From Deltaproteobacteria bacterium (GTDB lineage Bacteria; Desulfobacterota_D; UBA1144; Nemesobacterales; CSP1-2), in assembly GCA_016187835.1 (NCBI GenBank), contig JACPIY010000107.1, positions 1-63,038 of the forward strand: a stretch of 63,038 bases of DNA. Reading direction: 5' to 3'. Below the pieces are notes generated by a model, which searched no databases, was not told the DNA's origin, and was given only the letters and a program-made list of their open reading frames with translations. The position numbers were made by a program, and so were the translations under genes. Positions 1-63,038 of this stretch are shown here, one piece after another; within the stretch, counting starts at the first letter, position 1, and each line of letters opens with the position of its first letter.

Positions 1-1986
1 ACCCAATCTTCTTGCAATCTGCTTTATTATTTGCATTCGATCTTTTTCTCTTTCTGCCTTCTCAGCATCTTCCCTCGATAGATATTGATTACTCGTATTA
101 TCTTCGACAAGTTTACCGTCCCTGTCGTATATGCGGAGGATGAGCTTGGGTTCGACAAGTTTCCCTCCAGAGGCAAAGACATTAAATGCTTTTACCATCT
201 CTATAAGGGAGACTTCAGACCCGCCAAGTGCAAGAGAAGGATAGGGATTTAAATGGGATGTAAAGCCGAATTGCTTTGTATAATTCACAGCATAATTTGG
301 ATCAATATCCAAAAGAATCCTAACGCTCGCCAAATTTCTTGATTTTGCCAGCGCCTCTCTTAATGAGATCGGTCCCAGGTAACTACCATCATAGTTTTGT
401 GGAGCCCAGTTTTTAATTGCTACGGGCATATCATAAACGATTGTTGTCTCAGTATATCCCTTGTCTATAGCAGCGGCATATACTAGAGGTTTAAATGAAG
501 AACCAGGCTGCCTCGAAGCTTGCGTAGCCCTATTGAATTGAGACTCGAAAAAATCAAAACCCCCAACGACGGTTTTAACTAATCCTTTTGTATCCATAGC
601 TAAAAGCGCACCCTGGAACTGAGGTGCAATGTCTAAAGATACGTAATAACTTCCTTCTTCCTCCCTTTTTACATTTACTTTAACTACATCACCTACACCC
701 AGCTTAAAAGGAATCAAACTAATTCCATCGTATCCATTTAATGGAGCATAATTTGTAGATAATGGGAAGGATAAATTTTCTAAAGGCTTACCCAGAGGAG
801 AACTCACTCCAAAGCGAAGCTTGCCCTCCCACTTCCCTATTGCTATTTTTGCCTTAAAAACGCTTGGCGGAATCTCGTCCGCGACTTCGGTAACTACGGC
901 CTCATACGAGCTTCCTATGTCAATCTTATCAATATTAGGTGAGCTTCTAAAATTGTCTATCTCTTTCTTAGTGTTAAGATGTCTAAGTACAATCTTTCTT
1001 CCACGCCTCCCTGCAAGGTCTAGAATTCCTCGTCTTAAAGACCATTGAGCCGACAGGCTTAAATCAACATCAAGTGTAGTAAATACAGTGTAGCCTCCGT
1101 TAATAAAGGCTTGAGTGCCAAACTTGTTTTCTAAGTATTGTCTTACAAGCTCTACAAAATACGGAGCAACCTGATTATTTATGTCTCTCTTGGGAACGAT
1201 TTTAATCTGATATTCATCGGCTTTCCTTCTTTGTTGATCTGTAATTAGACCCTCTTCTTCCATTAATTTCAGTACAAGTCTCTGCCTGCTTATCGACCTA
1301 TCAAGATACTTGCGGGGAGAGTAGTACTCCGGACGCTTTGGGAGTCCGGCAAGAAGAGCCGCTTCAGCCAGATTTATGTCCTTTGCCGATTTGCCAAAGT
1401 AGCTCGTACTCGCCGCTTCGACACCGTAATTACCGTCTCCAAGATAAATATGATTGAGGTAGATGTAAAGAATCTCCTCTTTTGAAAGATTATTTTCCAT
1501 TCTGTAGGCAAGTATTGCCTCTTTGATTTTTCGAGATACGCTCTTTTCCGGGGAGAGAACGAGATTTTTTGCAACTTGTTGAGTAATCGTACTCCCTCCC
1601 TGAACTATCTCTCCTTCTCGAATGTTTTTTATGAGTGCGCCGACAACTCGTTTAAAATCAACGCCCTCGTGTTCAAAAAAGCGCTTATCTTCGACTGCTA
1701 TAAAGGCATTTCGGACGTGCTTAGGAATCTCCTCTAATTGTATGAGTTTTCTTTTTTCAGCAGTAAAATCGGCTATGAGCCTGCCATCGAAAGAATAAAC
1801 CTCGGTTATAAGACGGGGTTTATAACCTGTGATCTTTGTAAGATCTGGAAGGTCATGAGTAAAATACCAGTAAGCTAAATAGAGCGATAATAAAGATATG
1901 GACGTAAAACCAATTAGGGCGTACGCCAGTACTTTAGCTTTATTTCGTCTAAGTTGAAGGTTTATTCTCTTCTGTTTTCGTGCCAT
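1..1986 (-). CDS. mrcA: Class A penicillin-binding protein 1A (transglycosylase/transpeptidase), 3' end runs off the left edge
   Basis: Not in the ORF track. My minus-strand translation from ATG 1986 gives MARKQKR..., a TM segment, AVEDKRFFEHEGVD and QGGSTITQQVAKNL (transglycosylase motifs), and RQPGSSFKP (SxxK) near 490-515. Confidence 0.9.
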   Translation of the reverse strand, partial: MARKQKRINLQLRRNKAKVLAYALIGFTSISLLSLYLAYWYFTHDLPDLTKITGYKPRLITEVYSFDGRLIADFTAEKRKLIQLEEIPKHVRNAFIAVEDKRFFEHEGVDFKRVVGALIKNIREGEIVQGGSTITQQVAKNLVLSPEKSVSRKIKEAILAYRMENNLSKEEILYIYLNHIYLGDGNYGVEAASTSYFGKSAKDINLAEAALLAGLPKRPEYYSPRKYLDRSISRQRLVLKLMEEEGLITDQQRRKADEYQIKIVPKRDINNQVAPYFVELVRQYLENKFGTQAFINGGYTVFTTLDVDLSLSAQWSLRRGILDLAGRRGRKIVLRHLNTKKEIDNFRSSPNIDKIDIGSSYEAVVTEVADEIPPSVFKAKIAIGKWEGKLRFGVSSPLGKPLENLSFPLSTNYAPLNGYDGISLIPFKLGVGDVVKVNVKREEEGSYYVSLDIAPQFQGALLAMDTKGLVKTVVGGFDFFESQFNRATQASRQPGSSFKPLVYAAAIDKGYTETTIVYDMPVAIKNWAPQNYDGSYLGPISLREALAKSRNLASVRILLDIDPNYAVNYTKQFGFTSHLNPYPSLALGGSEVSLIEMVKAFNVFASGGKLVEPKLILRIYDRDGKLVEDNTSNQYLSREDAEKAEREKDRMQIIKQIARRLG

Positions 1987-2104
1987 ATTTTTAGGGTTAA
2001 TTTAAGAATAGCAAGCACATTATGCTTTTAAAAGTCAAAATTTCTCTTCCCAATCTTATTTAAACATTACAAGTTAAGTTAATTATCTGTTATTATAACA
2101 AACT

Positions 2105-2314
2105 ATGGAAGAAATAAAAAATCAATACTCCGAAACGTTTGATAGCTACATTCGTAATGTTGATGATCAGGAACTTAAGGGAGTACTCCTTAAGCTCAAA
2201 AACGAGATGCGAAAGCCAGACACTTCTTGGGAGATCATAAAAACGGTTCTTCAGTCCTTATTAAATAAGAATAAAGAAACACTCATAGAAATACTTCCAC
2301 TTATTTTAAAGTAG
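2105..2314 (+). CDS. Small hypothetical protein
   Basis: 69-aa ATG ORF divergent from PBP1A with helical composition; no recognisable motif. Confidence 0.55.
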   Translation: MEEIKNQYSETFDSYIRNVDDQELKGVLLKLKNEMRKPDTSWEIIKTVLQSLLNKNKETLIEILPLILK

Positions 2315-2440
2315 CAGTTACGAGATTTGTTATACCGGTTTTGGGTTTGAATTAAATCTTACGGGGCTTTCGTTTATTTGTCTTTCCTCACTCGCATCAT
2401 TATTATTATAGTTAAAAAATAGTGTCGCCAAGATAAAATT

Positions 2441-3379
2441 ATGAACAACTTATCCACAGTGAACAGTGTATTGGATTTAATCGGACGAACACCAGTAATA
2501 AAGCTTAATAAAGTTGTCCCGAAAAGAGCAGCCACGATTTGGGCAAAGCTCGAAAACCTCAATCCAGCAGGAAGCATAAAAGAAAGAATATGCCTAAAGA
2601 TGATTGAAGTAGCGGAAAAGGAACGCAAAATCATCCCGGGGAAAAGCGTGATCGTCGAACCCACGAGTGGTAATACGGGAATCGGGCTTGCCCTCGTTTG
2701 TGCAGTAAAGGGATATAGGTTGATACTTACGATGCCAGATGATATGAGTTTGGAAAGAAGGCTTCTTCTTGGTGCCTACGGAGCAGAGCTTATCCTTACG
2801 CCCGCTGCAGAAAAAATGGAAGGAGCCGTCCAAAAAGCCGAGGCAATCGTTCGTGAAAACCCAAACGCATTTATGCCTCAGCAGTTTAAAAACCAGGCAA
2901 ACCCAGATATGCATATATTAACTACAGGGCCAGAGATATTAGAGCAGATTCCGGGAGAGATCCATGCATTTGTTGCCGGAGTTGGAACTGGCGGAACAAT
3001 TACAGGAGTTGGTGAAATACTGCAAAAGCGATTCCCCCACATACACATAGTTGCAGTAGAGCCTGCCGAGTCAGCCGTACTTTCTGGTAAAAAGCCAAAT
3101 GTGCACGACATACAGGGAATAGGAGCAGGGTTTATTCCCGAAATTCTTAATACAAGAATCTATGATGAAGTAATAACAATAACCGGGAGGGAAGCAAAGG
3201 CATTTACAAAGTTCATTGCCAAAGAAGAAGGACTTCTTGTTGGCATCTCGGCAGGAGCCGCCGGGCTTGCGGCGGTGAGAGTAGCAGAAAACCTAGGTCA
3301 GGGAAAACAGGTTGTGACGATATTCTGCGACACTGGAGAAAGATATTTGAGCACCGAGGTCTTTAGTGAAAATGAATAA
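2441..3379 (+). CDS. cysK: Cysteine synthase A
   Basis: KLENLNPAGSIKER PLP-lysine motif, EPTSGNTGIGLA, GVGTGGTITG, IQGIGAGF, DTGERYLST. Confidence 0.95.
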   Translation: MNNLSTVNSVLDLIGRTPVIKLNKVVPKRAATIWAKLENLNPAGSIKERICLKMIEVAEKERKIIPGKSVIVEPTSGNTGIGLALVCAVKGYRLILTMPDDMSLERRLLLGAYGAELILTPAAEKMEGAVQKAEAIVRENPNAFMPQQFKNQANPDMHILTTGPEILEQIPGEIHAFVAGVGTGGTITGVGEILQKRFPHIHIVAVEPAESAVLSGKKPNVHDIQGIGAGFIPEILNTRIYDEVITITGREAKAFTKFIAKEEGLLVGISAGAAGLAAVRVAENLGQGKQVVTIFCDTGERYLSTEVFSENE

Positions 3380-3401
3380 AATAATAGGAGTGTAATTCGT
3401 A

Positions 3402-3429
3402 TTGAAAAGTGTTTTATGTGTGCTATCAT
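3402..3429 (+). promoter_or_regulatory. Putative sigma70 promoter of the ftsH operon
   Basis: TTGAAA-16 bp-TATCAT with TG extended -10, ~40 bp upstream of ftsH. Confidence 0.45.
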
Positions 3430-3466
3430 TTTTTAAACAACAATTTAGGTTTAAAATGAGGAGAAT

Positions 3467-5341
3467 GTGAGCAGTCAGCTTTTTAAAAACTTAATTTTAT
3501 GGTTAGTTATCTTTGTAGCCATAATTGCCTTATATCAGCTAATCCATACCCCCCAAAGCAATTATAAAGAAATCACTTATAGCGAATTCTTAAAAAGTCT
3601 CGAGAACGGGGAAATAGAAAAGCTTGAATTTAAGGGCGAAGAAATAAAAGGAACCTATAGAGGCGAGCTCCAGCAGGGCTTCAGGACCACGGGCCCTGCA
3701 AACGATGAACTTATTAAAACCCTAAGGGAAGCAAACGTAGCCTTTAGCTTTGCAGCAACAAGAGAAGGTTCTTTAACAAACATACTCTTTAACTGGGCCC
3801 CGCTTATTCTTCTAATCGTCATTATGGTTTTATTCATGCGTCAGATTCAAGCAGGCGGAACAAAAGCCATGTCATTTGGGAAAAGCCGCGCTCGAATGCT
3901 TACAGAAAACCAGAATAAAACCACATTCAAAGACGTTGCAGGAATCGATGAAGCAAAGGAAGAGGTTCAAGAAATCGTAGAATTCTTAAAAAACCCGAAA
4001 AAATTCACTCGCCTCGGTGGACGCATACCGAAAGGCGTTCTTCTCGTCGGACCACCGGGAACCGGGAAAACACTTCTTGCAAAAGCTATTGCAGGAGAAG
4101 CAGGCGTTCCTTTTTTTATAATCAGCGGAAGCGATTTCGTTGAGATGTTCGTAGGAGTTGGCGCATCAAGAGTAAGGGACCTTTTTGTACAGGCAAAACG
4201 TCACACTCCTTGCATTATATTCGTTGATGAACTTGATGCCGTCGGACGGCACCGCGGGGCAGGCCTAGGCGGAGGGCACGATGAAAGGGAACAAACCCTT
4301 AACCAGCTTCTCGTTGAGATGGATGGATTTGAAGCTAACGAGGGAACAATAGTTATTGCTGCAACCAACCGTCCCGATGTTCTCGACCCCGCTCTTCTTC
4401 GTCCCGGAAGGTTTGATCGTCAGGTGGTTGTACCAAGACCCGATGTAAGAGGAAGAGAAGAAATACTCAAAGTTCATACAAAGAATACGCCATTAAATGA
4501 GGACGTTACTCTTGGTCTAATAGCACGCTCAACGCCTGGTTTCTCAGGTGCAGACCTTCAAAACCTCGTGAATGAAGCTGCGCTTCACGCAGCACGTTTG
4601 GGAAGAGTACAGATAACTATGGAGGACTTTGAGTACGCAAAAGATAAGGTTATTATGGGGGTTGAAAGAAAGAGTCTCATTATAAGCGATAAAGAAAAAA
4701 AAATCACCGCATATCATGAAGGCGGGCACGCACTTGTTGCAAAACTCACTCCGGGGACGGATCCTATTCACAAGGTAACCATAATTCCACGGGGTCTTGC
4801 CCTTGGCGTTACCCAACAACTCCCCATAGAAGACAAATATACTCTTTCTAAGGGGTATCTTAACAACACAATTATGGTACTCCTTGGTGGTCGGGCAGCG
4901 GAAGAAATAATATTTGATGAAAAAACCAGCGGCGCTGGAAACGATCTTGAAAGAGCAACGGACATTGCAAGGAAGATGGTATGCGAATGGGGAATGAGTG
5001 ATAAGGTAGGACCAGTAACATTTGGCAAACCTGATGAACAGATATTTCTTGGCAAAGAGCTTTCTCGTCATAAAGACTATAGTGAAGCAACAGCAATGGA
5101 AATTGACGATGAAATAAAAAAAATAGTCACAGAGAATTACAAAAAAGCTAAAACAGTTCTTGAAGAAAACGTAGACCTGCTCCATAAACTGGCCGAAGTG
5201 CTACTTGACAAGGAAGTGGTTGACGGCAAAGAACTTGATGAACTCGTGAAAGAGGTAAGACCGGAGTATCCGTCTTGGGAGGGGGGAATTGGACAAAAAG
5301 GGACGGTGGCTCTACGAACCAAGAATATTGAGAATTCATAA
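3467..5341 (+). CDS. ftsH: ATP-dependent zinc metalloprotease FtsH
   Basis: Two N-terminal TM helices, GPPGTGKT Walker [24 protein letters not shown] zinc motif. Confidence 0.98.
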
Positions 5342-5434
5342 GAAGCAAAAGAGTATTTATTTGAGAACGGCTAAAATTAGTTACTAGACTTATTTCTATT
5401 GATACATAGTTCCATTTTATACAGATAATAAGGA

Positions 5435-6355
5435 ATGCCTATTCAGCCTAGACACCTGCAAGATAACAAAGCTTTAGGCAAACAAGACGTATTCTGCTCT
5501 AAGCAAATGAGATATAAACTTATATGTAGAGATAAGGAAATGATTCTCGGACAAAGAACACATATTATGGGTATACTCAATGTAACACCGGACTCATTTT
5601 ACGACGGTGGAAGGTACTCTAAACTCTATGACGCTCTAAAGCAAACGGAAAAAATGATAAGTGAAGGGGCAGACATCATTGATATAGGAGGAGAATCAAC
5701 AAGACCAGGGTCTTTTGGGGTTTCGGAGAAAGAGGAACTAAATCGCGTGATTCCTGTAATAAAAGAGGTAATGAAACGATTTGATATTGTGCTATCAATA
5801 GACACAACTAAAGCAAAAGTGGCGGAGGAAGCTTTGAGTCAGGGAGTCTCAATAGTGAACGATATAAGCGGGCTAAAATTTGACCCTAGAATTGCTGAGG
5901 TAGTGGCAAGGTATAGAGCAGGACTCGTTTTAATGCATACTACATCTCGTCCACACGATATGCAAAATAAGACTGAATATAATTCAATTGTTCATGACAT
6001 AGTTCAATCACTTCGCGGATCAGTGAAATTAGCTGAGGAAAAGGGAGTTCACTCAGAGAGCATAGTGATTGACCCCGGTTTTGGTTTCGGAAAAACCCCT
6101 GATCAGAACCTCATGCTCCTCAAGCATCTTAGAGAACTACTTGTGCTAGAAAAGCCCATACTTATCGGAACATCACGAAAATCCTTTATAGGCAGGGTCC
6201 TTGGAGGTTCTCAGTTGCCAGAAGAAAAGCTCGCAGGAACTGCCGCTACCATTTCAATAGCCATTATGAACCATGCCTCAATTGTCAGGGTTCATGATGT
6301 GTTTTATATGAAAAATGTAGCTCTGATGACGGATGCGGTTCTTAACGTAAATTAG
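5435..6355 (+). CDS. folP: Dihydropteroate synthase (true start may be ATG 5507)
   Basis: IMGILNVTPDSFYDGG, DIGGESTRPG, DPGFGFGK, SRKSFIG, RVHDV. Confidence 0.96.
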   Translation: MPIQPRHLQDNKALGKQDVFCSKQMRYKLICRDKEMILGQRTHIMGILNVTPDSFYDGGRYSKLYDALKQTEKMISEGADIIDIGGESTRPGSFGVSEKEELNRVIPVIKEVMKRFDIVLSIDTTKAKVAEEALSQGVSIVNDISGLKFDPRIAEVVARYRAGLVLMHTTSRPHDMQNKTEYNSIVHDIVQSLRGSVKLAEEKGVHSESIVIDPGFGFGKTPDQNLMLLKHLRELLVLEKPILIGTSRKSFIGRVLGGSQLPEEKLAGTAATISIAIMNHASIVRVHDVFYMKNVALMTDAVLNVN

Positions 6356-6398
6356 AAGTGCTAATTAAATACATTTAAGTAAGGTTAGAGTATAACCT

Positions 6399-7232
6399 AT
6401 GTTTGATGCTTTTTCTAATTTCAGGTACCTACAGGATATTTTAGATATTATAATTGTTGCTTTAATCATCTACTATATACTGAGTCTAATTGAGGGAACA
6501 CGTGCAGTTCAGATGCTCTCCGGTCTTGGGGCTCTTTTTGTGCTTTATTTTGTCTCTCAAAGGTGGGAACTTTTCACACTCAACTGGATATTAGGCCATT
6601 TTCTTAGCTCTATAATTCTGATCGCAGTTATACTATTTCAAAGTGATATTCGCAGAGCCCTTACTGCCCTTGGTAAAAATCCTCTTTTCCTAAAAATATC
6701 TCCGGGAAAATCAGAGGAGCTTGTTGTTGACGAAATTGTAAAGTCAACGAGCTTCTTAGCAAACCGTCAAATTGGAGCTCTTATTGCTATTGAAAGAGCA
6801 AACAGCCTTGCAGATTTTGTCGAGATTGGAATGAGAATTGATGCATGGGTATCAAGAGAGCTGATTATAAGCATATTCAATACTTCCTCTCCACTGCATG
6901 ACGGTGGAATGATAATAGGAAGAAATAAGATACTGTCTGCAGGCTCTTTTTTTTCCCTTGCTACCGACCCTGACCTTGAAAGGGAACTCGGGACGAGGCA
7001 TAGAGCCGCAATAGGTCTCTCAAGAGAGACGGATGCCATTGTCGTCGTGGTCTCAGAGGAGACCGGAACAATATCCCTTGCTTCAGAAGGGAATTTAACA
7101 AGGGGGCTTGATGCAACTTCGCTCAACAACCGTCTTCTTGAGCTTCTTGAGATAAGGAGACAACTAATTGAAAAACATGGTCTTTTTGATCGCATTCTGA
7201 GAAGGAAGCGAGTTGAAAAAAACAGTGCTTAA
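6399..7232 (+). CDS. cdaA: Diadenylate cyclase CdaA (DacA)
   Basis: Three N-terminal TM helices, PLHDGG and LGTRHRAA DAC motifs, VSEETG; canonical cdaA-cdaR-glmM order. Confidence 0.93.
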   Translation: MFDAFSNFRYLQDILDIIIVALIIYYILSLIEGTRAVQMLSGLGALFVLYFVSQRWELFTLNWILGHFLSSIILIAVILFQSDIRRALTALGKNPLFLKISPGKSEELVVDEIVKSTSFLANRQIGALIAIERANSLADFVEIGMRIDAWVSRELIISIFNTSSPLHDGGMIIGRNKILSAGSFFSLATDPDLERELGTRHRAAIGLSRETDAIVVVVSEETGTISLASEGNLTRGLDATSLNNRLLELLEIRRQLIEKHGLFDRILRRKRVEKNSA

Positions 7233-8178
7233 AACAACGTTACATGAAGTATCTAAAAACCAATTTTTTAAAAATATTGGTAAAAAAGTCCTAGCCGTTG
7301 CCATTGCGATAGTACTTTGGTTTGTAGCCAATATTGAGCATGATATTGAAAAGAGCATTTCGATAAATGTGAATTATCTAAATCTGCCATCTGAACTAAT
7401 TATTGTAAATAAGCCTCCCGAAAGGCTCAACATTAGAGTTCGTGGACCCCGCACTCAGCTTGCCTCTTTTTCTCCCCGCAACATTGCTTTTACACTAGAC
7501 CTTTCTAACGCTTCGCCGGGAGTCTCTAAATTTGAGGTTCAAACAGATCAGATTAAAACACCAAGAGGAGTACAGGTAACAGGTATTACACCTGCGGAGA
7601 TTAAAGTGGATGTTGACCAAATAATCAAAAAAGAGGTTGATGTAAAACCAGTGATTAGGGGGCCTGCCGATACAGGATATGAGTTAGTCGGCGCACCTGT
7701 GGCTCTCCCTTCAAGAGTAGAAATTAAAGGTCCAAGAAATATAGTATCTCAAATCAACGCTATACCAACTGATTCGATATCAATAACGGGCGTTAAATCT
7801 AAGTTTACAATACAAGTTCCCCTAAAATCCCCTCATTCGTTGGTCGTTATAGTAAACTACGAAATTGTACGAGTTACGGTAGATATACGGGAGCAAACAG
7901 TAGAAAAGCAATTTGATGATATAGAAATACAATTTGTCAACTTTAATGATCGTGACTTTGAGCCTCTGGGCCCCCTCAAAGCAGAACTGGAATTTGAAGG
8001 ACCGTATAGTATCATTAGAGACTTGAACAGCGATGATATAAAAGTGTTTGTAGATGGTAGTAATCTTAGAAACTCGAAACGGTTGGCAAGGCTAGAGGTA
8101 AATGTAACCTATCCATATAGGGAAAGTATAATACTTAAGAAAAAAGTACCCGCGACTATTGAAGTCAGATTAAATTAA
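7213..8178 (+). CDS. cdaR: CdaR / YbbR-domain protein
   Basis: N-terminal TM (AVAIAIVLWFV), repeated beta-rich V.V.GP domains, located between cdaA and glmM. Confidence 0.85.
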   Translation: MKKTVLKTTLHEVSKNQFFKNIGKKVLAVAIAIVLWFVANIEHDIEKSISINVNYLNLPSELIIVNKPPERLNIRVRGPRTQLASFSPRNIAFTLDLSNASPGVSKFEVQTDQIKTPRGVQVTGITPAEIKVDVDQIIKKEVDVKPVIRGPADTGYELVGAPVALPSRVEIKGPRNIVSQINAIPTDSISITGVKSKFTIQVPLKSPHSLVVIVNYEIVRVTVDIREQTVEKQFDDIEIQFVNFNDRDFEPLGPLKAELEFEGPYSIIRDLNSDDIKVFVDGSNLRNSKRLARLEVNVTYPYRESIILKKKVPATIEVRLN

Positions 8179-8190
8179 CGGGAGGAAGGA

Positions 8191-9576
8191 TTGAAAAGAA
8201 GTAAGAAAAGCCTTTTTGGAACTGATGGTGTGAGAGGAGTAGCCAACACCCACCCTATGACTCCGGAGATAAGTCTCAAACTCGGAAAAGCTTTGACCTA
8301 TATCCTGAAAGAGCAAAAAACGGACTCAAAAAAAACCAAAATAGTAATCGGAAAAGATACAAGACTCTCTGGATATATGTTTGAACAAGCAATTTCGGCT
8401 GGGATAGCATCTATGGGGGCGGACGTTCTTCTTGTTGGTCCCCTTCCTACACCCGCCATTGCTTTTCTTACCGTAAGCATGCGTGCAGATGCAGGCATAG
8501 TAATATCGGCTTCCCACAATCCTTATGAAGACAACGGGATAAAATTCTTTGATCGGTTCGGATTTAAATTGCCTGATGAGAAAGAACTGAAGATAGAAGA
8601 ACTTATCACGAGTGAAAGAATAGATCATATAAGAGCTTCTTCCCCAGACGTTGGGAAGGCTTCAAGAATTGAAGATGCTGCGGGAAGATACGTTGTTTTT
8701 GTTAAAAATACATTTCCAAGAGACCTCAACCTAGAAGGGATTAAAATAGTTCTTGATTGTGCAAATGGCGCTGCTTATAAGGTCTCTCCTATAGTATTTC
8801 AGGAACTAGGGGCAGACGTGATAACTATTGGGGTTAATCCTACTGGCAGAAACATAAACACGGAATGCGGTGCACTTAACCCTGAACTACTAAAACGAAA
8901 AGTCCTGGAAACGGGTGCAGCTTTAGGAATAGCGCTTGATGGAGATGCTGATAGAATTATATTCTGTGATGAAAATGGAAATGAGGTGGATGGTGATAAG
9001 ATTATGGCAATTTGTGCTGATGAAATGATTCAAACTGGAAAACTCCTTAAAAACACAGTTGTGGCAACTGTGATGAGTAATATGGCCCTTGAGGCATTTA
9101 TACGACATAAAGGAGGCAAGTTAATTAGGACTCAGGTTGGAGACAGATACGTTGTTGAAGAAATGAGAAAAATAGGTTGTAACTTTGGCGGTGAGAAATC
9201 GGGACATATCGTATTTATAGATCATACTACGACGGGGGATGGAACCCTTGCCGCCCTTCAAGTCCTCGCTATTATGAGACGAAAGGAAAAAAATCTTTCC
9301 GATCTTGCAAAGATAATAGACCCCTTTCCCCAGCTACTAATTAACGTGAAAGTAAAGGCAAAAAAACCTTTTGACAATATTCCAAGACTCAATGATATAC
9401 TCAATTCATTCGAAAGAACTCTCGAAGGACGTGGAAGAATAAACTTGAGATATTCCGGAACAGAACCCCTTGCAAGAGTTATGGTTGAAGGTGAGAATGA
9501 GGTGCTGATAAAAGAGATTGCTGAAGAGATTGCAAGAGTGATCGAACAAGACATAGGAGAACAAGTGAGTGCCTAG
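8191..9576 (+). CDS. glmM: Phosphoglucosamine mutase
   Basis: [42 protein letters not shown]. Confidence 0.97.
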
Positions 9577-10282
9577 ATTAAATGTTAATATAGACCACGT
9601 AGCAACTGTGCGACAATCAAGAAGAGGAGTGGAGCCAGATCCTGTCTTTGCTGCATACCTGGCGGAGCTTGCCGGTGCTGAGGGCATTGTAGTTCATCTA
9701 AGAGAAGATAGACGTCATATCCAGGATAGAGACCTCAAAATACTTAGACAGACTGTAAAAACCAAACTTAATATGGAGATGGCCCCTATAGAGGAGATTG
9801 TAGAAATTGCGATAGATATTAGACCCGAGATGGTGACGCTTGTACCTGAAAGGAGAGAAGAAATTACGACTGAGGGAGGGCTTAACATTTTAGCTCATCC
9901 TGAAACGATAGCGGGAGCGGTAAACAAAATTAAAAAAAAGGGATTATTTGTGAGTCTTTTTATAGACCCGAACTCGGAGCAGATAAAGGCGGCAAAAAAT
10001 ACAGGAGCTGATATGGTTGAGATTCATACGGGTCTATATGCTGAGGCAAAGAATATCGAGGAAAAAATAGAAGAACTAAAAAAGATCGAAAATTCAGTAG
10101 AAGCCTCCCTCAAGCTTGGTTTAAGAGTTTCAGCAGGGCACGGGCTTAACTATATAAACGTAAGAAGAATTAGCCAAATAAGAGGTGTTGAGGAATTAAA
10201 CATAGGACACAGCATAATAGCTCGCTCGGTTATTGTAGGAATTGAAAAAGCAGTAAAAGAAATGCTAGAACTCTGTAGGTAA
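9569..10282 (+). CDS. pdxJ: Pyridoxine 5'-phosphate synthase
   Basis: [44 protein letters not shown]. Confidence 0.97.
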
Positions 10283-10287
10283 TGAAG

Positions 10288-10348
10288 AGTTATAAGTTAA
10301 TAGTTATCAGTTTTACTTCTCAGCTATAACTATCAACTTATAACTGAT
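10288..10348. repeat. 7-bp periodic inverted repeat between pdxJ and acpS
   Basis: AGTTATA-AGTTAAT-AGTTATC-AGTT ... AGCTATA-ACTATCA-ACTTATA-ACTGAT: heptamer units on the left, complementary units on the right. Confidence 0.7.
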
Positions 10349-10357
10349 TATACACTT

Positions 10358-10726
10358 ATGATTATAGGCATAGGAATTGATCTTGTAAATATTCCGAGAA
10401 TTAAGAAACTCATAGAGAAATGGGGAAGCAGATTTAAAGAAAAGGTATTTTCCGATATCGAAATAAAATATTCCGAAGGTCACCAAAGAGACGAACAACA
10501 CTTTGCAGGTAACTTTGCAGTAAAAGAGGCTTTCATCAAGGCTCTCGGAAAGAGAAATATACGGTTCATTGACATCGAGGTTATGAGAAACGAGTATGGA
10601 AAGCCTTACATTAACCTCTATGGTGAAGTAAAAGCAAGGGTGGAAGAGATGGAAATAAAAGGTATCTACACCTCAATTTCACACGATGGGGAATATTCCG
10701 CGGCAGTTGTAATACTAGAAAAATAA
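10358..10726 (+). CDS. acpS: Holo-ACP synthase
   Basis: GIGIDLV, FAVKEAFIKALG, SISHD motifs; follows pdxJ. Confidence 0.95.
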   Translation: MIIGIGIDLVNIPRIKKLIEKWGSRFKEKVFSDIEIKYSEGHQRDEQHFAGNFAVKEAFIKALGKRNIRFIDIEVMRNEYGKPYINLYGEVKARVEEMEIKGIYTSISHDGEYSAAVVILEK

Positions 10727-10758
10727 ACACAAGGCACTATAGAAGCTTTTACTTATTT

Positions 10759-11238
10759 CTACATATGTGTATGACCTGAGTTGTTTCCTTTACATGATGA
10801 ACAATAACCGTAGAGTTCAAGTTTATGGTTTAAGACCTCAAAGCCATTAAGCCTTGCAACCTGTTGCGAACAGGACTCAATTTGGTTGTTTGCAAACTCG
10901 ATGATTTTTCCACATCCTACACAAATAAGGTGATCGTGATGCTCCCCCTCAAATTTAACTGGTTCGTACCTAGTCCTGCCGTCTCCAAAATTCCTTTCAA
11001 AAGCCAGACCGCATTCTTTGAAGAGTTTTAAAGTTCTGTAAATAGTGGCGTAGCCAATTTTTGGATGGTGTTTTTTTATTTTCTCGTAAAGGTCCTCAAC
11101 CGTTACATGTTGACCCAGATAATTAAAGAATTCATCAAAAATAATATCTCTCTGTTTTGTGGACTTTAGTTGTTTTTTGGAAATGAACTCCTCAAGAGCC
11201 TTTTTTCTTTCTTCTTTCGGTTTTATTTTAGTAATCAA
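10759..11238 (-). CDS. fur: Fur-family transcriptional regulator
   Basis: TKQRDII, ATIYRTLKLF, HHDHLICVGCGKIIEF, LYGYCSSC. Likely start is TTG 11238 after a GAGAGG SD (the track start 11334 is too long). Confidence 0.9.
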   Translation of the reverse strand: MITKIKPKEERKKALEEFISKKQLKSTKQRDIIFDEFFNYLGQHVTVEDLYEKIKKHHPKIGYATIYRTLKLFKECGLAFERNFGDGRTRYEPVKFEGEHHDHLICVGCGKIIEFANNQIESCSQQVARLNGFEVLNHKLELYGYCSSCKGNNSGHTHM

Positions 11239-11442
11239 ATTGAACACCTCTCTTGCGAATTGAATTTCAATATTAAATGTACACCAAAAAATCGGAAATA
11301 TCAACAAATAATACCAAATGGGAATTATTACCATTTATAAAACTTGCAAGACGTTTTTAGAATAAAGTCAGAGGGACTTATGATATAATAAAAGACAGTT
11401 TCCTACTTTAATTCCTTTGATAACCACTAAGGAGAAAGGGAG

Positions 11443-11787
11443 ATGGAAGGCTGCATGTTTTGTAAAATTTTAAAAAGAGAAATTCCAGCTACTATAGTCT
11501 ATGAGGATGAAATTTCGTTAGCATTTAGAGATATAAGTCCAAAAGCTCCCACACATATTCTTGTAATTCCCAAAAAGCACATACGCACTGTGGTTGAAGT
11601 AAAGGAAGAGGATAATTCCCTTCTCGGACACCTTATATATGTTGCAAACGGGATTGCCAAAAAAGAGGGTATTAGCGAAAAAGGATTCAGGCTTGTTATA
11701 AACTGTGGACTAGAAAGTGGACAGTCGGTCTGGCATATTCACATTCATCTCTTGGGCGGAAGGAAGATGACCTGGCCACCAGGTTAG
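11443..11787 (+). CDS. hinT: Histidine triad nucleotide-binding protein (HinT/PKCI family)
   Basis: CMFCKI N-terminus, HIHIH histidine triad, C-terminal WPPG. Confidence 0.92.
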   Translation: MEGCMFCKILKREIPATIVYEDEISLAFRDISPKAPTHILVIPKKHIRTVVEVKEEDNSLLGHLIYVANGIAKKEGISEKGFRLVINCGLESGQSVWHIHIHLLGGRKMTWPPG

Positions 11788-11837
11788 ATAAATAGAAGAG
11801 GCACATTGCAATTCATCTCCGAAAAAAGTTTCATCAA

Positions 11838-13100
11838 ATGAACGATGCAATAATCTATCTCAACTCTCTTGGGCTTCACAAAGTCAAACCGGGTCTTGAG
11901 AGGATCACTAAGATTCTTGGATTTCTTGAAAATCCACAAGATAAAGTACCGTGCCTAATTATCGCTGGAACAAACGGTAAAGGCTCTGTTGCTTCAACTG
12001 TTGCATCAGTACTCGGAGCACAAGGATACAAAACGGGACTATACACCTCCCCTCACCTCACAAGGATTTCTGAGAGAATAAAAATCAATGGAGAGGAAAT
12101 CTCTATTGATGATTTATATAGATTAATACTAGAAATAAAAAAAACATCTTCTCATTTATCCGAAGAACCAAGCTATTTTGAGGTTTTGACCGCGGCAGCG
12201 TTTCTATATTTTTCTGAGCGTAAAGTAGATTTCTCGGTACTTGAGGTAGGGATGGGAGGACGCTGGGATGCAACCAATGTTGTTCTCCCAACAATTTCTG
12301 TTATAACAAACATCTCAAAAGATCATACGGAATTTCTCGGAGAGAGCATTAAGCAAATAGCCCTTGAAAAAGCAGGTGTTGTAAAAAAGGGGGTTCCTGT
12401 TATCACTGCTGCAAAAGAACAAGCCCTAGAAGAAATTGTGAATATAGCCTTACAAAAATCCGCGCCAATAAGTATTATGGGAAAAGATTTTATTGTTAAA
12501 GGAGGAAGCACAGAAGACTTTAGTTACTCGGGAAAAATCTGGAGTTTAGACCATCTTTATTTTAGCCTTTCAGGCTTATATCAGCTCGAAAATGTTTCTC
12601 TTGCCATTGCTGCACTTGAATCCATCTCTCAATTTCATGGAATCAAGATAGACGAGAAACACTTAAGAAAAGGAATTTCTTCTACAAAGTGGGAAGGAAG
12701 ACTGGAGGTTATAAGAAAAAATCCTCCTTTAGTTCTAGACGGTGCACACAACCCCGGTGCTGCAAGTGCACTGAGAAAATCGCTACAAGCAATGTTCCCC
12801 GAAATGCAATTTGTTTTCCTACTGGGAATGCTTTCAGATAAAGATCATGAAAATTATCTTAAAGAGATTGCTCAAGTTGCCAAGAGCATCATAACAACCA
12901 ATGTGCCGTCCGAGAGAGGGATTACGGCGGAAAGATTAGCTGCTATAGCAAAGCGACATGTAGAAAAGATACAGGTTAAAAGCAATCTTAAAGAGGCTTT
13001 CGAAGATTTAAAAAACCTCATAAGTCCCGTATGTGTTAGTGGTTCTCTCTATCTAATAGGGGCTATAAAGAAAATCATAAAAGACGTCAATTCTACTTAG
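11838..13100 (+). CDS. folC: Folylpolyglutamate synthase / dihydrofolate synthase
   Basis: AGTNGKGS, YTSPHL, EVGMGGRWDATNV, LDGAHNP, SGSLYLIG. Confidence 0.95.
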   Translation: MNDAIIYLNSLGLHKVKPGLERITKILGFLENPQDKVPCLIIAGTNGKGSVASTVASVLGAQGYKTGLYTSPHLTRISERIKINGEEISIDDLYRLILEIKKTSSHLSEEPSYFEVLTAAAFLYFSERKVDFSVLEVGMGGRWDATNVVLPTISVITNISKDHTEFLGESIKQIALEKAGVVKKGVPVITAAKEQALEEIVNIALQKSAPISIMGKDFIVKGGSTEDFSYSGKIWSLDHLYFSLSGLYQLENVSLAIAALESISQFHGIKIDEKHLRKGISSTKWEGRLEVIRKNPPLVLDGAHNPGAASALRKSLQAMFPEMQFVFLLGMLSDKDHENYLKEIAQVAKSIITTNVPSERGITAERLAAIAKRHVEKIQVKSNLKEAFEDLKNLISPVCVSGSLYLIGAIKKIIKDVNST

Positions 13101-13130
13101 GGACCAAATCTTTGTGGACCAGCATGATCT

Positions 13131-14201
13131 ATGCTACTATTTTTGCCAGTTAGGAGGAACAACCGAATAAAAAAGCTGGGAATAGTCCTCGATAAACTCT
13201 ACATTGACCACGATAACGGTTTGGGACACCCTGAATCCAAGGAAAGACTGCTTGCCATTATTGATATGCTGAAGGCGACAAAACTTCTTGAAGAAGTAAT
13301 TCGAATAGAGCCACGGGACGCTACTAAAGATGAGGTTTCCCTTGTCCATGATCCAAAGTACTGTGATCTAATTGCATCAACTAGGGGAAGACCCCGGGTG
13401 TTTTTAGACCCCGACACCTCCACATGTCCGGTATCTTTTAACGCAGCAATTAGAGCCGCAGGAGGGATGCTTTCCTCCATTGAAAGCGTCCTGAAAGGTG
13501 AAGTTGATATAGCCTTTCCCCTCGTTCGCCCTCCAGGACATCATGCTGAGAGCAATCGGGCCATGGGATTTTGTCTCTTCAACAACGTTGCAATAGGTGC
13601 GGCTTATCTCGTAAAGGTCAAGGGGTTTCAAAGGGTGCTTGTTGTGGATTGGGACCTCCATCACGGCAACGGAACCCAAAATATGTTTTACAACTCTTCG
13701 GAGGTCTTATACTTCTCCACACATCAATATCCATATTATCCGGGAACGGGAGGAATTAACGAAGTTGGCAAAGAAAACGGTGCCGGATACACAGTTAACG
13801 TACCGCTTCACGCAGGTATGGGAGACAAAGAATACCTAAAAATATTTACAGAAATCCTTGAACCAGTAATAGATCAGTATAAACCTGAGTTTATTCTGGT
13901 TTCCGCAGGATTTGACACATATTTTGAAGACCCCCTTGGAGATATGAAAGTTACCCCGCACGGTTTTGCGCAAATGACAAGATTTCTGAAAAAAGGGGCA
14001 GAAAAGCACTGTGGTGGAAAGATAGTTTTTATTCTCGAAGGAGGTTATAACCTTGACGGACTTTGGCTCTCTACTAAAGAGGTGTTTGAGGAAATATTAG
14101 AGAAAAGGAGTACGGAGTACGGAGATTTGAAGGAGAAAACAAACGCGGGTCAAATCATTGAAAATGTGAAAAAAGTGCAGTCACAATTTTGGAAATTCTA
14201 G
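13131..14201 (+). CDS. Histone deacetylase family (zinc-dependent amidohydrolase) protein
   Basis: HPESKERL, RPPGHHA, GFCLFNN, DWDLHHGNGTQ, SAGFD, LEGGY. Confidence 0.93.
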   Translation: MLLFLPVRRNNRIKKLGIVLDKLYIDHDNGLGHPESKERLLAIIDMLKATKLLEEVIRIEPRDATKDEVSLVHDPKYCDLIASTRGRPRVFLDPDTSTCPVSFNAAIRAAGGMLSSIESVLKGEVDIAFPLVRPPGHHAESNRAMGFCLFNNVAIGAAYLVKVKGFQRVLVVDWDLHHGNGTQNMFYNSSEVLYFSTHQYPYYPGTGGINEVGKENGAGYTVNVPLHAGMGDKEYLKIFTEILEPVIDQYKPEFILVSAGFDTYFEDPLGDMKVTPHGFAQMTRFLKKGAEKHCGGKIVFILEGGYNLDGLWLSTKEVFEEILEKRSTEYGDLKEKTNAGQIIENVKKVQSQFWKF

Positions 14202-15010
14202 ACCTTTTTTCTCAATTTTCTGTGGTCTTTGCCTTCGAGATATATAAATTCACACATCTCATATAGTCTTGATGCGATTCTCTCTCCAACTCTCTCTTCA
14301 AGTATCTCATGATTTTCACCACCCTGTTTTGTCAAGTGGTCTTTAGAAACATAATTCGTAGTAATGAGAGTAATCTTTTCCGCATTGTATCTTTTTGAGA
14401 TTAGTTGATCGAGTATATTCAGCTCCCAATCACTGCTCTTTGCTTTTCCCAATTCGTCTATAACTAGAACCTCGGTTTCTATAAGCGGAAGTAGGACCTC
14501 GTTCTCTGGATTACCCTGGGAATAAGCTTCTTTCAGTTCGGAAAGCAGGTAGAAAAAATCCTTGAAGAGGCATTTTATCCCTCGCTCTAAAGTAATCTCA
14601 GATATAGCGCCTATTGCAAGGTGGGTTTTTCCAAGACCGGCTTTACCCATAAGGAGAAAACCCCTCTTTTCAGGATAGAGCTGTACAAAATCCTTTGCAT
14701 ATCGAAGCGCGTATTTGTGTGTTTCGTGTTTTGGTTGGAACGTGTCCACCTGAAGTACATGCCAATACTTAGCGGGAATCCCCGCCAGGTTATAGAGTTT
14801 AATATTCCTTCGTACAACTCCACATACCCTACACATAGCAACATGGGTATAGCCATTCTGGTTTTTTGAGATAGTTGAGCCTGTTCCATTACACTCTCGA
14901 CACTTTAGGACGCATTCACAAGCCTTTGCCATTGCAAAGTTACCTTTTTTCTCAATTATGTATCCATTCTGATAGCATCTTTCGCATCCTATGGATATTT
15001 GCTTAACCAT
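14198..15010 (-). CDS. DnaC/DnaI/IstB-like AAA+ ATPase with N-terminal Cys clusters
   Basis: CERC, CEC, CREC and CRVC, then AGIPAKY, Walker A GKAGLGKTH, Walker B LVIDELG, ITTN, RIASRLYEMC. Confidence 0.85.
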   Translation of the reverse strand: MVKQISIGCERCYQNGYIIEKKGNFAMAKACECVLKCRECNGTGSTISKNQNGYTHVAMCRVCGVVRRNIKLYNLAGIPAKYWHVLQVDTFQPKHETHKYALRYAKDFVQLYPEKRGFLLMGKAGLGKTHLAIGAISEITLERGIKCLFKDFFYLLSELKEAYSQGNPENEVLLPLIETEVLVIDELGKAKSSDWELNILDQLISKRYNAEKITLITTNYVSKDHLTKQGGENHEILEERVGERIASRLYEMCEFIYLEGKDHRKLRKKV

Positions 15011-15015
15011 TTCTT

Positions 15016-15675
15016 TTAGCCATCCGAAACTATGTTTTTTAATCCGTATTTTTTCCTCAGTATTTCATTCCGAAATGACATTACACTTTCACGACGTGCT
15101 CTCTCGGTCATAAAACGAGAGCTTCTATTGCCTCTATTTTCTGCTTCAGGCATTATTTTGTCCCTTTCTGTTTGTGAAAGGCTCTGAAAAAAATTCTCAA
15201 AAAAATCCTCTTCAATTTGCTCTATAGTTTTAAATGTGTCTTCATCATCCCTGTTGATTAAGGCTAAAATCCGTTTTCTAGCGTGTATATAATTTCCCCT
15301 AACATTATCTCTCTTCTCAGATTTAATTATTTCATTGAGCCTTTCCACGATTCTTTGAATGACAACTTTATCCGAATCTAATTCTCCGCTAGACTCCCCT
15401 CTTGCGATAGCCTGATAACCTCCTATCACTTCTTCAACAAAAGAAACAACTTGGCAAAGACTTGGTAAAAACCTATCATTACTTTTTTTATTGAGGCTCT
15501 GATCAAAGGCTTTACTTATACCTTTAAAAATAACCTCCTTAGGGATTTTTTTCTTTTTCCAACTTAGAATGAGATCATAGTCCTTTGAGGAAAGCATAAT
15601 ACCCTTTCCTGATAGTGAAAGAAAATACTCCTCTATCTCTTTTACGTAAGAGCTTTTATAGATCATATAACCCAT
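15016..15675 (-). CDS. Hypothetical protein, DnaD/DnaB-like helical N-domain (inferred)
   Basis: EIEEYF...GIMLSSKDYDLILSW...IPKEVIFKGISKAF resembles DnaD-type domains; 5 bp from the DnaC-like ATPase. Confidence 0.6.
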   Translation of the reverse strand: MGYMIYKSSYVKEIEEYFLSLSGKGIMLSSKDYDLILSWKKKKIPKEVIFKGISKAFDQSLNKKSNDRFLPSLCQVVSFVEEVIGGYQAIARGESSGELDSDKVVIQRIVERLNEIIKSEKRDNVRGNYIHARKRILALINRDDEDTFKTIEQIEEDFFENFFQSLSQTERDKIMPEAENRGNRSSRFMTERARRESVMSFRNEILRKKYGLKNIVSDG

Positions 15676-15747
15676 CCCTACCCTTTAATAACAGATATAT
15701 GCCTGAGAAACAACCTTCTTGAATTCTTGGTTCAAGGAGTATTCAAT

Positions 15748-16437
15748 TTACAGATGTTTCCCGCCTGCAATCTCTACCATATCTCTCATTTCTTGGATAG
15801 TTTCAGCATAACTCTTTGTTTTAAAAATACCGGAGCCTGAAACAAAAACATCCGCGCCGGCCTCAGCGACGTCTCTTATATTGTCGAGATTAATTCCGCC
15901 GTCAACCTCGATAAGCGGCTTATTATTATCCGATTTATCAATTATATTTCTTAACCGCCTTATTTTGGGAATCATCGTCTTGATGAATTTCTGTCCAGAA
16001 AACCCCGGCTCTACCGTCATTATAAGGATTAAATCCACATACGTTAATATCTCCTCTACGCTTGAAAGCGGAGTAGCCGGATTGAGTGCAACCCCGGCCA
16101 TTACTCCATGAGATTTAATTTTTGCTAAAGTAGAATAGAGAAGCTTAGAAGTTTCTATCTGAACGGTTACGAGTTTAACAAATGGCTGTCCAGATTCGAT
16201 GAAAATCTCTGCAAACTCGTCAGGGTTGTCAATCATGAGGTGAATATCCATAGGGGGTGGACCTATGCTTTTAATCGCTTCCACTACAGGAATACCGATG
16301 CTTATATTTGGGACAAAATGCCCATCCATTACGTCTACGTGTATCCAGTCAGCCCCTGCCTCTTGAACGGCATTTATCTCGTCACCCAATTTTGCAAAAT
16401 CCGCGGAAAGTATCGAGGGAACTATAAGTTTTTTCAT
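15748..16437 (-). CDS. rpe: Ribulose-phosphate 3-epimerase
   Basis: PSILSADF, HVDVMDGHFVPN, MTVEPGFSGQ, IEVDGGI. Confidence 0.97.
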   Translation of the reverse strand: MKKLIVPSILSADFAKLGDEINAVQEAGADWIHVDVMDGHFVPNISIGIPVVEAIKSIGPPPMDIHLMIDNPDEFAEIFIESGQPFVKLVTVQIETSKLLYSTLAKIKSHGVMAGVALNPATPLSSVEEILTYVDLILIMTVEPGFSGQKFIKTMIPKIRRLRNIIDKSDNNKPLIEVDGGINLDNIRDVAEAGADVFVSGSGIFKTKSYAETIQEMRDMVEIAGGKHL

Positions 16438-16445
16438 ATCTCGGC

Positions 16446-17804
16446 TCAGTTCATTCTTTTAAATCTTACCGCAAAAAATCCATCCATATTGTATAGTACC
16501 GGATCGGATATGAAAAAACCGCTCCCTTTAAAAAAAGTAGAATCTAAAGGCAAAATTGATTCTATCCCTGTATCAATTTCAAGTTCCGAATTTTCTTGTA
16601 AAAATCTTTCACACAACCTCTCATTTTCCTCAGGCATCAAAGTGCATACAGCATAAACTATTACCCCCCCCGGTTTGAGCATTTTTGAGACTTGGGATAA
16701 GATTTTAAACTGAATCTCCGAGAGTTCAAGTATATCTCTTTCGGTCTTTCTCCATTTAGCATCCGGGTTTCTCTTTAGCGTACCCAGACCTGAGCATGGA
16801 GCGTCAACCAAGACCTTATCAAAACTCAGCTCAAATTCCTTTGTTCCATCTCCGCTAGATGCGTCAGCAAGAACGGTTTTGATTATTCCTATTCCCAGTC
16901 TCTTTGCCTGGAGTTTAACAAGCCTAAGCCTTGATTTATTAATATCCAAGGCAACTACCTCCCCTTTATTCTGCATAAGCTCGGCTATATGAGTAGTTTT
17001 TCCGCCAGGGGCGCTACAGGCATCGAGAATTCTATCTCCAGGTTTTGGGTACAGGAGATAAGAAACAAGTTGAGCCGCTTCGTCTTGCACTGTGAAGAGT
17101 CCAAGGTCAAACTCAGGAATTGACGCAGGATCAAATTTGCTTAAAATGGTTATTCCATCCAGCGAATACTTAGTCGGTATTAGCTCAATGCCTCTATTTT
17201 GAAGCCTCTTTATTAATTCGTTCTTGGTTGTTTTTAGAGAGTTTACCCTTATTGTAAATGGAGGCACCTGATTAAGTGATTGACAAAGCTTTTCAGTGTA
17301 AGCAAATCCGAATAGTTCTATCCATCTCTCGACGAGCCATTTGGGAAAAGAATCTTTTACCGATATGTAGGTAATTAGATCATGTTCTTTTTCAGGGTAG
17401 CTTATGTTTTCTTTCTCTCTTACAATTTCTCTTAAAACGGCGTTTACAAAGTTTCCAACCTTTTCCCCGTAAACGTTTTTCGCAATATTAACTGTCTCGT
17501 TGATTGCGGCATAATCTGGGACACCATCTAAAAACAGGAGTTGATAAACTCCGAGTCTGAGAATATTCAGAATTTCTTTTTTCTTAACCTTGCTTGCAAA
17601 AAGACCTATAACATAGTCCAATTTTCCTAGCCATCTTACCACTCCATAGACCAACTCCGTTAGTAACGCGGCGTCTTGTTTAGAAAAATGCGGATTTTCT
17701 TTAAATGCGCCCTCAAGCGCCAAGTCAGGATAAGCTTCTTCCAGTATCACTCTATTTAGGGTTCTAAAAGCCAGTACTCTTGCAGATAGATTTTTTGTTT
17801 TCAT
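16446..17804 (-). CDS. rsmB: 16S rRNA m5C967 methyltransferase RsmB (Sun)
   Basis: NusB-like N-domain, QDEAAQ, LDACSAPGGKT, DAPCSGLG, EENE, DGFF. Confidence 0.95.
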   Translation of the reverse strand: MKTKNLSARVLAFRTLNRVILEEAYPDLALEGAFKENPHFSKQDAALLTELVYGVVRWLGKLDYVIGLFASKVKKKEILNILRLGVYQLLFLDGVPDYAAINETVNIAKNVYGEKVGNFVNAVLREIVREKENISYPEKEHDLITYISVKDSFPKWLVERWIELFGFAYTEKLCQSLNQVPPFTIRVNSLKTTKNELIKRLQNRGIELIPTKYSLDGITILSKFDPASIPEFDLGLFTVQDEAAQLVSYLLYPKPGDRILDACSAPGGKTTHIAELMQNKGEVVALDINKSRLRLVKLQAKRLGIGIIKTVLADASSGDGTKEFELSFDKVLVDAPCSGLGTLKRNPDAKWRKTERDILELSEIQFKILSQVSKMLKPGGVIVYAVCTLMPEENERLCERFLQENSELEIDTGIESILPLDSTFFKGSGFFISDPVLYNMDGFFAVRFKRMN

Positions 17805-17867
17805 TTGATAAACGTATTATTCTAAAATAAAATTGGATTGTATATAAAAGCTAATTGTTTTTCTTCC

Positions 17868-17895
17868 TTGACATATCGGGTTAAAAGTATATATT
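17868..17895 (+). promoter_or_regulatory. Putative sigma70 promoter of metK-ahcY
   Basis: TTGACA-16 bp-TATATT, then a GGAGG SD before the metK ATG. Confidence 0.5.
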
Positions 17896-17932
17896 TTTTT
17901 CGCTTTTAATAGTAGTTACGGAGGCATATTGT

Positions 17933-19093
17933 ATGGCTCAAAACAGTTTTATTTTTACTTCCGAATCGGTCACGGAGGGTCATCCTGATAAAATGGCAGA
18001 TCAAATCTCTGATGCAGTTCTTGATGCTGTTATTGCACAGGACCCGGCTGGCAGAGTTGCCTGCGAAACTCTCCTTACAACAGGACTTGTTGTAGTCGCA
18101 GGTGAATTTACTACAACCGCTAACTTTAGCATTGCTACAATTGTTAGAAACACCGTAAGAAATATAGGATATACGGATAGCTCAATGGGATTTGATGCCG
18201 ATAACTGTGGTGTCATGGTAGCAATTGGAAGACAATCTCCTGATATTGCCCTTGGGGTTGACGCTACAAAAGAAAAAGAGCAAGGAGCCGGAGACCAGGG
18301 ACTAATGTTTGGCTATGCTACAGATGAAACACCCGAGCTTATGCCTACACCCATTATGTATGCGAATAAGCTTGCAAAGCGGCTCTCTGATGTAAGAAGA
18401 AACGGAACGCTTCCATTTCTTAGACCCGATGGAAAAACACAGGTGACGGTGAAGTATGAAAACCAGATGCCCGTAGGTGTTGATACTGTTGTTGTTTCTA
18501 CTCAACACTCTCCTGATGTCAGTAACTCTACGATTTACGAGGCAGTACTAGAAGAGGTAATAAAACCGGTAATATCGGAGGAGCTTCTTTCCTCAAGGAC
18601 TAAGCTTTATATCAATCCTACAGGAAGATTTGTAATCGGCGGTCCAAAGGGGGATACAGGTCTTACCGGACGAAAAATTATAATAGACACATACGGTGGA
18701 TGGTCGAGACACGGTGGCGGAGCATTTTCCGGAAAGGATCCGTCCAAAGTAGATAGAAGTGCCAGTTATATGGCGCGCTATATTGCTAAAAACGTGGTTG
18801 CCGCCGGACTTGCGAGAAAATGTGAGGTACAAATTGCCTATGCCATCGGAGTTGCAGAACCGGTGTCCGTGATGGTTGATACCTTTGGTTCGGGTGTGGT
18901 TTCTGAGGATAGGATTTCGAAGGGTATAAGAGAGGTGTTTGATTTAAAACCCGCTGGAATTGTAAGAACTCTGGATCTTCTGAGACCAATATACCAGAAA
19001 ACTGCGGTATTTGGTCATTTTGGAAGGGAGGATAAAGATCTTACCTGGGAAAGAACAGATAAAGTTGAACTGCTAAGAAAAGCTGTCAAGTAA
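17933..19093 (+). CDS. metK: S-adenosylmethionine synthetase
   Basis: [40 protein letters not shown]. Confidence 0.98.
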
Positions 19094-19158
19094 CTGAAAT
19101 TCTTATTCATTTACTCCTTAAAATTAAACCTCATTTATTATTCAAATGGAGGGTATAG

Positions 19159-20415
<1,257 letters not shown>

Positions 20416-20521
20416 TTTTTTGAGTTTTACATTTCGGTTGTTAAATTTGTCCGTTGTAAGTTGTCCTCAGAGTGTTGAAAAAAACAACTAGGACAAGTAC
20501 ATAAGGACTGATATCAAAATT

Positions 20522-21409
20522 ATGAATCAACATGTAGATTCCTTTATTTCCTATCTTACGGTTGTAAGGGGGCTTTCAAAAAATACTTTAGAATCTTATG
20601 GAAGAGATGTTTTAAAGTTCGTTTCCTATCTCGAGGGTAAAGGGATAGCTAACCTTGATAACGTAGATTATAAACACATACTGGATTTTCTTTCGTCCTT
20701 GAAGGAACAGGGTCTTAACATAAGGTCTATAGCGCGAATTCTGGTGTCCATAAAACAGTTTTATAAGTTTCTTCTTATCGAAAAGATTATAGAAAAAGAT
20801 CCTACCTTTCTCATCCGCACACCAAAGATGAAAACATTCATTCCCGGTGTGCTTTCCCTGGATGATATTGAAAACCTGCTCACATCACCCGATGAAAATT
20901 CTTTTGAAGGAAACAGAGATAAAGCTATGCTTGAGGTTCTCTATGCAACTGGGATAAGGGTTTCAGAGCTTGTCGAACTGGAGCTTAATAGTGTAAACTT
21001 CGAATTGGGATACCTGCTCGTCTATGGAAAGGGAGGAAAGGAGAGATTAGTCCCGGTGGGAGAGAAAGCTATAAAGAAGTTGAATGAGTATTTGAATATA
21101 TCGAGACCGAAGCTTCTTAAATCCAGAAAGTCCATTTACCTTTTTGTCACCCGACGTGGCAGCAAAATGACCCGTCAGGGATTCTGGAAACTGATGAAGA
21201 ATTACGCTAATAAGATAGGAGTAAATAAAAAAATAAGTCCGCACACCCTAAGACATTCCTTTGCTACTCATCTCCTCGAACGCGGCGCCGATTTAAGGAC
21301 GATACAGATTATGCTCGGGCATTCGGATATTTCAACGACTCAGATTTATACCCATATTGAAAGGGAGAGACTGAAGGAAGTACATAAAAAATACCATCCA
21401 AGGTCTTAG
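20522..21409 (+). CDS. xerD: Site-specific tyrosine recombinase XerD
   Basis: LYATGIRVSEL, GKGGKERLVP, TRQGFWK, SPHTLRHSFATHLL, LGHSDISTTQIYTH, HPR end. Confidence 0.93.
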   Translation: MNQHVDSFISYLTVVRGLSKNTLESYGRDVLKFVSYLEGKGIANLDNVDYKHILDFLSSLKEQGLNIRSIARILVSIKQFYKFLLIEKIIEKDPTFLIRTPKMKTFIPGVLSLDDIENLLTSPDENSFEGNRDKAMLEVLYATGIRVSELVELELNSVNFELGYLLVYGKGGKERLVPVGEKAIKKLNEYLNISRPKLLKSRKSIYLFVTRRGSKMTRQGFWKLMKNYANKIGVNKKISPHTLRHSFATHLLERGADLRTIQIMLGHSDISTTQIYTHIERERLKEVHKKYHPRS

Positions 21410-21413
21410 CAGA

Positions 21414-22097
21414 ATGGATTTTAATTTTAAACTCATACTAATTCAGGCTCCAGTGATTCTGTTCGCCCTTACCGTGCATGAGTTCTGTCACGCCTGGGTC
21501 GCAGATTTGCTGGGAGATGATACGGCAAAAAGGCAGGGACGGTTGACTTTAAACCCAATAGTTCACTTGGATGTTCTGGGAACAATACTAATGTTCGTAG
21601 CTGGATTTGGATGGGCAAAACCGGTTCCGGTTAATCCTATCAATTTTAAAAACCCAAGAAAAGGAATGCTTCTTGTAGCAATTGCTGGACCGGCTTCAAA
21701 TCTCGTGATGGCTATTGCCGCAGGATTATTCCTCAGATTTACCATTCCGAATCTCACCGGCGTTGAGTTAAATTCTTCATTATCTTCGGTTATAACAGTT
21801 TCGCTTGTTATGATAATTCTCACGCTTCAATTCGGTATTGCCCTTGCCGTATTCAATATGATTCCCGTACCTCCTCTTGACGGTTCAAGGGTACTCTATG
21901 GACTTCTGCCTCTAAAACAGGCCCATGCCTACAGTCGCTTTGAACCTTACGGAATGTTGATTCTATTCGGTCTCTTTTTTTTTGGTGGCCGTGTGTTTAC
22001 TTATATTCTCTGGTATCCCGTATCAATTCTCACTGAGATATTTTCTGGATATAATTACTTTCAACTTTCAAGTATAATTAAACACATTCCCTCTTGA
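21414..22097 (+). CDS. Site-2 protease (peptidase M50) family membrane protein
   Basis: HEFCH, GWAKPVPVN, AGPASN, FNMIPVPPLDG. Confidence 0.93.
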   Translation: MDFNFKLILIQAPVILFALTVHEFCHAWVADLLGDDTAKRQGRLTLNPIVHLDVLGTILMFVAGFGWAKPVPVNPINFKNPRKGMLLVAIAGPASNLVMAIAAGLFLRFTIPNLTGVELNSSLSSVITVSLVMIILTLQFGIALAVFNMIPVPPLDGSRVLYGLLPLKQAHAYSRFEPYGMLILFGLFFFGGRVFTYILWYPVSILTEIFSGYNYFQLSSIIKHIPS

Positions 22098-22224
22098 AAT
22101 TCAGCAGGTTAAATATCTGTATTTTCTTCGGGGATGTGATTCAGTGACAAAACATGTCCTGAATGATGATATTTTGTGAGGGAAACATCTAGCCGCTTTA
22201 TAGGTCTTAAAAGAGGATAAATTT

Positions 22225-23010
22225 TTGGAGATAAACAAAAGTTCGCTATCGTCTGAACCTTGCCTGGTAAAATTAGAAGCGTTCGAAGGCCCGCTGGACC
22301 TCCTTATATACCTTATAAAAAAGAGTGAGGTTGATATTTACGATATCCCTATTGCTATAATAACCGAGCAGTATCTTGAGTACCTGGAAATGATGAAGGA
22401 ACTAAATCTCGAAGTTGTGGGTGATTATCTCGTAATGGCTGCTGAATTGGGTCATATAAAGTCAAATATGCTCCTTCCTAAACCGGAGCCTGAAAATAAA
22501 GAAGATGATGTAGACCCCAGGGCAGAGCTTATAAGACGGCTTATTGAGTACCAGAGATATAAGGAGGCAGCTTCAAAACTCTTAGATTTTCAAATTCTTG
22601 AAAGGGATGTATTCATAAGGGCATGCCAGGATGAAGAGTATCAAAACGACCAGGCTAATATTTTGATAAAAGCTGATCTCTGGTCTCTTATTGATGCCCT
22701 CCGCGATATTTACAAGCGAAGAAATTATTCCTGGCCTGATTCTATAAAATTTGACCTGGAGGCTCTAACTCTTGAGGATAAAATAGATAATCTGACCAAC
22801 AGGATTAAATTAGAAAGTACGCTTTTATTTGAAGACCTTTTTACTGAGGTTTCATCGGATTATGATTTGATATTGACCTTTCTTGCAATCCTGGAGCTTG
22901 TTAAGACCGCTGTTATAGGCGCTTTTCAAGACACCCCTTATGCTTCGATTAGATTGGTTTACTTAGGAGAGCACCAGTTTGGATCGCCAATATATAAAGA
23001 AAGCAATTGA
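22225..23010 (+). CDS. scpA: Segregation and condensation protein A
   Basis: FEGPLDLLIYLI, DIPIAIITEQYL, DPRAELIRRLIEY, TFLAILEL. Confidence 0.94.
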   Translation: MEINKSSLSSEPCLVKLEAFEGPLDLLIYLIKKSEVDIYDIPIAIITEQYLEYLEMMKELNLEVVGDYLVMAAELGHIKSNMLLPKPEPENKEDDVDPRAELIRRLIEYQRYKEAASKLLDFQILERDVFIRACQDEEYQNDQANILIKADLWSLIDALRDIYKRRNYSWPDSIKFDLEALTLEDKIDNLTNRIKLESTLLFEDLFTEVSSDYDLILTFLAILELVKTAVIGAFQDTPYASIRLVYLGEHQFGSPIYKESN

Positions 23011-23542
23011 GAATATAATCTTTGTTTCGGAAAAGCCTGTCTCGGCTCAAAAGCTTTGTCAGGTTTTTTCAGATTTAAGCAGCAAAGAGTTACAAGAGCT
23101 ATTGAATGAACTGGTAACTGACTGGGATAGTTTGGATCGTGGCTTTAAATTGCATGAGGTAGCAGGCGGATACCAGTTTAGAACGTCCCCACAGTACAGC
23201 GACTTTATATTAAAGTTTAAACAATTAAGACCATTCAGACTTAGCCGTGCGGCACTGGAGGTTCTTTCAATAATCGCTTATAAACAGCCAATTACCAGGA
23301 TGGAAATGGATCAAATAAGGGGAGTTGATTCATCAGGCGTTATAGCTTTACTTCTTGATAGGCGTCTCATCGAGATAAAAGGGAGGATGGAGGTAATTGG
23401 TAGACCTTTTATTTATGTTACGACTAATGAGTTTATGGAAACTTTTGGCCTGAAGAGTTTAAGAGACCTCCCTACCCTAAAGGAACTTGAGGAAATTGAA
23501 AAGTCCCTTCAGGTATATTCAGATGGACTTGATCAGGGATAA
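22979..23542 (+). CDS. scpB: SMC-Scp complex subunit ScpB
   Basis: EVAGGYQFRT, LSRAALEVLSIIAYKQPITR, IRGVDS, FGLKSLRDLP. Confidence 0.95.
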   Translation: MDRQYIKKAIENIIFVSEKPVSAQKLCQVFSDLSSKELQELLNELVTDWDSLDRGFKLHEVAGGYQFRTSPQYSDFILKFKQLRPFRLSRAALEVLSIIAYKQPITRMEMDQIRGVDSSGVIALLLDRRLIEIKGRMEVIGRPFIYVTTNEFMETFGLKSLRDLPTLKELEEIEKSLQVYSDGLDQG

Positions 23543-24016
23543 AAGTTCATTTTCCTTTTCTCTCATTAATTTAGCATCCTTTTTTTTCTCGTGATCGTAG
23601 CCGAGAAGATGTAAGATGCCGTGAATGATTAGTTTAACAATTTCCTCTTTTAAGGTGTTTCTGTTGATTTTGGTGTGTTTTTTTGCGGTATCCACTGAAA
23701 TTATTATATCTCCTAATATTAAAGTTTGGTTTTTATTTTTAAATGCAATAGCGGCATTTAAATCTAGGGTTAAATTCGTCACGTCCTGTGGAAATGAGAG
23801 AACATCAGTTGTCTTATCCATTTGTCTATATGTTTTATTGAGTTCTCTCATGCCGTTGTCGTCTATGAACGATATGCAGATTTCAGTTTTTCTTGGAACG
23901 TTGAGATGATGAAGGATTAGCTCGATCTTCTTTTTTAGCGATATTAATTGTTCCTTGCTAAGCTTATTCCTATTGATAATATTTATTTTCATTGATTTAA
24001 CAATAGCGGCACTCAC
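23519..24016 (-). CDS. ybeY: rRNA maturation endoribonuclease YbeY
   Basis: LNKTYR, TDVLSFP, LGDIIIS, HGILHLLGYDH. Likely start is GTG 24016 or ATG 23992, not 24175. Confidence 0.92.
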   Translation of the reverse strand: MSAAIVKSMKINIINRNKLSKEQLISLKKKIELILHHLNVPRKTEICISFIDDNGMRELNKTYRQMDKTTDVLSFPQDVTNLTLDLNAAIAFKNKNQTLILGDIIISVDTAKKHTKINRNTLKEEIVKLIIHGILHLLGYDHEKKKDAKLMREKENELLSLIKSI

Positions 24017-24115
24017 ACCCTTTTCCTTATAAAAATTTACTAAAAAATATAACATACTAATTAAGTACATGAGCAATAGCGGGCATAGCATAAACCTATA
24101 GAGTTTGGACCATGG

Positions 24116-24143
24116 ATAGGCTGGACATTCCTGTCCCGCTATT
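24116..24143. repeat. REP-like hairpin (GACATTCCTGTC family)
   Basis: GGCTGGACATTCCTGTCCCGC; shares its core with the copies at 53266-53329. Confidence 0.55.
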
Positions 24144-24274
24144 ATATTTAAAAAACCATTATACGTTCCCTGCAACTTACAATTCTATAAGGAACACATA
24201 ATGATCTTAAAAAAATAATCTAGTAATAAAAAGTAAGTTAAGTAGCTAAATAGGGTAAAATTTATTTATAACTC

Positions 24275-25039
24275 ATGAAACCCGATTCCATTTACAATAA
24301 ACTGAAAAATATATTTGAGGACTCAGGATTTAACCTAGTCACTCGAATTAAGGTCAGTGAATATGACAGACGAGTTTCTCCTGACAGACGAGCAGGCACA
24401 GTCTTCACAAACGCTAAATCCATTGTTCTAGTAGGATTTGCAGGTAAGGATTTCTGGAATGTTCTTCAAAACTTTCTTCGAGAGAATCCGGAATTTAGAG
24501 ACACACGAGAAGACTGGATTGATGATTATACTTTGCTGAAGTTTATGCTTGCAGCAAAGATTCTAGAAGATAAAAAAGCAGATTATAAAATGGCATTCCC
24601 ATTCGGCTTAGGAGCTTTTGCACTTGACTTCTTAAAGCTCGGACAATTGGGAGGAGTGGGAGTTCATAGCCTATTGGGCGTCTTAATCCATCCCGAATAC
24701 GGTTCCTGGATCTCTCTAAGAGGAGCATTTATAACAGATTTAGAATTTGCTCGGTATAATAACCCACTCTCGTCATTTAACCCCTGCCCTGCATGCTCTA
24801 AACCCTGCATTTCCGTATGTCCCGCGAACACCATATCAGAGAAGGGTTGGGATTGGGAAGCTTGTATGAATTTTAGATTAAGCGACAATACCTGCACCAC
24901 AAATTGCGCTTCAAGACGGGCATGTCCTTATGGTAAAGAACATCAGTATTCCGACGAACAACTCGCTTATCATCATAAGTTTGTCCTGAAAAGTGTAAAA
25001 GAGTATTTTAAGAAATGGCATACGAAAAGTAATTCATAA
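24275..25039 (+). CDS. QueG-like / 4Fe-4S ferredoxin-domain protein
   Basis: LIHPEYGSWISLRGA, CPACSKPCISVCPA and a second Cys cluster C...C...CASRRACPYG. Confidence 0.65.
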   Translation: MKPDSIYNKLKNIFEDSGFNLVTRIKVSEYDRRVSPDRRAGTVFTNAKSIVLVGFAGKDFWNVLQNFLRENPEFRDTREDWIDDYTLLKFMLAAKILEDKKADYKMAFPFGLGAFALDFLKLGQLGGVGVHSLLGVLIHPEYGSWISLRGAFITDLEFARYNNPLSSFNPCPACSKPCISVCPANTISEKGWDWEACMNFRLSDNTCTTNCASRRACPYGKEHQYSDEQLAYHHKFVLKSVKEYFKKWHTKSNS

Positions 25040-25158
25040 AAATAATTACCTATTCGAACGTTTCAATAGCGGCCATAGAAGTGAACAATAAGTAATAGTA
25101 TGGTATTATTCTCCAGAACCACAAGTAGCTTAATCCCAGCATTATCAACCCATTCTAA

Positions 25159-26511
25159 ATGAACAGGATCAAAGAAAATTCAACAAGAAGAAAACCTATT
25201 GTGGCCATCGTTGGGAGACCTAATGTCGGAAAATCCACGCTTTTTAACAGAATCATAGGCTGGCAGAAAGCAATTGTAGAGGATATTCCAGGGGTAACAA
25301 GGGATAGAATCTACGGTGATGCAGAATGGGAAGGAAGGGAATTCACCATAGTAGATACAGGTGGATTTGAACCTGAATCGGAGGATTTATATCTATCTTT
25401 AATGAGAAGCCAGATAGAGATAGCAATAAAAGAAGCCGATCTAATTCTTTTTGTCCTCGATGGACAAACCGATTTAATGCCCCAGGATGTAGAGGTTTTA
25501 AAGCTACTCAGGAGGTCGGAAAAACCCGTTCTACATGTCGTAAACAAAATTGACCATGAGAAGCATGAACTGAGTACGGTTGATTTCCACACCTTAGGAG
25601 TGGATAACTTTTTTACCGTGTCCGCAGTTCACGGAAGAAGAATTGACGAGCTTCTGGATGCCATTTTAGAGGAACTTCCCCGAGCTGAGCTTGAGACCGA
25701 CGATAAAGAGGAAGGCCTTATAAAGGTTGCGGTAGTAGGAAAGCCAAACGTCGGGAAATCTACTCTGGTCAATAAAATCCTCGGTGAAGAAAGGCTTCTT
25801 ACGAGCCCAATTCCCGGAACGACAAGGGATTCGATAGACACGCTCATCGAAAAAAACGGCAAAAAATATCTCTTCATTGACACGGCAGGAATAAGAAGAA
25901 GATCCAAAATAACTTTTTCAGTGGAAAGATACAGCGTACTTAGAGCGATAAGAACAGTTGAAAGAGCCGACATCGTGTTTCTTATGATTGACGCGCAAGA
26001 AGGCCCCACTCATCAAGACGCTCGCATCGCTGAGCTCATACATGATAGAGGAAAAGGATGCATTATTCTATTAAACAAATGGGATCTGGTTCCTAAGAAA
26101 ATTGCGGAAACAACGGGTATAGAAGACATAACCAGGAACAGGTTAAAAGAAATAGACTTTGCCCCTGTGATTTCTATCTCATCGCTCACAGGAAAAAGGG
26201 TAAACAAGGTTTTTGATTGCATTAACCTTGTATACGAAAATTTTTCTCGCAGAGCCCCAACAAAACAGCTTAACAAATTGCTTGATGAAATTAAAATAAA
26301 AACCCCCCCTCCTTTATACAAGGGAAATGAGATTAAATTCTATTACATATCCCAACCTATGACGAGACCCCCCACTTTTGTAATATTTACAAATTCCGTA
26401 AATGCAATACCCGAAAGCTATAAACAATTCCTGGAGAACAGACTAAGAGAAGAGTTTGATTTAGAAGGAACGACTATAAAGTTCATATTCAGAGCGAGAA
26501 GGAAAAAGTAA
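25159..26511 (+). CDS. der: Ribosome biogenesis GTPase Der (EngA)
   Basis: Two GTPase domains (GRPNVGKS/DTGG/NKID and GKPNVGKS/DTAG/NKWD) plus a KH-like C-domain. Confidence 0.97.
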   Translation: MNRIKENSTRRKPIVAIVGRPNVGKSTLFNRIIGWQKAIVEDIPGVTRDRIYGDAEWEGREFTIVDTGGFEPESEDLYLSLMRSQIEIAIKEADLILFVLDGQTDLMPQDVEVLKLLRRSEKPVLHVVNKIDHEKHELSTVDFHTLGVDNFFTVSAVHGRRIDELLDAILEELPRAELETDDKEEGLIKVAVVGKPNVGKSTLVNKILGEERLLTSPIPGTTRDSIDTLIEKNGKKYLFIDTAGIRRRSKITFSVERYSVLRAIRTVERADIVFLMIDAQEGPTHQDARIAELIHDRGKGCIILLNKWDLVPKKIAETTGIEDITRNRLKEIDFAPVISISSLTGKRVNKVFDCINLVYENFSRRAPTKQLNKLLDEIKIKTPPPLYKGNEIKFYYISQPMTRPPTFVIFTNSVNAIPESYKQFLENRLREEFDLEGTTIKFIFRARRKK

Positions 26512-26564
26512 TTCACCTTAAGGAATCGCATTTTGGGAGAGTATAATTATATGTCTACTTGTAA

Positions 26565-27821
26565 TCATTCTTTCGTATATTTTCGTGCTACTTCCAATAT
26601 GTTTTCCTCTATGTCCTTTGTTCTTTCCTTTGCAGAAAACAGCCTTCTTACCCTCTCTCTCCCACCAACTCCCATAGATACCCGAAGCGACTTGTCCTGA
26701 ATTAGCTTTAAAATTCCCTCCCCCAACTGCTCCGTATTGCCGGGTTCATTGAGAAACCCTGTTACGCCGTTTTCTACTGCTTCTACAATCCCTCCCACTT
26801 GAAAGCCGACAACAGGAAGAGCAAAAGACATCGCCTCAATTACAACCCTCGGAAAGGGGTCGGGATAGTTAGAAGGTATAACAAAAATATCAAAATCCTT
26901 TAGATAGGGGCCTACATCCTTCCTGTATCCCGTAAAAATAAAAAATTCTTCTAGGCCAAGCTCTCTCACCAATCCTTTCAAAAACTGGAGATGATTATCC
27001 TGAAAGAAATAAGGGGTATCTCCAACTACTACAAACCTTACTTTGCTTACTTCATCACCAAGCCTACTAATCACACTTAAGGCGGCTCTTATCAGATATT
27101 CATATCCCTTTCTCGGAACAATTCTTCCCGTGCTTCCCACAATTACTGCTCCTTCCGGAATATCAAATTCGAGGCGCAACAGTCCCTTTGTCTTTTCCGA
27201 ATCGAAATCTTCAGGATCAATGCCATTATGAATTACTGTTATTTTCTCACGACTAGAACGAAACTGCTCTGCCGTCGGACGGGAGACGCATATTATCCTT
27301 TTTATGACAGTAAGGGATGCGAGAAGATTGATGGTAATACCAAGGGGTTTTGTCTGCTGAATATTTCTTACATGCCAGATGACTGGACACCTGTTTAAGA
27401 AACCGATTAGAGCACCTACGATCTTTGCCTGAGTGCCGTTGCAATAAATTATATCTATTTTTCTTTTCCTGATTAGAAAAGGAGATGTGACGATAAACAA
27501 GAAAAGATCAATCACATTTAACGTCACAGATGCAATTTTTAGGAGTTTTGATAATACGGATTGAGATGCGTTACCTGTACTAAATCTGATCCAATTTAGC
27601 CGGGGGCTTTGTAAATTCTCAGGAAACTTCCCCTCAACTATGATTTTATCCCCTAATCCCTCCTTCTTAACCAGATCAGTAAAAATATCCTCCTTTGGAA
27701 CGAGGACGTAAGGATCAATCTTAGTCCTATCAATGTACTTAAGGATATAGAAAAGGCTTCTCCCTGGGCCTCCATCCCTCACGGAATGATTTATAAATAG
27801 TACTCTAGGTAAAGATTCCAT
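26565..27821 (-). CDS. Glycosyltransferase family 4 protein
   Basis: GG loop, HNGID, GRIVPRKG, DIFVIPS..DPFPRVVIEAM, GGIVEAV. Confidence 0.9.
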   Translation of the reverse strand: MESLPRVLFINHSVRDGGPGRSLFYILKYIDRTKIDPYVLVPKEDIFTDLVKKEGLGDKIIVEGKFPENLQSPRLNWIRFSTGNASQSVLSKLLKIASVTLNVIDLFLFIVTSPFLIRKRKIDIIYCNGTQAKIVGALIGFLNRCPVIWHVRNIQQTKPLGITINLLASLTVIKRIICVSRPTAEQFRSSREKITVIHNGIDPEDFDSEKTKGLLRLEFDIPEGAVIVGSTGRIVPRKGYEYLIRAALSVISRLGDEVSKVRFVVVGDTPYFFQDNHLQFLKGLVRELGLEEFFIFTGYRKDVGPYLKDFDIFVIPSNYPDPFPRVVIEAMSFALPVVGFQVGGIVEAVENGVTGFLNEPGNTEQLGEGILKLIQDKSLRVSMGVGGRERVRRLFSAKERTKDIEENILEVARKYTKE

Positions 27822-27953
27822 TATTCAAATCTCAATTTATTTATCTAAGCCTAGCAATTTACCATGAGATGGATAGCCAAGCTAATGAAAACCCGATTTA
27901 TCAAGGTTATACTATTGTTTAAAATTTCTAACAAAACGATCATGGAGGAAAAT

Positions 27954-28610
27954 ATGAGAACAAAAAAAGCCTCTTCTTTACTCGGCCATATCATCTGCAT
28001 CTTGTTTATTTCTTTATCCTCTTTGGGCGGCTGTGATATAGAATTCAGCAGTGACAATGACAATGACGGTGGAAACGGAGATCAAGAAGCTATACTTAAA
28101 GGAACTATTACCAGCATTATCCCTAACAGAAACCTTGATGGAATAACAGTTGAAGTCGAAGACGAAGACACGGGAACCTTATTTCCAGATGTTACCGATA
28201 CCAATGGCTTTTTCCAAATAGAAGGAGGTTTTAGTGGCTCGTCTGTGAGACTTGAGTTTTTTGATGAGAATCAGATGCAAATTGCACTTACAAGTATTAC
28301 GGTATTTCCAGGAGCAGAAGTAGACTTAGGAGATATAACAATAAACAACAGAAGCGTAACGTTCGAAGACGATATTATAGTAATTTTTGAAGGGGATATT
28401 ATAGAAAACAACTGTTCCCAGGGTGTCGGAACTATAGAGGTAACAGTGGACGACACGGAGGTTATCGTCGAAATTAGCTCCTCGACAGACATAGTAAGAG
28501 ATAACGATGATCTGGTCTGTGAGGATTTATTGATTGGGGATCAAGTTGAAATAAGAGGAGAATTACTAATAAACAATACAGTAGGAGCGGACCGAATCGA
28601 GCTACTTTAG
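27954..28610 (+). CDS. Acidic beta-rich lipoprotein (DUF5666-like C-terminus)
   Basis: GGAGG SD before ATG 27954, lipobox LGGC, C-terminal DLLIGDQVEIRG...ADRIE pattern. Confidence 0.65.
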   Translation: MRTKKASSLLGHIICILFISLSSLGGCDIEFSSDNDNDGGNGDQEAILKGTITSIIPNRNLDGITVEVEDEDTGTLFPDVTDTNGFFQIEGGFSGSSVRLEFFDENQMQIALTSITVFPGAEVDLGDITINNRSVTFEDDIIVIFEGDIIENNCSQGVGTIEVTVDDTEVIVEISSSTDIVRDNDDLVCEDLLIGDQVEIRGELLINNTVGADRIELL

Positions 28611-28717
28611 GATTATAACAATTGAGTCAAATCAGGGTTTATTTTAAAGCGGACAGATATCGCTTATGCAGAGCTGCTTCTCAAGCTAACCACTGGCTTG
28701 TCGAATCATGAGGTATA

Positions 28718-29314
28718 TTATTCAGCCCCTTTTTCCTTCCTAGTACCTTTTTGGGGTTTAATGGATTGAACCTTATCTTCGAGCTGCTTAATCTTCTCGC
28801 GAAGAAGCTCTATTTCCATTAATTGAGGGGACATAAAGGAAGAATTTGACTCTTCGTTTTGCTCTCCATCGTATTGCTTATTGGGCTCACCCGAAACGGT
28901 AGAGAAAATATTTTTCATGTCTGGTTTAAGAGGAAATTTCATACCCGGAGGAACCCAGCCAATTTCCTGCCACCAGTGAAGGTTCTTTTTCATGTTTTCC
29001 TGAAAGGAGAGATATGGCTGAAACATCATTAGGAAATAATTTTCAAAAAAATCCTTTGCTATTCTATTGCCATATTTTATTAACATGTGGAGAAATGAGG
29101 TAGGAAGAATATCCACTTTGTTTTTTTCACTTTCTAAAACAACCTGTATCAGTATAACCTTGGTAATATCCTCTTCAGTCTGAGAATCGAGAACTTTTAT
29201 TTCATTCCCTTCTCTTATAAGGCTGGCTATCTCGTCCAAAGTAACGTACTTTTTGTGATTTGTGTCATATAACCTTCGATTGCTATATTTTTTTATTATA
29301 ATTTGCTCGGCCAA
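28718..29314 (-). CDS. PhaR-like PHA accumulation regulator (PHB_acc_N DNA-binding domain)
   Basis: IIKKYSNRRLYDT...YVTLDEI...EDITKVILIQVVLE signature. Confidence 0.85.
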   Translation of the reverse strand: MAEQIIIKKYSNRRLYDTNHKKYVTLDEIASLIREGNEIKVLDSQTEEDITKVILIQVVLESEKNKVDILPTSFLHMLIKYGNRIAKDFFENYFLMMFQPYLSFQENMKKNLHWWQEIGWVPPGMKFPLKPDMKNIFSTVSGEPNKQYDGEQNEESNSSFMSPQLMEIELLREKIKQLEDKVQSIKPQKGTRKEKGAE

Positions 29315-29346
29315 CTTTATCTCCCCCTTTAGCTTCCGGATATACT

Positions 29347-29375
29347 ATTATCCCGATAAACAAACTGTTAGTCAA
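29347..29375 (-). promoter_or_regulatory. Putative sigma70 promoter of the phaR-like gene
   Basis: Minus strand TTGACT-17 bp-GATAAT. Confidence 0.45.
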
Positions 29376-29463
29376 GGAGAGAAAAACCCACATATACTTG
29401 ACAAGTCCCTGTAATATAAGGAATATTCTATGGGCAATTATAAAACCTTAGGAGAAACGTTGT

Positions 29464-30390
29464 ATGTCCGATAAATCCTCTTATATGATTTGGTTCGACG
29501 GCGATCTTGTTCCGTGGAATGAAGCAAAGGTCCACGTGCTTACCCATACACTTCACTATGGGCTGGGCGTTTTTGAAGGAATCAGAGCCTATGAATGTCA
29601 TGACGGCCGTCCTGCAATATTTAGACTAATGGATCATATTAACAGGCTTTATTCCTCCGCACGAATTGGACAGGTAAAAATACCATTTTCAAAAGAAGAT
29701 CTTCGAAAAGCAATATTCAAGGTTCTTATCGTAAACAAATTGAAAGAAGCATATATAAGACCCATTGCCTTCATAGGTGATGGCGTAATGGGTGTTAATC
29801 CAAAAGACAACCCCATCCGGTTGGCTATTGCCGCTTATCCATGGGGGGCGTATCTTGGGGACGAGGGTTTGACAAAAGGAATAAGGGCAAAGATTTCTTC
29901 TTTCACTAGGATGCACGTAAACACCCACATGACCAAGGCAAAAATATGCGGCAACTATGTAAACTCGGTAATGGCAAAGCTCGAAGTCACCTCACTGGGA
30001 TTTGACGAAGCCCTTATGCTGGACACTGAGGGGTATGTGTCTGAAGGAAGCGGTGAAAACATTTTTATCGTGAGAAATGGTGTCCTAAAAACCCCTCCTC
30101 TTACCTCGATCCTGGAAGGAATTACGAGAAACACTGCAGTAGAAATCGCCACAGATGAAGGGATCAAAGTAATACACGAGCGATTTACAAGGGACGAACT
30201 CTACATAGCAGATGAAGCCTTTTTCACAGGAACAGCGGCAGAGATCACACCTATTCGCGAGGTTGACGGAAGGCCGATTGGGGACGGTAAACCCGGGGAA
30301 ATAACCAAAAGACTCCAGCAAAGCTTCTTTGATATAGTAAGGGGTAAAGATGATAACTACATTAAGTGGCTCGATTTTATTCCCTGGTAA
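29464..30390 (+). CDS. ilvE: Branched-chain amino acid aminotransferase
   Basis: [47 protein letters not shown]. Confidence 0.96.
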
Positions 30391-30394
30391 ACAA

Positions 30395-30445
30395 GCAGGA
30401 TACATGAATCATGAATCATGATTCATGTATCCTGCATCCTGTATC
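30395..30445. repeat. Perfect 19-bp inverted repeat built from 7-bp units, right after ilvE
   Basis: GCAGGATACATGAATCATG-AAT-CATGATTCATGTATCCTGC, continuing as CATGAAT/CATGTAT/CCTGCAT/CCTGTAT heptamers; no U-tract. Confidence 0.8.
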
Positions 30446-30453
30446 AACTTACA

Positions 30454-30906
30454 ATGAGCCTTTATAAAGGACACCTAGCAGGCGGTATATTTGTTTTTAT
30501 TCTCTATGTACTCGCTCTAGTGATCTTTTTCTCATTTAAACCTAATATGAATCTCCTAATATGGTTCGGACTCTGCATGCTGGGTGCACTCTGGCCAGAT
30601 GTGGATACAAACAGTCTGGGCCAAAAGCTCTTTTATGGAATATTCCTTGTTCTAGATAGCTTTTTCCTGTTTACAGGACTGTATAAGGAAGCGGCTTTGC
30701 TTGGATTTTTTGCCCTGCTTCCAATCGTCGGAAAGCATCGTGGGTGGACCCACACGATTTGGGCGGCATTTCTCATTCCTTCCCCCATGCTTCTTTTGCC
30801 GATTTTTAAGCCTGAGCTAAATGCTGGGGAACTTGAATACTATATCCCTGTTGTAATAGGCTATCTAAGCCATCTTATTCTTGATTGGGAACTGAAACTC
30901 TATTAA
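30454..30906 (+). CDS. Membrane metal-dependent hydrolase (YdjM-like)
   Basis: GH near the N-terminus, PDVD, HRGWTHT, SHLILD; likely start ATG 30454. Confidence 0.85.
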   Translation: MSLYKGHLAGGIFVFILYVLALVIFFSFKPNMNLLIWFGLCMLGALWPDVDTNSLGQKLFYGIFLVLDSFFLFTGLYKEAALLGFFALLPIVGKHRGWTHTIWAAFLIPSPMLLLPIFKPELNAGELEYYIPVVIGYLSHLILDWELKLY

Positions 30907-30912
30907 GTAATT

Positions 30913-30940
30913 GTAGAGGCATTCAATTTAAGGCCTCTAT
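30913..30940. repeat. Degenerate GTAG-REP-like hairpin between convergent genes
   Basis: GTAGAGGC-ATTCAATTTAAG-GCCTCTAT. Confidence 0.45.
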
Positions 30941-30945
30941 CTCTC

Positions 30946-32598
30946 TTATCTAACTTCAATCCAAAATGGCATTAGGGCGAGAACCTTTTCCCGTTCTAAC
31001 GCTTGAAGAGTGTCTATAAAGGAATCAAGCTGTATAACCCAGGCAAAGCTTTTGCCGAAAGGATTAAATTGAATGCCTTTAGGTTTTGAAACCAACCTGA
31101 TAATTGGCGATACTTCATCCGGTATACCAGCTTCCCTTTTAGCAATTTGAATCGCTTCTTTGATTCCACCAAGCTCATCAATAAGCCCCGCTTCCTTTGC
31201 CTGTCTTCCAGTCCATACCCTCCCACGCGCCAACTGCTCGGCGCTCTCGAAATCCATTGCCCTTCCCTCGGCAACCTTTTCTACAAAATCCTTGTAGAAC
31301 GACTCCATAATTGCATCGAGTTTTTGCTCTTCCTTCTTCGTAAAACCCCTATAACTCGAAAACATCAAGGCTCTTTTACCACGCACAATCCATTCTTTTG
31401 TTACCCCAAGCTTTTTTAAAAAACTATTCAGATTGAACTTTCCAAATACAATTCCGATTGAACCTGTAAGAGATAGCGAATCCGCTACGATCTTGTTTGC
31501 CCCGAGAGCAATCATGTACCCGCCGGAAGCCGCAACATCGGACATAGAGATAACAACAGGCTTCTTTTCGGAGACGGACTTTATCTGGTAGCGAATCAAA
31601 TCCGAAGCTACACCAGAGCCGCCAGGACTTGATATTCTTAAAACGATAGCTTTTATGCTTTTGTCATTAGCTAATTTAACGAGAATTCTTATAAGCGTTT
31701 GTGATCCAAGCGTTTTGGCCTCCGCACTTCCCCTACTTTCACCAAGGGTTATCAGACCGGAATCGCATACCAAGGCAATTGTGGTAGCATTTCCTCTAAT
31801 TTTATTCTTGATTGAAAGAACAGTCTCATGAACATTAGCAATCTTAAGAAAAATCCGGGGACTGATTTTTTGTATCCGTAGATCCATCGCCTTCTCGATT
31901 CTTTTCTCCAAATCACATTCATAGACTATTTCATCAATAAGCCTTCTCTCAAGAGCTTCTTCGGCAAGAAAAGGCCCCTCATCTATCAAAGCCATTATAC
32001 TTTCCTCTTCCATTCCTCTCCCTTGAGAAATGTATTTCACAAATTGAGAATAGATGTCGCTGATTATGGAATCCATCATGCTCTTATGAGGTTCGGACAT
32101 TGCTTTTCTTGTGAAAGTCTCAGCGGCACTTTTATACTCGCCAAGCCCCTTTATTTGAGCTTCAATTCCCAGTTTATCCAAAGTGTCCTTAAAAAACGTC
32201 ACCTCCGCACTCAGCCCGATGAGGTTCAACATAGCCCAGGGGGGCATAAATATTTTTTCGGACGCCGAACCTATCAAGTACTGAATATTATCGGCGCTCT
32301 CAAGGTAGACAAAAATCTTTTTTCCTTTTTCCCTGAGTTTTAAAATCCCTCTTCTTATAGCCTCAGCCCTTGCAAGTCCAATTCTAAGCTCTCTAATTTT
32401 TACTAGGACACCCAAGACTTTAGGACTATCTGACAAATATAGAAAAAGCTTCTCTAAATCCCAAACTGTAAGCTTCCCTTTTCTAGGAACAAAGGGGAAA
32501 ATAAACCTTTCTTCCTCTTCCGGGATTTCGCCCCGAAGCTCTATCTCGATGAAATTGTATCGTTTGATAGGATCAATGATTCTTGATAGCACTTGCAT
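30946..32598 (-). CDS. sppA: Signal peptide peptidase SppA (long form)
   Basis: GEYKSAAE, LRISSPGGS, AASGGY, TGSIG, GRVWTGRQA, GLIDELG. Confidence 0.93.
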   Translation of the reverse strand: MQVLSRIIDPIKRYNFIEIELRGEIPEEEERFIFPFVPRKGKLTVWDLEKLFLYLSDSPKVLGVLVKIRELRIGLARAEAIRRGILKLREKGKKIFVYLESADNIQYLIGSASEKIFMPPWAMLNLIGLSAEVTFFKDTLDKLGIEAQIKGLGEYKSAAETFTRKAMSEPHKSMMDSIISDIYSQFVKYISQGRGMEEESIMALIDEGPFLAEEALERRLIDEIVYECDLEKRIEKAMDLRIQKISPRIFLKIANVHETVLSIKNKIRGNATTIALVCDSGLITLGESRGSAEAKTLGSQTLIRILVKLANDKSIKAIVLRISSPGGSGVASDLIRYQIKSVSEKKPVVISMSDVAASGGYMIALGANKIVADSLSLTGSIGIVFGKFNLNSFLKKLGVTKEWIVRGKRALMFSSYRGFTKKEEQKLDAIMESFYKDFVEKVAEGRAMDFESAEQLARGRVWTGRQAKEAGLIDELGGIKEAIQIAKREAGIPDEVSPIIRLVSKPKGIQFNPFGKSFAWVIQLDSFIDTLQALEREKVLALMPFWIEVR

Positions 32599-32695
32599 AA
32601 ATAAGCCTCCTACACAAGAACAAAGAGAAATGGTTTCTTACTTTCCTCTGTGTTCCCTGTGGCTAATATATAAAAGCACGATTGCCTATTTTTTT

Positions 32696-34165
32696 TTATT
32701 TTTCAAGAAGGTATCTAATTATCGTTCTTACACCAAAACCAGTGCTGCCTTTCGGATACCAGTCCCCCCCTCTTTCAATAAATGCAGGACCTGCAATATC
32801 GAGGTGTGCCCAGGGAGTATCTCCTACAAACTTTTCAAGGAACATCGCCGCTGTAATTGCCCCGCCCCAACGGCTCCCGACATTTTTTACATCCGCAACG
32901 TCACTGTCAATATCTTTTCTCAGTTCTTCATCCATAGGAAGCTGCCATACCTTCTCCCCGGCAAGCTTTGCAGCTTTGATAATCTTGTCTATCAATTTTT
33001 CATTGTTTCCCATAAGACCTGCCGTATAATTTCCAAGCGCCACAATGCATGCTCCGGTCAATGTCGCAAGGTCAACTATCTCATCCACTTTTAACTGAAC
33101 TGCATAAGAAAGAGCATCAGAGAGCACAATCCTTCCCTCCGCATCAGTATCAATCACTTCGATTGTCTTTCCATTAAGAGCCCGAACAATGTCATCCGGT
33201 TTATACGCTTTCCCGCCGGGCATATTCTCAGTAGCCGAGATAAGGCAGTGAACCCTGACAGGAGGATTGAATTTTGTAATCGCCTTCATAACCCCTAAAA
33301 CACAGGCTGCGCCGGACATATCCATCTTCATCGTTCGCATACTGTCTCTTGGTTTTATACAAAGTCCGCCGGTGTCAAAAGTAATCCCCTTCCCAACTAT
33401 CGCAACTGTCCTTCTCGGTTTCTTTCTAGGCTCATAGGTTAGATGTATAAACTTTGGTGGCTCTTCGCTTCCAAGGGATACTGCCAGAAGCGCCCCCATA
33501 CCCCTTTTTTCTATGTCTTCCCTGTCAAATATCTCACATTGAAGTTCATGCTCTTCAGCAATTTCCTCCGCAATTCCAGCAAGTTTTGTCGGAGTCATAA
33601 CCACAGGGGGTTCGTTTACTAAGTCTCTGGCAAAGTTGATAGCCTCTACAATTGCCTTTGCAAACTCCAGCTCCTCTTTAAAAGCTTTTTCTCCAACCTT
33701 ACTTGAGATAAATTCGACTGTTTTAATTCCGTTCCCTTTCTTATTATTGGTCTTATACTTGTCAAACTCATAATTGCCAAGCCCTAAACCTTCGATAAGA
33801 GCAGAAAGGTCTCCCCTTTTACTATCAATTTCAAAACTAAAAGCAAGAACTCCAGAAAAAGGCTTAACCTTTTTTGCCGTAAGTATTCCAGCCTTTCTTA
33901 AATTATCGGAAGAAAAACCTGCTCTCTTTCCAAATCCTACAAGTAAAACCCTTTCTGCTCCTATTTTGTCAAGCGTATTTACCAGCACACTCTTTCCCAA
34001 TTCACCGTTAAATTTCTCATCTTGAGAGACACGGCTGAGGGCACCGCCCAAAGAACTATCAACTTTTTTAGCAGAGCCTATAATCCCCTCCTCTTCGAAT
34101 CTTCCAAGTACTAAGACGCTGCACTTTACCCTCAATATGTTCGCATCACTGAGTTTGAAGTCCAC
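32696..34165 (-). CDS. pepA: Leucyl aminopeptidase (M17)
   Basis: VGKGITFDTGG, MKMDMSG, DTDAEGR, DLATLTGA, HLDIAG. Confidence 0.96.
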   Translation of the reverse strand: MDFKLSDANILRVKCSVLVLGRFEEEGIIGSAKKVDSSLGGALSRVSQDEKFNGELGKSVLVNTLDKIGAERVLLVGFGKRAGFSSDNLRKAGILTAKKVKPFSGVLAFSFEIDSKRGDLSALIEGLGLGNYEFDKYKTNNKKGNGIKTVEFISSKVGEKAFKEELEFAKAIVEAINFARDLVNEPPVVMTPTKLAGIAEEIAEEHELQCEIFDREDIEKRGMGALLAVSLGSEEPPKFIHLTYEPRKKPRRTVAIVGKGITFDTGGLCIKPRDSMRTMKMDMSGAACVLGVMKAITKFNPPVRVHCLISATENMPGGKAYKPDDIVRALNGKTIEVIDTDAEGRIVLSDALSYAVQLKVDEIVDLATLTGACIVALGNYTAGLMGNNEKLIDKIIKAAKLAGEKVWQLPMDEELRKDIDSDVADVKNVGSRWGGAITAAMFLEKFVGDTPWAHLDIAGPAFIERGGDWYPKGSTGFGVRTIIRYLLEK

Positions 34166-34372
34166 TTTCTAATCCTCCTTCAGTAGTATCAATCGAACTA
34201 CAGTTTACCATAACCCTCACTCAGTCCAACGCCACAATATATCTAAACCCGCTATTTCAAATCATCCTAATATAATTATCGCAAAGCCATTACGTACCCT
34301 GTATACTAAATACTTATGAAGAACCCTGCTGAAAGCTGCAGGGTATCGACGTATATACAAACAGTCTCCTTG

Positions 34373-34545
34373 GTCATTGCGAGGAGCCCTTCGACGGAGT
34401 TTACACTGAGTGCAGCGAATGTGCTCAGGATAGACTCCGCGACGAAGCAATCCATTGAGATTCCTCACTCCGTTCGGAATGACATCTCGTGTCTGATTGC
34501 TTCGCAGAGTTTACACTGAGTGAAAACGAATGTGCTCGCAATGAC
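34373..34545. repeat. Composite nested palindromic element (GTCATTGCGAG...CTCGCAATGAC family), copy 1
   Basis: Terminal IR GTCATTGCGAG/CTCGCAATGAC, internal GAAGCAATC/GATTGCTTC arms, an AGATTCCTCAC..GTTCGGAATGACA module and nested GAGTTTACACTGAG..CGAATGTGCTC units. Confidence 0.85.
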
Positions 34546-34619
34546 ACCAGGGTGAAAGTGCAAACTATGTAGCAAGCTATGGGGAATTATTAAGTTAAAG
34601 AATTAGGAGAGAAATCACC

Positions 34620-35045
34620 ATGAGATATAACATCGAGTCTGTAATCTTTTTATTTATTTTTGCATTTATTTCCATATGCTACTTAACCTCCGGAACTACT
34701 TATGGAGAACCTACACCTGTTCAGGCTACAGTATCGGAGGACGGTGTCCAGAGGATTGATGTTAAAGTGGACAGCTATTCATTCGAGCCCAATCATATTG
34801 TAGTAACTGTGGGTAAGCCTGTAGAGCTTATATTAAAAAGCGTTACAAAAGTTCTTCCTCATAACTTTACTTTGAATTATCCAGAAGCGGGGCTCAATGT
34901 TGATCAGGACATCTCACACGGACAAGAAGTCAAAGTCACTTTTACCCCTACCAAGACAGGGAGCTTTGACTTCTATTGCGACAAAAAATTCCTATTTGAA
35001 AGCCACAGAAAGAAGGGAATGAAGGGTATTTTAGAAGTTAAATAA
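34620..35045 (+). CDS. Exported cupredoxin-domain protein
   Basis: Signal peptide, SFEPNHIVV, PHNF, FYC...H...GM copper-ligand pattern. Confidence 0.85.
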   Translation: MRYNIESVIFLFIFAFISICYLTSGTTYGEPTPVQATVSEDGVQRIDVKVDSYSFEPNHIVVTVGKPVELILKSVTKVLPHNFTLNYPEAGLNVDQDISHGQEVKVTFTPTKTGSFDFYCDKKFLFESHRKKGMKGILEVK

Positions 35046-35178
35046 TAAGCTTATTCAATGTTAGTTAAATTCAGCTAAAGTTACCGTTTCTATTCGTCAT
35101 TAGTTATCCTTTTAGAGGATTACCCGTTACTTTTGAGTATCCGATTTATGGAGCTTTTCTAAAAACAAGGAAAAAATT

Positions 35179-36258
35179 ATGGGAAAAGTAGTTTCTGTCG
35201 GCTTAGCTGACGTTCCTTACAAATTTCATCAGAATGAAGTTAAGGATTTTACACATAAGCTTTTTTCACGGGCAAGTGAACACATCGGCAAAATGATCAA
35301 TGTTTTTGATAACTCCACTATAGAAGTGCGCCGTTTCTCTCAACCCAGAGAATGGTTCTATAGACCTCATACTTTTGTGGAACGGAACGAATCATATATA
35401 AAGAGTTCTTGTGTTTTATCAACTCAAGCCATTAAAAATTGCATGGAAAAAATAAATGCGGACTATTCGGACTTTGATCATATAATATTCGTGTCGAGCA
35501 CGGGTGTTGCTACTCCAACGATAGACGCCATTTTGATCAATGAACTTAAACTAGATCCACATCTCAAACGCACGCCAATATGGGGATTAGGATGCGCAGG
35601 AGGTGCAGTAGGACTAAGTCGCGCGCTTGAATATACGCGTGCTTTTCCTAAAAGCGCAGCGCTTGTCATTGCTCTGGAAATCTGCAGCTTGGCATTTCAG
35701 GAAAATGACTATTCCAAGAGTAATATCATAGCTATTTCCCTTTTTTCCGACGGCGCAGCAGCGGCACTAGTAGCCGGTAGAGAGCACAGGTTATTCAATT
35801 CTGCAAGAGTTAATCTAATTGATTCACTGTCTACCATTTATTACGACTCGCTTGATGTAATGGGTTGGGAATTAGTTGATACTGGGTTTAAAGCCATTTT
35901 CAGTAAAGACATCCCAATGATAGTGAGGAAATACGTACGACCAAATATTGAAGAACTGCTAGATAAACATAAACTCAACCTTTCCAACATTAAGCACTTT
36001 GTTATTCACCCCGGCGGGCTAAAAGTTATAAACGAGTATGAAGAGTCAATTGGTTTACCAAATGGCGCTTTCAGCTACTCCAGAAAGGTTTTACGGGAAC
36101 ACGGCAATATGTCATCTTCTACCATACTTTACGTTTTAAATGAGTTTCTAGAAGACGGGAAATACGAAAAGGGTGATTACGGCCTAATGTCGGCCCTTGG
36201 TCCGGGTTTTAGCTCTGAGCTTATTTTGTTTCAAATAGATGCCTCAACCACGGATTGA
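35179..36258 (+). CDS. Type III polyketide synthase (BpsA/SrsA-like)
   Basis: Catalytic triad motifs GLGCAGG (Cys), HPGG (His) and HGNMSS (Asn); LFSDGAAA; GPGF. Confidence 0.93.
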   Translation: MGKVVSVGLADVPYKFHQNEVKDFTHKLFSRASEHIGKMINVFDNSTIEVRRFSQPREWFYRPHTFVERNESYIKSSCVLSTQAIKNCMEKINADYSDFDHIIFVSSTGVATPTIDAILINELKLDPHLKRTPIWGLGCAGGAVGLSRALEYTRAFPKSAALVIALEICSLAFQENDYSKSNIIAISLFSDGAAAALVAGREHRLFNSARVNLIDSLSTIYYDSLDVMGWELVDTGFKAIFSKDIPMIVRKYVRPNIEELLDKHKLNLSNIKHFVIHPGGLKVINEYEESIGLPNGAFSYSRKVLREHGNMSSSTILYVLNEFLEDGKYEKGDYGLMSALGPGFSSELILFQIDASTTD

Positions 36259-36496
36259 CACAGATGAACACAAATCAGCTAGAAATTCCAAATTCTAAAT
36301 CGCAAATAATGAAAAACAAGCACCAAATCACAAATCCCAAATTTCAAATGAAAGGAATTTACCTTATTGTTTGTTATTTGGAATTTGGTTATTGAGATTT
36401 GTTTGTGATTTGGAGTTTGGTCATTGGTGCTTGTTTATTCGCGTAAATTACAGAAAATGCCCTGCAAATACCTACATTTCTCGTGTTCATTAGTGG
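36248..36496. repeat. Nested periodic inverted repeats (7-mer CAAAT-type array inside a CCACGGAT../..ATTAGTGG pair)
   Basis: AAACAAGCACCAA (36314-36326) pairs with TTGGTGCTTGTTT (36424-36436); CAAATnn heptamer runs on the left and nnATTTG runs on the right; outer CCACGGATTGACAC versus GTGTTCATTAGTGG. Confidence 0.75.
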
Positions 36497-36517
36497 CGAA
36501 ACAATTAGTCAATTATT

Positions 36518-37036
36518 ATGAATGCCTTTTGGATATTTCTTCTTTTCGTAATATTACAAAGAATAGTCGAACTTGCGATTGCAAAAAGAAATGAAAGAAT
36601 CGTCAGGGCGAAAGGTGCGATTGAGTTTGACAAGAAAGGTTATAAAGTTATCGTGGCGATGCACGTAGCTTTTTTCATCTCACTCATTTTGGAGAAGGTT
36701 TTTCTTGAGAGAGGTTTAAATTCTCTCTGGATTTTTTTCGTAACCCTGTTCGTGCTTGCTCAGTTCTTACGCTATTGGGCAATATCAAGCCTGGGAGCCT
36801 ATTGGAACACGAGAGTTTTAGTTGTTCCAAACAGCAAGCTCGTTACCTCAGGTCCTTACGAATACCTTCGACACCCTAACTATATTGCAGTCATAACAGA
36901 GATTGCCGTAATACCTCTAATTTTTTCTTGTTATATAACCGCGGTGGTATTTACTTTCCTTAACTTGATTTTACTAAGGAGAAGGATAAAGATTGAAGAG
37001 GAAGCCCTCCAAAGAGCTTCAACTGGTTTGTTGTAG
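36518..37036 (+). CDS. Isoprenylcysteine carboxyl methyltransferase family protein (BpsB/SrsB-like O-methyltransferase)
   Basis: QRIVEL..AKRNE, LRYWAISSLG..WNTR, GPYEYLRHPNY, RIKIEEEAL; adjacent to the type III PKS. Confidence 0.9.
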   Translation: MNAFWIFLLFVILQRIVELAIAKRNERIVRAKGAIEFDKKGYKVIVAMHVAFFISLILEKVFLERGLNSLWIFFVTLFVLAQFLRYWAISSLGAYWNTRVLVVPNSKLVTSGPYEYLRHPNYIAVITEIAVIPLIFSCYITAVVFTFLNLILLRRRIKIEEEALQRASTGLL

Positions 37037-37110
37037 AAATTATTAAGAAATTAAATACAGTTTTTAAATTAGCAATAGCGAAGGTGGCAGATGAATACCA
37101 ATTTAAAAAC

Positions 37111-37290
37111 GATAGACGGGACTTTCCAGTCCCGTTCTGGCGAGGTTAGAAAACCCCGCCTATCGTTGGTCTTACACTTAGTAGGGAACGCATATATGCG
37201 TTCCTTACAAAATAAAAGACAATAAACATACAGGTAGTCCACCAATTCCCTCGACTGAGCTCGGGACAGGCTTGCTGATGGTATTGGTGG
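37111..37290. repeat. Cluster of REP-like palindromes from several families
   Basis: Inverted GATAG doublet (37111-37164), GTAGGGAACGCATATATGCGTTCCTTAC (37181-37208), and a CCACCAAT/ATTGGTGG hairpin with nested CCCTCGACTGAGCTCGGGACAGGCT (37239-37290). Confidence 0.8.
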
Positions 37291-37332
37291 CAACTTTTTT
37301 CCTGTTACCTAACAGCAACAGTGCTTTGAATG

Positions 37333-37412
37333 CTTAACTTAATTTTGCTCACGCAGAGGGTAACGATTGAAGAGGAAGCCCTCAGTCAAGTTCCAACTGG
37401 TGTTTAGAAATT
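37333..37412 (+). pseudogene. Diverged duplicate of the methyltransferase 3' end
   Basis: Matches 36959-37041; reads LNLILLTQRVTIEEEALSQVPTGV* versus [25 protein letters not shown]. Confidence 0.85.
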
Positions 37413-37451
37413 TCACAAATCCGAGCGAGAAGTTTTTTGGCGTTGTTCCAT
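37413..37451 (-). pseudogene. Possible decayed 5' remnant of an integron integrase (intI)
   Basis: ATG 37451 reads MEQ-[frameshift]-KKLLARICE; LARICE codons are each 0-1 nt from LDQVRE of the IntI-type N-terminus as I recall it (MEQRPKKLLDQVR). Divergent from the attI-like site. Confidence 0.5.
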
Positions 37452-37554
37452 ATTTTTTTTTCGCACTACTTATTGATGTAAAGGGACATTTTAAGTATAT
37501 TCACCAATAGAGAATAAGGTAAGGCAGTTCGTATAAACTCCCCAATAGGGTGAT

Positions 37555-37590
37555 TATACGAAATATTGTTCGCATAATTAATAGTTATGC
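37555..37590 (+). other. attI-like integron recombination site with an overlapping LexA-box-like palindrome
   Basis: GCATAAT-TAATA(5 bp)-GTTATGC fits L-spacer-R attI architecture; CGAAA-TATT-GTTCG lies directly upstream. Confidence 0.6.
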
Positions 37591-37606
37591 GGCGTAGTAT
37601 GAATCA

Positions 37607-38044
37607 ATGACTAACACAGAGATCGTCACGTTGACCGCGGCTGTCATTGCTCTTCTGGGCTCCGTCCTCTCATTGTTCATCAGTACACGTCTGGCGATTC
37701 AAAAGGAGCGAAGGCAGCTTTTGTGGGCCAAGGAGTTGGATCGATTCTTCGAACTCGAAGAACTTGCGGGCGATCTCGTTGAGGAGCTCGGTAGTTATCG
37801 TCCAGTTCCCGACGATCGTACGCCGTTGACGCAAAGGTTCGAGGCACTTGAGCAGGCCGCCGGAAGATTCGGTAGATATCCTGAGGTGCGGCAAGCCATC
37901 CGGGATCTGCATAACACACTGGGATGCATGTTCGTTGCGAAGCGAGATCATCAGAACGATCAAGAAGTTCGAGCTGAATTAGATCCGACCTTCCGAAAGT
38001 TGCTTGCAGCCTGCGACAAGGTCGTAGGAAGAGAGAAACTATGA
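37607..38044 (+). CDS. Integron cassette protein of unknown function (N-terminal TM helix, helical domain)
   Basis: 145-aa ORF visibly more GC-rich than its flanks, starting 23 bp after GTT and ending 16 bp before attC. Confidence 0.8.
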   Translation: MTNTEIVTLTAAVIALLGSVLSLFISTRLAIQKERRQLLWAKELDRFFELEELAGDLVEELGSYRPVPDDRTPLTQRFEALEQAAGRFGRYPEVRQAIRDLHNTLGCMFVAKRDHQNDQEVRAELDPTFRKLLAACDKVVGREKL

Positions 38045-38060
38045 TTTCCGGACGACTGCC

Positions 38061-38135
38061 GCATAACAACAGCTTCAACACGGACTGGCTTCTCCGCTGC
38101 GCTCCGAAGCCAGCCGGTTAAGCTGACCGTTACGC
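38061..38135 (+). mobile_element. attC site (75 bp) of the integron gene cassette
   Basis: R'' GCATAAC, L'' GCTTCAAC pairing with L' GTTAAGC with one extrahelical base, CTGGCTTC/GAAGCCAG stem, R' GTTACGC. GCCGCATAAC (38058-38067) is the exact reverse complement of the cassette start GTTATGCGGC (37584-37593). Confidence 0.88.
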
Positions 38136-38277
38136 CAAAACAACCTTCTCTCAGAAACAATAATATGAGCAACAAACCATACACACTCAACAATGCAACA
38201 ATGCCCATGACTGGCCAACAGGTCGGTACGGTGGGAAAAGATTTTGAATAACTTGCAGCAAGTTGCTAAACGTTCCT

Positions 38278-38304
38278 GTAGGGAACGCATATATGCGTTC
38301 CTAT
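38278..38304. repeat. REP upstream of RAYT
   Basis: GTAGGGAACGCATATATGCGTTCCTAT. Confidence 0.85.
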
Positions 38305-38379
38305 AAAGGGTTATGAAATCTACCTTGTACGATATACTTATTGGTAAAGACAGATATTTTTTGTTCACTAGCAGAGAGA

Positions 38380-38916
38380 ATGAAACAAAGAAAATCTAAT
38401 AGACTAAAAGACTATGAGTATTCCCAAAACGGCTACTACTTTATAACGATATGCACAAAAAACAGTGAGGAATGGTTTGGGAAAATCAAAGATGGGCAAA
38501 TGATTTTGAATAATTCTGGAGAAATTGCTAAACATTTTTGGATGAAGATACCAGAGCATTTCACGAATGTTGGATTGGATGAATTTACGGTAATGCCCAA
38601 TCATATTCACGGCATTGTAATTATTGTAGGGAACGCATATATGCGTTCCCTACAGGATAAAACGAAGATGTTGTTATCGAAATTAATTCAACAATATAAA
38701 TCGTCTGTAACCCGCGAAGTAAATTCACTACATAATAGTTTCCACTTCAAGTGGCACAAATCTTTCTACGATCATATCATCAGAAATGAAAACACTCTGA
38801 ATAATATCAGGGAATACATTAGAAATAATCCATTAAAATGGGAACTTGATATAGAGAATAGAATAAACATCAAAAAGCATAATAAGGATTATTATAAAGA
38901 AATATTTGAAGGTTGA
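38380..38916 (+). mobile_element. REP-associated tyrosine transposase (RAYT, Y1 HUH family)
   Basis: RKSNRLKDYEYSQNGYYFITICT, VMPNHIHGI (HUH), W.KSFYDHIIR, IREYIRNNP (catalytic Tyr); flanked by GTAG REPs; likely start ATG 38380. Confidence 0.92.
38626..38653. repeat. Perfect 28-bp REP palindrome inside the RAYT coding sequence
   Basis: GTAGGGAACGCATATATGCGTTCCCTAC, read in frame as VGNAYMRSLQ. Confidence 0.92.
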
Positions 38917-38970
38917 TTTTTTACTGATCCAGAGGTCAACACATTCACCCCGGTTTTATTATAACAATCT

Positions 38971-38996
38971 TAGGAACGCATATATGCGTTCCCTAC
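38971..38996. repeat. REP downstream of RAYT
   Basis: TAGGAACGCATATATGCGTTCCCTAC. Confidence 0.85.
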
Positions 38997-39008
38997 AAAA
39001 AAATGAAT

Positions 39009-42000
39009 CTAACTCTGAGATCCTATACGCAGAATCAAATCCCCTGCTTCAACGCTATCTCCGTCAGAAGCAAAAATCTTCCCCACAATACCGTCTTTAA
39101 GTGCTTTAATGTTTGTCTGCATCTTCATAGCCTCAATCACAAATAGAGGCTGCTCACGGTGTACTATATCACCTTCTTTAACAAAGAACCTTACGATCTT
39201 GCCGCTGAGCGGCGCCGCTACTTCCTCAGGATTGGTTGTATCGGCTTTTGGTCGTGCTTGAATCACAGTCCCTGCAGCAGACTTATCAGGAATTCTCACA
39301 GGACGTGACTGGCCGTTTAATTCAAAAAGAAGAGGTCTCCTGCCGTCAGACTCGAGCTCTCCAATAGCAAAAAGCTTAATAATTAGGGTTTTACCTTCTT
39401 CAATCTCAACCTCTACCTCATCACCAGCTTGAATGCCATAGTAAAAAATCGGTGTAGGCACAACCGAGGTATCCCCATAGAGCGTGCGGTGCTTATCAAA
39501 TTCCTCAAACACTCCCGGATAAAGAAGAGCCGATATCAAGTCGTGATTCTTTATCGAATGATCAAGCTGTTTTTCCAACCGCTTCGACGTAGCGTCAAAA
39601 TCCGCCGGGGGAATAAGCTCTCCCGGACGCACCTCGATAGGCTTTTCACCCTTAAGAATAGCTTTTTGCACATCGGGTGGGAATCCACCAGGAGATTGGC
39701 CGAGATTGCCGCGCATCATATCCACAACAGACTCAGGGAAGCTAATCTGGTCGGCTTTTCTTACCACATCATCGGTTGTGAGATTGTTCTGTAATAGAAA
39801 TAGAGCCAGGTCCCCAACTACCTTGGAGGATGGAGTTACTTTAATTATGTCGCCAAAAAGTTGGTTTACATCTGCAAACATGCGTTTCACTTCTTCCCAT
39901 CTTTCCTCCAGCCCCAGCCCACGCGCTTGAGCACGCAGGTTGGTGTACTGTCCGCCAGGGATTTCGTAGAGGTAAACATCAGCGTTTGAAGCCTTCATAT
40001 CGCCTTCAAATGTAGCATAATATTCCCTTACAGCTTCCCAGTAGGCCGAGAGTTTATGCAAGCCTTCTACACTAATCCCCGTGTCTCGTTTCGTTCCTTC
40101 TAAAGCCGCCACCACTGCATTCAGACTCGGCTGAGACGTTTGTCCCGACAGAGCGCTTATAGCGAGATCAACTATGTCTGCTCCGGCTTCGGCGGCTTTT
40201 AGCACAGTAGCCTCCCCATTTCCGCTCGTTGCATGGGTGTGGAAATGAAGAGGGAGCCCCGTTTCTTCTTTTATGGCTCGTACGAGTTTTTCCGCCGCAT
40301 AGGGCTTACAAAGCCCCGCCATATCTTTTATGGCGATAAAATGTGCTCCCATATGTGTAAGCTCTCTTGCAAGGTCAACATAGTACTTGAGCGAATATTT
40401 ATCACGCTTAGGATCGGTAATATCGCCCGTATAACAAATAGCGGGTTCCACTACCTTACCGGTATCGAGTGCGGTTTCTATTGCAACCTTCATGTTGGGA
40501 ATCCAATTAAAGCAATCAAAAATTCGGAATATGTCAATTCCCCAGGAAGCAGCCTCTTTTATGAATTCACGCACGACATTATCAGGATAATTCGCATATC
40601 CAACGGCATTTGCGCCTCGAATGAGCATCTGAAACAAAGCATTCGGCATGGCCTTTCTCAGACGCATTAGACGCTCCCAGGGACACTCCTTGAGAAACCG
40701 CAGACAAACATCAAATGTTGCCCCACCCCACATCTCAAAGGAAAAGATATTCCTCTCAAAGTGAGCGGTAGCTCTGGCTACTCGCAGCATGTCATAGCTT
40801 CTCATACGGGTTGCGAAAAGGGATTGATGGGCGTCTCGAAAAGTAGTGTCAGTGATAAGAAGACGTCTTTGATTTAGAACCCATTTTGACAAACCCTGCG
40901 GGCCTTCCTTCTCAAAAACAAGGCGATGCTCAGGAGGAGGCAATGGCTTATCGCCGTCAATCTCGGGCACACGTGGTCTTACAGGTGGATTTTTTTTCCA
41001 ATGAGGGGGTTGGGAAATTGCCCGGTTTATGGTTGCGTCTCCTATAAAGTTCAAAATCCTCGTCGCCCTGTCGCGCGGTTCTTGAATTTCAAAGATCTCC
41101 GGATGTTCCTCGAGGAAAGTCGTAGTACAGGCCCCGCTGCGGAAAAGAGGATGTCTAATCACATTGAGCAAAAACGGAATATTGGTCTTCACACCGCGTA
41201 TACGAAATTCCTGAAGCGCGCGATCCATTTTGCTTATGCACTGCCCAAATGTAAGTCCCCAGGACGTAACTTTAACGAGCATCGAATCATAGTATGGGGT
41301 GATTGCCGCGCCAGTGTATGCACTTGCCGCGTCAAGCCTTATCCCGAATCCGCCGGGTGAGCGATAGGCAATGATTCGTCCAATGTCGGGTCTAAAATTA
41401 TTTGTCGGGTCCTCTGTTGTGATACGACACTGAAGCGCATAGCCACGGCTCTTTATCCCGGAAGACTTGGTAATACCAATTTCTGGATCGGATAATTTGT
41501 AACCCTCGGCAATGCGAATCTGCGCCTGGACAAGATCAATCCCTGTAATAAGTTCAGTCACCGTGTGTTCAACCTGTATACGGGTATTCATCTCTATAAA
41601 GTAGAAATTCCCCTCTTTATCCACAAGAAACTCCACCGTGCCGGCGCTCGTATAATTCACGGACCGGGCAATCTTGAGGGCTGCTTCATATATATTCTCT
41701 TTTAATTTGGAATCAAATGTAATAGCCGGAGCAAGCTCTGTGACCTTCTGATGCCTTCTCTGCACCGAGCAATCGCGCTCGAAGAGATGAACCGCATTAC
41801 CGTACTTATCCCCTAAAATTTGTACCTCGATGTGTTTTGGATGTTGAACGTACTTTTCAAGGATTATAGCATCACTCCCAAATGCGGCTCGCGCCTCAGA
41901 ACGAGCCTGGACGAGGTTCTCAAGGAGAGATTTACGGTCAAAAGTTGCACGAATCCCTCTTCCTCCACCTCCATGCGCTGCCTTGAGAAGGACAGGATAG

Positions 42001-42509
42001 CCATGGGCTTCGGCAAATTGAATTGCCTCTTCATCGCTGGATATAAAACCTTCTGTTCCAGGCACAATAGGCACTCCAAGACTTGCCGCAAGTCGTCTGG
42101 CTTCCGCTTTATCACCCATAAGAGCAATAGTCTCTGGAGTGGGACCTATAAATACAATTCCTGCATCGGTGCAAGCTTGGGCAAAATCCGTATTTTCAGA
42201 TAAGAAACCATATCCTGGATGTATAGCATCCACGCTCTTCTCACGGGCTATTCGAATAATGCCATTGATATCGAGATAAGCTTCAACTGGCCCTTTATCT
42301 TTACCTATTAGATATGCTTCATCGGCCTTGTTACGGTGGAGAGAAAAAGCATCCTCTTCCGAGTAAATGGCAATGGTTGAAATATCAAGCTCCGTACAGG
42401 CGCGGAAAACACGTATAGCAATCTCCCCTCGGTTTGCCACCATGACTCTATGAAATGGGCGTATCAATCTCTTTCTGGCAGCTTGTCTGCTCATCCTTTT
42501 TTCTCCCAT
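39009..42509 (-). CDS. pyc: Pyruvate carboxylase
   Basis: ANRGEIA biotin carboxylase domain, RDAHQSL and WGGATFDV carboxyltransferase domain, EAMKM biotinylation site. Confidence 0.98.
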   Translation of the reverse strand: MGEKRMSRQAARKRLIRPFHRVMVANRGEIAIRVFRACTELDISTIAIYSEEDAFSLHRNKADEAYLIGKDKGPVEAYLDINGIIRIAREKSVDAIHPGYGFLSENTDFAQACTDAGIVFIGPTPETIALMGDKAEARRLAASLGVPIVPGTEGFISSDEEAIQFAEAHGYPVLLKAAHGGGGRGIRATFDRKSLLENLVQARSEARAAFGSDAIILEKYVQHPKHIEVQILGDKYGNAVHLFERDCSVQRRHQKVTELAPAITFDSKLKENIYEAALKIARSVNYTSAGTVEFLVDKEGNFYFIEMNTRIQVEHTVTELITGIDLVQAQIRIAEGYKLSDPEIGITKSSGIKSRGYALQCRITTEDPTNNFRPDIGRIIAYRSPGGFGIRLDAASAYTGAAITPYYDSMLVKVTSWGLTFGQCISKMDRALQEFRIRGVKTNIPFLLNVIRHPLFRSGACTTTFLEEHPEIFEIQEPRDRATRILNFIGDATINRAISQPPHWKKNPPVRPRVPEIDGDKPLPPPEHRLVFEKEGPQGLSKWVLNQRRLLITDTTFRDAHQSLFATRMRSYDMLRVARATAHFERNIFSFEMWGGATFDVCLRFLKECPWERLMRLRKAMPNALFQMLIRGANAVGYANYPDNVVREFIKEAASWGIDIFRIFDCFNWIPNMKVAIETALDTGKVVEPAICYTGDITDPKRDKYSLKYYVDLARELTHMGAHFIAIKDMAGLCKPYAAEKLVRAIKEETGLPLHFHTHATSGNGEATVLKAAEAGADIVDLAISALSGQTSQPSLNAVVAALEGTKRDTGISVEGLHKLSAYWEAVREYYATFEGDMKASNADVYLYEIPGGQYTNLRAQARGLGLEERWEEVKRMFADVNQLFGDIIKVTPSSKVVGDLALFLLQNNLTTDDVVRKADQISFPESVVDMMRGNLGQSPGGFPPDVQKAILKGEKPIEVRPGELIPPADFDATSKRLEKQLDHSIKNHDLISALLYPGVFEEFDKHRTLYGDTSVVPTPIFYYGIQAGDEVEVEIEEGKTLIIKLFAIGELESDGRRPLLFELNGQSRPVRIPDKSAAGTVIQARPKADTTNPEEVAAPLSGKIVRFFVKEGDIVHREQPLFVIEAMKMQTNIKALKDGIVGKIFASDGDSVEAGDLILRIGSQS

Positions 42510-42807
42510 TCAACGATTTCTGAAGAAGTATTCAGGTGTCCTTTTCTCTAAAATATTTATCCAGGTCGTTTATTATACAATTTTTTAGAGTATTTTGAAG
42601 TTTTCCAAAGTGTAATATCAAGAATCTTCTAATTTTCGATAAAATTGGGGATGAGACGTTGTTAAGAATTTGACCTGAAATAAATAATTTCAAAACCATC
42701 AAATTCGATTTTTCTCAATTTTTATCCTCTGAAAGCCTCTTTACTGTACAGCCGAGCAGGAACTCCTGTTGACTTTAGTTATGGAGACCAATTACACTTA
42801 ATTTTAA

Positions 42808-43791
42808 ATGCTTTTTCCTATCTATCGTCCACGAAGACTAAGAAGGAACGAAATCATCCGTGCGATTATTCGGGAAACCGAGCTTTCCGTATGGGATTTC
42901 GTATATCCCATGTTTGTTGTGCCGGGCAAAAAGGTAAAACAAGAAATTAGCTCGATGCCTGGCATCTTTAGGCAGTCTATTGACAATATTACGGAAGAGA
43001 TAAAGGAAACGAGAGAACTCGGTATAAACGCTATCCTTCTCTTTGGCATTCCCGAAAAGAAAGACGAACTCGGCTCAGGCAGCTATGACGAAAACGGAAT
43101 CATACAAATGGCATTGAGAAAAATCAAAGAAGAGATCAAAGAGGTTCTTTTAATTACTGACGTTTGTATGTGCGAATACACAAGCCATGGTCACTGCGGC
43201 ATTATAGAGAACGGTGAAGTTCAAAATGACAAAACGCTTCAATATCTTGCAAGAATTGCACTTTCTCATGCAAAAGCCGGAGCAGACATAATAGCGCCAT
43301 CCGACATGATGGATGGACGAGTAAGTGCAATTAGAGAAGCACTGGATGCAAACGGATTTGAGAATATAGCAATAATGTCTTACTCAGCCAAGTACTCTTC
43401 CGCTTTTTATGGCCCGTTTAGAGAAGCCGCCGAATCAACGCCTCAATTTGGCAACAGGCGAGGATACCAGATGGATCCTGCCAACGTAAGAGAGGCTTTA
43501 AGAGAAATCGCCCTCGACATTGAAGAGGGAGCAGACATTGTAATGGTAAAGCCTGCCCTCTCTTACCTTGATGTTATAAAAGCAGCAAGAGAGGAGTTCA
43601 ATCATCCGCTCGCCGCATACAATGTCAGTGGGGAATATTCAATGGTAAAAGCCGCAGGAAGGCTCGGCTGGATTGATGAGGCTCAAGTAATGATGGAGAT
43701 TCTCACGAGTATAAAACGAGCGGGGGCGGATATCATAATTACATATTTTGCAAAGGAAGCGGCAAAGATTTTAAACTCGTTGAGAAGATAG
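42808..43791 (+). CDS. hemB: Porphobilinogen synthase
   Basis: [41 protein letters not shown]. Confidence 0.98.
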
Positions 43792-43815
43792 GACACGAAA
43801 AAGAAGAACTATAAA

Positions 43816-43890
43816 GTAGGAGCGGCTTCCAGCCGCGATTTGATCGCACCAAGCTTGTCCTGAGTTTAATCGAAGGGATGGTGCTCCTAC
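43816..43890. repeat. GTAG-REP doublet with a nested mini-element
   Basis: GTAGGAGCGGCTTCCAGCCGCGAT...ATCGCACCAAG[CTTGTCCTGAGTTTAATCGAAGG]GATGGTGCTCCTAC. Confidence 0.75.
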
Positions 43891-43951
43891 AAATGAACTC
43901 CAAAATGATAGAAGTAGACTTTACCACCTAGTTACTGGAATGAAATAACTT

Positions 43952-44137
43952 ATGAAAAACACCACCTATAAAGTCGTTGAGGTCACAACCGTAACAGATG
44001 AGGAGCTGGAACGGGTATTAAATGAATGGACTGAGAAAGGATGGAGTTTAGATACTATTCAATTCGCTATGAGGGAATCCTCAAAAAGACCGGCTATGGC
44101 GTTTGTGATTTTTACAAGAAGTGAAGAAGCTGCTTAA
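43952..44137 (+). CDS. DUF4177-like small protein
   Basis: YKVVEV...LE..LNEW...GWSL pattern. Confidence 0.75.
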   Translation: MKNTTYKVVEVTTVTDEELERVLNEWTEKGWSLDTIQFAMRESSKRPAMAFVIFTRSEEAA

Positions 44138-44155
44138 AGTTAAGTTAAACAATCA

Positions 44156-44599
44156 TCACTTAGGACTGTCGATAACATTATTCCAATTTATTAGAACTAA
44201 GCCAATTACTATAAGAACGATGCCGGCAAGTCGCGGAAGGGTTATTGCCTCTCTAAGAAAAATGGAAGCGTAAAGGGCAGTAAATAGTGGGAAGGTAGCC
44301 GCGATAGGAACTATCTTGGTAGTCAGGTCCTGTTTGAGAGCTACAAAGTAAATAAACAATCCGACGATTCCACCCAAAATTCCGGCAAGAATTATCCACA
44401 AGAAAGTCTTACCATCAACGGTACTAAACTCTCTATACTTGCCGGTTATCAACGATATGGTGACAACTATGGTAGTTGTAAATAAAAATCGTAAAGTAAT
44501 GACAGTAAGAGGAGAAGCCTTTGCCAAACTCAGTTTTTCAAATATAGGAGTCATGCCCCATATAGACGCTACAAGTAAAGCCAAAGCCGCTGTTTTCAT
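44156..44599 (-). CDS. EamA-family single-repeat membrane transporter
   Basis: Five hydrophobic helices; WG..PIFEK, PLFTAL...FLREAIT...GIVLIVIG. Confidence 0.85.
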   Translation of the reverse strand: MKTAALALLVASIWGMTPIFEKLSLAKASPLTVITLRFLFTTTIVVTISLITGKYREFSTVDGKTFLWIILAGILGGIVGLFIYFVALKQDLTTKIVPIAATFPLFTALYASIFLREAITLPRLAGIVLIVIGLVLINWNNVIDSPK

Positions 44600-44633
44600 A
44601 ACTTACCTCCAAAACCCTGTATTTTACTCTACA

Positions 44634-44759
44634 TGTCATTGCGAGGAGTGAAACGACGAAGCAATCTATTTAGATTCCTCACTGCGTTCGGAATGACACC
44701 CTGTGTCTGATTGCTTCGCGGAGTTTACACCAAGCATGGCGAACGTGCCCGCAATGACA
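44634..44759. repeat. Composite nested palindromic element, copy 2
   Basis: TGTCATTGCGAGGAG..CGACGAAGCAATC..AGATTCCTCACTGCGTTCGGAATGACA..GATTGCTTCGCGGAGTTTACAC..GCAATGACA; same architecture as 34373-34545. Confidence 0.85.
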
Positions 44760-44777
44760 ATTATCACAACTGAGATG

Positions 44778-45494
44778 TTAACCATCACCATCGACAAAGC
44801 CTATAACCTCGGTCAAGCTTTCTATTCTATGCACATCGTTCCTGCTTTTATACTTCCCTTTCTTATCCAGCAAAATAACCCTAATCCCCACTGAGTTAGC
44901 TCCGTAAAAATCATATTCGAGGCTATCGCCTATGTGAATGCACTCGGATGGAGATACCTTGCTTTTGCTAAGAGCCAAGGAGAATATCTCAGGTGAAGGT
45001 TTTGAGAACCCCACTTCACTGGATATTACAAAGGAATCAAAGTAGTCTATGATCCCCAGATCAGTGCATACGTCATAAACTCTGGTGTCGAAATTTGATA
45101 TTATGCCCAATATCAATCCTCTCGCTTTAAGGAGCGATAAAACTTCCTTTGTTTCTGGAAATAGCTCCCATGCCTTGCTTCTAAACGTTTCAAAAAGCTC
45201 CTCGAAGTAGTCGTCAAATCGCTCAAACATACCCACTTCTGAAAAAACGTTTCTCACAACCTCATACCACCATTTCTTCTCATTGACTTTCCTATCTTCT
45301 GGAGAAAAGCCCGCAAAAGTTAGAGGAGGGGCAGATTTAAAAGCCCTGCTGAAGGCTTTTTCTATCGTCTCAGGTGTAGAGTTGGCGCCGTATTTTTTTG
45401 CCACACTCCAGTACTGGTTTCCTACTCCACCTTTAATATGAAAAAGTGTATCCGCAGCATCAAAAAAAACGGCTTTAACTCGGTTCTTGTCCAT
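44778..45494 (-). CDS. HAD-superfamily hydrolase (HAD-IA, REG-2-like)
   Basis: FFDAADTL, ISNFD, KPSPEIF, HIGDS..D; likely start ATG 45494. Confidence 0.9.
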   Translation of the reverse strand: MDKNRVKAVFFDAADTLFHIKGGVGNQYWSVAKKYGANSTPETIEKAFSRAFKSAPPLTFAGFSPEDRKVNEKKWWYEVVRNVFSEVGMFERFDDYFEELFETFRSKAWELFPETKEVLSLLKARGLILGIISNFDTRVYDVCTDLGIIDYFDSFVISSEVGFSKPSPEIFSLALSKSKVSPSECIHIGDSLEYDFYGANSVGIRVILLDKKGKYKSRNDVHRIESLTEVIGFVDGDG

Positions 45495-45557
45495 TACTAT
45501 CCTCTTTGAATAAAAAGCATCTTTAATATACACTCTATTTTTGTAAGGAGTAACAAA

Positions 45558-45956
45558 TTGAGAAAAATCAAACAAAGCCACAGAATCATCGCCATACTAG
45601 ACGACCTCTTTTTCTATTCAAAAATAAGAGAGGCGGCAAAGCCTCTCAACTTAGAATTAGAGTTTATAAAAAACCCCAATGGGCTAAGCCAAAAAATAAA
45701 ATCTGAAAAACCCTCCCTCCTCATATTTGATCTTAACTCGAAATCCTGCAATCCTCTGCAAATCATAAAAGACCTTAAGTCTTCGCCTGAGCTAAAGAAC
45801 ATTCCCATTCTCGGCTACCTGTCCCATGTTCAAACAGAATTAAAAGAGAAAGCCGTCGAAGCAGGATGCGACCTCGTGCTTCCTAGGTCAAGGCTTTCTA
45901 AGGATTTGAGGGAGATTTTAATGAGGTATTCAAGATATGGTTTGAAGAATTCTTAA
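45558..45956 (+). CDS. Stand-alone response regulator receiver-domain protein
   Basis: DDLFF, KPSLLIFDL, IPILG, AVEAGCDLV receiver-fold pattern. Confidence 0.75.
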   Translation: MRKIKQSHRIIAILDDLFFYSKIREAAKPLNLELEFIKNPNGLSQKIKSEKPSLLIFDLNSKSCNPLQIIKDLKSSPELKNIPILGYLSHVQTELKEKAVEAGCDLVLPRSRLSKDLREILMRYSRYGLKNS

Positions 45957-45980
45957 ATTAGATGGATTCAGAGTTGAACA

Positions 45981-46763
45981 ATGAATAGTGTCGTTGTATC
46001 CGGTATTCCAACAATCATGGTGCGAATTTATTATTCTTCTTACCATTTATGGGCTGCTGAACATTTTTATCAACTAGCTGGGGAAATTGAGGATGCACAT
46101 GAAGGACGATCTCGTTTTGATATTAAACATAGAGCCTATGTTACAAACACTATTCTATCATCGGTTGCATTCTTAGAAGCAGCTATTAATGAAGTGTTTC
46201 AAGATGCATTCGATAATTATCTAATTTACATTGGAAGTCTTAGCGTTGAAACTCGTAAAATTCTAGCCGATTTTTGGGACATGACGGAAGCCGATAACAA
46301 GTCTTTTGTATCAATCCTTGACAAATACCAGCTTGCACTACGTTTTGCTGGAATGGAACCGTTCAATAAAGGTGAAAATCCTTATCAAGACGCCAACTTA
46401 GTTGTCAAAATAAGAAACACGCTCATACACTATAAACCTCAATTATTAGGAGGTGAAAATATTCATCAACTTGAAGCCAAGTTAAAAGGGAAATTTCCTG
46501 AAAACAAGCTTATGTCTGGCTCAGCTGGTAATCCATATTTTCCAGATAAAGCATTAGGAAAAGGCTGCGCAGAGTGGACAGTGAAGTCAGTGCTAATCTT
46601 TGCAAATGGCTTCTTCTTAAGGATGGGTGTAATACCTCATTATAAAAAGGTAGAATTCACTAAACCTATAGCTGAGAAATTACCTAGGGATAAGTTAATA
46701 GTTCATTTTATTTTTTCCCTAAGTTTTGTAGCATTATCCTTCTCATATCCCAAATTCGGCTGA
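45981..46763 (+). CDS. Predicted HEPN-domain protein
   Basis: AFLEAAINE helix plus RNTLIH (Rx4H) motif; the C-terminal tail runs antisense into a metH 3'-end copy. Confidence 0.7.
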
Positions 46764-46876
46764 AGCCATTTTTCAACCTCTTCGATAGGCATATTCTTGC
46801 GTCTGGCGTAGTCCTCAACCTGATCTCGGTCTATTTGACCCACACGGAAATACTCCGTTCTGGGTCTGCGAAATAC
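46703..46876 (-). pseudogene. metH 3'-end duplicate, copy 1
   Basis: Aligns to 48890-49024; reads YFADPE-(1-nt deletion)[50 protein letters not shown]. Confidence 0.92.
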
Positions 46877-46948
46877 AAACGATTTAAAAACTTGTATGGA
46901 ACTGATTTTGTTTGTAAATTATAACTTCAACGGGTAAGTTAACTATTT

Positions 46949-47179
46949 ATGAAGCTAACGATAGAATTACCAGAAATTAAACCTCTTTCCGATTTGGATG
47001 ATGCATATTTGAAAGAAATGTTGATAGCTACTCTTTATCATGTTGGAAAGCTTTCGGCAAAAGAGGCCTCTATGATCCTGGATAAAACGAGGCGAGAGTT
47101 TGAAGAAATGCTACCTAAATTTGGTTTCTCGGTGCTTAATGATTCCCAAGAGAATATTGATATAGAGCTAAATGCGTAG
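46949..47179 (+). CDS. UPF0175-family putative antitoxin
   Basis: LY..GKLS..EA..IL..TRREFEE.L pattern; directly upstream of a DUF3368 PIN gene. Confidence 0.8.
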   Translation: MKLTIELPEIKPLSDLDDAYLKEMLIATLYHVGKLSAKEASMILDKTRREFEEMLPKFGFSVLNDSQENIDIELNA

Positions 47180-47184
47180 ATTCT

Positions 47185-47682
47185 ATGTCGAAAGCAATAG
47201 TCAGCGACACAAGTCCGCTCATATCTCTTGAGAAGATTAGCGGTGGTTTCAACTTTATCCGCAAGTTATATGATAAGGTTTTTATTCCACCAGCAGTATT
47301 AGAAGAACTGTCCAAAGGAAGTTTTTCAGACCCTGTAAAGTACCTGAAGAAATACAAGATAGAAGAACTGGTTGAAGTCAAACCCGTTTCAACAATTTCT
47401 GAGATTCCTGACATTGACCGATTAGATGAAGGAGAAAAGCAAGCTATCTCATTGGCTTATCAGTTGAATTTACCGTTATTAATCGAGGAAACAATGGGTC
47501 GTAGAATTGCGCTATCAGCCGGTATTCATATTTCAGGGATTGCAGGTCAGATTGTTAAAGCGTACAGAGAAAAAATTATTGAACGAACAGGAGCGACTCA
47601 TAAATTAAAAGAACTTTTTCAGTCCGGGCGCATCAGTAAAAAGCTTTATGATGCATTATCAGTTGCACTAGAACGTTCATAA
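47185..47682 (+). CDS. DUF3368-family PIN-domain protein (putative toxin)
   Basis: IVSDTSPLI, IPPAVLEEL, LDEGEKQAISLA, LLIEE..GRRIA. Confidence 0.85.
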   Translation: MSKAIVSDTSPLISLEKISGGFNFIRKLYDKVFIPPAVLEELSKGSFSDPVKYLKKYKIEELVEVKPVSTISEIPDIDRLDEGEKQAISLAYQLNLPLLIEETMGRRIALSAGIHISGIAGQIVKAYREKIIERTGATHKLKELFQSGRISKKLYDALSVALERS

Positions 47683-47810
47683 CCCAAATTCGGCTGAAGC
47701 CATTTTTCGACTTCTTGAATAGACATTCCCCTGCGTTGAACGCAGTCATTTACCTCATCGCGGTCTATTCAAACAATATGGAGGTATTTCTATTTAAGGT
47801 GGGCAAAGTA
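47676..47810 (-). pseudogene. metH 3'-end duplicate, copy 2
   Basis: Aligns without indels to 48890-49024; reads [43 protein letters not shown]. Confidence 0.9.
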
Positions 47811-47980
47811 AAAGGGTATTTAGAAATCTCCAGTAACCAAGCCTGTTAATTCATCACTATTTATAGAAACAGAGGACAAAGGACAAGAACTCTCGATGTA
47901 GTTAATACTGGACTTTCCTATTTATCAGTACAGAGGTAATATTGATATACAATGAGATCAAATAAAAAAAGGGTTATGCC

Positions 47981-48177
47981 ATGTATAAAATAGAATACGA
48001 AGGTAAGGACATAGTAATAAGGTTTGATAAAAACTCCCTTATGAATCTGCTTGAGTACATAGAAATTGAGCAAATCCGTAAAAAAGCAAGATTACAGAAA
48101 AGCAAGCAAAGCGTTTAGCTAAGGAAATCAATCAAAAAGTATGGGATAAGCTGAAAGGGAAATTCATTGAGGAGTAA
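47981..48177 (+). pseudogene. Frameshifted small putative antitoxin upstream of the PIN gene
   Basis: ATG 47981 MYKIEYEGKDIVIRF...IRKK; adding one A to the A6 run (48080-48085) continues SKITEKQAKRLAKEINQKVWDKLKGKFIEE* with the stop abutting the PIN TTG start. Confidence 0.7.
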
Positions 48178-48579
48178 TTGAACGAGAATAAACCCGTTAT
48201 TGTTGATACCAATATTCTTATATCCATTCTGCTCAGAAAGAAATCTACATTTCTTGAAACCTTAAGGTCTGCTAAATATCAATTCTATATTTGTGAATCA
48301 ACTATCATTGAGCTATTCAAACACAAAGATAGGATCATAGAGTACAGCGAATTATCAGAAGACAAGATTACCAAAGTTTACTACTTCCTTTTGAAAAGAG
48401 TTAATATCTTTAAAGAAGATTTGATTGAGAAATCCAATTGGGAAAGAGCCTATAAACTGTGTAAAGATGTAGATGAGACAGATACGCCTTTTGTCGCTTT
48501 GACATTGGAGTTAAACGGTTTGCTTTATTCAGGTGACAAGAAACTCAAAAATCATCTGAAAAGAAAAGGTTTAATTTGA
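48178..48579 (+). CDS. PIN-domain protein (putative toxin)
   Basis: VIVDTNILIS, ELFKH, DVDETDTPFVALTL, SGDKKL. Confidence 0.88.
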   Translation: MNENKPVIVDTNILISILLRKKSTFLETLRSAKYQFYICESTIIELFKHKDRIIEYSELSEDKITKVYYFLLKRVNIFKEDLIEKSNWERAYKLCKDVDETDTPFVALTLELNGLLYSGDKKLKNHLKRKGLI

Positions 48580-48636
48580 CCAAATAGACAACGTGGAGGT
48601 AAGTCTCACCCAGTTTAATAATTCCTATCAAGTAAC

Positions 48637-48800
48637 TGTCATTCGACCGAAGGGAGAAATCTTTGCCTTCGACATAACCTGAAAACAAAGAAGATTCCTC
48701 ACGTACGTTCGGAATGACACCTTTTTCAGATTGCTTCGCGGAGTTTATTCCTTCGCTTTGCTCAGGACGGGCTCTGAGGTATCGAAGTGACCAGAGTGAT
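48637..48800. repeat. Composite nested palindromic element, copy 3 (degenerate)
   Basis: TGTCATTCG..., AGATTCCTCACGTACGTTCGGAATGACA, GATTGCTTCGCGGAGTTTA and a nested CCTTCGCTTTGCTCAGGACGGGCT. Confidence 0.75.
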
Positions 48801-48874
48801 AGCCTTGAGAATTTTGACAGAGGGTGAAAATCGTGCTTACATTGTCCGACGGAATAAATCTTGATTATTACACT

Positions 48875-51800
48875 TTAACGTTTACCTCTTTCATAACCCA
48901 AATTCGGCTGAAGCCATTTTTCTACCTCATCCACAGACATATTCTTGCGTCTGGCGTAGTCCTCAATCTGGTCCCGGTCTATTTGACCAACGTGGAAATA
49001 CTTCGCTTCAGGGTGGGCAAAGTACCAGCCTGAAACAGAGCTTGGAGGATTCATGGCAAAATTTTCGGTAAGAGAAATCCCGGTATTAGTTTCAGCATCG
49101 AGCAACTTCCAAAGCATACTCTTTTCAGTGTGGTCGGGGCAAGCTGGATAACCGGGCGCAGGGCGTATTCCCCTATATTTCTCTTTAATCAGGTTTTCAA
49201 AGGAAAGGTTTTCGTCCTTACCGTAACCCCAAAGAATTCGCGCTCTTTTATGCATCATTTCTGCAAGCGCTTCGGCAAAGCGATCGCCAAGAGCTTTCAC
49301 TATGATTGATGAGTAGTCATCATTTTTCGCTTTGAAAGTCTCGGCAAATTCTTCCACCTCATAACCCGCTGTAACAGCAAAGCCTCCGATGTAATCTTTT
49401 CGCCCTGAATCCTTCGGCGCAACAAAATCAGAAAGACAGTAATAAACACTGTCTTCCGCTTCCTTATCTCTCTGCTGACGCAGGAAATGAAACGTTCCAA
49501 GAGCTTCTTTACGGAAGTCATTGATGTAAACTTCTATATCATCTCCAATGCTATTCGCAGGCCAGAAGGCAATTACAGCACGGGCTCCAAAGCGTCTTTC
49601 CTTCACGATTTCTCCAAGAAGCCTCTCGGCATCTCTGAAGAGCTCCCGCGCCTGTTTACCGTACTTTTCATGCTCAAATATTTTGGGATAGACGCCTTTC
49701 AAATCCCAAGCCCAGAAAAATGGAGACCAGTCTATAAACGGAACTACCTCCTCAAGTGGTATGTCATCAAGAATCCGCAAGCCTAATTTTTTCGGGGTAT
49801 CAATCCGAACACTCTTCCAATCCGTTTTAAATCCTTTGGCGCGAGCTTCTTCCATAGATATGAAATTCCTTTGACTTTTTCCAGCCGCATAACGCTTGCG
49901 TTGTTCCTCTTGTTTCTGGCGGAGTTTTTCTTTATAGGACTCAAGTTTTTCAGGGTTTAGCAGCTCATTGCATACCCCAATAACAAGAGATGCATCCAGA
50001 ACGTGTTCGACGACACCGCCATATTGCGGAGCAATCTTGATTGCGGTGTGGGCTTTACTGGTTGTAGCTCCGCCTATGAGAAGTGGTATCTTAAAACCCT
50101 GGCGTTCCATCTCGGAAGCGTTATAGACCATCTCGTCAAGAGATGGAGTGATGAGTCCGCTCATGCCGATTATGTCGGCTTTTACTTCCCTGGCAGTGTT
50201 TAGAATCTTTTCACTGGGAACCATAACACCAAGGTCAAAAACCTCATAATTATTGCAGGCAAGAACGACAGAGACGATATTTTTCCCAATGTCGTGTACG
50301 TCGCCCTTTACCGTAGCAATAACAAACTTTCCTTGATTTCTTGTGTTTTGAGTCTTAGCTTTTTCCGCCTCCATAAATGGTTGAAGGTAAGCAACGGCTT
50401 TTTTCATAACGCGGGCACTTTTTACTACCTGAGGAAGAAACATCTTGCCCGCCCCGAAGAAGTCCCCTACAACCTTCATGCCATCCATGAGAGGACCTTC
50501 AATAACATCAAGAGGCCTTTCATATTGTTGACGGGCTTCCTCAGTATCCTCCTCGATATAATCAGTAATTCCGTTAACAAGAGCATAACTAAGGCGTTCA
50601 TTCACGGTGCCTCTGCGCCATGCTTTTTCATCTTTGATTTTATCTTTACCTTTATCCTTAACTCGTTCCGCAAAATCAATGAGCCGTTCCGTTGCGTCAG
50701 GTCTCAGATTGAGAAGAACATCCTCTACTAATTCAAGTAGCTCCTTGTCAATGTCTTCATAGACCGCCAGCATCCCGGCATTCACGATTCCCATATCAAG
50801 CCCGGCTTTGATTGCATGGTATAGAAAAACACTGTGCATGGCTTCGCGCACCAAATCGTTGCCGCGAAATGAAAAAGATATGTTGCTTATTCCACCGCTC
50901 GTACGGACTCCAGGACAGATAGCTTTAATCTCTCTTAAAGCTTCTATAAAGTCGAGAGCGTAGTTGTTATGCTCTTCTATCCCTGTAGCCACAGTGAGGA
51001 CGTTGGGGTCAAAAATAATATCAGTCGGATCCATTCCGACCTGTTCGGTCAGAAGCTTATATGCACGGTGACAAATACGAGCCTTGTCGGCTTTAGTTGC
51101 GGCTTGTCCTTCTTCATCAAAAGCCATAACCACAACGGCTGCGCCGTAGCGCATAATCAGACCTGCCTGATCAAGAAATTTTTTCTCCCCCTCTTTAAGG
51201 CTTATGGAATTCACAACGCACTTGCCTTGGATAGATCGAAGACCAGCTTCGATAACAGACCACTTAGAGCTGTCTATCATAGCAGGAACACGGGAAATAT
51301 CGGGTTCTGATGCAATCAGGTTTAAAAAGCGGGCCATGCAGGCTTCACCATCAAGCAGAGCTTCATCAAAATTTACGTCAATAATATTTGCACCGTTTTC
51401 TACCTGCTGCCTTGCAACGGATAGAGCTCCTTCAAAATCGTCTGCTTTAATGAGCTGCGCGAATTTTGGTGAGCCCGTTACGTTTGTGCGTTCTCCTATC
51501 ATGATAAAAGGAGTTGCATCGCCTTCTATTTTAAGAGGTTCAAGACCGCTGAGGCGTGTGGCCGGGGGAAGTTTGGGAATCTTGCGTGGAGGAATATCTC
51601 GCAATTTTTGTACTATAGCGCGTATATGTTGTGGTGTAGTTCCGCAACAGCCTCCAACTATGTTTATAAACCCGCTCCTAGCAAACTCTTCAAGATAACC
51701 TGATGTATCATCAGGTGTTTGATCGTAACCCGTGTCGCTTAGAGGATTGGGAAGCCCAGCATTTGGGTAGCAACTAGCGTAACACTCCGCAATTTTGGAA

Positions 51801-52597
51801 AGCTCTTCCATATAGGGGCGCATTTCCTTAGCCCCTAAAGCACAATTAATACCCACACTCAAGGGCTTAGCGTGCATAACGGAATACCAGAAAGCCTCAA
51901 TGGTTTGTCCAGAGAGGGTGCGTCCTGATGCGTCAGTAATCGTCACAGATAACATCACGGGGACGCGTACAGGATATTCATCAAAAAATTTCTCGATGGC
52001 AAAAATGGCGGCTTTTAAGTTGAGAGTATCAAAAGTAGTTTCAGGAAGAAGTATATCAATCCCGCCGTCAATAAGCCCTTTTACCTGCTCGTAATAAGCG
52101 TCAACCAATTCCTGAAAGGTGACGGCACGAAAGGCAGGATTGTTAACGTCAGGCGACATTGATGCAGTTTTGTTAGTTGGTCCCAGGGCTCCTGCCACAA
52201 AACATTTGCGTCCAGGGCTTCTTGACATAAATTCATCTACCATTTTTCGGGCGATTCCTGCAGCGGATTTATTCAGCTCATAGGCGATATGTTCAAGTCC
52301 ATAGTCGGCCTGAGAAATTCTCGTGCTGTTAAAGGTATTGGTTTCAATGATGTCCGCTCCTGCTTCGAGATATTCACGATGTATGCTGGCGATAATATCG
52401 GAACGGGTCAGATTCAAAAGGTCGTTGTTTCCTTTGAGGTCTTTATGATGATTCTTAAAGCGCTCGCCTCTAAAGTCTGCTTCTTCCAGCTTATATCGTT
52501 GAATCATAGTGCCCATTGCACCGTCAAGAAAGAGGATGCGCTCTTCGAGCAATTGACGGAGAACCTCTGCTTTTCTGGTTTCAGGTTTCTTTTGCAT
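48875..52597 (-). CDS. metH: Cobalamin-dependent methionine synthase
   Basis: [30 protein letters not shown]12-binding motif, [12 protein letters not shown]. Confidence 0.98.
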
Positions 52598-52672
52598 GGT
52601 AAAGATTATACCAAAAAGGTACTAAAGTTTTATAGAACATCAAGCTTCTTCCCAATTTAACCCTATCATAAT

Positions 52673-52701
52673 GTAGAGACGACCCGCCGGGTCGTCTCTA
52701 C
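52673..52701. repeat. GTAG-REP palindrome, family B
   Basis: GTAGAGACGACCCGCCGGGTCGTCTCTAC; second copy at 57720. Confidence 0.88.
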
Positions 52702-52723
52702 TCTAGCTTGGCAATAAAAACAC

Positions 52724-53236
52724 CTAATCAGACTTTGGCTCCTCCAAAAGATAAGAATAGTTTTCTTTTATTTTCTCAATCAGAGACAAATCCAGTTTGG
52801 TTTTATAAAGAGTTTTTGCTTTCGAGATCTGTTCCAGTGTTAGTTTCTTCACCCCTGTTAGATTTGCCTCCCCAAGATTAACTCCGTCCAGATTGGCAAT
52901 TTTGAGCGATGCCCCCACCAGATTAGCCTTAGAGAGGTCAGAGCGCATAAGGTGTGCCCCCTCGAGGTTTGAACCCTCTAAGTTCGCTCCTTCAAGTATT
53001 GCATCTTCGAGATTCGTCCCATAAAGATTTGCTTCCTTTAGATTTGCTGCTTGTAAGTTGGTTTTCTTGCAGAACGCCAATTTAAGATTTGCTCCTTCGA
53101 GGTTTACTCCCTTAAGATTTAATCCATTCAGGGTTGCCCAGCTTAACTCGGCTTGTGTACTGGGATTTTTCTCCCTCCACTCATTCCAAACCTCTGTACC
53201 TTGCTTGAGTAGATCAACATGCTCTTTTTTTGCCAT
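52724..53236 (-). CDS. Pentapeptide repeat protein
   Basis: WNEWR N-terminus followed by tandem A(N/D)LxG-type pentapeptides. Confidence 0.92.
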   Translation of the reverse strand: MAKKEHVDLLKQGTEVWNEWREKNPSTQAELSWATLNGLNLKGVNLEGANLKLAFCKKTNLQAANLKEANLYGTNLEDAILEGANLEGSNLEGAHLMRSDLSKANLVGASLKIANLDGVNLGEANLTGVKKLTLEQISKAKTLYKTKLDLSLIEKIKENYSYLLEEPKSD

Positions 53237-53265
53237 TATCTACCACCTCTAGGCAACTTTGTTCA

Positions 53266-53329
53266 TGGAACAGACAAGAATGTCTATTCCAAAAATTATA
53301 AAACGGTGGGTCAGACATTCCTGTCTGAC
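53266..53329. repeat. Inverted pair of REP-like hairpins (AGACATTC family)
   Basis: TGGAACAGACAAGAATGTCTATTCCA and GGTGGGTCAGACATTCCTGTCTGAC. Confidence 0.7.
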
Positions 53330-53394
53330 AAACACTCGGTTCATTAACAAGATTTATAGACTACCCAAATTCAATTGTACCTTTATGGCCAGTG

Positions 53395-54213
53395 TTATTC
53401 CCAATTATTCCTCAGTTCACGTAACTCCTTAAAAATTATCCTCGGATCATTCCCAATGGATGTTTTTCTCTTTTTCATTCCTGCAATCACTTCCGGGGCG
53501 TCATATCGGAAAAAGGGATTGTATTTTTTCTCTTCTCCAATTGTAGTAGGACAAGACTCTTTTCCCTGAGAGCAGGCAGACCTTACTTCATCAAGCTTAA
53601 TCCTTGCCGCCTTATTGTCAGGTTCAATATGCAAAGCAAATCCTAGGTTTGCCTCTGCATAATCATGTCCAACGAATACCCTGAAGTTATCTGAAAGAGA
53701 CCTGAGCTTGAACGCAATACTTTCGTAAAGTACATCAACGTTTCCTCTATACCTAGTATTACCGCAGCCAGCCAGGAATAAGGTATCTCCAACAAAAACA
53801 TTTTCCCCAAGGACCAAAGAAACATGCTCGGGACAATGCCCCGGAGTATGGATAACCCTGATTTTTTGTCTTCCTAAATCTATTACATCGGCATCTTTAA
53901 TAGAGACACTCCCAGGAGAAACAAACTCTTGTCCCTTCGGATGAATTAGAATACTAGCTCCCGTAGCTTTGATTAATGCGTTGTTTCCCCCTATATGGTC
54001 AGGATGGGCATGAGTGTTGATTATGTATCTAACCGTAAGACCTTGATCTCTTATAAAATCAAGGATGGGTTTTGCATTAAGCGGGTCTATAACAGCGCAT
54101 TCCAAAGTTTCGCAGCACCAAACAACATAGTTATAGTTGTTGTCACTCCCTTCTATGCGTATCCTTGCAATGCCATAGCCTTTTTCAGTAAATAAATCCA
54201 TTTCCTTCTCCAT
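53395..54213 (-). CDS. gloB: Hydroxyacylglutathione hydrolase (glyoxalase II) family
   Basis: NTHAHPDHIGGN, HTPGH, GDTLFLAGCG, GHDY, EEKKYNPF. Confidence 0.85.
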   Translation of the reverse strand: MEKEMDLFTEKGYGIARIRIEGSDNNYNYVVWCCETLECAVIDPLNAKPILDFIRDQGLTVRYIINTHAHPDHIGGNNALIKATGASILIHPKGQEFVSPGSVSIKDADVIDLGRQKIRVIHTPGHCPEHVSLVLGENVFVGDTLFLAGCGNTRYRGNVDVLYESIAFKLRSLSDNFRVFVGHDYAEANLGFALHIEPDNKAARIKLDEVRSACSQGKESCPTTIGEEKKYNPFFRYDAPEVIAGMKKRKTSIGNDPRIIFKELRELRNNWE

Positions 54214-54219
54214 AAAAAA

Positions 54220-54495
54220 TCAACTTCCCATCTTAAGCACCCTGCATTTATCAAAGATGCTGCACGGAAAAGATAGTTTATTTAGCAAAGCCTCCAGATC
54301 AGTGAAGCTTCCAGAAAGCATAAGTTTCATGCTTAATCTCTTTCCATGCACAAGAACAAAAATATCTTCAATTGAAGAGAATTTTGCAAAGCCGTTTTCA
54401 ACTCCTTTTAGAATTCCCCTTATAACAATTCTTGACTCCATAACAACCGCTTCTATATTCATGCCGACAAACTGCTTTATGTCCTGCTCTTTCAT
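54220..54495 (-). CDS. Hypothetical protein
   Basis: 91-aa ATG ORF with AGGAGA SD, 6 bp upstream of gloB. Confidence 0.65.
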   Translation of the reverse strand: MKEQDIKQFVGMNIEAVVMESRIVIRGILKGVENGFAKFSSIEDIFVLVHGKRLSMKLMLSGSFTDLEALLNKLSFPCSIFDKCRVLKMGS

Positions 54496-54614
54496 TGCAA
54501 TTCTCCTAGAATTTACAGTTTTATTAGCTGCAAGTATTGGGTAAACTAATTATGCCATAAATTCTTATTGACCTTTAATATGATCATTATACTCAAAAAG
54601 CCCATTCATTAGCC

Positions 54615-55043
54615 ATGCAAAAAAGACTCATTAAAACACAAACTATAAGGGGAAAAAATATAGAACCGTTCATTGTTCTGGCCATAGTGCTGCTTATTGC
54701 ATGCGGTGGAGGTAAGGAAAAAGAAATTCCCGGAATGAATATTGCTGGGATAAGAACTACAATTTCAAGAATACTCATCTCTCCTCTAGCTTTTGATAGC
54801 GCGATAGTGGCCGTTGAAGGATTAGCCCATGATGTGAAAAAAGAAACCGTAAATGGAGAAAAAACTGAGAAAACCTTTTTTAAACTCGCCGATCTCAGGG
54901 GGAATTTTATAAACGTATCCATATTAGGCAAATGGGAAATTGTCGAAAATGACCATCTTATAGTTGGAGGAATATATAGAAGAACAACAAACGAAATAGA
55001 GGCCGAACAGGTAGAGAAAATCCAACTAGAAGAAGAAAAATAG
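54615..55043 (+). CDS. Putative lipoprotein, OB-fold-like
   Basis: Lipobox LIAC; V.VEG...F.L.D..G..I.V...V.G pattern. Confidence 0.65.
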   Translation: MQKRLIKTQTIRGKNIEPFIVLAIVLLIACGGGKEKEIPGMNIAGIRTTISRILISPLAFDSAIVAVEGLAHDVKKETVNGEKTEKTFFKLADLRGNFINVSILGKWEIVENDHLIVGGIYRRTTNEIEAEQVEKIQLEEEK

Positions 55044-55173
55044 GATAAGTTTGGATAATTATTTTACCACAAAAACACTGATTTTGGCTTTTATTTGCCG
55101 CCCTATTTTTCTTGACAACCTTATAAATAAAGGGTAATTCTTTACGGTCACTCTATAATAAAAGAGGTATTGG

Positions 55174-56409
55174 ATGAGTTATGTAAAGGGACTCAAGTGT
55201 AGGGAATGTGGGAGAGAATACCCTAAGGAACCCATTCACGTTTGTGAATTCTGTTTTGGCCCTCTTGAGGTAAGCTACGACTATGATGAGCTTAAGAATG
55301 TCATCTCACGAGAGGCAATTCAAAAAAGAGAACACAACATCTGGCGATATAGAGAACTTCTACCGATTGACAATCCACCGAGCGTTGGATTCCATGTTGG
55401 GTTCACACCACTTTTAAAGGCCAATAATCTGGCAAGAACCTTGGGCGTCCGAGAGATTTATATCAAAAACGACTCTGTATGTTATCCTACCCTTTCATTT
55501 AAAGACAGAGTCGTCTCAGTAGCCCTTTCTAAAGCAAAAGAGTTCGGGTTTAAAACAGTTGCTTGCGCTTCCACAGGTAATCTCGCTAATGCAGTTTCTG
55601 CACTCTCTTCACTCGGAAAGCTTGAAACCTACATATTTATTCCCCGAGACCTAGAGCAGGCAAAGATTATCGGTACTTCTGTTTATGGAGCTAATCTTAT
55701 AGGCATTAATGGAAATTACGATGACGTCAACCGACTTTGCAGTGAGATTGCAGGGAAATTTGGTTGGGGCTTTGTTAATATAAATATGCGCCCATACTAT
55801 GCTGAGGGATCAAAAACATTTGGCTTTGAAATAATGGAGCAACTTGGATGGCGGGTCCCGAAGCACATCGTAATACCAATGGCAAGCGGATCTTTGCTGA
55901 CTAAGATATGGAAATCTATCAAGGAATTTGAGAGACTGGGTCTAGTAGATAGGACAGAGACAAAAATCTATGGAGCCCAAGCTAAAGGATGTTCTCCCAT
56001 TACAACTGCAGTAAAAAACGGTTGGGAGATTTTTAAGCCCGTGAAACCGGATACCATTGCAAAATCTCTTGCCATAGGCAATCCTGCTGATGGGTTTTAC
56101 GCAATGTGCGTAATTAGAGAAAGTGGAGGCTTTAGCGAAGATGCCACCGATAAAGAAATCGTAGAAGGAATGAAACTACTTGCGGAAACCGAAGGAATAT
56201 TTACAGAAACAGCAGGGGGTGTAACAATGGCTGTGACAAAAAAACTTATCAATCAAGGCGTTATTCCAAGAGATGAATCAATCGTGGTATCTATTACTGG
56301 AAATGGGCTTAAGACTCAAGAACCTCTAGTTGATAGGGTTGCAAAACCTCATCTCATTCAAGCAAAGCTTGAAGAATTTGAAGAGCTTTATAACAGAATT
56401 AAAAGTTGA
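55174..56409 (+). CDS. thrC: Threonine synthase (PLP fold type II, zinc-ribbon N-terminus)
   Basis: CREC/CEFC, PTLSFKDR, CASTGNL, EGSKT, ITGNGLK. Confidence 0.88.
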   Translation: MSYVKGLKCRECGREYPKEPIHVCEFCFGPLEVSYDYDELKNVISREAIQKREHNIWRYRELLPIDNPPSVGFHVGFTPLLKANNLARTLGVREIYIKNDSVCYPTLSFKDRVVSVALSKAKEFGFKTVACASTGNLANAVSALSSLGKLETYIFIPRDLEQAKIIGTSVYGANLIGINGNYDDVNRLCSEIAGKFGWGFVNINMRPYYAEGSKTFGFEIMEQLGWRVPKHIVIPMASGSLLTKIWKSIKEFERLGLVDRTETKIYGAQAKGCSPITTAVKNGWEIFKPVKPDTIAKSLAIGNPADGFYAMCVIRESGGFSEDATDKEIVEGMKLLAETEGIFTETAGGVTMAVTKKLINQGVIPRDESIVVSITGNGLKTQEPLVDRVAKPHLIQAKLEEFEELYNRIKS

Positions 56410-56429
56410 ATCAAAAGGAGGTAACCAAA

Positions 56430-56708
56430 ATGCCCTCTGTGAGAATTCCAACTCCACTTAGGAGACTTACCGGAGAGAAGGATGAAGTTAGAGTAAATGC
56501 CAAGAACATAGAAGATTTGATTCAGGAGCTTGAAAAACAGTTTCCAGGCATAAAAGAAAGGCTCTGTGACGAGACTGGAAATGTAAGAAGATTCATAAAC
56601 CTTTACGTCAATAACGAAGATATAAGATTTCTGAAAGGAATAGAGACAGAGATCAATGACAGTGATGTTGTTTCAATAGTACCTGCAATTGCAGGTGGCA
56701 AGGTATAG
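56430..56708 (+). CDS. MoaD/ThiS/CysO-family sulfur carrier protein
   Basis: IPTPLR, FINLYVNNEDIRFL, VPAIAGG(KV); AGGAGG SD before ATG 56430. Confidence 0.9.
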   Translation: MPSVRIPTPLRRLTGEKDEVRVNAKNIEDLIQELEKQFPGIKERLCDETGNVRRFINLYVNNEDIRFLKGIETEINDSDVVSIVPAIAGGKV

Positions 56709-56994
56709 TAAGGACCGAAATGAAATTTGAACTTATTCATACTTTCTAGACCTTCAATTAAATAAAACAATTTTGAAGATAATACACATAAACGAATGGA
56801 AGGAAAGAGTTATTTTATGAATAAATTTATTGAAATTTCAGGAAATATCAGGACAATAACTAACCACGTATGAGAAGATATTTTCTTATCTTGGACCTTG
56901 TTAGAGAATTGCAATTAATAAACTTAAATTTCAAGACCCCGGATTTGTAATAGAATAAAAATTAAACAAACAATCACAAGGAGGTATTGGTAAA

Positions 56995-57690
56995 ATGAGC
57001 AAGAATAAATCTCTAATACTTTTTTTGCTTTTAGTCTTAACCTTTGCTTTCGGCTGTGCTAAGAAACCTGACCAAGAACTTAGCAGTGCTGAGGAGGCAC
57101 TTAGAGCGGCACAGGAAGCGGGCGCAGAGGAACTCGCTCCAGAGGAATACGAAGCTGCAGAGAAACTGATAGAAAGGGCAAGAGAACTTATTAGTCAAGG
57201 GAAATACGATGAGGCAAAAGAGCTGCTACGTCAGGCTAAAGCAAAAGCCGAAGAGGCAAAGAATAAAGCTGAATTCGCAAAACAAGAAAAGAACCTGGAG
57301 GAACTCAGACAAGGAATTCCTCAAGTAACAGGGCTTGGAATTCAGGATATATTCTTTGATTATGACCGTTCAAACATTACGACTGATGCAAGACCTGTGC
57401 TTGACAATAATGCCTCAATTCTAAGAAATAATCCGAATGTTAACGTTGTGATAGAAGGCTATTGCGACATAAGAGGGACAGATGAGTACAACCTTGCACT
57501 TGGGCAGAGACGAGCTGAATCTGCAAAGAATTATCTAATTCGTCTTGGTATTTCGCCCTCAAAAATACAGGCGGTAAGCCGAGGAGAGACTACTCAGTGG
57601 GCAGAAGGAACAACAGAGGGAGCATATCAGCAAAATAGGAGAGCCCACTTTATTCCCACTTCCGCATCTTTTGGTGGCCCTTCAAGCTAG
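56995..57690 (+). CDS. pal: Pal/OmpA-family lipoprotein with an N-terminal DUF4398-like helical domain
   Basis: Lipobox AFGC, Ala/Glu-rich helices, FFDYD, IEGYCDIRGTDEYNLALGQRRA, NRRA. Confidence 0.8.
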   Translation: MSKNKSLILFLLLVLTFAFGCAKKPDQELSSAEEALRAAQEAGAEELAPEEYEAAEKLIERARELISQGKYDEAKELLRQAKAKAEEAKNKAEFAKQEKNLEELRQGIPQVTGLGIQDIFFDYDRSNITTDARPVLDNNASILRNNPNVNVVIEGYCDIRGTDEYNLALGQRRAESAKNYLIRLGISPSKIQAVSRGETTQWAEGTTEGAYQQNRRAHFIPTSASFGGPSS

Positions 57691-57719
57691 TTTTTCCTCA
57701 TACTCCGGATGATAATAGC

Positions 57720-57748
57720 GTAGAGACGACCCCCGGGGTCGTCTCTAC
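57720..57748. repeat. GTAG-REP palindrome, family B
   Basis: GTAGAGACGACCCCCGGGGTCGTCTCTAC. Confidence 0.88.
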
Positions 57749-57970
57749 AGTACTGAATAAGAGCCTAAGAAAAGAACAAAGCATAGAGAATTAAAACATA
57801 CTATGTTGTAACTCAGTAAGATTTAAGATGGTGTTTTAAGTAATGCATATACGCTTTCCCCAAATTGTCTATCCATATATAACCAATCCTGTTATTGGGT
57901 TATCCGTTAGTTAAATAGGTATAAGATTTGAAATCAGGGACTTGAGTTGTTTAATTTGGCGTGCATTTAC

Positions 57971-59062
57971 TCATCCAAACAATTCACGGAATTTCTCGAA
58001 AAAATTCTTTACAGTTGGATTTTGATTACCTTCACCCGCTTTTGCAAATTCTTCGAGCAGCTCTTTTTGCCTTGAATTGAGGTTCACGGGTACCTCGACG
58101 TTTACCTTAACGTAAAGATCCCCCCTACCATTTCCGTTAACGGATGTTACACCTTTATCTTTAAGCCTAAACGCTCGTCCAGGCTGCGTTCCAGGTGGGA
58201 TTTTAATTGTGGTTTTACCTTCAAGGGTTGGAACCTCTATTTCCGCTCCTAGCGCCGCTTGGATGAAACTCACAGGGATTTCACAAAAAATGTCCTTTCC
58301 CTCTCGCTTAAAGAACGGATGCTCGCTCACGTATATTTCAATATAGAGATCACCACCTGGTCCACCGAAAACTCCTACCTCACCTTCTCCGCGAATCCTT
58401 AGCCTCGCGCCGCCGCTGACTCCAGCAGGGATTTTTACTTTAACCTTATTTTCAGAGATTATAAATCCTTCCCCACGACATCTAGGACAAGGCTTTTTTA
58501 TCACTCTTCCAGCACCTCTACAGCTTGAACAGGTTCTGCTAAGAGCAAAAAAACCTTCTGAGTATTTGATAGCTCCTTTTCCACCACATACCATACATAC
58601 AGCTTCTCCGCCAGGTGCAGCCCCTCTTCCACCACATTCCGAACAAAAGACTCTTTTGGGTATAGAGATTTCTTTTTCAACACCAAAAGCAGCTTCTTCA
58701 AAACTAAGCTCAAGATTATACTTTAAATCCCTGCCCCTTTCAGGACGGCGTCTCCTGCCGGCATTAAAAACCTCGTCAAACAGATTCTCAAAAAGATCAT
58801 TAAAATCACCCGAGAAGCCCACATCCGAAAACAATCCCTCACCCGACATATGACCAAAACTATCGTATTGAGCTCTTTTTTCAGAATCTCTCAGAACTTG
58901 ATATGCCTCGTTAATTTCCTTAAACCTCTCTTCAGCCTGAGCATTCTCGGGATTTCTGTCAGGATGATACTGAAAGGCAAGTTTCTTGTAAGCTTTTTTT
59001 ATCTCTTCCTGAGTGGCACTTCGACTTAGCCCTAAAACTTCATAATAGTCTCTTTTTGTCAT
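57971..59062 (-). CDS. dnaJ: Chaperone DnaJ
   Basis: DYYEVLG, HPD, G/F region, four CxxCxGxG repeats. Confidence 0.97.
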   Translation of the reverse strand: MTKRDYYEVLGLSRSATQEEIKKAYKKLAFQYHPDRNPENAQAEERFKEINEAYQVLRDSEKRAQYDSFGHMSGEGLFSDVGFSGDFNDLFENLFDEVFNAGRRRRPERGRDLKYNLELSFEEAAFGVEKEISIPKRVFCSECGGRGAAPGGEAVCMVCGGKGAIKYSEGFFALSRTCSSCRGAGRVIKKPCPRCRGEGFIISENKVKVKIPAGVSGGARLRIRGEGEVGVFGGPGGDLYIEIYVSEHPFFKREGKDIFCEIPVSFIQAALGAEIEVPTLEGKTTIKIPPGTQPGRAFRLKDKGVTSVNGNGRGDLYVKVNVEVPVNLNSRQKELLEEFAKAGEGNQNPTVKNFFEKFRELFG

Positions 59063-59088
59063 AATACATCATCCCTGTAGATATTACA

Positions 59089-60921
59089 CTATTCGTCAAC
59101 TTCCTCCGCACTCTTGGCTCTTTGTTGAGAATAAATAAACTCAGCAAACCTATAAGAGGCTTCCTTAAGCTCGTTGAATGCCTCTTTGGTCTCAATATAA
59201 CTCTCTCCAGCAAGAGCTTGTTTCATTCTCTCCATCCCCTTTTCGATTAGTTTTCTTAATCCTGGTTCCGCCTTATCGCCATAGGCATCAAGAGTTTTAA
59301 TAACCGAATAAAGAAGCCCATCCGACTCGTTCTTTAAAAGAGCGAGTTCCTTTCGTCTTCGGTCTTCTTCGATACTATTTAGGCCAGTTTCTATTATTTT
59401 CTGAATATCTTCTTCGCTGAGTCCACCTGAAGGAAAAACCTGAATCGCCTGTTTTTTCCCGGTACCCAAATCCCTGGCAAACACATGAAGAATACCATCG
59501 GCATCTACTTCAAAGGATACTTCAACCTGCGGCATTCCCCGCGGGGCAGGAGGGATTCCTACAAGGTTAAATCTCGCTAGAGAAATATTATCACCTGACA
59601 TCTCTCGTTCACCCTGAAGAACGTGTACGCTCACAAAATCTTGATTATCAATAGCTGTTGTAAAAATTCTGCTTCTTCTTGTAGGAATCGTAGTGTTTCT
59701 TTCTATAATTTTAGTAAACAATCCCCCTTTAGTCTCTACGCCAAGAGAAAGGGGAACTACATCTAAGAGAAGAACCTCTTCAACTTTTCCCTCTAGAACC
59801 CCGCCCTGGATTCCCGCACCGATTGCAACGACTTCGTCAGGATTGATTCTCTTTTGAGGCTCCTTTCCAAATATGCTTCTAACTTTATCCTGAACCTTAG
59901 GCATTCTGGTCATACCGCCGACAAGAACGACCTCATCTATTTCCTGCGGTCTCAATTTAGCATCTTCAAAAGCTTGGAGACAGGGCACCTCTAGTCTTTC
60001 AATCAAATCAGCAACTAACTCCTCAAGCTGCGGTCTTGTAATCTTGACATTCAAGTGTTTTGGTCCGCTTGAATCTACAGCAATAAAAGGGAGATTTATA
60101 TTGGTCTCAAAAAGCGAAGAAAGCTCGTGTTTGGCCTTCTCACAAGCTTCTCGAATCCTTTGTAGTGCCATTTTATCAACCCGTAAATCGATTCCGTGTT
60201 TTTTGATAAAGTCTTCTATGACAAACTCAACCAATTTCTGGTCAAAGTCATCCCCACCTAAGAAGGTGTCACCACTCGTGGATTTAACTTCAAACACACC
60301 GTTTGCTATTTCTAGTATTGTTATATCAAATGTTCCACCACCCAAGTCGAAAACCGCTACTTTCTGATTTGTTTTCTTATCCAGACCATAAGCAAGTGCG
60401 GCTGCGGTAGGCTCATTGATTATACGTCTTACGTTAAATCCAGCAATTCTGCCTGCATCCTTTGTGGCTTGACGCTGGCGATCATTAAAATGCGCAGGAA
60501 CCGTTATAACAGCTTCATCTATCTCATGACCAAGATACTCCTCAGCAATCTGCTTCATTTTTGTGAGTATTATTGCCGAAATCTCTTGTGGACTATACCC
60601 CTTCCCGTCTACTTCAACCCATGCATCCTCTGAAGCACTGGCAATAATATTATATGGAGCATACTGCCTTGCTTTCATCACTTCAGGGGCATCGTAACGC
60701 CTACCTACTAGCCTTTTTACACCAAAAATCGTGTTGAAGGGATTTACCACCGCCTGCCTCTTTGCTACGGCACCAGAAAACCGGCTTCCATCTTCAGTAA
60801 AAGCAACGACTGAAGGGGTAGTCCTACTTCCCTCCTCATTCGGAATTACTACAGGACTTCCTCCTTCAATCACAGCTACACATGAGTTGGTTGTTCCAAG
60901 ATCGATACCGACTATCGGCAT
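59089..60921 (-). CDS. dnaK: Chaperone DnaK
   Basis: [45 protein letters not shown]. Confidence 0.97.
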
Positions 60922-60937
60922 TATGACTCCACCCTAT

Positions 60938-61603
60938 CTAGTTATTTTCAATGTCTTCATCTAATAAATTCGAGGTTTCTTCTGAATTGCCTTCAATCTT
61001 ATTTCCTTCGGAAGCGCTTTTTTGTTCTTTAGATACAACTACAAGCGCAGGTCTCAGCAGCCTATCTTTCAGAGTATACCCCTTTAACACCTCGGAAAGA
61101 ATTATTCCGGGTGTTATGTCACTAGACTCTACACGTTCTATAGCCTGGTGATATCTGGGATCAAATTCTTGGCCTTTGCTAGCGTCTACTGGTTGGACTC
61201 CAAACTTCTCAAGGCAACTCAGAAAGTGTTTATAGACCAGCTTTACACCCTCAACAATTGGTTTAGCATCCTCGTTAGATTCCGAATGTTCAAGCGCACG
61301 CTCTAAGTTATCAAGCACGTTAAGAAGCGCTTTTATAAGTTCCTCATTTGCATAAGCTATGGTATCAGCTTTTTCTTTTGATACCCTCTTTCTATAGTTA
61401 TCAAAATCAGCAGCTACCCTTAAGTATCTTTCGTGTAGTTCATTATACTCTTTTTTTCTTTCTTCAATCTCCTGCTCAAGGGATTTTATAGTTGTATATA
61501 GATTTTCCTCCGGTAAATTTGCATCTTCTCTATCCTCTAGGCTTTCGGCATTATTTTTAAGGTCGCCACTTTCTTTCTCTTCTTCTCTATCGTTATCACT
61601 CAT
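60938..61603 (-). CDS. grpE: Nucleotide exchange factor GrpE
   Basis: ADFDNYRKR, DNLERAL, FDPRYHQA, GYTLKDRLLRPALV; likely start ATG 61603. Confidence 0.95.
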   Translation of the reverse strand: MSDNDREEEKESGDLKNNAESLEDREDANLPEENLYTTIKSLEQEIEERKKEYNELHERYLRVAADFDNYRKRVSKEKADTIAYANEELIKALLNVLDNLERALEHSESNEDAKPIVEGVKLVYKHFLSCLEKFGVQPVDASKGQEFDPRYHQAIERVESSDITPGIILSEVLKGYTLKDRLLRPALVVVSKEQKSASEGNKIEGNSEETSNLLDEDIENN

Positions 61604-61604
61604 T

Positions 61605-62636
61605 TCATTCCCCCTCACTGACAATTTTAGTCACAATCCTGGCAGTATAATTAACTAGCGGAATTATCTGAGAGTAATCCATACGCATCGGTCCTAATAC
61701 ACCAAGGGTTCCAAGTCTCTTATCTCTACCATAAGGGGCAGCAACTAGGCTATACCCCTCCATTACACCATTTTGAGAACCTACAAACACCTTAGTACCA
61801 TCTCCTTTCATTACCTTATCCAAAATATCCACTAGGTATTTTTTTTCATCGAAAGCTCTAAAAAGCTCTTTAAGCCCCTTAAGATTATTAAAATGAGGAT
61901 TATCAAAAAAAGAGGTCTGTCCCTTTATGTAAACATCAGACTTGGGTTTCCGCTCAAATACTTTGGTACTAAATCTGATAACACTTTCAATAAACTCTCG
62001 ATAGACTCGGTCTTGATCCCTGACCTTATCAAGCAATAAAGACTTTACCTCATCTAATGTAAGTCCAACTGCAAGTTTATTCAAATAATCACGCATTCGA
62101 TAAAATACTTCCTTGGGAATTCGCATATTAAGTCTTACGAGTGTTTTCTCAGTCATTCCTCCTTCAAATACAATAATAACGAGAACTTTTTTATCCCCTA
62201 GTTTTACTAATTTAGCCGACCTAATTTTCATAAACCTTGTGCTCGGGATAGTAGCTAAGCCTGCACAATGGGATATGTCCGATAGCATTCTGCTGGTTTC
62301 ATACATAACTTCATCTATAGTTCCGTCAAGTTTTTTATATCGTCTTCTTATAAACCCTCTTTTTACCTCAGAAAGCTCATTAGGATAAAGCAATGAATCA
62401 ACGTAAAACTTTACCCCTTTCTCAGCCGGTATTCTCCCGGCAGACACATGAGGCTGGATAAGGCAACCATTATCCATAAGCTCGGCCATTGCGCTTCTCA
62501 CGGTAGCAGAACTCCAAGGCAGTCCATAGTTTTCAACGAGTGCAGACGATCCTATGGGCTCTCCTGTTTTTATATAATAATCAATAACCAAATGAAGTAG
62601 CTGCTTTCCTCTTTCCGATAGCTTTATTTCGCTCAT
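61605..62636 (-). CDS. hrcA: Heat-inducible transcription repressor HrcA
   Basis: YIKTGEPIGS, SSATVR, QPHVSAGRIP, GVLGPMRMDY. Confidence 0.95.
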   Translation of the reverse strand: MSEIKLSERGKQLLHLVIDYYIKTGEPIGSSALVENYGLPWSSATVRSAMAELMDNGCLIQPHVSAGRIPAEKGVKFYVDSLLYPNELSEVKRGFIRRRYKKLDGTIDEVMYETSRMLSDISHCAGLATIPSTRFMKIRSAKLVKLGDKKVLVIIVFEGGMTEKTLVRLNMRIPKEVFYRMRDYLNKLAVGLTLDEVKSLLLDKVRDQDRVYREFIESVIRFSTKVFERKPKSDVYIKGQTSFFDNPHFNNLKGLKELFRAFDEKKYLVDILDKVMKGDGTKVFVGSQNGVMEGYSLVAAPYGRDKRLGTLGVLGPMRMDYSQIIPLVNYTARIVTKIVSEGE

Positions 62637-62654
62637 GACCGTTTATCCTTGAAA

Positions 62655-62683
62655 AATATAATAATTACACGACACATTGTCAA
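62655..62683 (-). promoter_or_regulatory. Putative sigma70 promoter of hrcA-grpE-dnaK-dnaJ
   Basis: Minus strand TTGACA-17 bp-TATATT, 18 bp upstream of the hrcA ATG. Confidence 0.6.
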
Positions 62684-62754
62684 CGCAAGGATTTGAATTC
62701 ATAGACGATTTAATCTAATAAAACAAAATTATTAGGAGACAAAGTGAAGCCACT

Positions 62755-62774
62755 CTTCGGCCTAAAGGCCGAAG
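62755..62774. repeat. IS200-type terminal hairpin
   Basis: CTTCGGCCT-AA-AGGCCGAAG directly after the tnpA stop. Confidence 0.7.
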
Positions 62775-62776
62775 CT

Positions 62777-63038
62777 TCAGCTCTGTGGCATGCTGGAGGT
62801 TTGCTCCCTTATATACCGCTTAATCATCTCTTCTTGAGCAACTCCAACTGTCTCGGCAAAATATCCATCTGCCCAGAAACTATCTCCCCAGAGAAATTCT
62901 TCAAGCTCCGGAAACTCCTTTCGAATTACCCTCGATGATCCTCCCTTAAAATATTGTACTATCTTTGCAACTGATATATCCGGTGTAACTTGCACCAACA
63001 TGTGAATATGATCCAATCTCACACTTAGCTCCTCTATA
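62777..63038 (-). mobile_element. tnpA: IS200/IS605-family transposase TnpA, 5' part outside the window
   Basis: DHIHM (HUH), FKGGSS, FWADGYF, IKRYI motifs. Confidence 0.92.

Follow-up and report, generated by a model that had tools for sequence, protein, structure and literature searches.

The 3' end of the methionine synthase gene metH occurs three times, in the same orientation, within a 63,038-nt stretch of DNA (hereafter the window) from an uncultured groundwater bacterium whose genome is a metagenome bin of 107 contigs, and the copies alternate with small toxin-antitoxin and defence genes (table 1). The array is a variant of arrangements that are already known and not an integron-like system, and it resembles modes of movement of selfish genes that are known but little understood. 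The explanation favoured here, with about even confidence, is that recombination within the repeated gene end adds and removes compact cassettes consisting of a gene end and addiction cargo, and that this recombination is traceably homologous (Campbell type).

Table 1. Features of the metH array and its flanks, with positions in the window.
Feature	Position	Strand	Basis or remark
HAD hydrolase, conserved flank	44778..45581	minus	Pfam
Receiver-domain protein, conserved flank	45558..45956	plus	Pfam
HEPN-like single-gene cargo, 260 aa	45981..46763	plus	HEPN_RiboL-PSP E 0.066, below threshold
metH tail copy 3 (distal)	46742..46876	minus	1-nt deletion near 5' end, remainder in frame
UPF0175 antitoxin-like protein, 76 aa, unit 2 cargo	46949..47179	plus	PF03683 E 8.4e-8
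PDC-S70/DUF3368-like protein, 165 aa, unit 2 cargo	47185..47682	plus	PADLOC PDC-S70 E 1.3e-28
metH tail copy 2	47676..47810	minus	middle very diverged, two in-frame stops near 5' end
PIN partner gene, antitoxin-like, unit 1	47981..48177	plus	homologous loci encode 66-78 aa
PIN_2-domain toxin, 133 aa, unit 1 cargo	48178..48579	plus	PF10130 E 8.6e-25
High-copy repeat, ~300 nt, MITE-like, between metH stop and PIN gene	48573..48872		separate from tail repeat
metH, full-length methionine synthase gene, 1240 aa	48875..52597	minus	ORF; NF007024 and TIGR02082
metH tail copy 1 (live), 135 nt, ending ...LGYERGKR*	48890..49024	minus	repeat search, self-blastn
26-nt block, live copy	48897..48922	minus	0 mismatches among all three tails

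The live gene matches NF007024 from residue 6 to 1236 (profile positions 5-1232 of 1234), and both NF007024 and TIGR02082 reach E 0 in an NCBIfam profile search. A repeat search returned one family of three direct copies of the final 135 nt of metH with spacings of 934 and 1214 nt, and self-blastn agreed with the number, orientation, positions and inner unit lengths (~0.93 and ~1.2 kb) that an earlier note on this DNA had given. Identity over 135 nt is 74.8% between the live tail (48890-49024) and copy 2 (47676-47810) and 85.9% between the live tail (48891-49025) and copy 3 (46743-46876), which outside its 1-nt deletion is 86-90% identical to live tails. As six-frame peptides the two extra copies match at E 6.0e-22 and 8.5e-18. 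The in-frame stops of copy 2, TAG and TGA, fall within its first 14 codons, and its middle agrees with the live tail at 28 of 49 positions while identity is complete over its first 13 and its last 33 nt. The likeness to metH ends at the same place in both displaced copies, within ~2 nt, and it is at this shared 5' edge that copy 2 and the live tail are identical (13/13). The 26-nt block lies at 47683-47708 in copy 2 and at 46749-46774 in copy 3, forms with the next 7 nt a 33-nt block common to the live copy and copy 2, recurs identically in the metH end of a related genome (L014) and has partial dyad symmetry. No further site was found in the 2.86-Mb genome with up to 3 mismatches allowed, and searches for the block found no match in genome_contigs or viral_contigs and a single one in metagenome_contigs, an ordinary metH end. 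The distinct C-terminal tails that had been ascribed to the copies exist as three extensions, as quoted, but they are read-through into whatever DNA adjoins; that of copy 2 reads the terminal part of the 165-aa gene in antisense.

Most differences between the tails are synonymous, a bias that had been noticed before: the dN/dS comparison gives an omega of 0.16-0.20 for the live tail and copy 3 (36 codons, pS 0.27-0.32) and 0.37 for the live tail and copy 2, and pS among the copies reaches 0.46. Because the differences are mostly synonymous, the tails are diverged alleles of different lineages, shaped by purifying selection, and not one decayed duplication. The view that they are formerly functional alleles agrees with these omega values, but it overlooked the two stops of copy 2 and the deletion of copy 3; the displaced copies are partly decayed and not intact alleles. 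Identity along the tails is mosaic. Before the 26-nt block, the live tail, copy 3 and the L014 tail are about equidistant (65-67/78 identical) and copy 2 is more distant (49-51/78). In a test that ignores local protein constraint, the 33-nt identical run of copy 2 and the live tail at the 3' end was matched by 9 of 20000 shuffles and a 29-nt identical run of the live tail and copy 3 in mid-tail by 455 of 20000.

The cargo differs from metH in composition (32-38% GC vs 45%), and among 101 genomes of the order, the source genome included, the PIN protein was found in one and the 165-aa protein in two; the low GC and near absence from the order indicate foreign cargo on local tails. The identities first proposed for the cargo hold at Pfam level for PIN_2 and UPF0175, but DUF3368 and HEPN stay below the Pfam threshold. 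The 165-aa protein (DUF3368 E 0.09, PIN_6 E 0.12, both under threshold) is supported by its PDC-S70 match, and the HEPN-like protein by R145, N146 and H150, which are invariant in an 11-sequence alignment. The PIN toxin has eight related loci elsewhere, each with a partner gene of 66-78 aa upstream; in the array a frameshift within the A run near 48079 leaves the partner only 45 aa long, and behind 48079 a contig of run X5 has one additional A. Unit 2 is compact, with 72 nt between the tail edge and the UPF0175 start and the stop codon of the 165-aa gene inside the metH-derived TTATGAA of copy 2. The 214 homologs of the HEPN-like protein are mostly 215-255 aa long and end near query residue 232-240, and the final ~25 residues of the ORF are read-through beyond these ends, antisense to copy 3. 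The ~300-nt repeat reaches contig depths of 1000-5000, with many loose ends at 48573 and 48872 and a partial second copy at 44634-44730.

Downstream of the array, the HAD-receiver flank (44778..45956) is syntenic in L014 at 77-78% DNA identity, where metH is followed by a single different cargo gene and then the same flank. This confirms that the slot between metH and the flank is variable. A search of 100 other genomes of the order found no second metH array. In run X6, from another study, a 251-nt contig of a related strain connects 46692-46792 with 47758-47873 by 34 other letters and forms one hybrid tail, copy-2-like at its 5' side and copy-3-like at its 3' side, with the junction near AATAGACCG and without unit 2; this variant is represented by a single contig of depth 2.1. 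For unit 1, neither a circle nor an empty-site junction was seen. The proposal that units of metH end plus cargo were added serially agrees with the tails being alleles under selection, with the foreign GC of the cargo and with the X6 tail that lacks the middle unit.

The same layout was found at no fewer than eight other loci of the genome, where two copies of a gene end enclose small cargo, for the most part toxin-antitoxin or defence genes (including MazF twice, PIN, CopG, DarG and DUF433) and no integrase is present. The repeats, 66 to 249 nt long, derive from the 3' ends of acrB-like, Eco57I-type MTase, GT4, leuB-like, dynamin-like GTPase and radical-SAM genes and from the 5' ends of mnmA and hsdR, and omega at the other 3' ends is 0.08-0.32 (leuB 0.19 over 81 codons, no indel). 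Since the layout recurs at these genes, the array is not special to metH, and the idea of metH as a dedicated integron-like platform is supported neither by this nor by the tails, in which no attC-like hairpin was found (DNA fold z-scores -1.6 to 0.01). Chromosomal integron arrays with toxin-antitoxin cassettes are similar in having ~1-kb units in one orientation, new units added at one end and many units whose toxin-antitoxin genes stabilise the array. They differ in that the metH array has no adjoining intI or attI, its boundaries are coding gene ends and not attC hairpins, and its units carry their own upstream regions.

Neither a recombinase nor a fragment of one is present in the metH array, and the earlier statement that no integrase is present held for the array and its surroundings in profile, tblastn and motif searches. 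The genome has 13 PF00589 matches, the nearest at 20852-21364, 25 kb away; none of 22 genome matches to TIGR02249 (E<=10) lies inside any of the nine arrays, eight local recombinases compared with these arrays by tblastn gave E>0.1 throughout, and the IntI N-terminal motif is absent from the window. A tblastn search of limited reach with the eight local recombinases found none within 1.5 kb of metH in the loci of 29 relatives. Longer, recombinase-bearing elements with the same metH tail, which the earlier note had proposed to look for, were found neither in the contig collections nor, within that reach, in these loci. The canonical island of the genome, at tRNA-Leu on contig C81, has kept its integrase and a 66-nt repeat that is 98.5% identical. 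N-terminal fragments of integron integrases are present elsewhere in the genome, and one of them, judged by eye, adjoins the third GT4 tail copy.

Under the favoured explanation, a circular molecule of tail plus cargo would enter by a single Campbell-type crossover with the resident tail. The live gene would keep its own sequence upstream of the crossover and receive the incoming end downstream, and the resident gene end would be pushed downstream as the displaced copy; reciprocal recombination within the repeated metH end would remove a cassette again. Such exchange would depend on the host recombination machinery and on transfer between related species, and the toxins would have a stabilising role: cargo of the toxin-antitoxin and defence type would predominate because direct repeats tend to be lost by loop-out deletion unless an addiction module makes such a loss costly. 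The first unit of tail plus cargo may have originated by an integrase event. Traceable exchanges at different tail positions point to homologous rather than one-site recombination, and the contrast with the tRNA-Leu island and the lack of structured sites in the tails argue in the same direction. Counting against it are the missing circle and empty site for unit 1, the X6 depth of 2.1, the lack of a second metH array and the integron-integrase fragments elsewhere in the genome. Host recombination between 135-nt partners that are only 67-81% identical is expected to be inefficient, which also weighs against homologous exchange. Integrase-free spread of tiny accessory loci is known from the minimal mobile elements of Neisseria, with the same likeness and differences as the toxin-antitoxin islets. 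Islets that hold only toxin-antitoxin genes are thought to spread among relatives by homologous recombination at flanking conserved core genes, in the account given in PMC13617665, and the innermost metH slot differs between the source genome and L014 in exactly that way. In such islets a double crossover in both flanks replaces the cargo and no gene end is duplicated, whereas at metH a single-sided homology is duplicated and units accumulate. Furuta, Abe and Kobayashi (2010, PMC2853133) propose for restriction-modification (RM) genes a cycle of invasion, amplification and release that relies on long direct repeats.

The main rival reading, possible but doubtful, is that small elements which integrate by a tyrosine integrase, or one of another type, were inserted serially into the metH 3' end. 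Each would have supplied a replacement gene end, its integrase would later have been deleted or would act from elsewhere, the units would be CIME-like remnants held by toxin-antitoxin genes, and the tail mosaics would stem from later homologous exchange. A fixed crossover site would directly explain the 5' edge common to both displaced copies, and the 26-nt block, which is partly symmetric and does not vary among the copies or in L014, could be a recombinase core; however, apart from the ordinary metH end the block occurs at no other place in the collections searched. Low omega is also expected if an element-borne end is expressed while integrated, and the genome holds many recombinase genes and fragments besides the intact tRNA-Leu island. 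Against this, none of the nine arrays contains an integrase or a fragment of one, no recombinase adjoins metH in the relatives within the reach stated above, nine different target genes would require many specificities, all lost, and exchanges are traceable at three different positions. Unit 2 has no spare DNA, which random decay of a larger island would rarely produce. Phage 21 integrates into icd of Escherichia coli, as does e14. The att repeats of CIMEs are short and near-identical, and tandem accretion of ICEs and IMEs at a gene 3' end is reportedly documented for ICESt1-related elements (by Pavlovic in 2004 and Bellanger in 2011). The precedents for an integrase include e14, which enters a housekeeping gene at its 3' end, brings ~160 bp of replacement sequence for that end and leaves the old end as a displaced pseudo-fragment of 163 bp (PMC6379469). 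However, e14 is a prophage of the 15-kb class that has an integrase of its own and crosses over at a fixed site, whereas the metH units measure 0.9-1.2 kb, lack an integrase and show exchanges at several positions. CIMEs likewise stack in tandem and move in cis or trans with help, but those described can be traced to ICEs or IMEs with a common att site and integrase in related strains (PMC5704250), and none was found here. Toxin-antitoxin systems are also described as outlasting the mobile elements that carried them in (PMC13617665). Together with the RM insertions, e14 and CIME accretion are close precedents, and the suggestion of an undescribed system is not supported.

It is improbable that each cargo entered only once, by end-joining or one-sided homology, with its target duplicated, and never moved again. 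Insertion of RM gene units with long target duplication was reportedly described by Nobusato et al. in 2000. Addictive RM units between direct target repeats of 46-423 bp, often overlapping a gene 3' end, are documented in several phyla, without mobility genes and with related genomes in which the site is empty or differently filled (PMC2853133), and the varying repeat lengths among the loci of the present genome would suit such events. In the published cases one target is duplicated and its copies agree at 93-100% (44/46, 47/47, 417/423, 384/412 and 388/397; PMC2853133), whereas the repeats here are alleles of 67-89% identity shaped by selection, stacked serially (three tails) and associated with toxin-antitoxin and defence cargo instead of RM genes. 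Omega is well under the ~0.5 expected for one freely decaying copy, two independent illegitimate joints are not expected to share an edge, and only later exchange would account for the mosaic blocks and the X6 hybrid tail.

An assembly chimera, in which the shared block would have linked co-occurring strains that each carry other cargo after metH, is very unlikely, even for a metagenome bin of many contigs. Contigs assembled at k=31 end at the 33-nt block common to two tails and at the ~300-nt repeat, so that for the order of unit 1 the original assembly is the sole source, its position having no independent confirmation, and depths of the three segments differ in run X1 (47.8, 24.1 and 33.9). 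They are similar in run X2 (27.3, 32.5 and 27.7), however, and one contig in each of two runs extends from 44702 (or 44643) to 47705 with 1 mismatch and so covers copy 3 with its two flanks, the whole of unit 2 and part of copy 2. The joints between cargo ends and tail 5' edges share no k-mers able to mislead a graph assembler, 150-nt reads resolve a 33-nt repeat, and the layout is repeated on eight other contigs. Simple decay of the metH end after an ancient tandem duplication in place, the cargo having come in afterwards by other routes, would fit the tandem order of the direct repeats, the stops and the frameshift but is scarcely credible given the low omega (0.16-0.37) at such pS, a distance between copy 3 and the live tail equal to that to another species' tail, an identical block of 26-33 nt amid 57-86% identity and unrelated cargo in each interval.

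The metH gene encodes a complete methionine synthase (NF007024 profile match) and is followed on the chromosome by two further copies of its own 3′ end. A repeat search of the window located the terminal 135 nt of metH in three direct copies spaced 934 and 1214 nt apart, and the tail positions read from the sequence in the earlier note were returned by a whole-genome self-blastn (48890-49024 against 47676-47810, 74.8% identity over 135 nt; 48891-49025 against 46743-46876, 85.9% over 135 nt). At the peptide level, the additional copies align with the end of live metH at E 6.0e-22 and 8.5e-18. The array is real. A block of 26 nt is identical in all three tails and was found at no further site in the 2.86-Mb, 107-contig source genome (G000), in which the window makes up contig C84 in full, even with up to 3 mismatches; 10 other genomes of the order differ from it in 2-3 positions. 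Within the collections searched, an exact search for the block gave 0 matches in genome_contigs and viral_contigs and 1 match, a plain metH end, in metagenome_contigs.

Locations of the array components, recombinase genes and duplicated gene ends (window coordinates unless a contig is named; contigs of the source genome except for G058)
Feature	Location	Strand	Description
metH	48875..52597	minus	1240 aa; NF007024, residues 6-1236 = profile positions 5-1232/1234
Live metH tail (copy 1)	48890-49024	minus	
Copy 2	47676-47810	minus	
Copy 3	46742-46876	minus	
High-copy MITE-like repeat	48573-48872		~300 nt; directly after the metH stop codon
Unit 1	between live tail and copy 2		PIN_2 toxin (E 8.6e-25) and small upstream partner
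Unit 2	between copies 2 and 3		165-aa protein and UPF0175 protein (E 8.4e-8)
Conserved flank	beyond the 260-aa gene		receiver-domain protein and HAD hydrolase
Xer-like tyrosine recombinase gene	20564-21370		PF00589, E 4.1e-50; nearest to the array, 25 kb away
Integrative element at tRNA-Leu(CAG)	C81:39716-46536		two tRNA copies; 66-nt repeat, 98.5% identical
Integron-type integrase fragments	C104:27341-28000, C73:14309-14641, C23:22846-23025, C11:9631-11898, C58:23971-24042, C64:16595-16642		
AcrB-family gene	C10:28355-29689		3′ end
Eco57I-type methylase	C103:29948-31754		3′ end; cargo DUF433 and weak Y1-transposase-like match
GT4 glycosyltransferase	C11:32197-34286		3′ end; three copies, MazF
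leuB-like dehydrogenase	C14:5352-7266		3′ end; 249 nt, 89%
Dynamin-like GTPase	C77:33225-37423		3′ end; MazF and DUF2281 among five genes
Radical-SAM gene	C20:8297-11342		3′ end
mnmA	C54:8356-11012		5′ end; three copies, PIN and CopG
hsdR	C82:22049-24068		5′ end; DarG, E 2.3e-86
Duplication in G058 (L045)	G058:C1:1433000-1449000		metH end, autotransporter-like gene and start of def repeated ~7.7 kb downstream

Outward from metH, the array consists of the ~300-nt repeat, unit 1, copy 2, unit 2, copy 3, a gene encoding a 260-aa protein and the flank. The repeat has a second site in the window (44634-44730) and reaches contig depths of about 1000-5000 in groundwater metagenomes. The PIN_2 gene keeps its upstream partner in all eight related loci; the partner gene (47981-48177) encodes 45 aa in the assembly, its reading frame being shifted in a run of A near 48079, compared with 66-78 aa at the homologous loci, and a contig of sequencing run X5 carries one extra A near the same position. 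This shift may reflect a homopolymer or assembly error, a difference between strains, or damage to an antitoxin whose toxin is intact. The 165-aa protein gave sub-threshold Pfam matches to DUF3368 (E 0.09) and PIN_6 (E 0.12) and a PADLOC match to the defence candidate PDC-S70 (E 1.3e-28). Judged by domain and small adjoining partner gene, the PIN_2/partner and UPF0175/165-aa pairs both have the layout of type II toxin-antitoxin modules. A total of 214 homologs of the 260-aa protein were detected, mostly 215-255 aa in length, and PF18735 is carried by 2 of the best 120 of these; the protein itself matches Pfam HEPN_RiboL-PSP below the cut-off (E 0.066), and R145, N146 and H150, which would form an Rx4H HEPN-type motif, are invariant among 11 aligned members of the family. 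Since the homologs end near query residue 232-240, the last ~25 residues of the 260-aa reading frame are read-through antisense to copy 3; the stop codon of the 165-aa gene falls within the metH-derived TTATGAA of copy 2. The separate C-terminal endings of the tail copies, which had been taken as marks of past function, are thus junction sequence produced by read-through into abutting DNA and carry no sign of such function.

The GC content of the cargo genes is 0.32-0.38, compared with 0.45 for metH and 0.41 for the window. Among 100 other genomes of the order, the PIN toxin had no match at E<=1e-5; the 165-aa protein had one match in other genomes of the order, at 31% identity and not on the metH contig of that genome. 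Eight PIN-pair loci were found at 38-76% identity in metagenome-assembled genomes from other phyla. None of these eight loci, nor the one 165-aa locus elsewhere, carries a metH tail (best E 0.24) or matches any of eight recombinases of the source genome, and self-blastn found no direct repeats flanking the PIN loci. By composition and distribution the array cargo appears foreign to this lineage.

A comparison in segments shows that the tails are mosaic. In copy 2 the first 13 and last 33 nt agree fully with the live end, and the stretches in between match it at 16/27 and 28/49 positions; copy 3 matches the live end at 30/40 positions at the 5′ end and 42/49 in the middle. When the mismatch positions were shuffled 20000 times, 9 shuffles gave an identical run as long as the 33 nt of copy 2 and the live end, and 8 of 20000 one as long as the 26 nt of copies 2 and 3, under a null that takes no account of local protein constraint. 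Sequencing run X6, from another study, contains a relative whose metH and PIN pieces show about 93% identity. A single contig of this run (251 nt, depth 2.1) lacks unit 2 and connects 46692-46792 with 47758-47873 by way of 34 other letters. Its 5′ part is copy-2-like and includes 63 nt of the unit 1 flank, its 3′ part is copy-3-like and includes 50 nt on the side of the 260-aa gene, with the junction near AATAGACCG. Judged by eye, about 28 of the 34 letters agree with copy 3, far more than with copy 2. Gain or loss of unit 2 through a reciprocal crossover within a tail would be expected to leave such a single hybrid tail.

The related 2.1-kb metagenome contig L014 carries a single metH tail with the exact 26-nt block, one different convergent gene (sub-threshold DUF5677, E 1.3e-5; 25.8 bits, the cut-off being 27.1) and then the receiver and HAD genes, so that L014 provides the uninterrupted target in a relative that characterizes insertions with long target duplication, as does the one X6 contig (depth 2.1). 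More than one tail match was found in 4 of 101 genomes of the order, including the source genome. Two candidates for a second array were rejected: G058, a genome with high GC from a different family of the order, contains a ~7.7-kb segmental duplication that also repeats autotransporter-like and def genes, with two ORFs of 500 and 585 aa between the copies, and this duplication represents a different process; contig C9 of G093 begins with a frameshifted 3′ part of metH and is uninformative. G072 shows two overlapping partial tail matches. Downstream of metH, L014 thus differs in content and the X6 contig lacks unit 2; no further array was found among the 100 other genomes of the order.

Self-blastn, ORF maps, alignments and domain searches of the source genome identified eight further genes whose ends are repeated 0.7-4 kb away around small cargo, always in direct orientation and with the second copy being a fragment, not a paralog. 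The cargo includes MazF twice, PIN, CopG, DarG, DUF433 and unknowns. A 59-nt identical run at the methylase locus was reached by 1 of 20000 shuffles, with a weaker excess of long identical runs at leuB, C77 (dynamin-like GTPase) and mnmA and no excess over shuffles at acrB, GT4, hsdR and C20 (radical-SAM). By eye, the sequence in front of the third GT4 copy translates like an IntI N-terminus; HMM and tblastn searches gave no signal for it.

All searches for recombinases at the array were empty. PF00589 has 13 matches in the genome, and the only recombinase match in the window is the Xer-like gene, which also accounts for both window matches among the 22 genome matches (E<=10) to the integron-integrase model TIGR02249; at 45900-49100 and in the eight other arrays this model had no match at E<=10. 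A tblastn search with the eight local recombinases gave nothing below E 0.1 in any of the nine arrays. The IntI N-terminal motif occurs on contigs C11, C58, C64 and C73 and is absent from the window, and profile, tblastn and motif searches detected no integron-integrase scars in the metH array. Of the integron-type integrase fragments scattered over the genome, one covers the C-terminal two-thirds of the gene, another its N-terminal third, and several span 20-35 codons each; no intact gene was seen among them. DNA folds of the three tails on both strands had z values of -1.60 to 0.01 (16-103 of 200 shuffles fold as well), so the tails are not attC-like, R′/R″ core motifs having been inspected by eye only. 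Both intI and attC are absent from the metH array: with no adjoining integrase gene and boundaries that are not attC hairpins, membership in an integron was rejected. By tblastn with the eight local recombinases, no match lies within 1.5 kb of metH in 29 loci of relatives, and no recombinase-bearing element sharing the metH tail, of the longer kind that the earlier note proposed to look for, was found in the source genome, the order or the collections. The array junctions gave only 14-19 nt matches (E 0.03-0.8) in the genome by blastn-short; a similarity between the 18 nt just outside one displaced tail and those outside the other (about 10/18 by eye) was too weak to count. Overall, the earlier description of serial tail and cargo units without an integrase is largely right, but the array is neither integron-like nor specific to metH, since the layout recurs at eight other genes.

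Every model considered requires recombination inside the repeated gene end. The leading explanation, judged to have an even chance of being correct, is that compact cassettes of tail and cargo cycle by integrase-free homologous recombination in the repeated gene end; Campbell-type integration of such a cassette would need the host recombination machinery only. The lack of recombinases at nine loci, the compact form of unit 2, exchanges at differing positions and the bias toward addictive cargo are all explained in this way, as other cargo would be looped out between the direct repeats. The model accounts less well for the common starting nucleotide of the two displaced copies and for the origin of the first unit of tail and cargo.

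The shared 5′ edge of the displaced copies is explained by the alternative that integrases, since lost or acting in trans, drove accretion at the metH 3′ end, and the identical 26-nt block speaks for a fixed core position. Sound precedents exist: a 163-bp icd end is displaced by e14 (as described in PMC6379469), and CIMEs are described as units lacking an integrase that are retained between att sites containing the target gene's end (PMC5704250). The direct order of the three tails and the full-length live metH agree with CIMEs and tandem accretion; a related recombinase-bearing element with the same att site was not found in the genome, the order or the collections searched. The source genome contains a canonical island on contig C81, where a 309-aa integrase adjoins one tRNA copy and an integrase fragment the other, and which serves as an internal control for integrase-bearing insertion. 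Against accretion by integrases, unseen enzymes for many targets and later homologous exchange would both be needed, and identity blocks at three places together with the position of the X6 junction speak against a fixed core. This alternative is regarded as doubtful, though it is the strongest of the rivals.

The closest published layout is that of RM insertions with long target duplication, defined in the account of PMC2853133 by a direct target repeat of >30 bp, an insert of <20 kb and no mobility genes; the metH array has 135-nt repeats, units of 0.93 and 1.21 kb and no recombinase or transposase match. The repeat pairs of RM genes in that account are 93-100% identical, whereas the metH tails are 67-81% identical over 135 nt with omega (a dN/dS-type ratio from Nei-Gojobori counts) of 0.16-0.37. 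With these precedents, the suggestion of an undescribed system is not supported. What the array offers is a clear example, extending over several loci, of cassettes stacked at gene ends without an integrase. A one-off illegitimate insertion is considered improbable.

An assembly artefact is very improbable. Parts of the stretch occur in eleven sequencing runs, and 0.92-0.93 of its sampled words in four of these, all belonging to one study; contigs of X1, X2, X5 and X6 were aligned with it. X1 and X2 each have a contig that runs from 44702 (or 44643) to 47705 with a single mismatch and confirms both copy 3 junctions and all of unit 2. A second contig covers 47679-48615 and a third begins at 48893; because contigs are interrupted at the high-copy repeat and where copy 2 and the live end share 33 nt, the placement of unit 1 depends on the original assembly. 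Contig depths are means over whole contigs, and depth differences between X1 segments were given no weight; X5 covers the region in patches at depth 2-5, so its gap over unit 2 is uninformative.

Simple duplication is hardly credible: a copy decaying freely after in-place duplication is expected to show omega near 0.5 or above, and the values found at metH were 0.16-0.20 for the live end and copy 3 (pS 0.27-0.32 over 30-36 codons), 0.37 for the live end and copy 2, and 0.27 for copies 2 and 3. Elsewhere in the genome omega is 0.08-0.32 at six 3′-end loci besides metH, and 0.27 and 0.64 at the two 5′ ends. The low omega at metH agrees with the suggestion that the tails are formerly functional alleles. 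The copies are nonetheless partly broken: the first 14 codons of copy 2 include in-frame TAG and TGA, and copy 3 lacks 1 nt close to its 5′ end. Over the 78 nt ahead of the block, the live end, copy 3 and L014 are about equidistant (65-67/78 identical), and copy 2 stands apart (49-51/78). As L014 is only 77-80% identical to the source genome in metH and flank genes, this equidistance indicates that the tails derive from lineages at least species-level apart.

A wider reading is tentative and falls short of even confidence: in this lineage, addiction and defence genes could move as integrase-free mini-circles whose sole attachment site is a copy of a housekeeping gene's end, with host homologous recombination inserting them and rebuilding the gene at every insertion, toxins holding them and the repeats releasing them, at many genes (metH, leuB, mnmA, acrB and others). 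If true, this would be a self-sustaining cycle of mobile cassettes and would supply a mechanism for the unexplained insertions with long target duplication. Toxin-antitoxin and defence genes lie dispersed over bacterial chromosomes in tiny islets that show no means of moving. If gene-end homology and host recombination suffice to insert, stack and release such cassettes, their spread without integrases would be explained, as would the displaced gene ends scattered in some genomes and the dominance of addictive cargo at such sites. If integrases were simply lost, the array would be an ordinary accretion scar at metH, a gene not reported as a target in a literature search that was not metH-specific. 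The source genome offers at least nine loci at which the idea can be tested in metagenome reads. Contig C20 also carries a 129-nt direct repeat (1859-1986 and 4743-4871; 89% identity, spacing 2.9 kb), which may be a further instance of what is seen at the duplicated gene ends.
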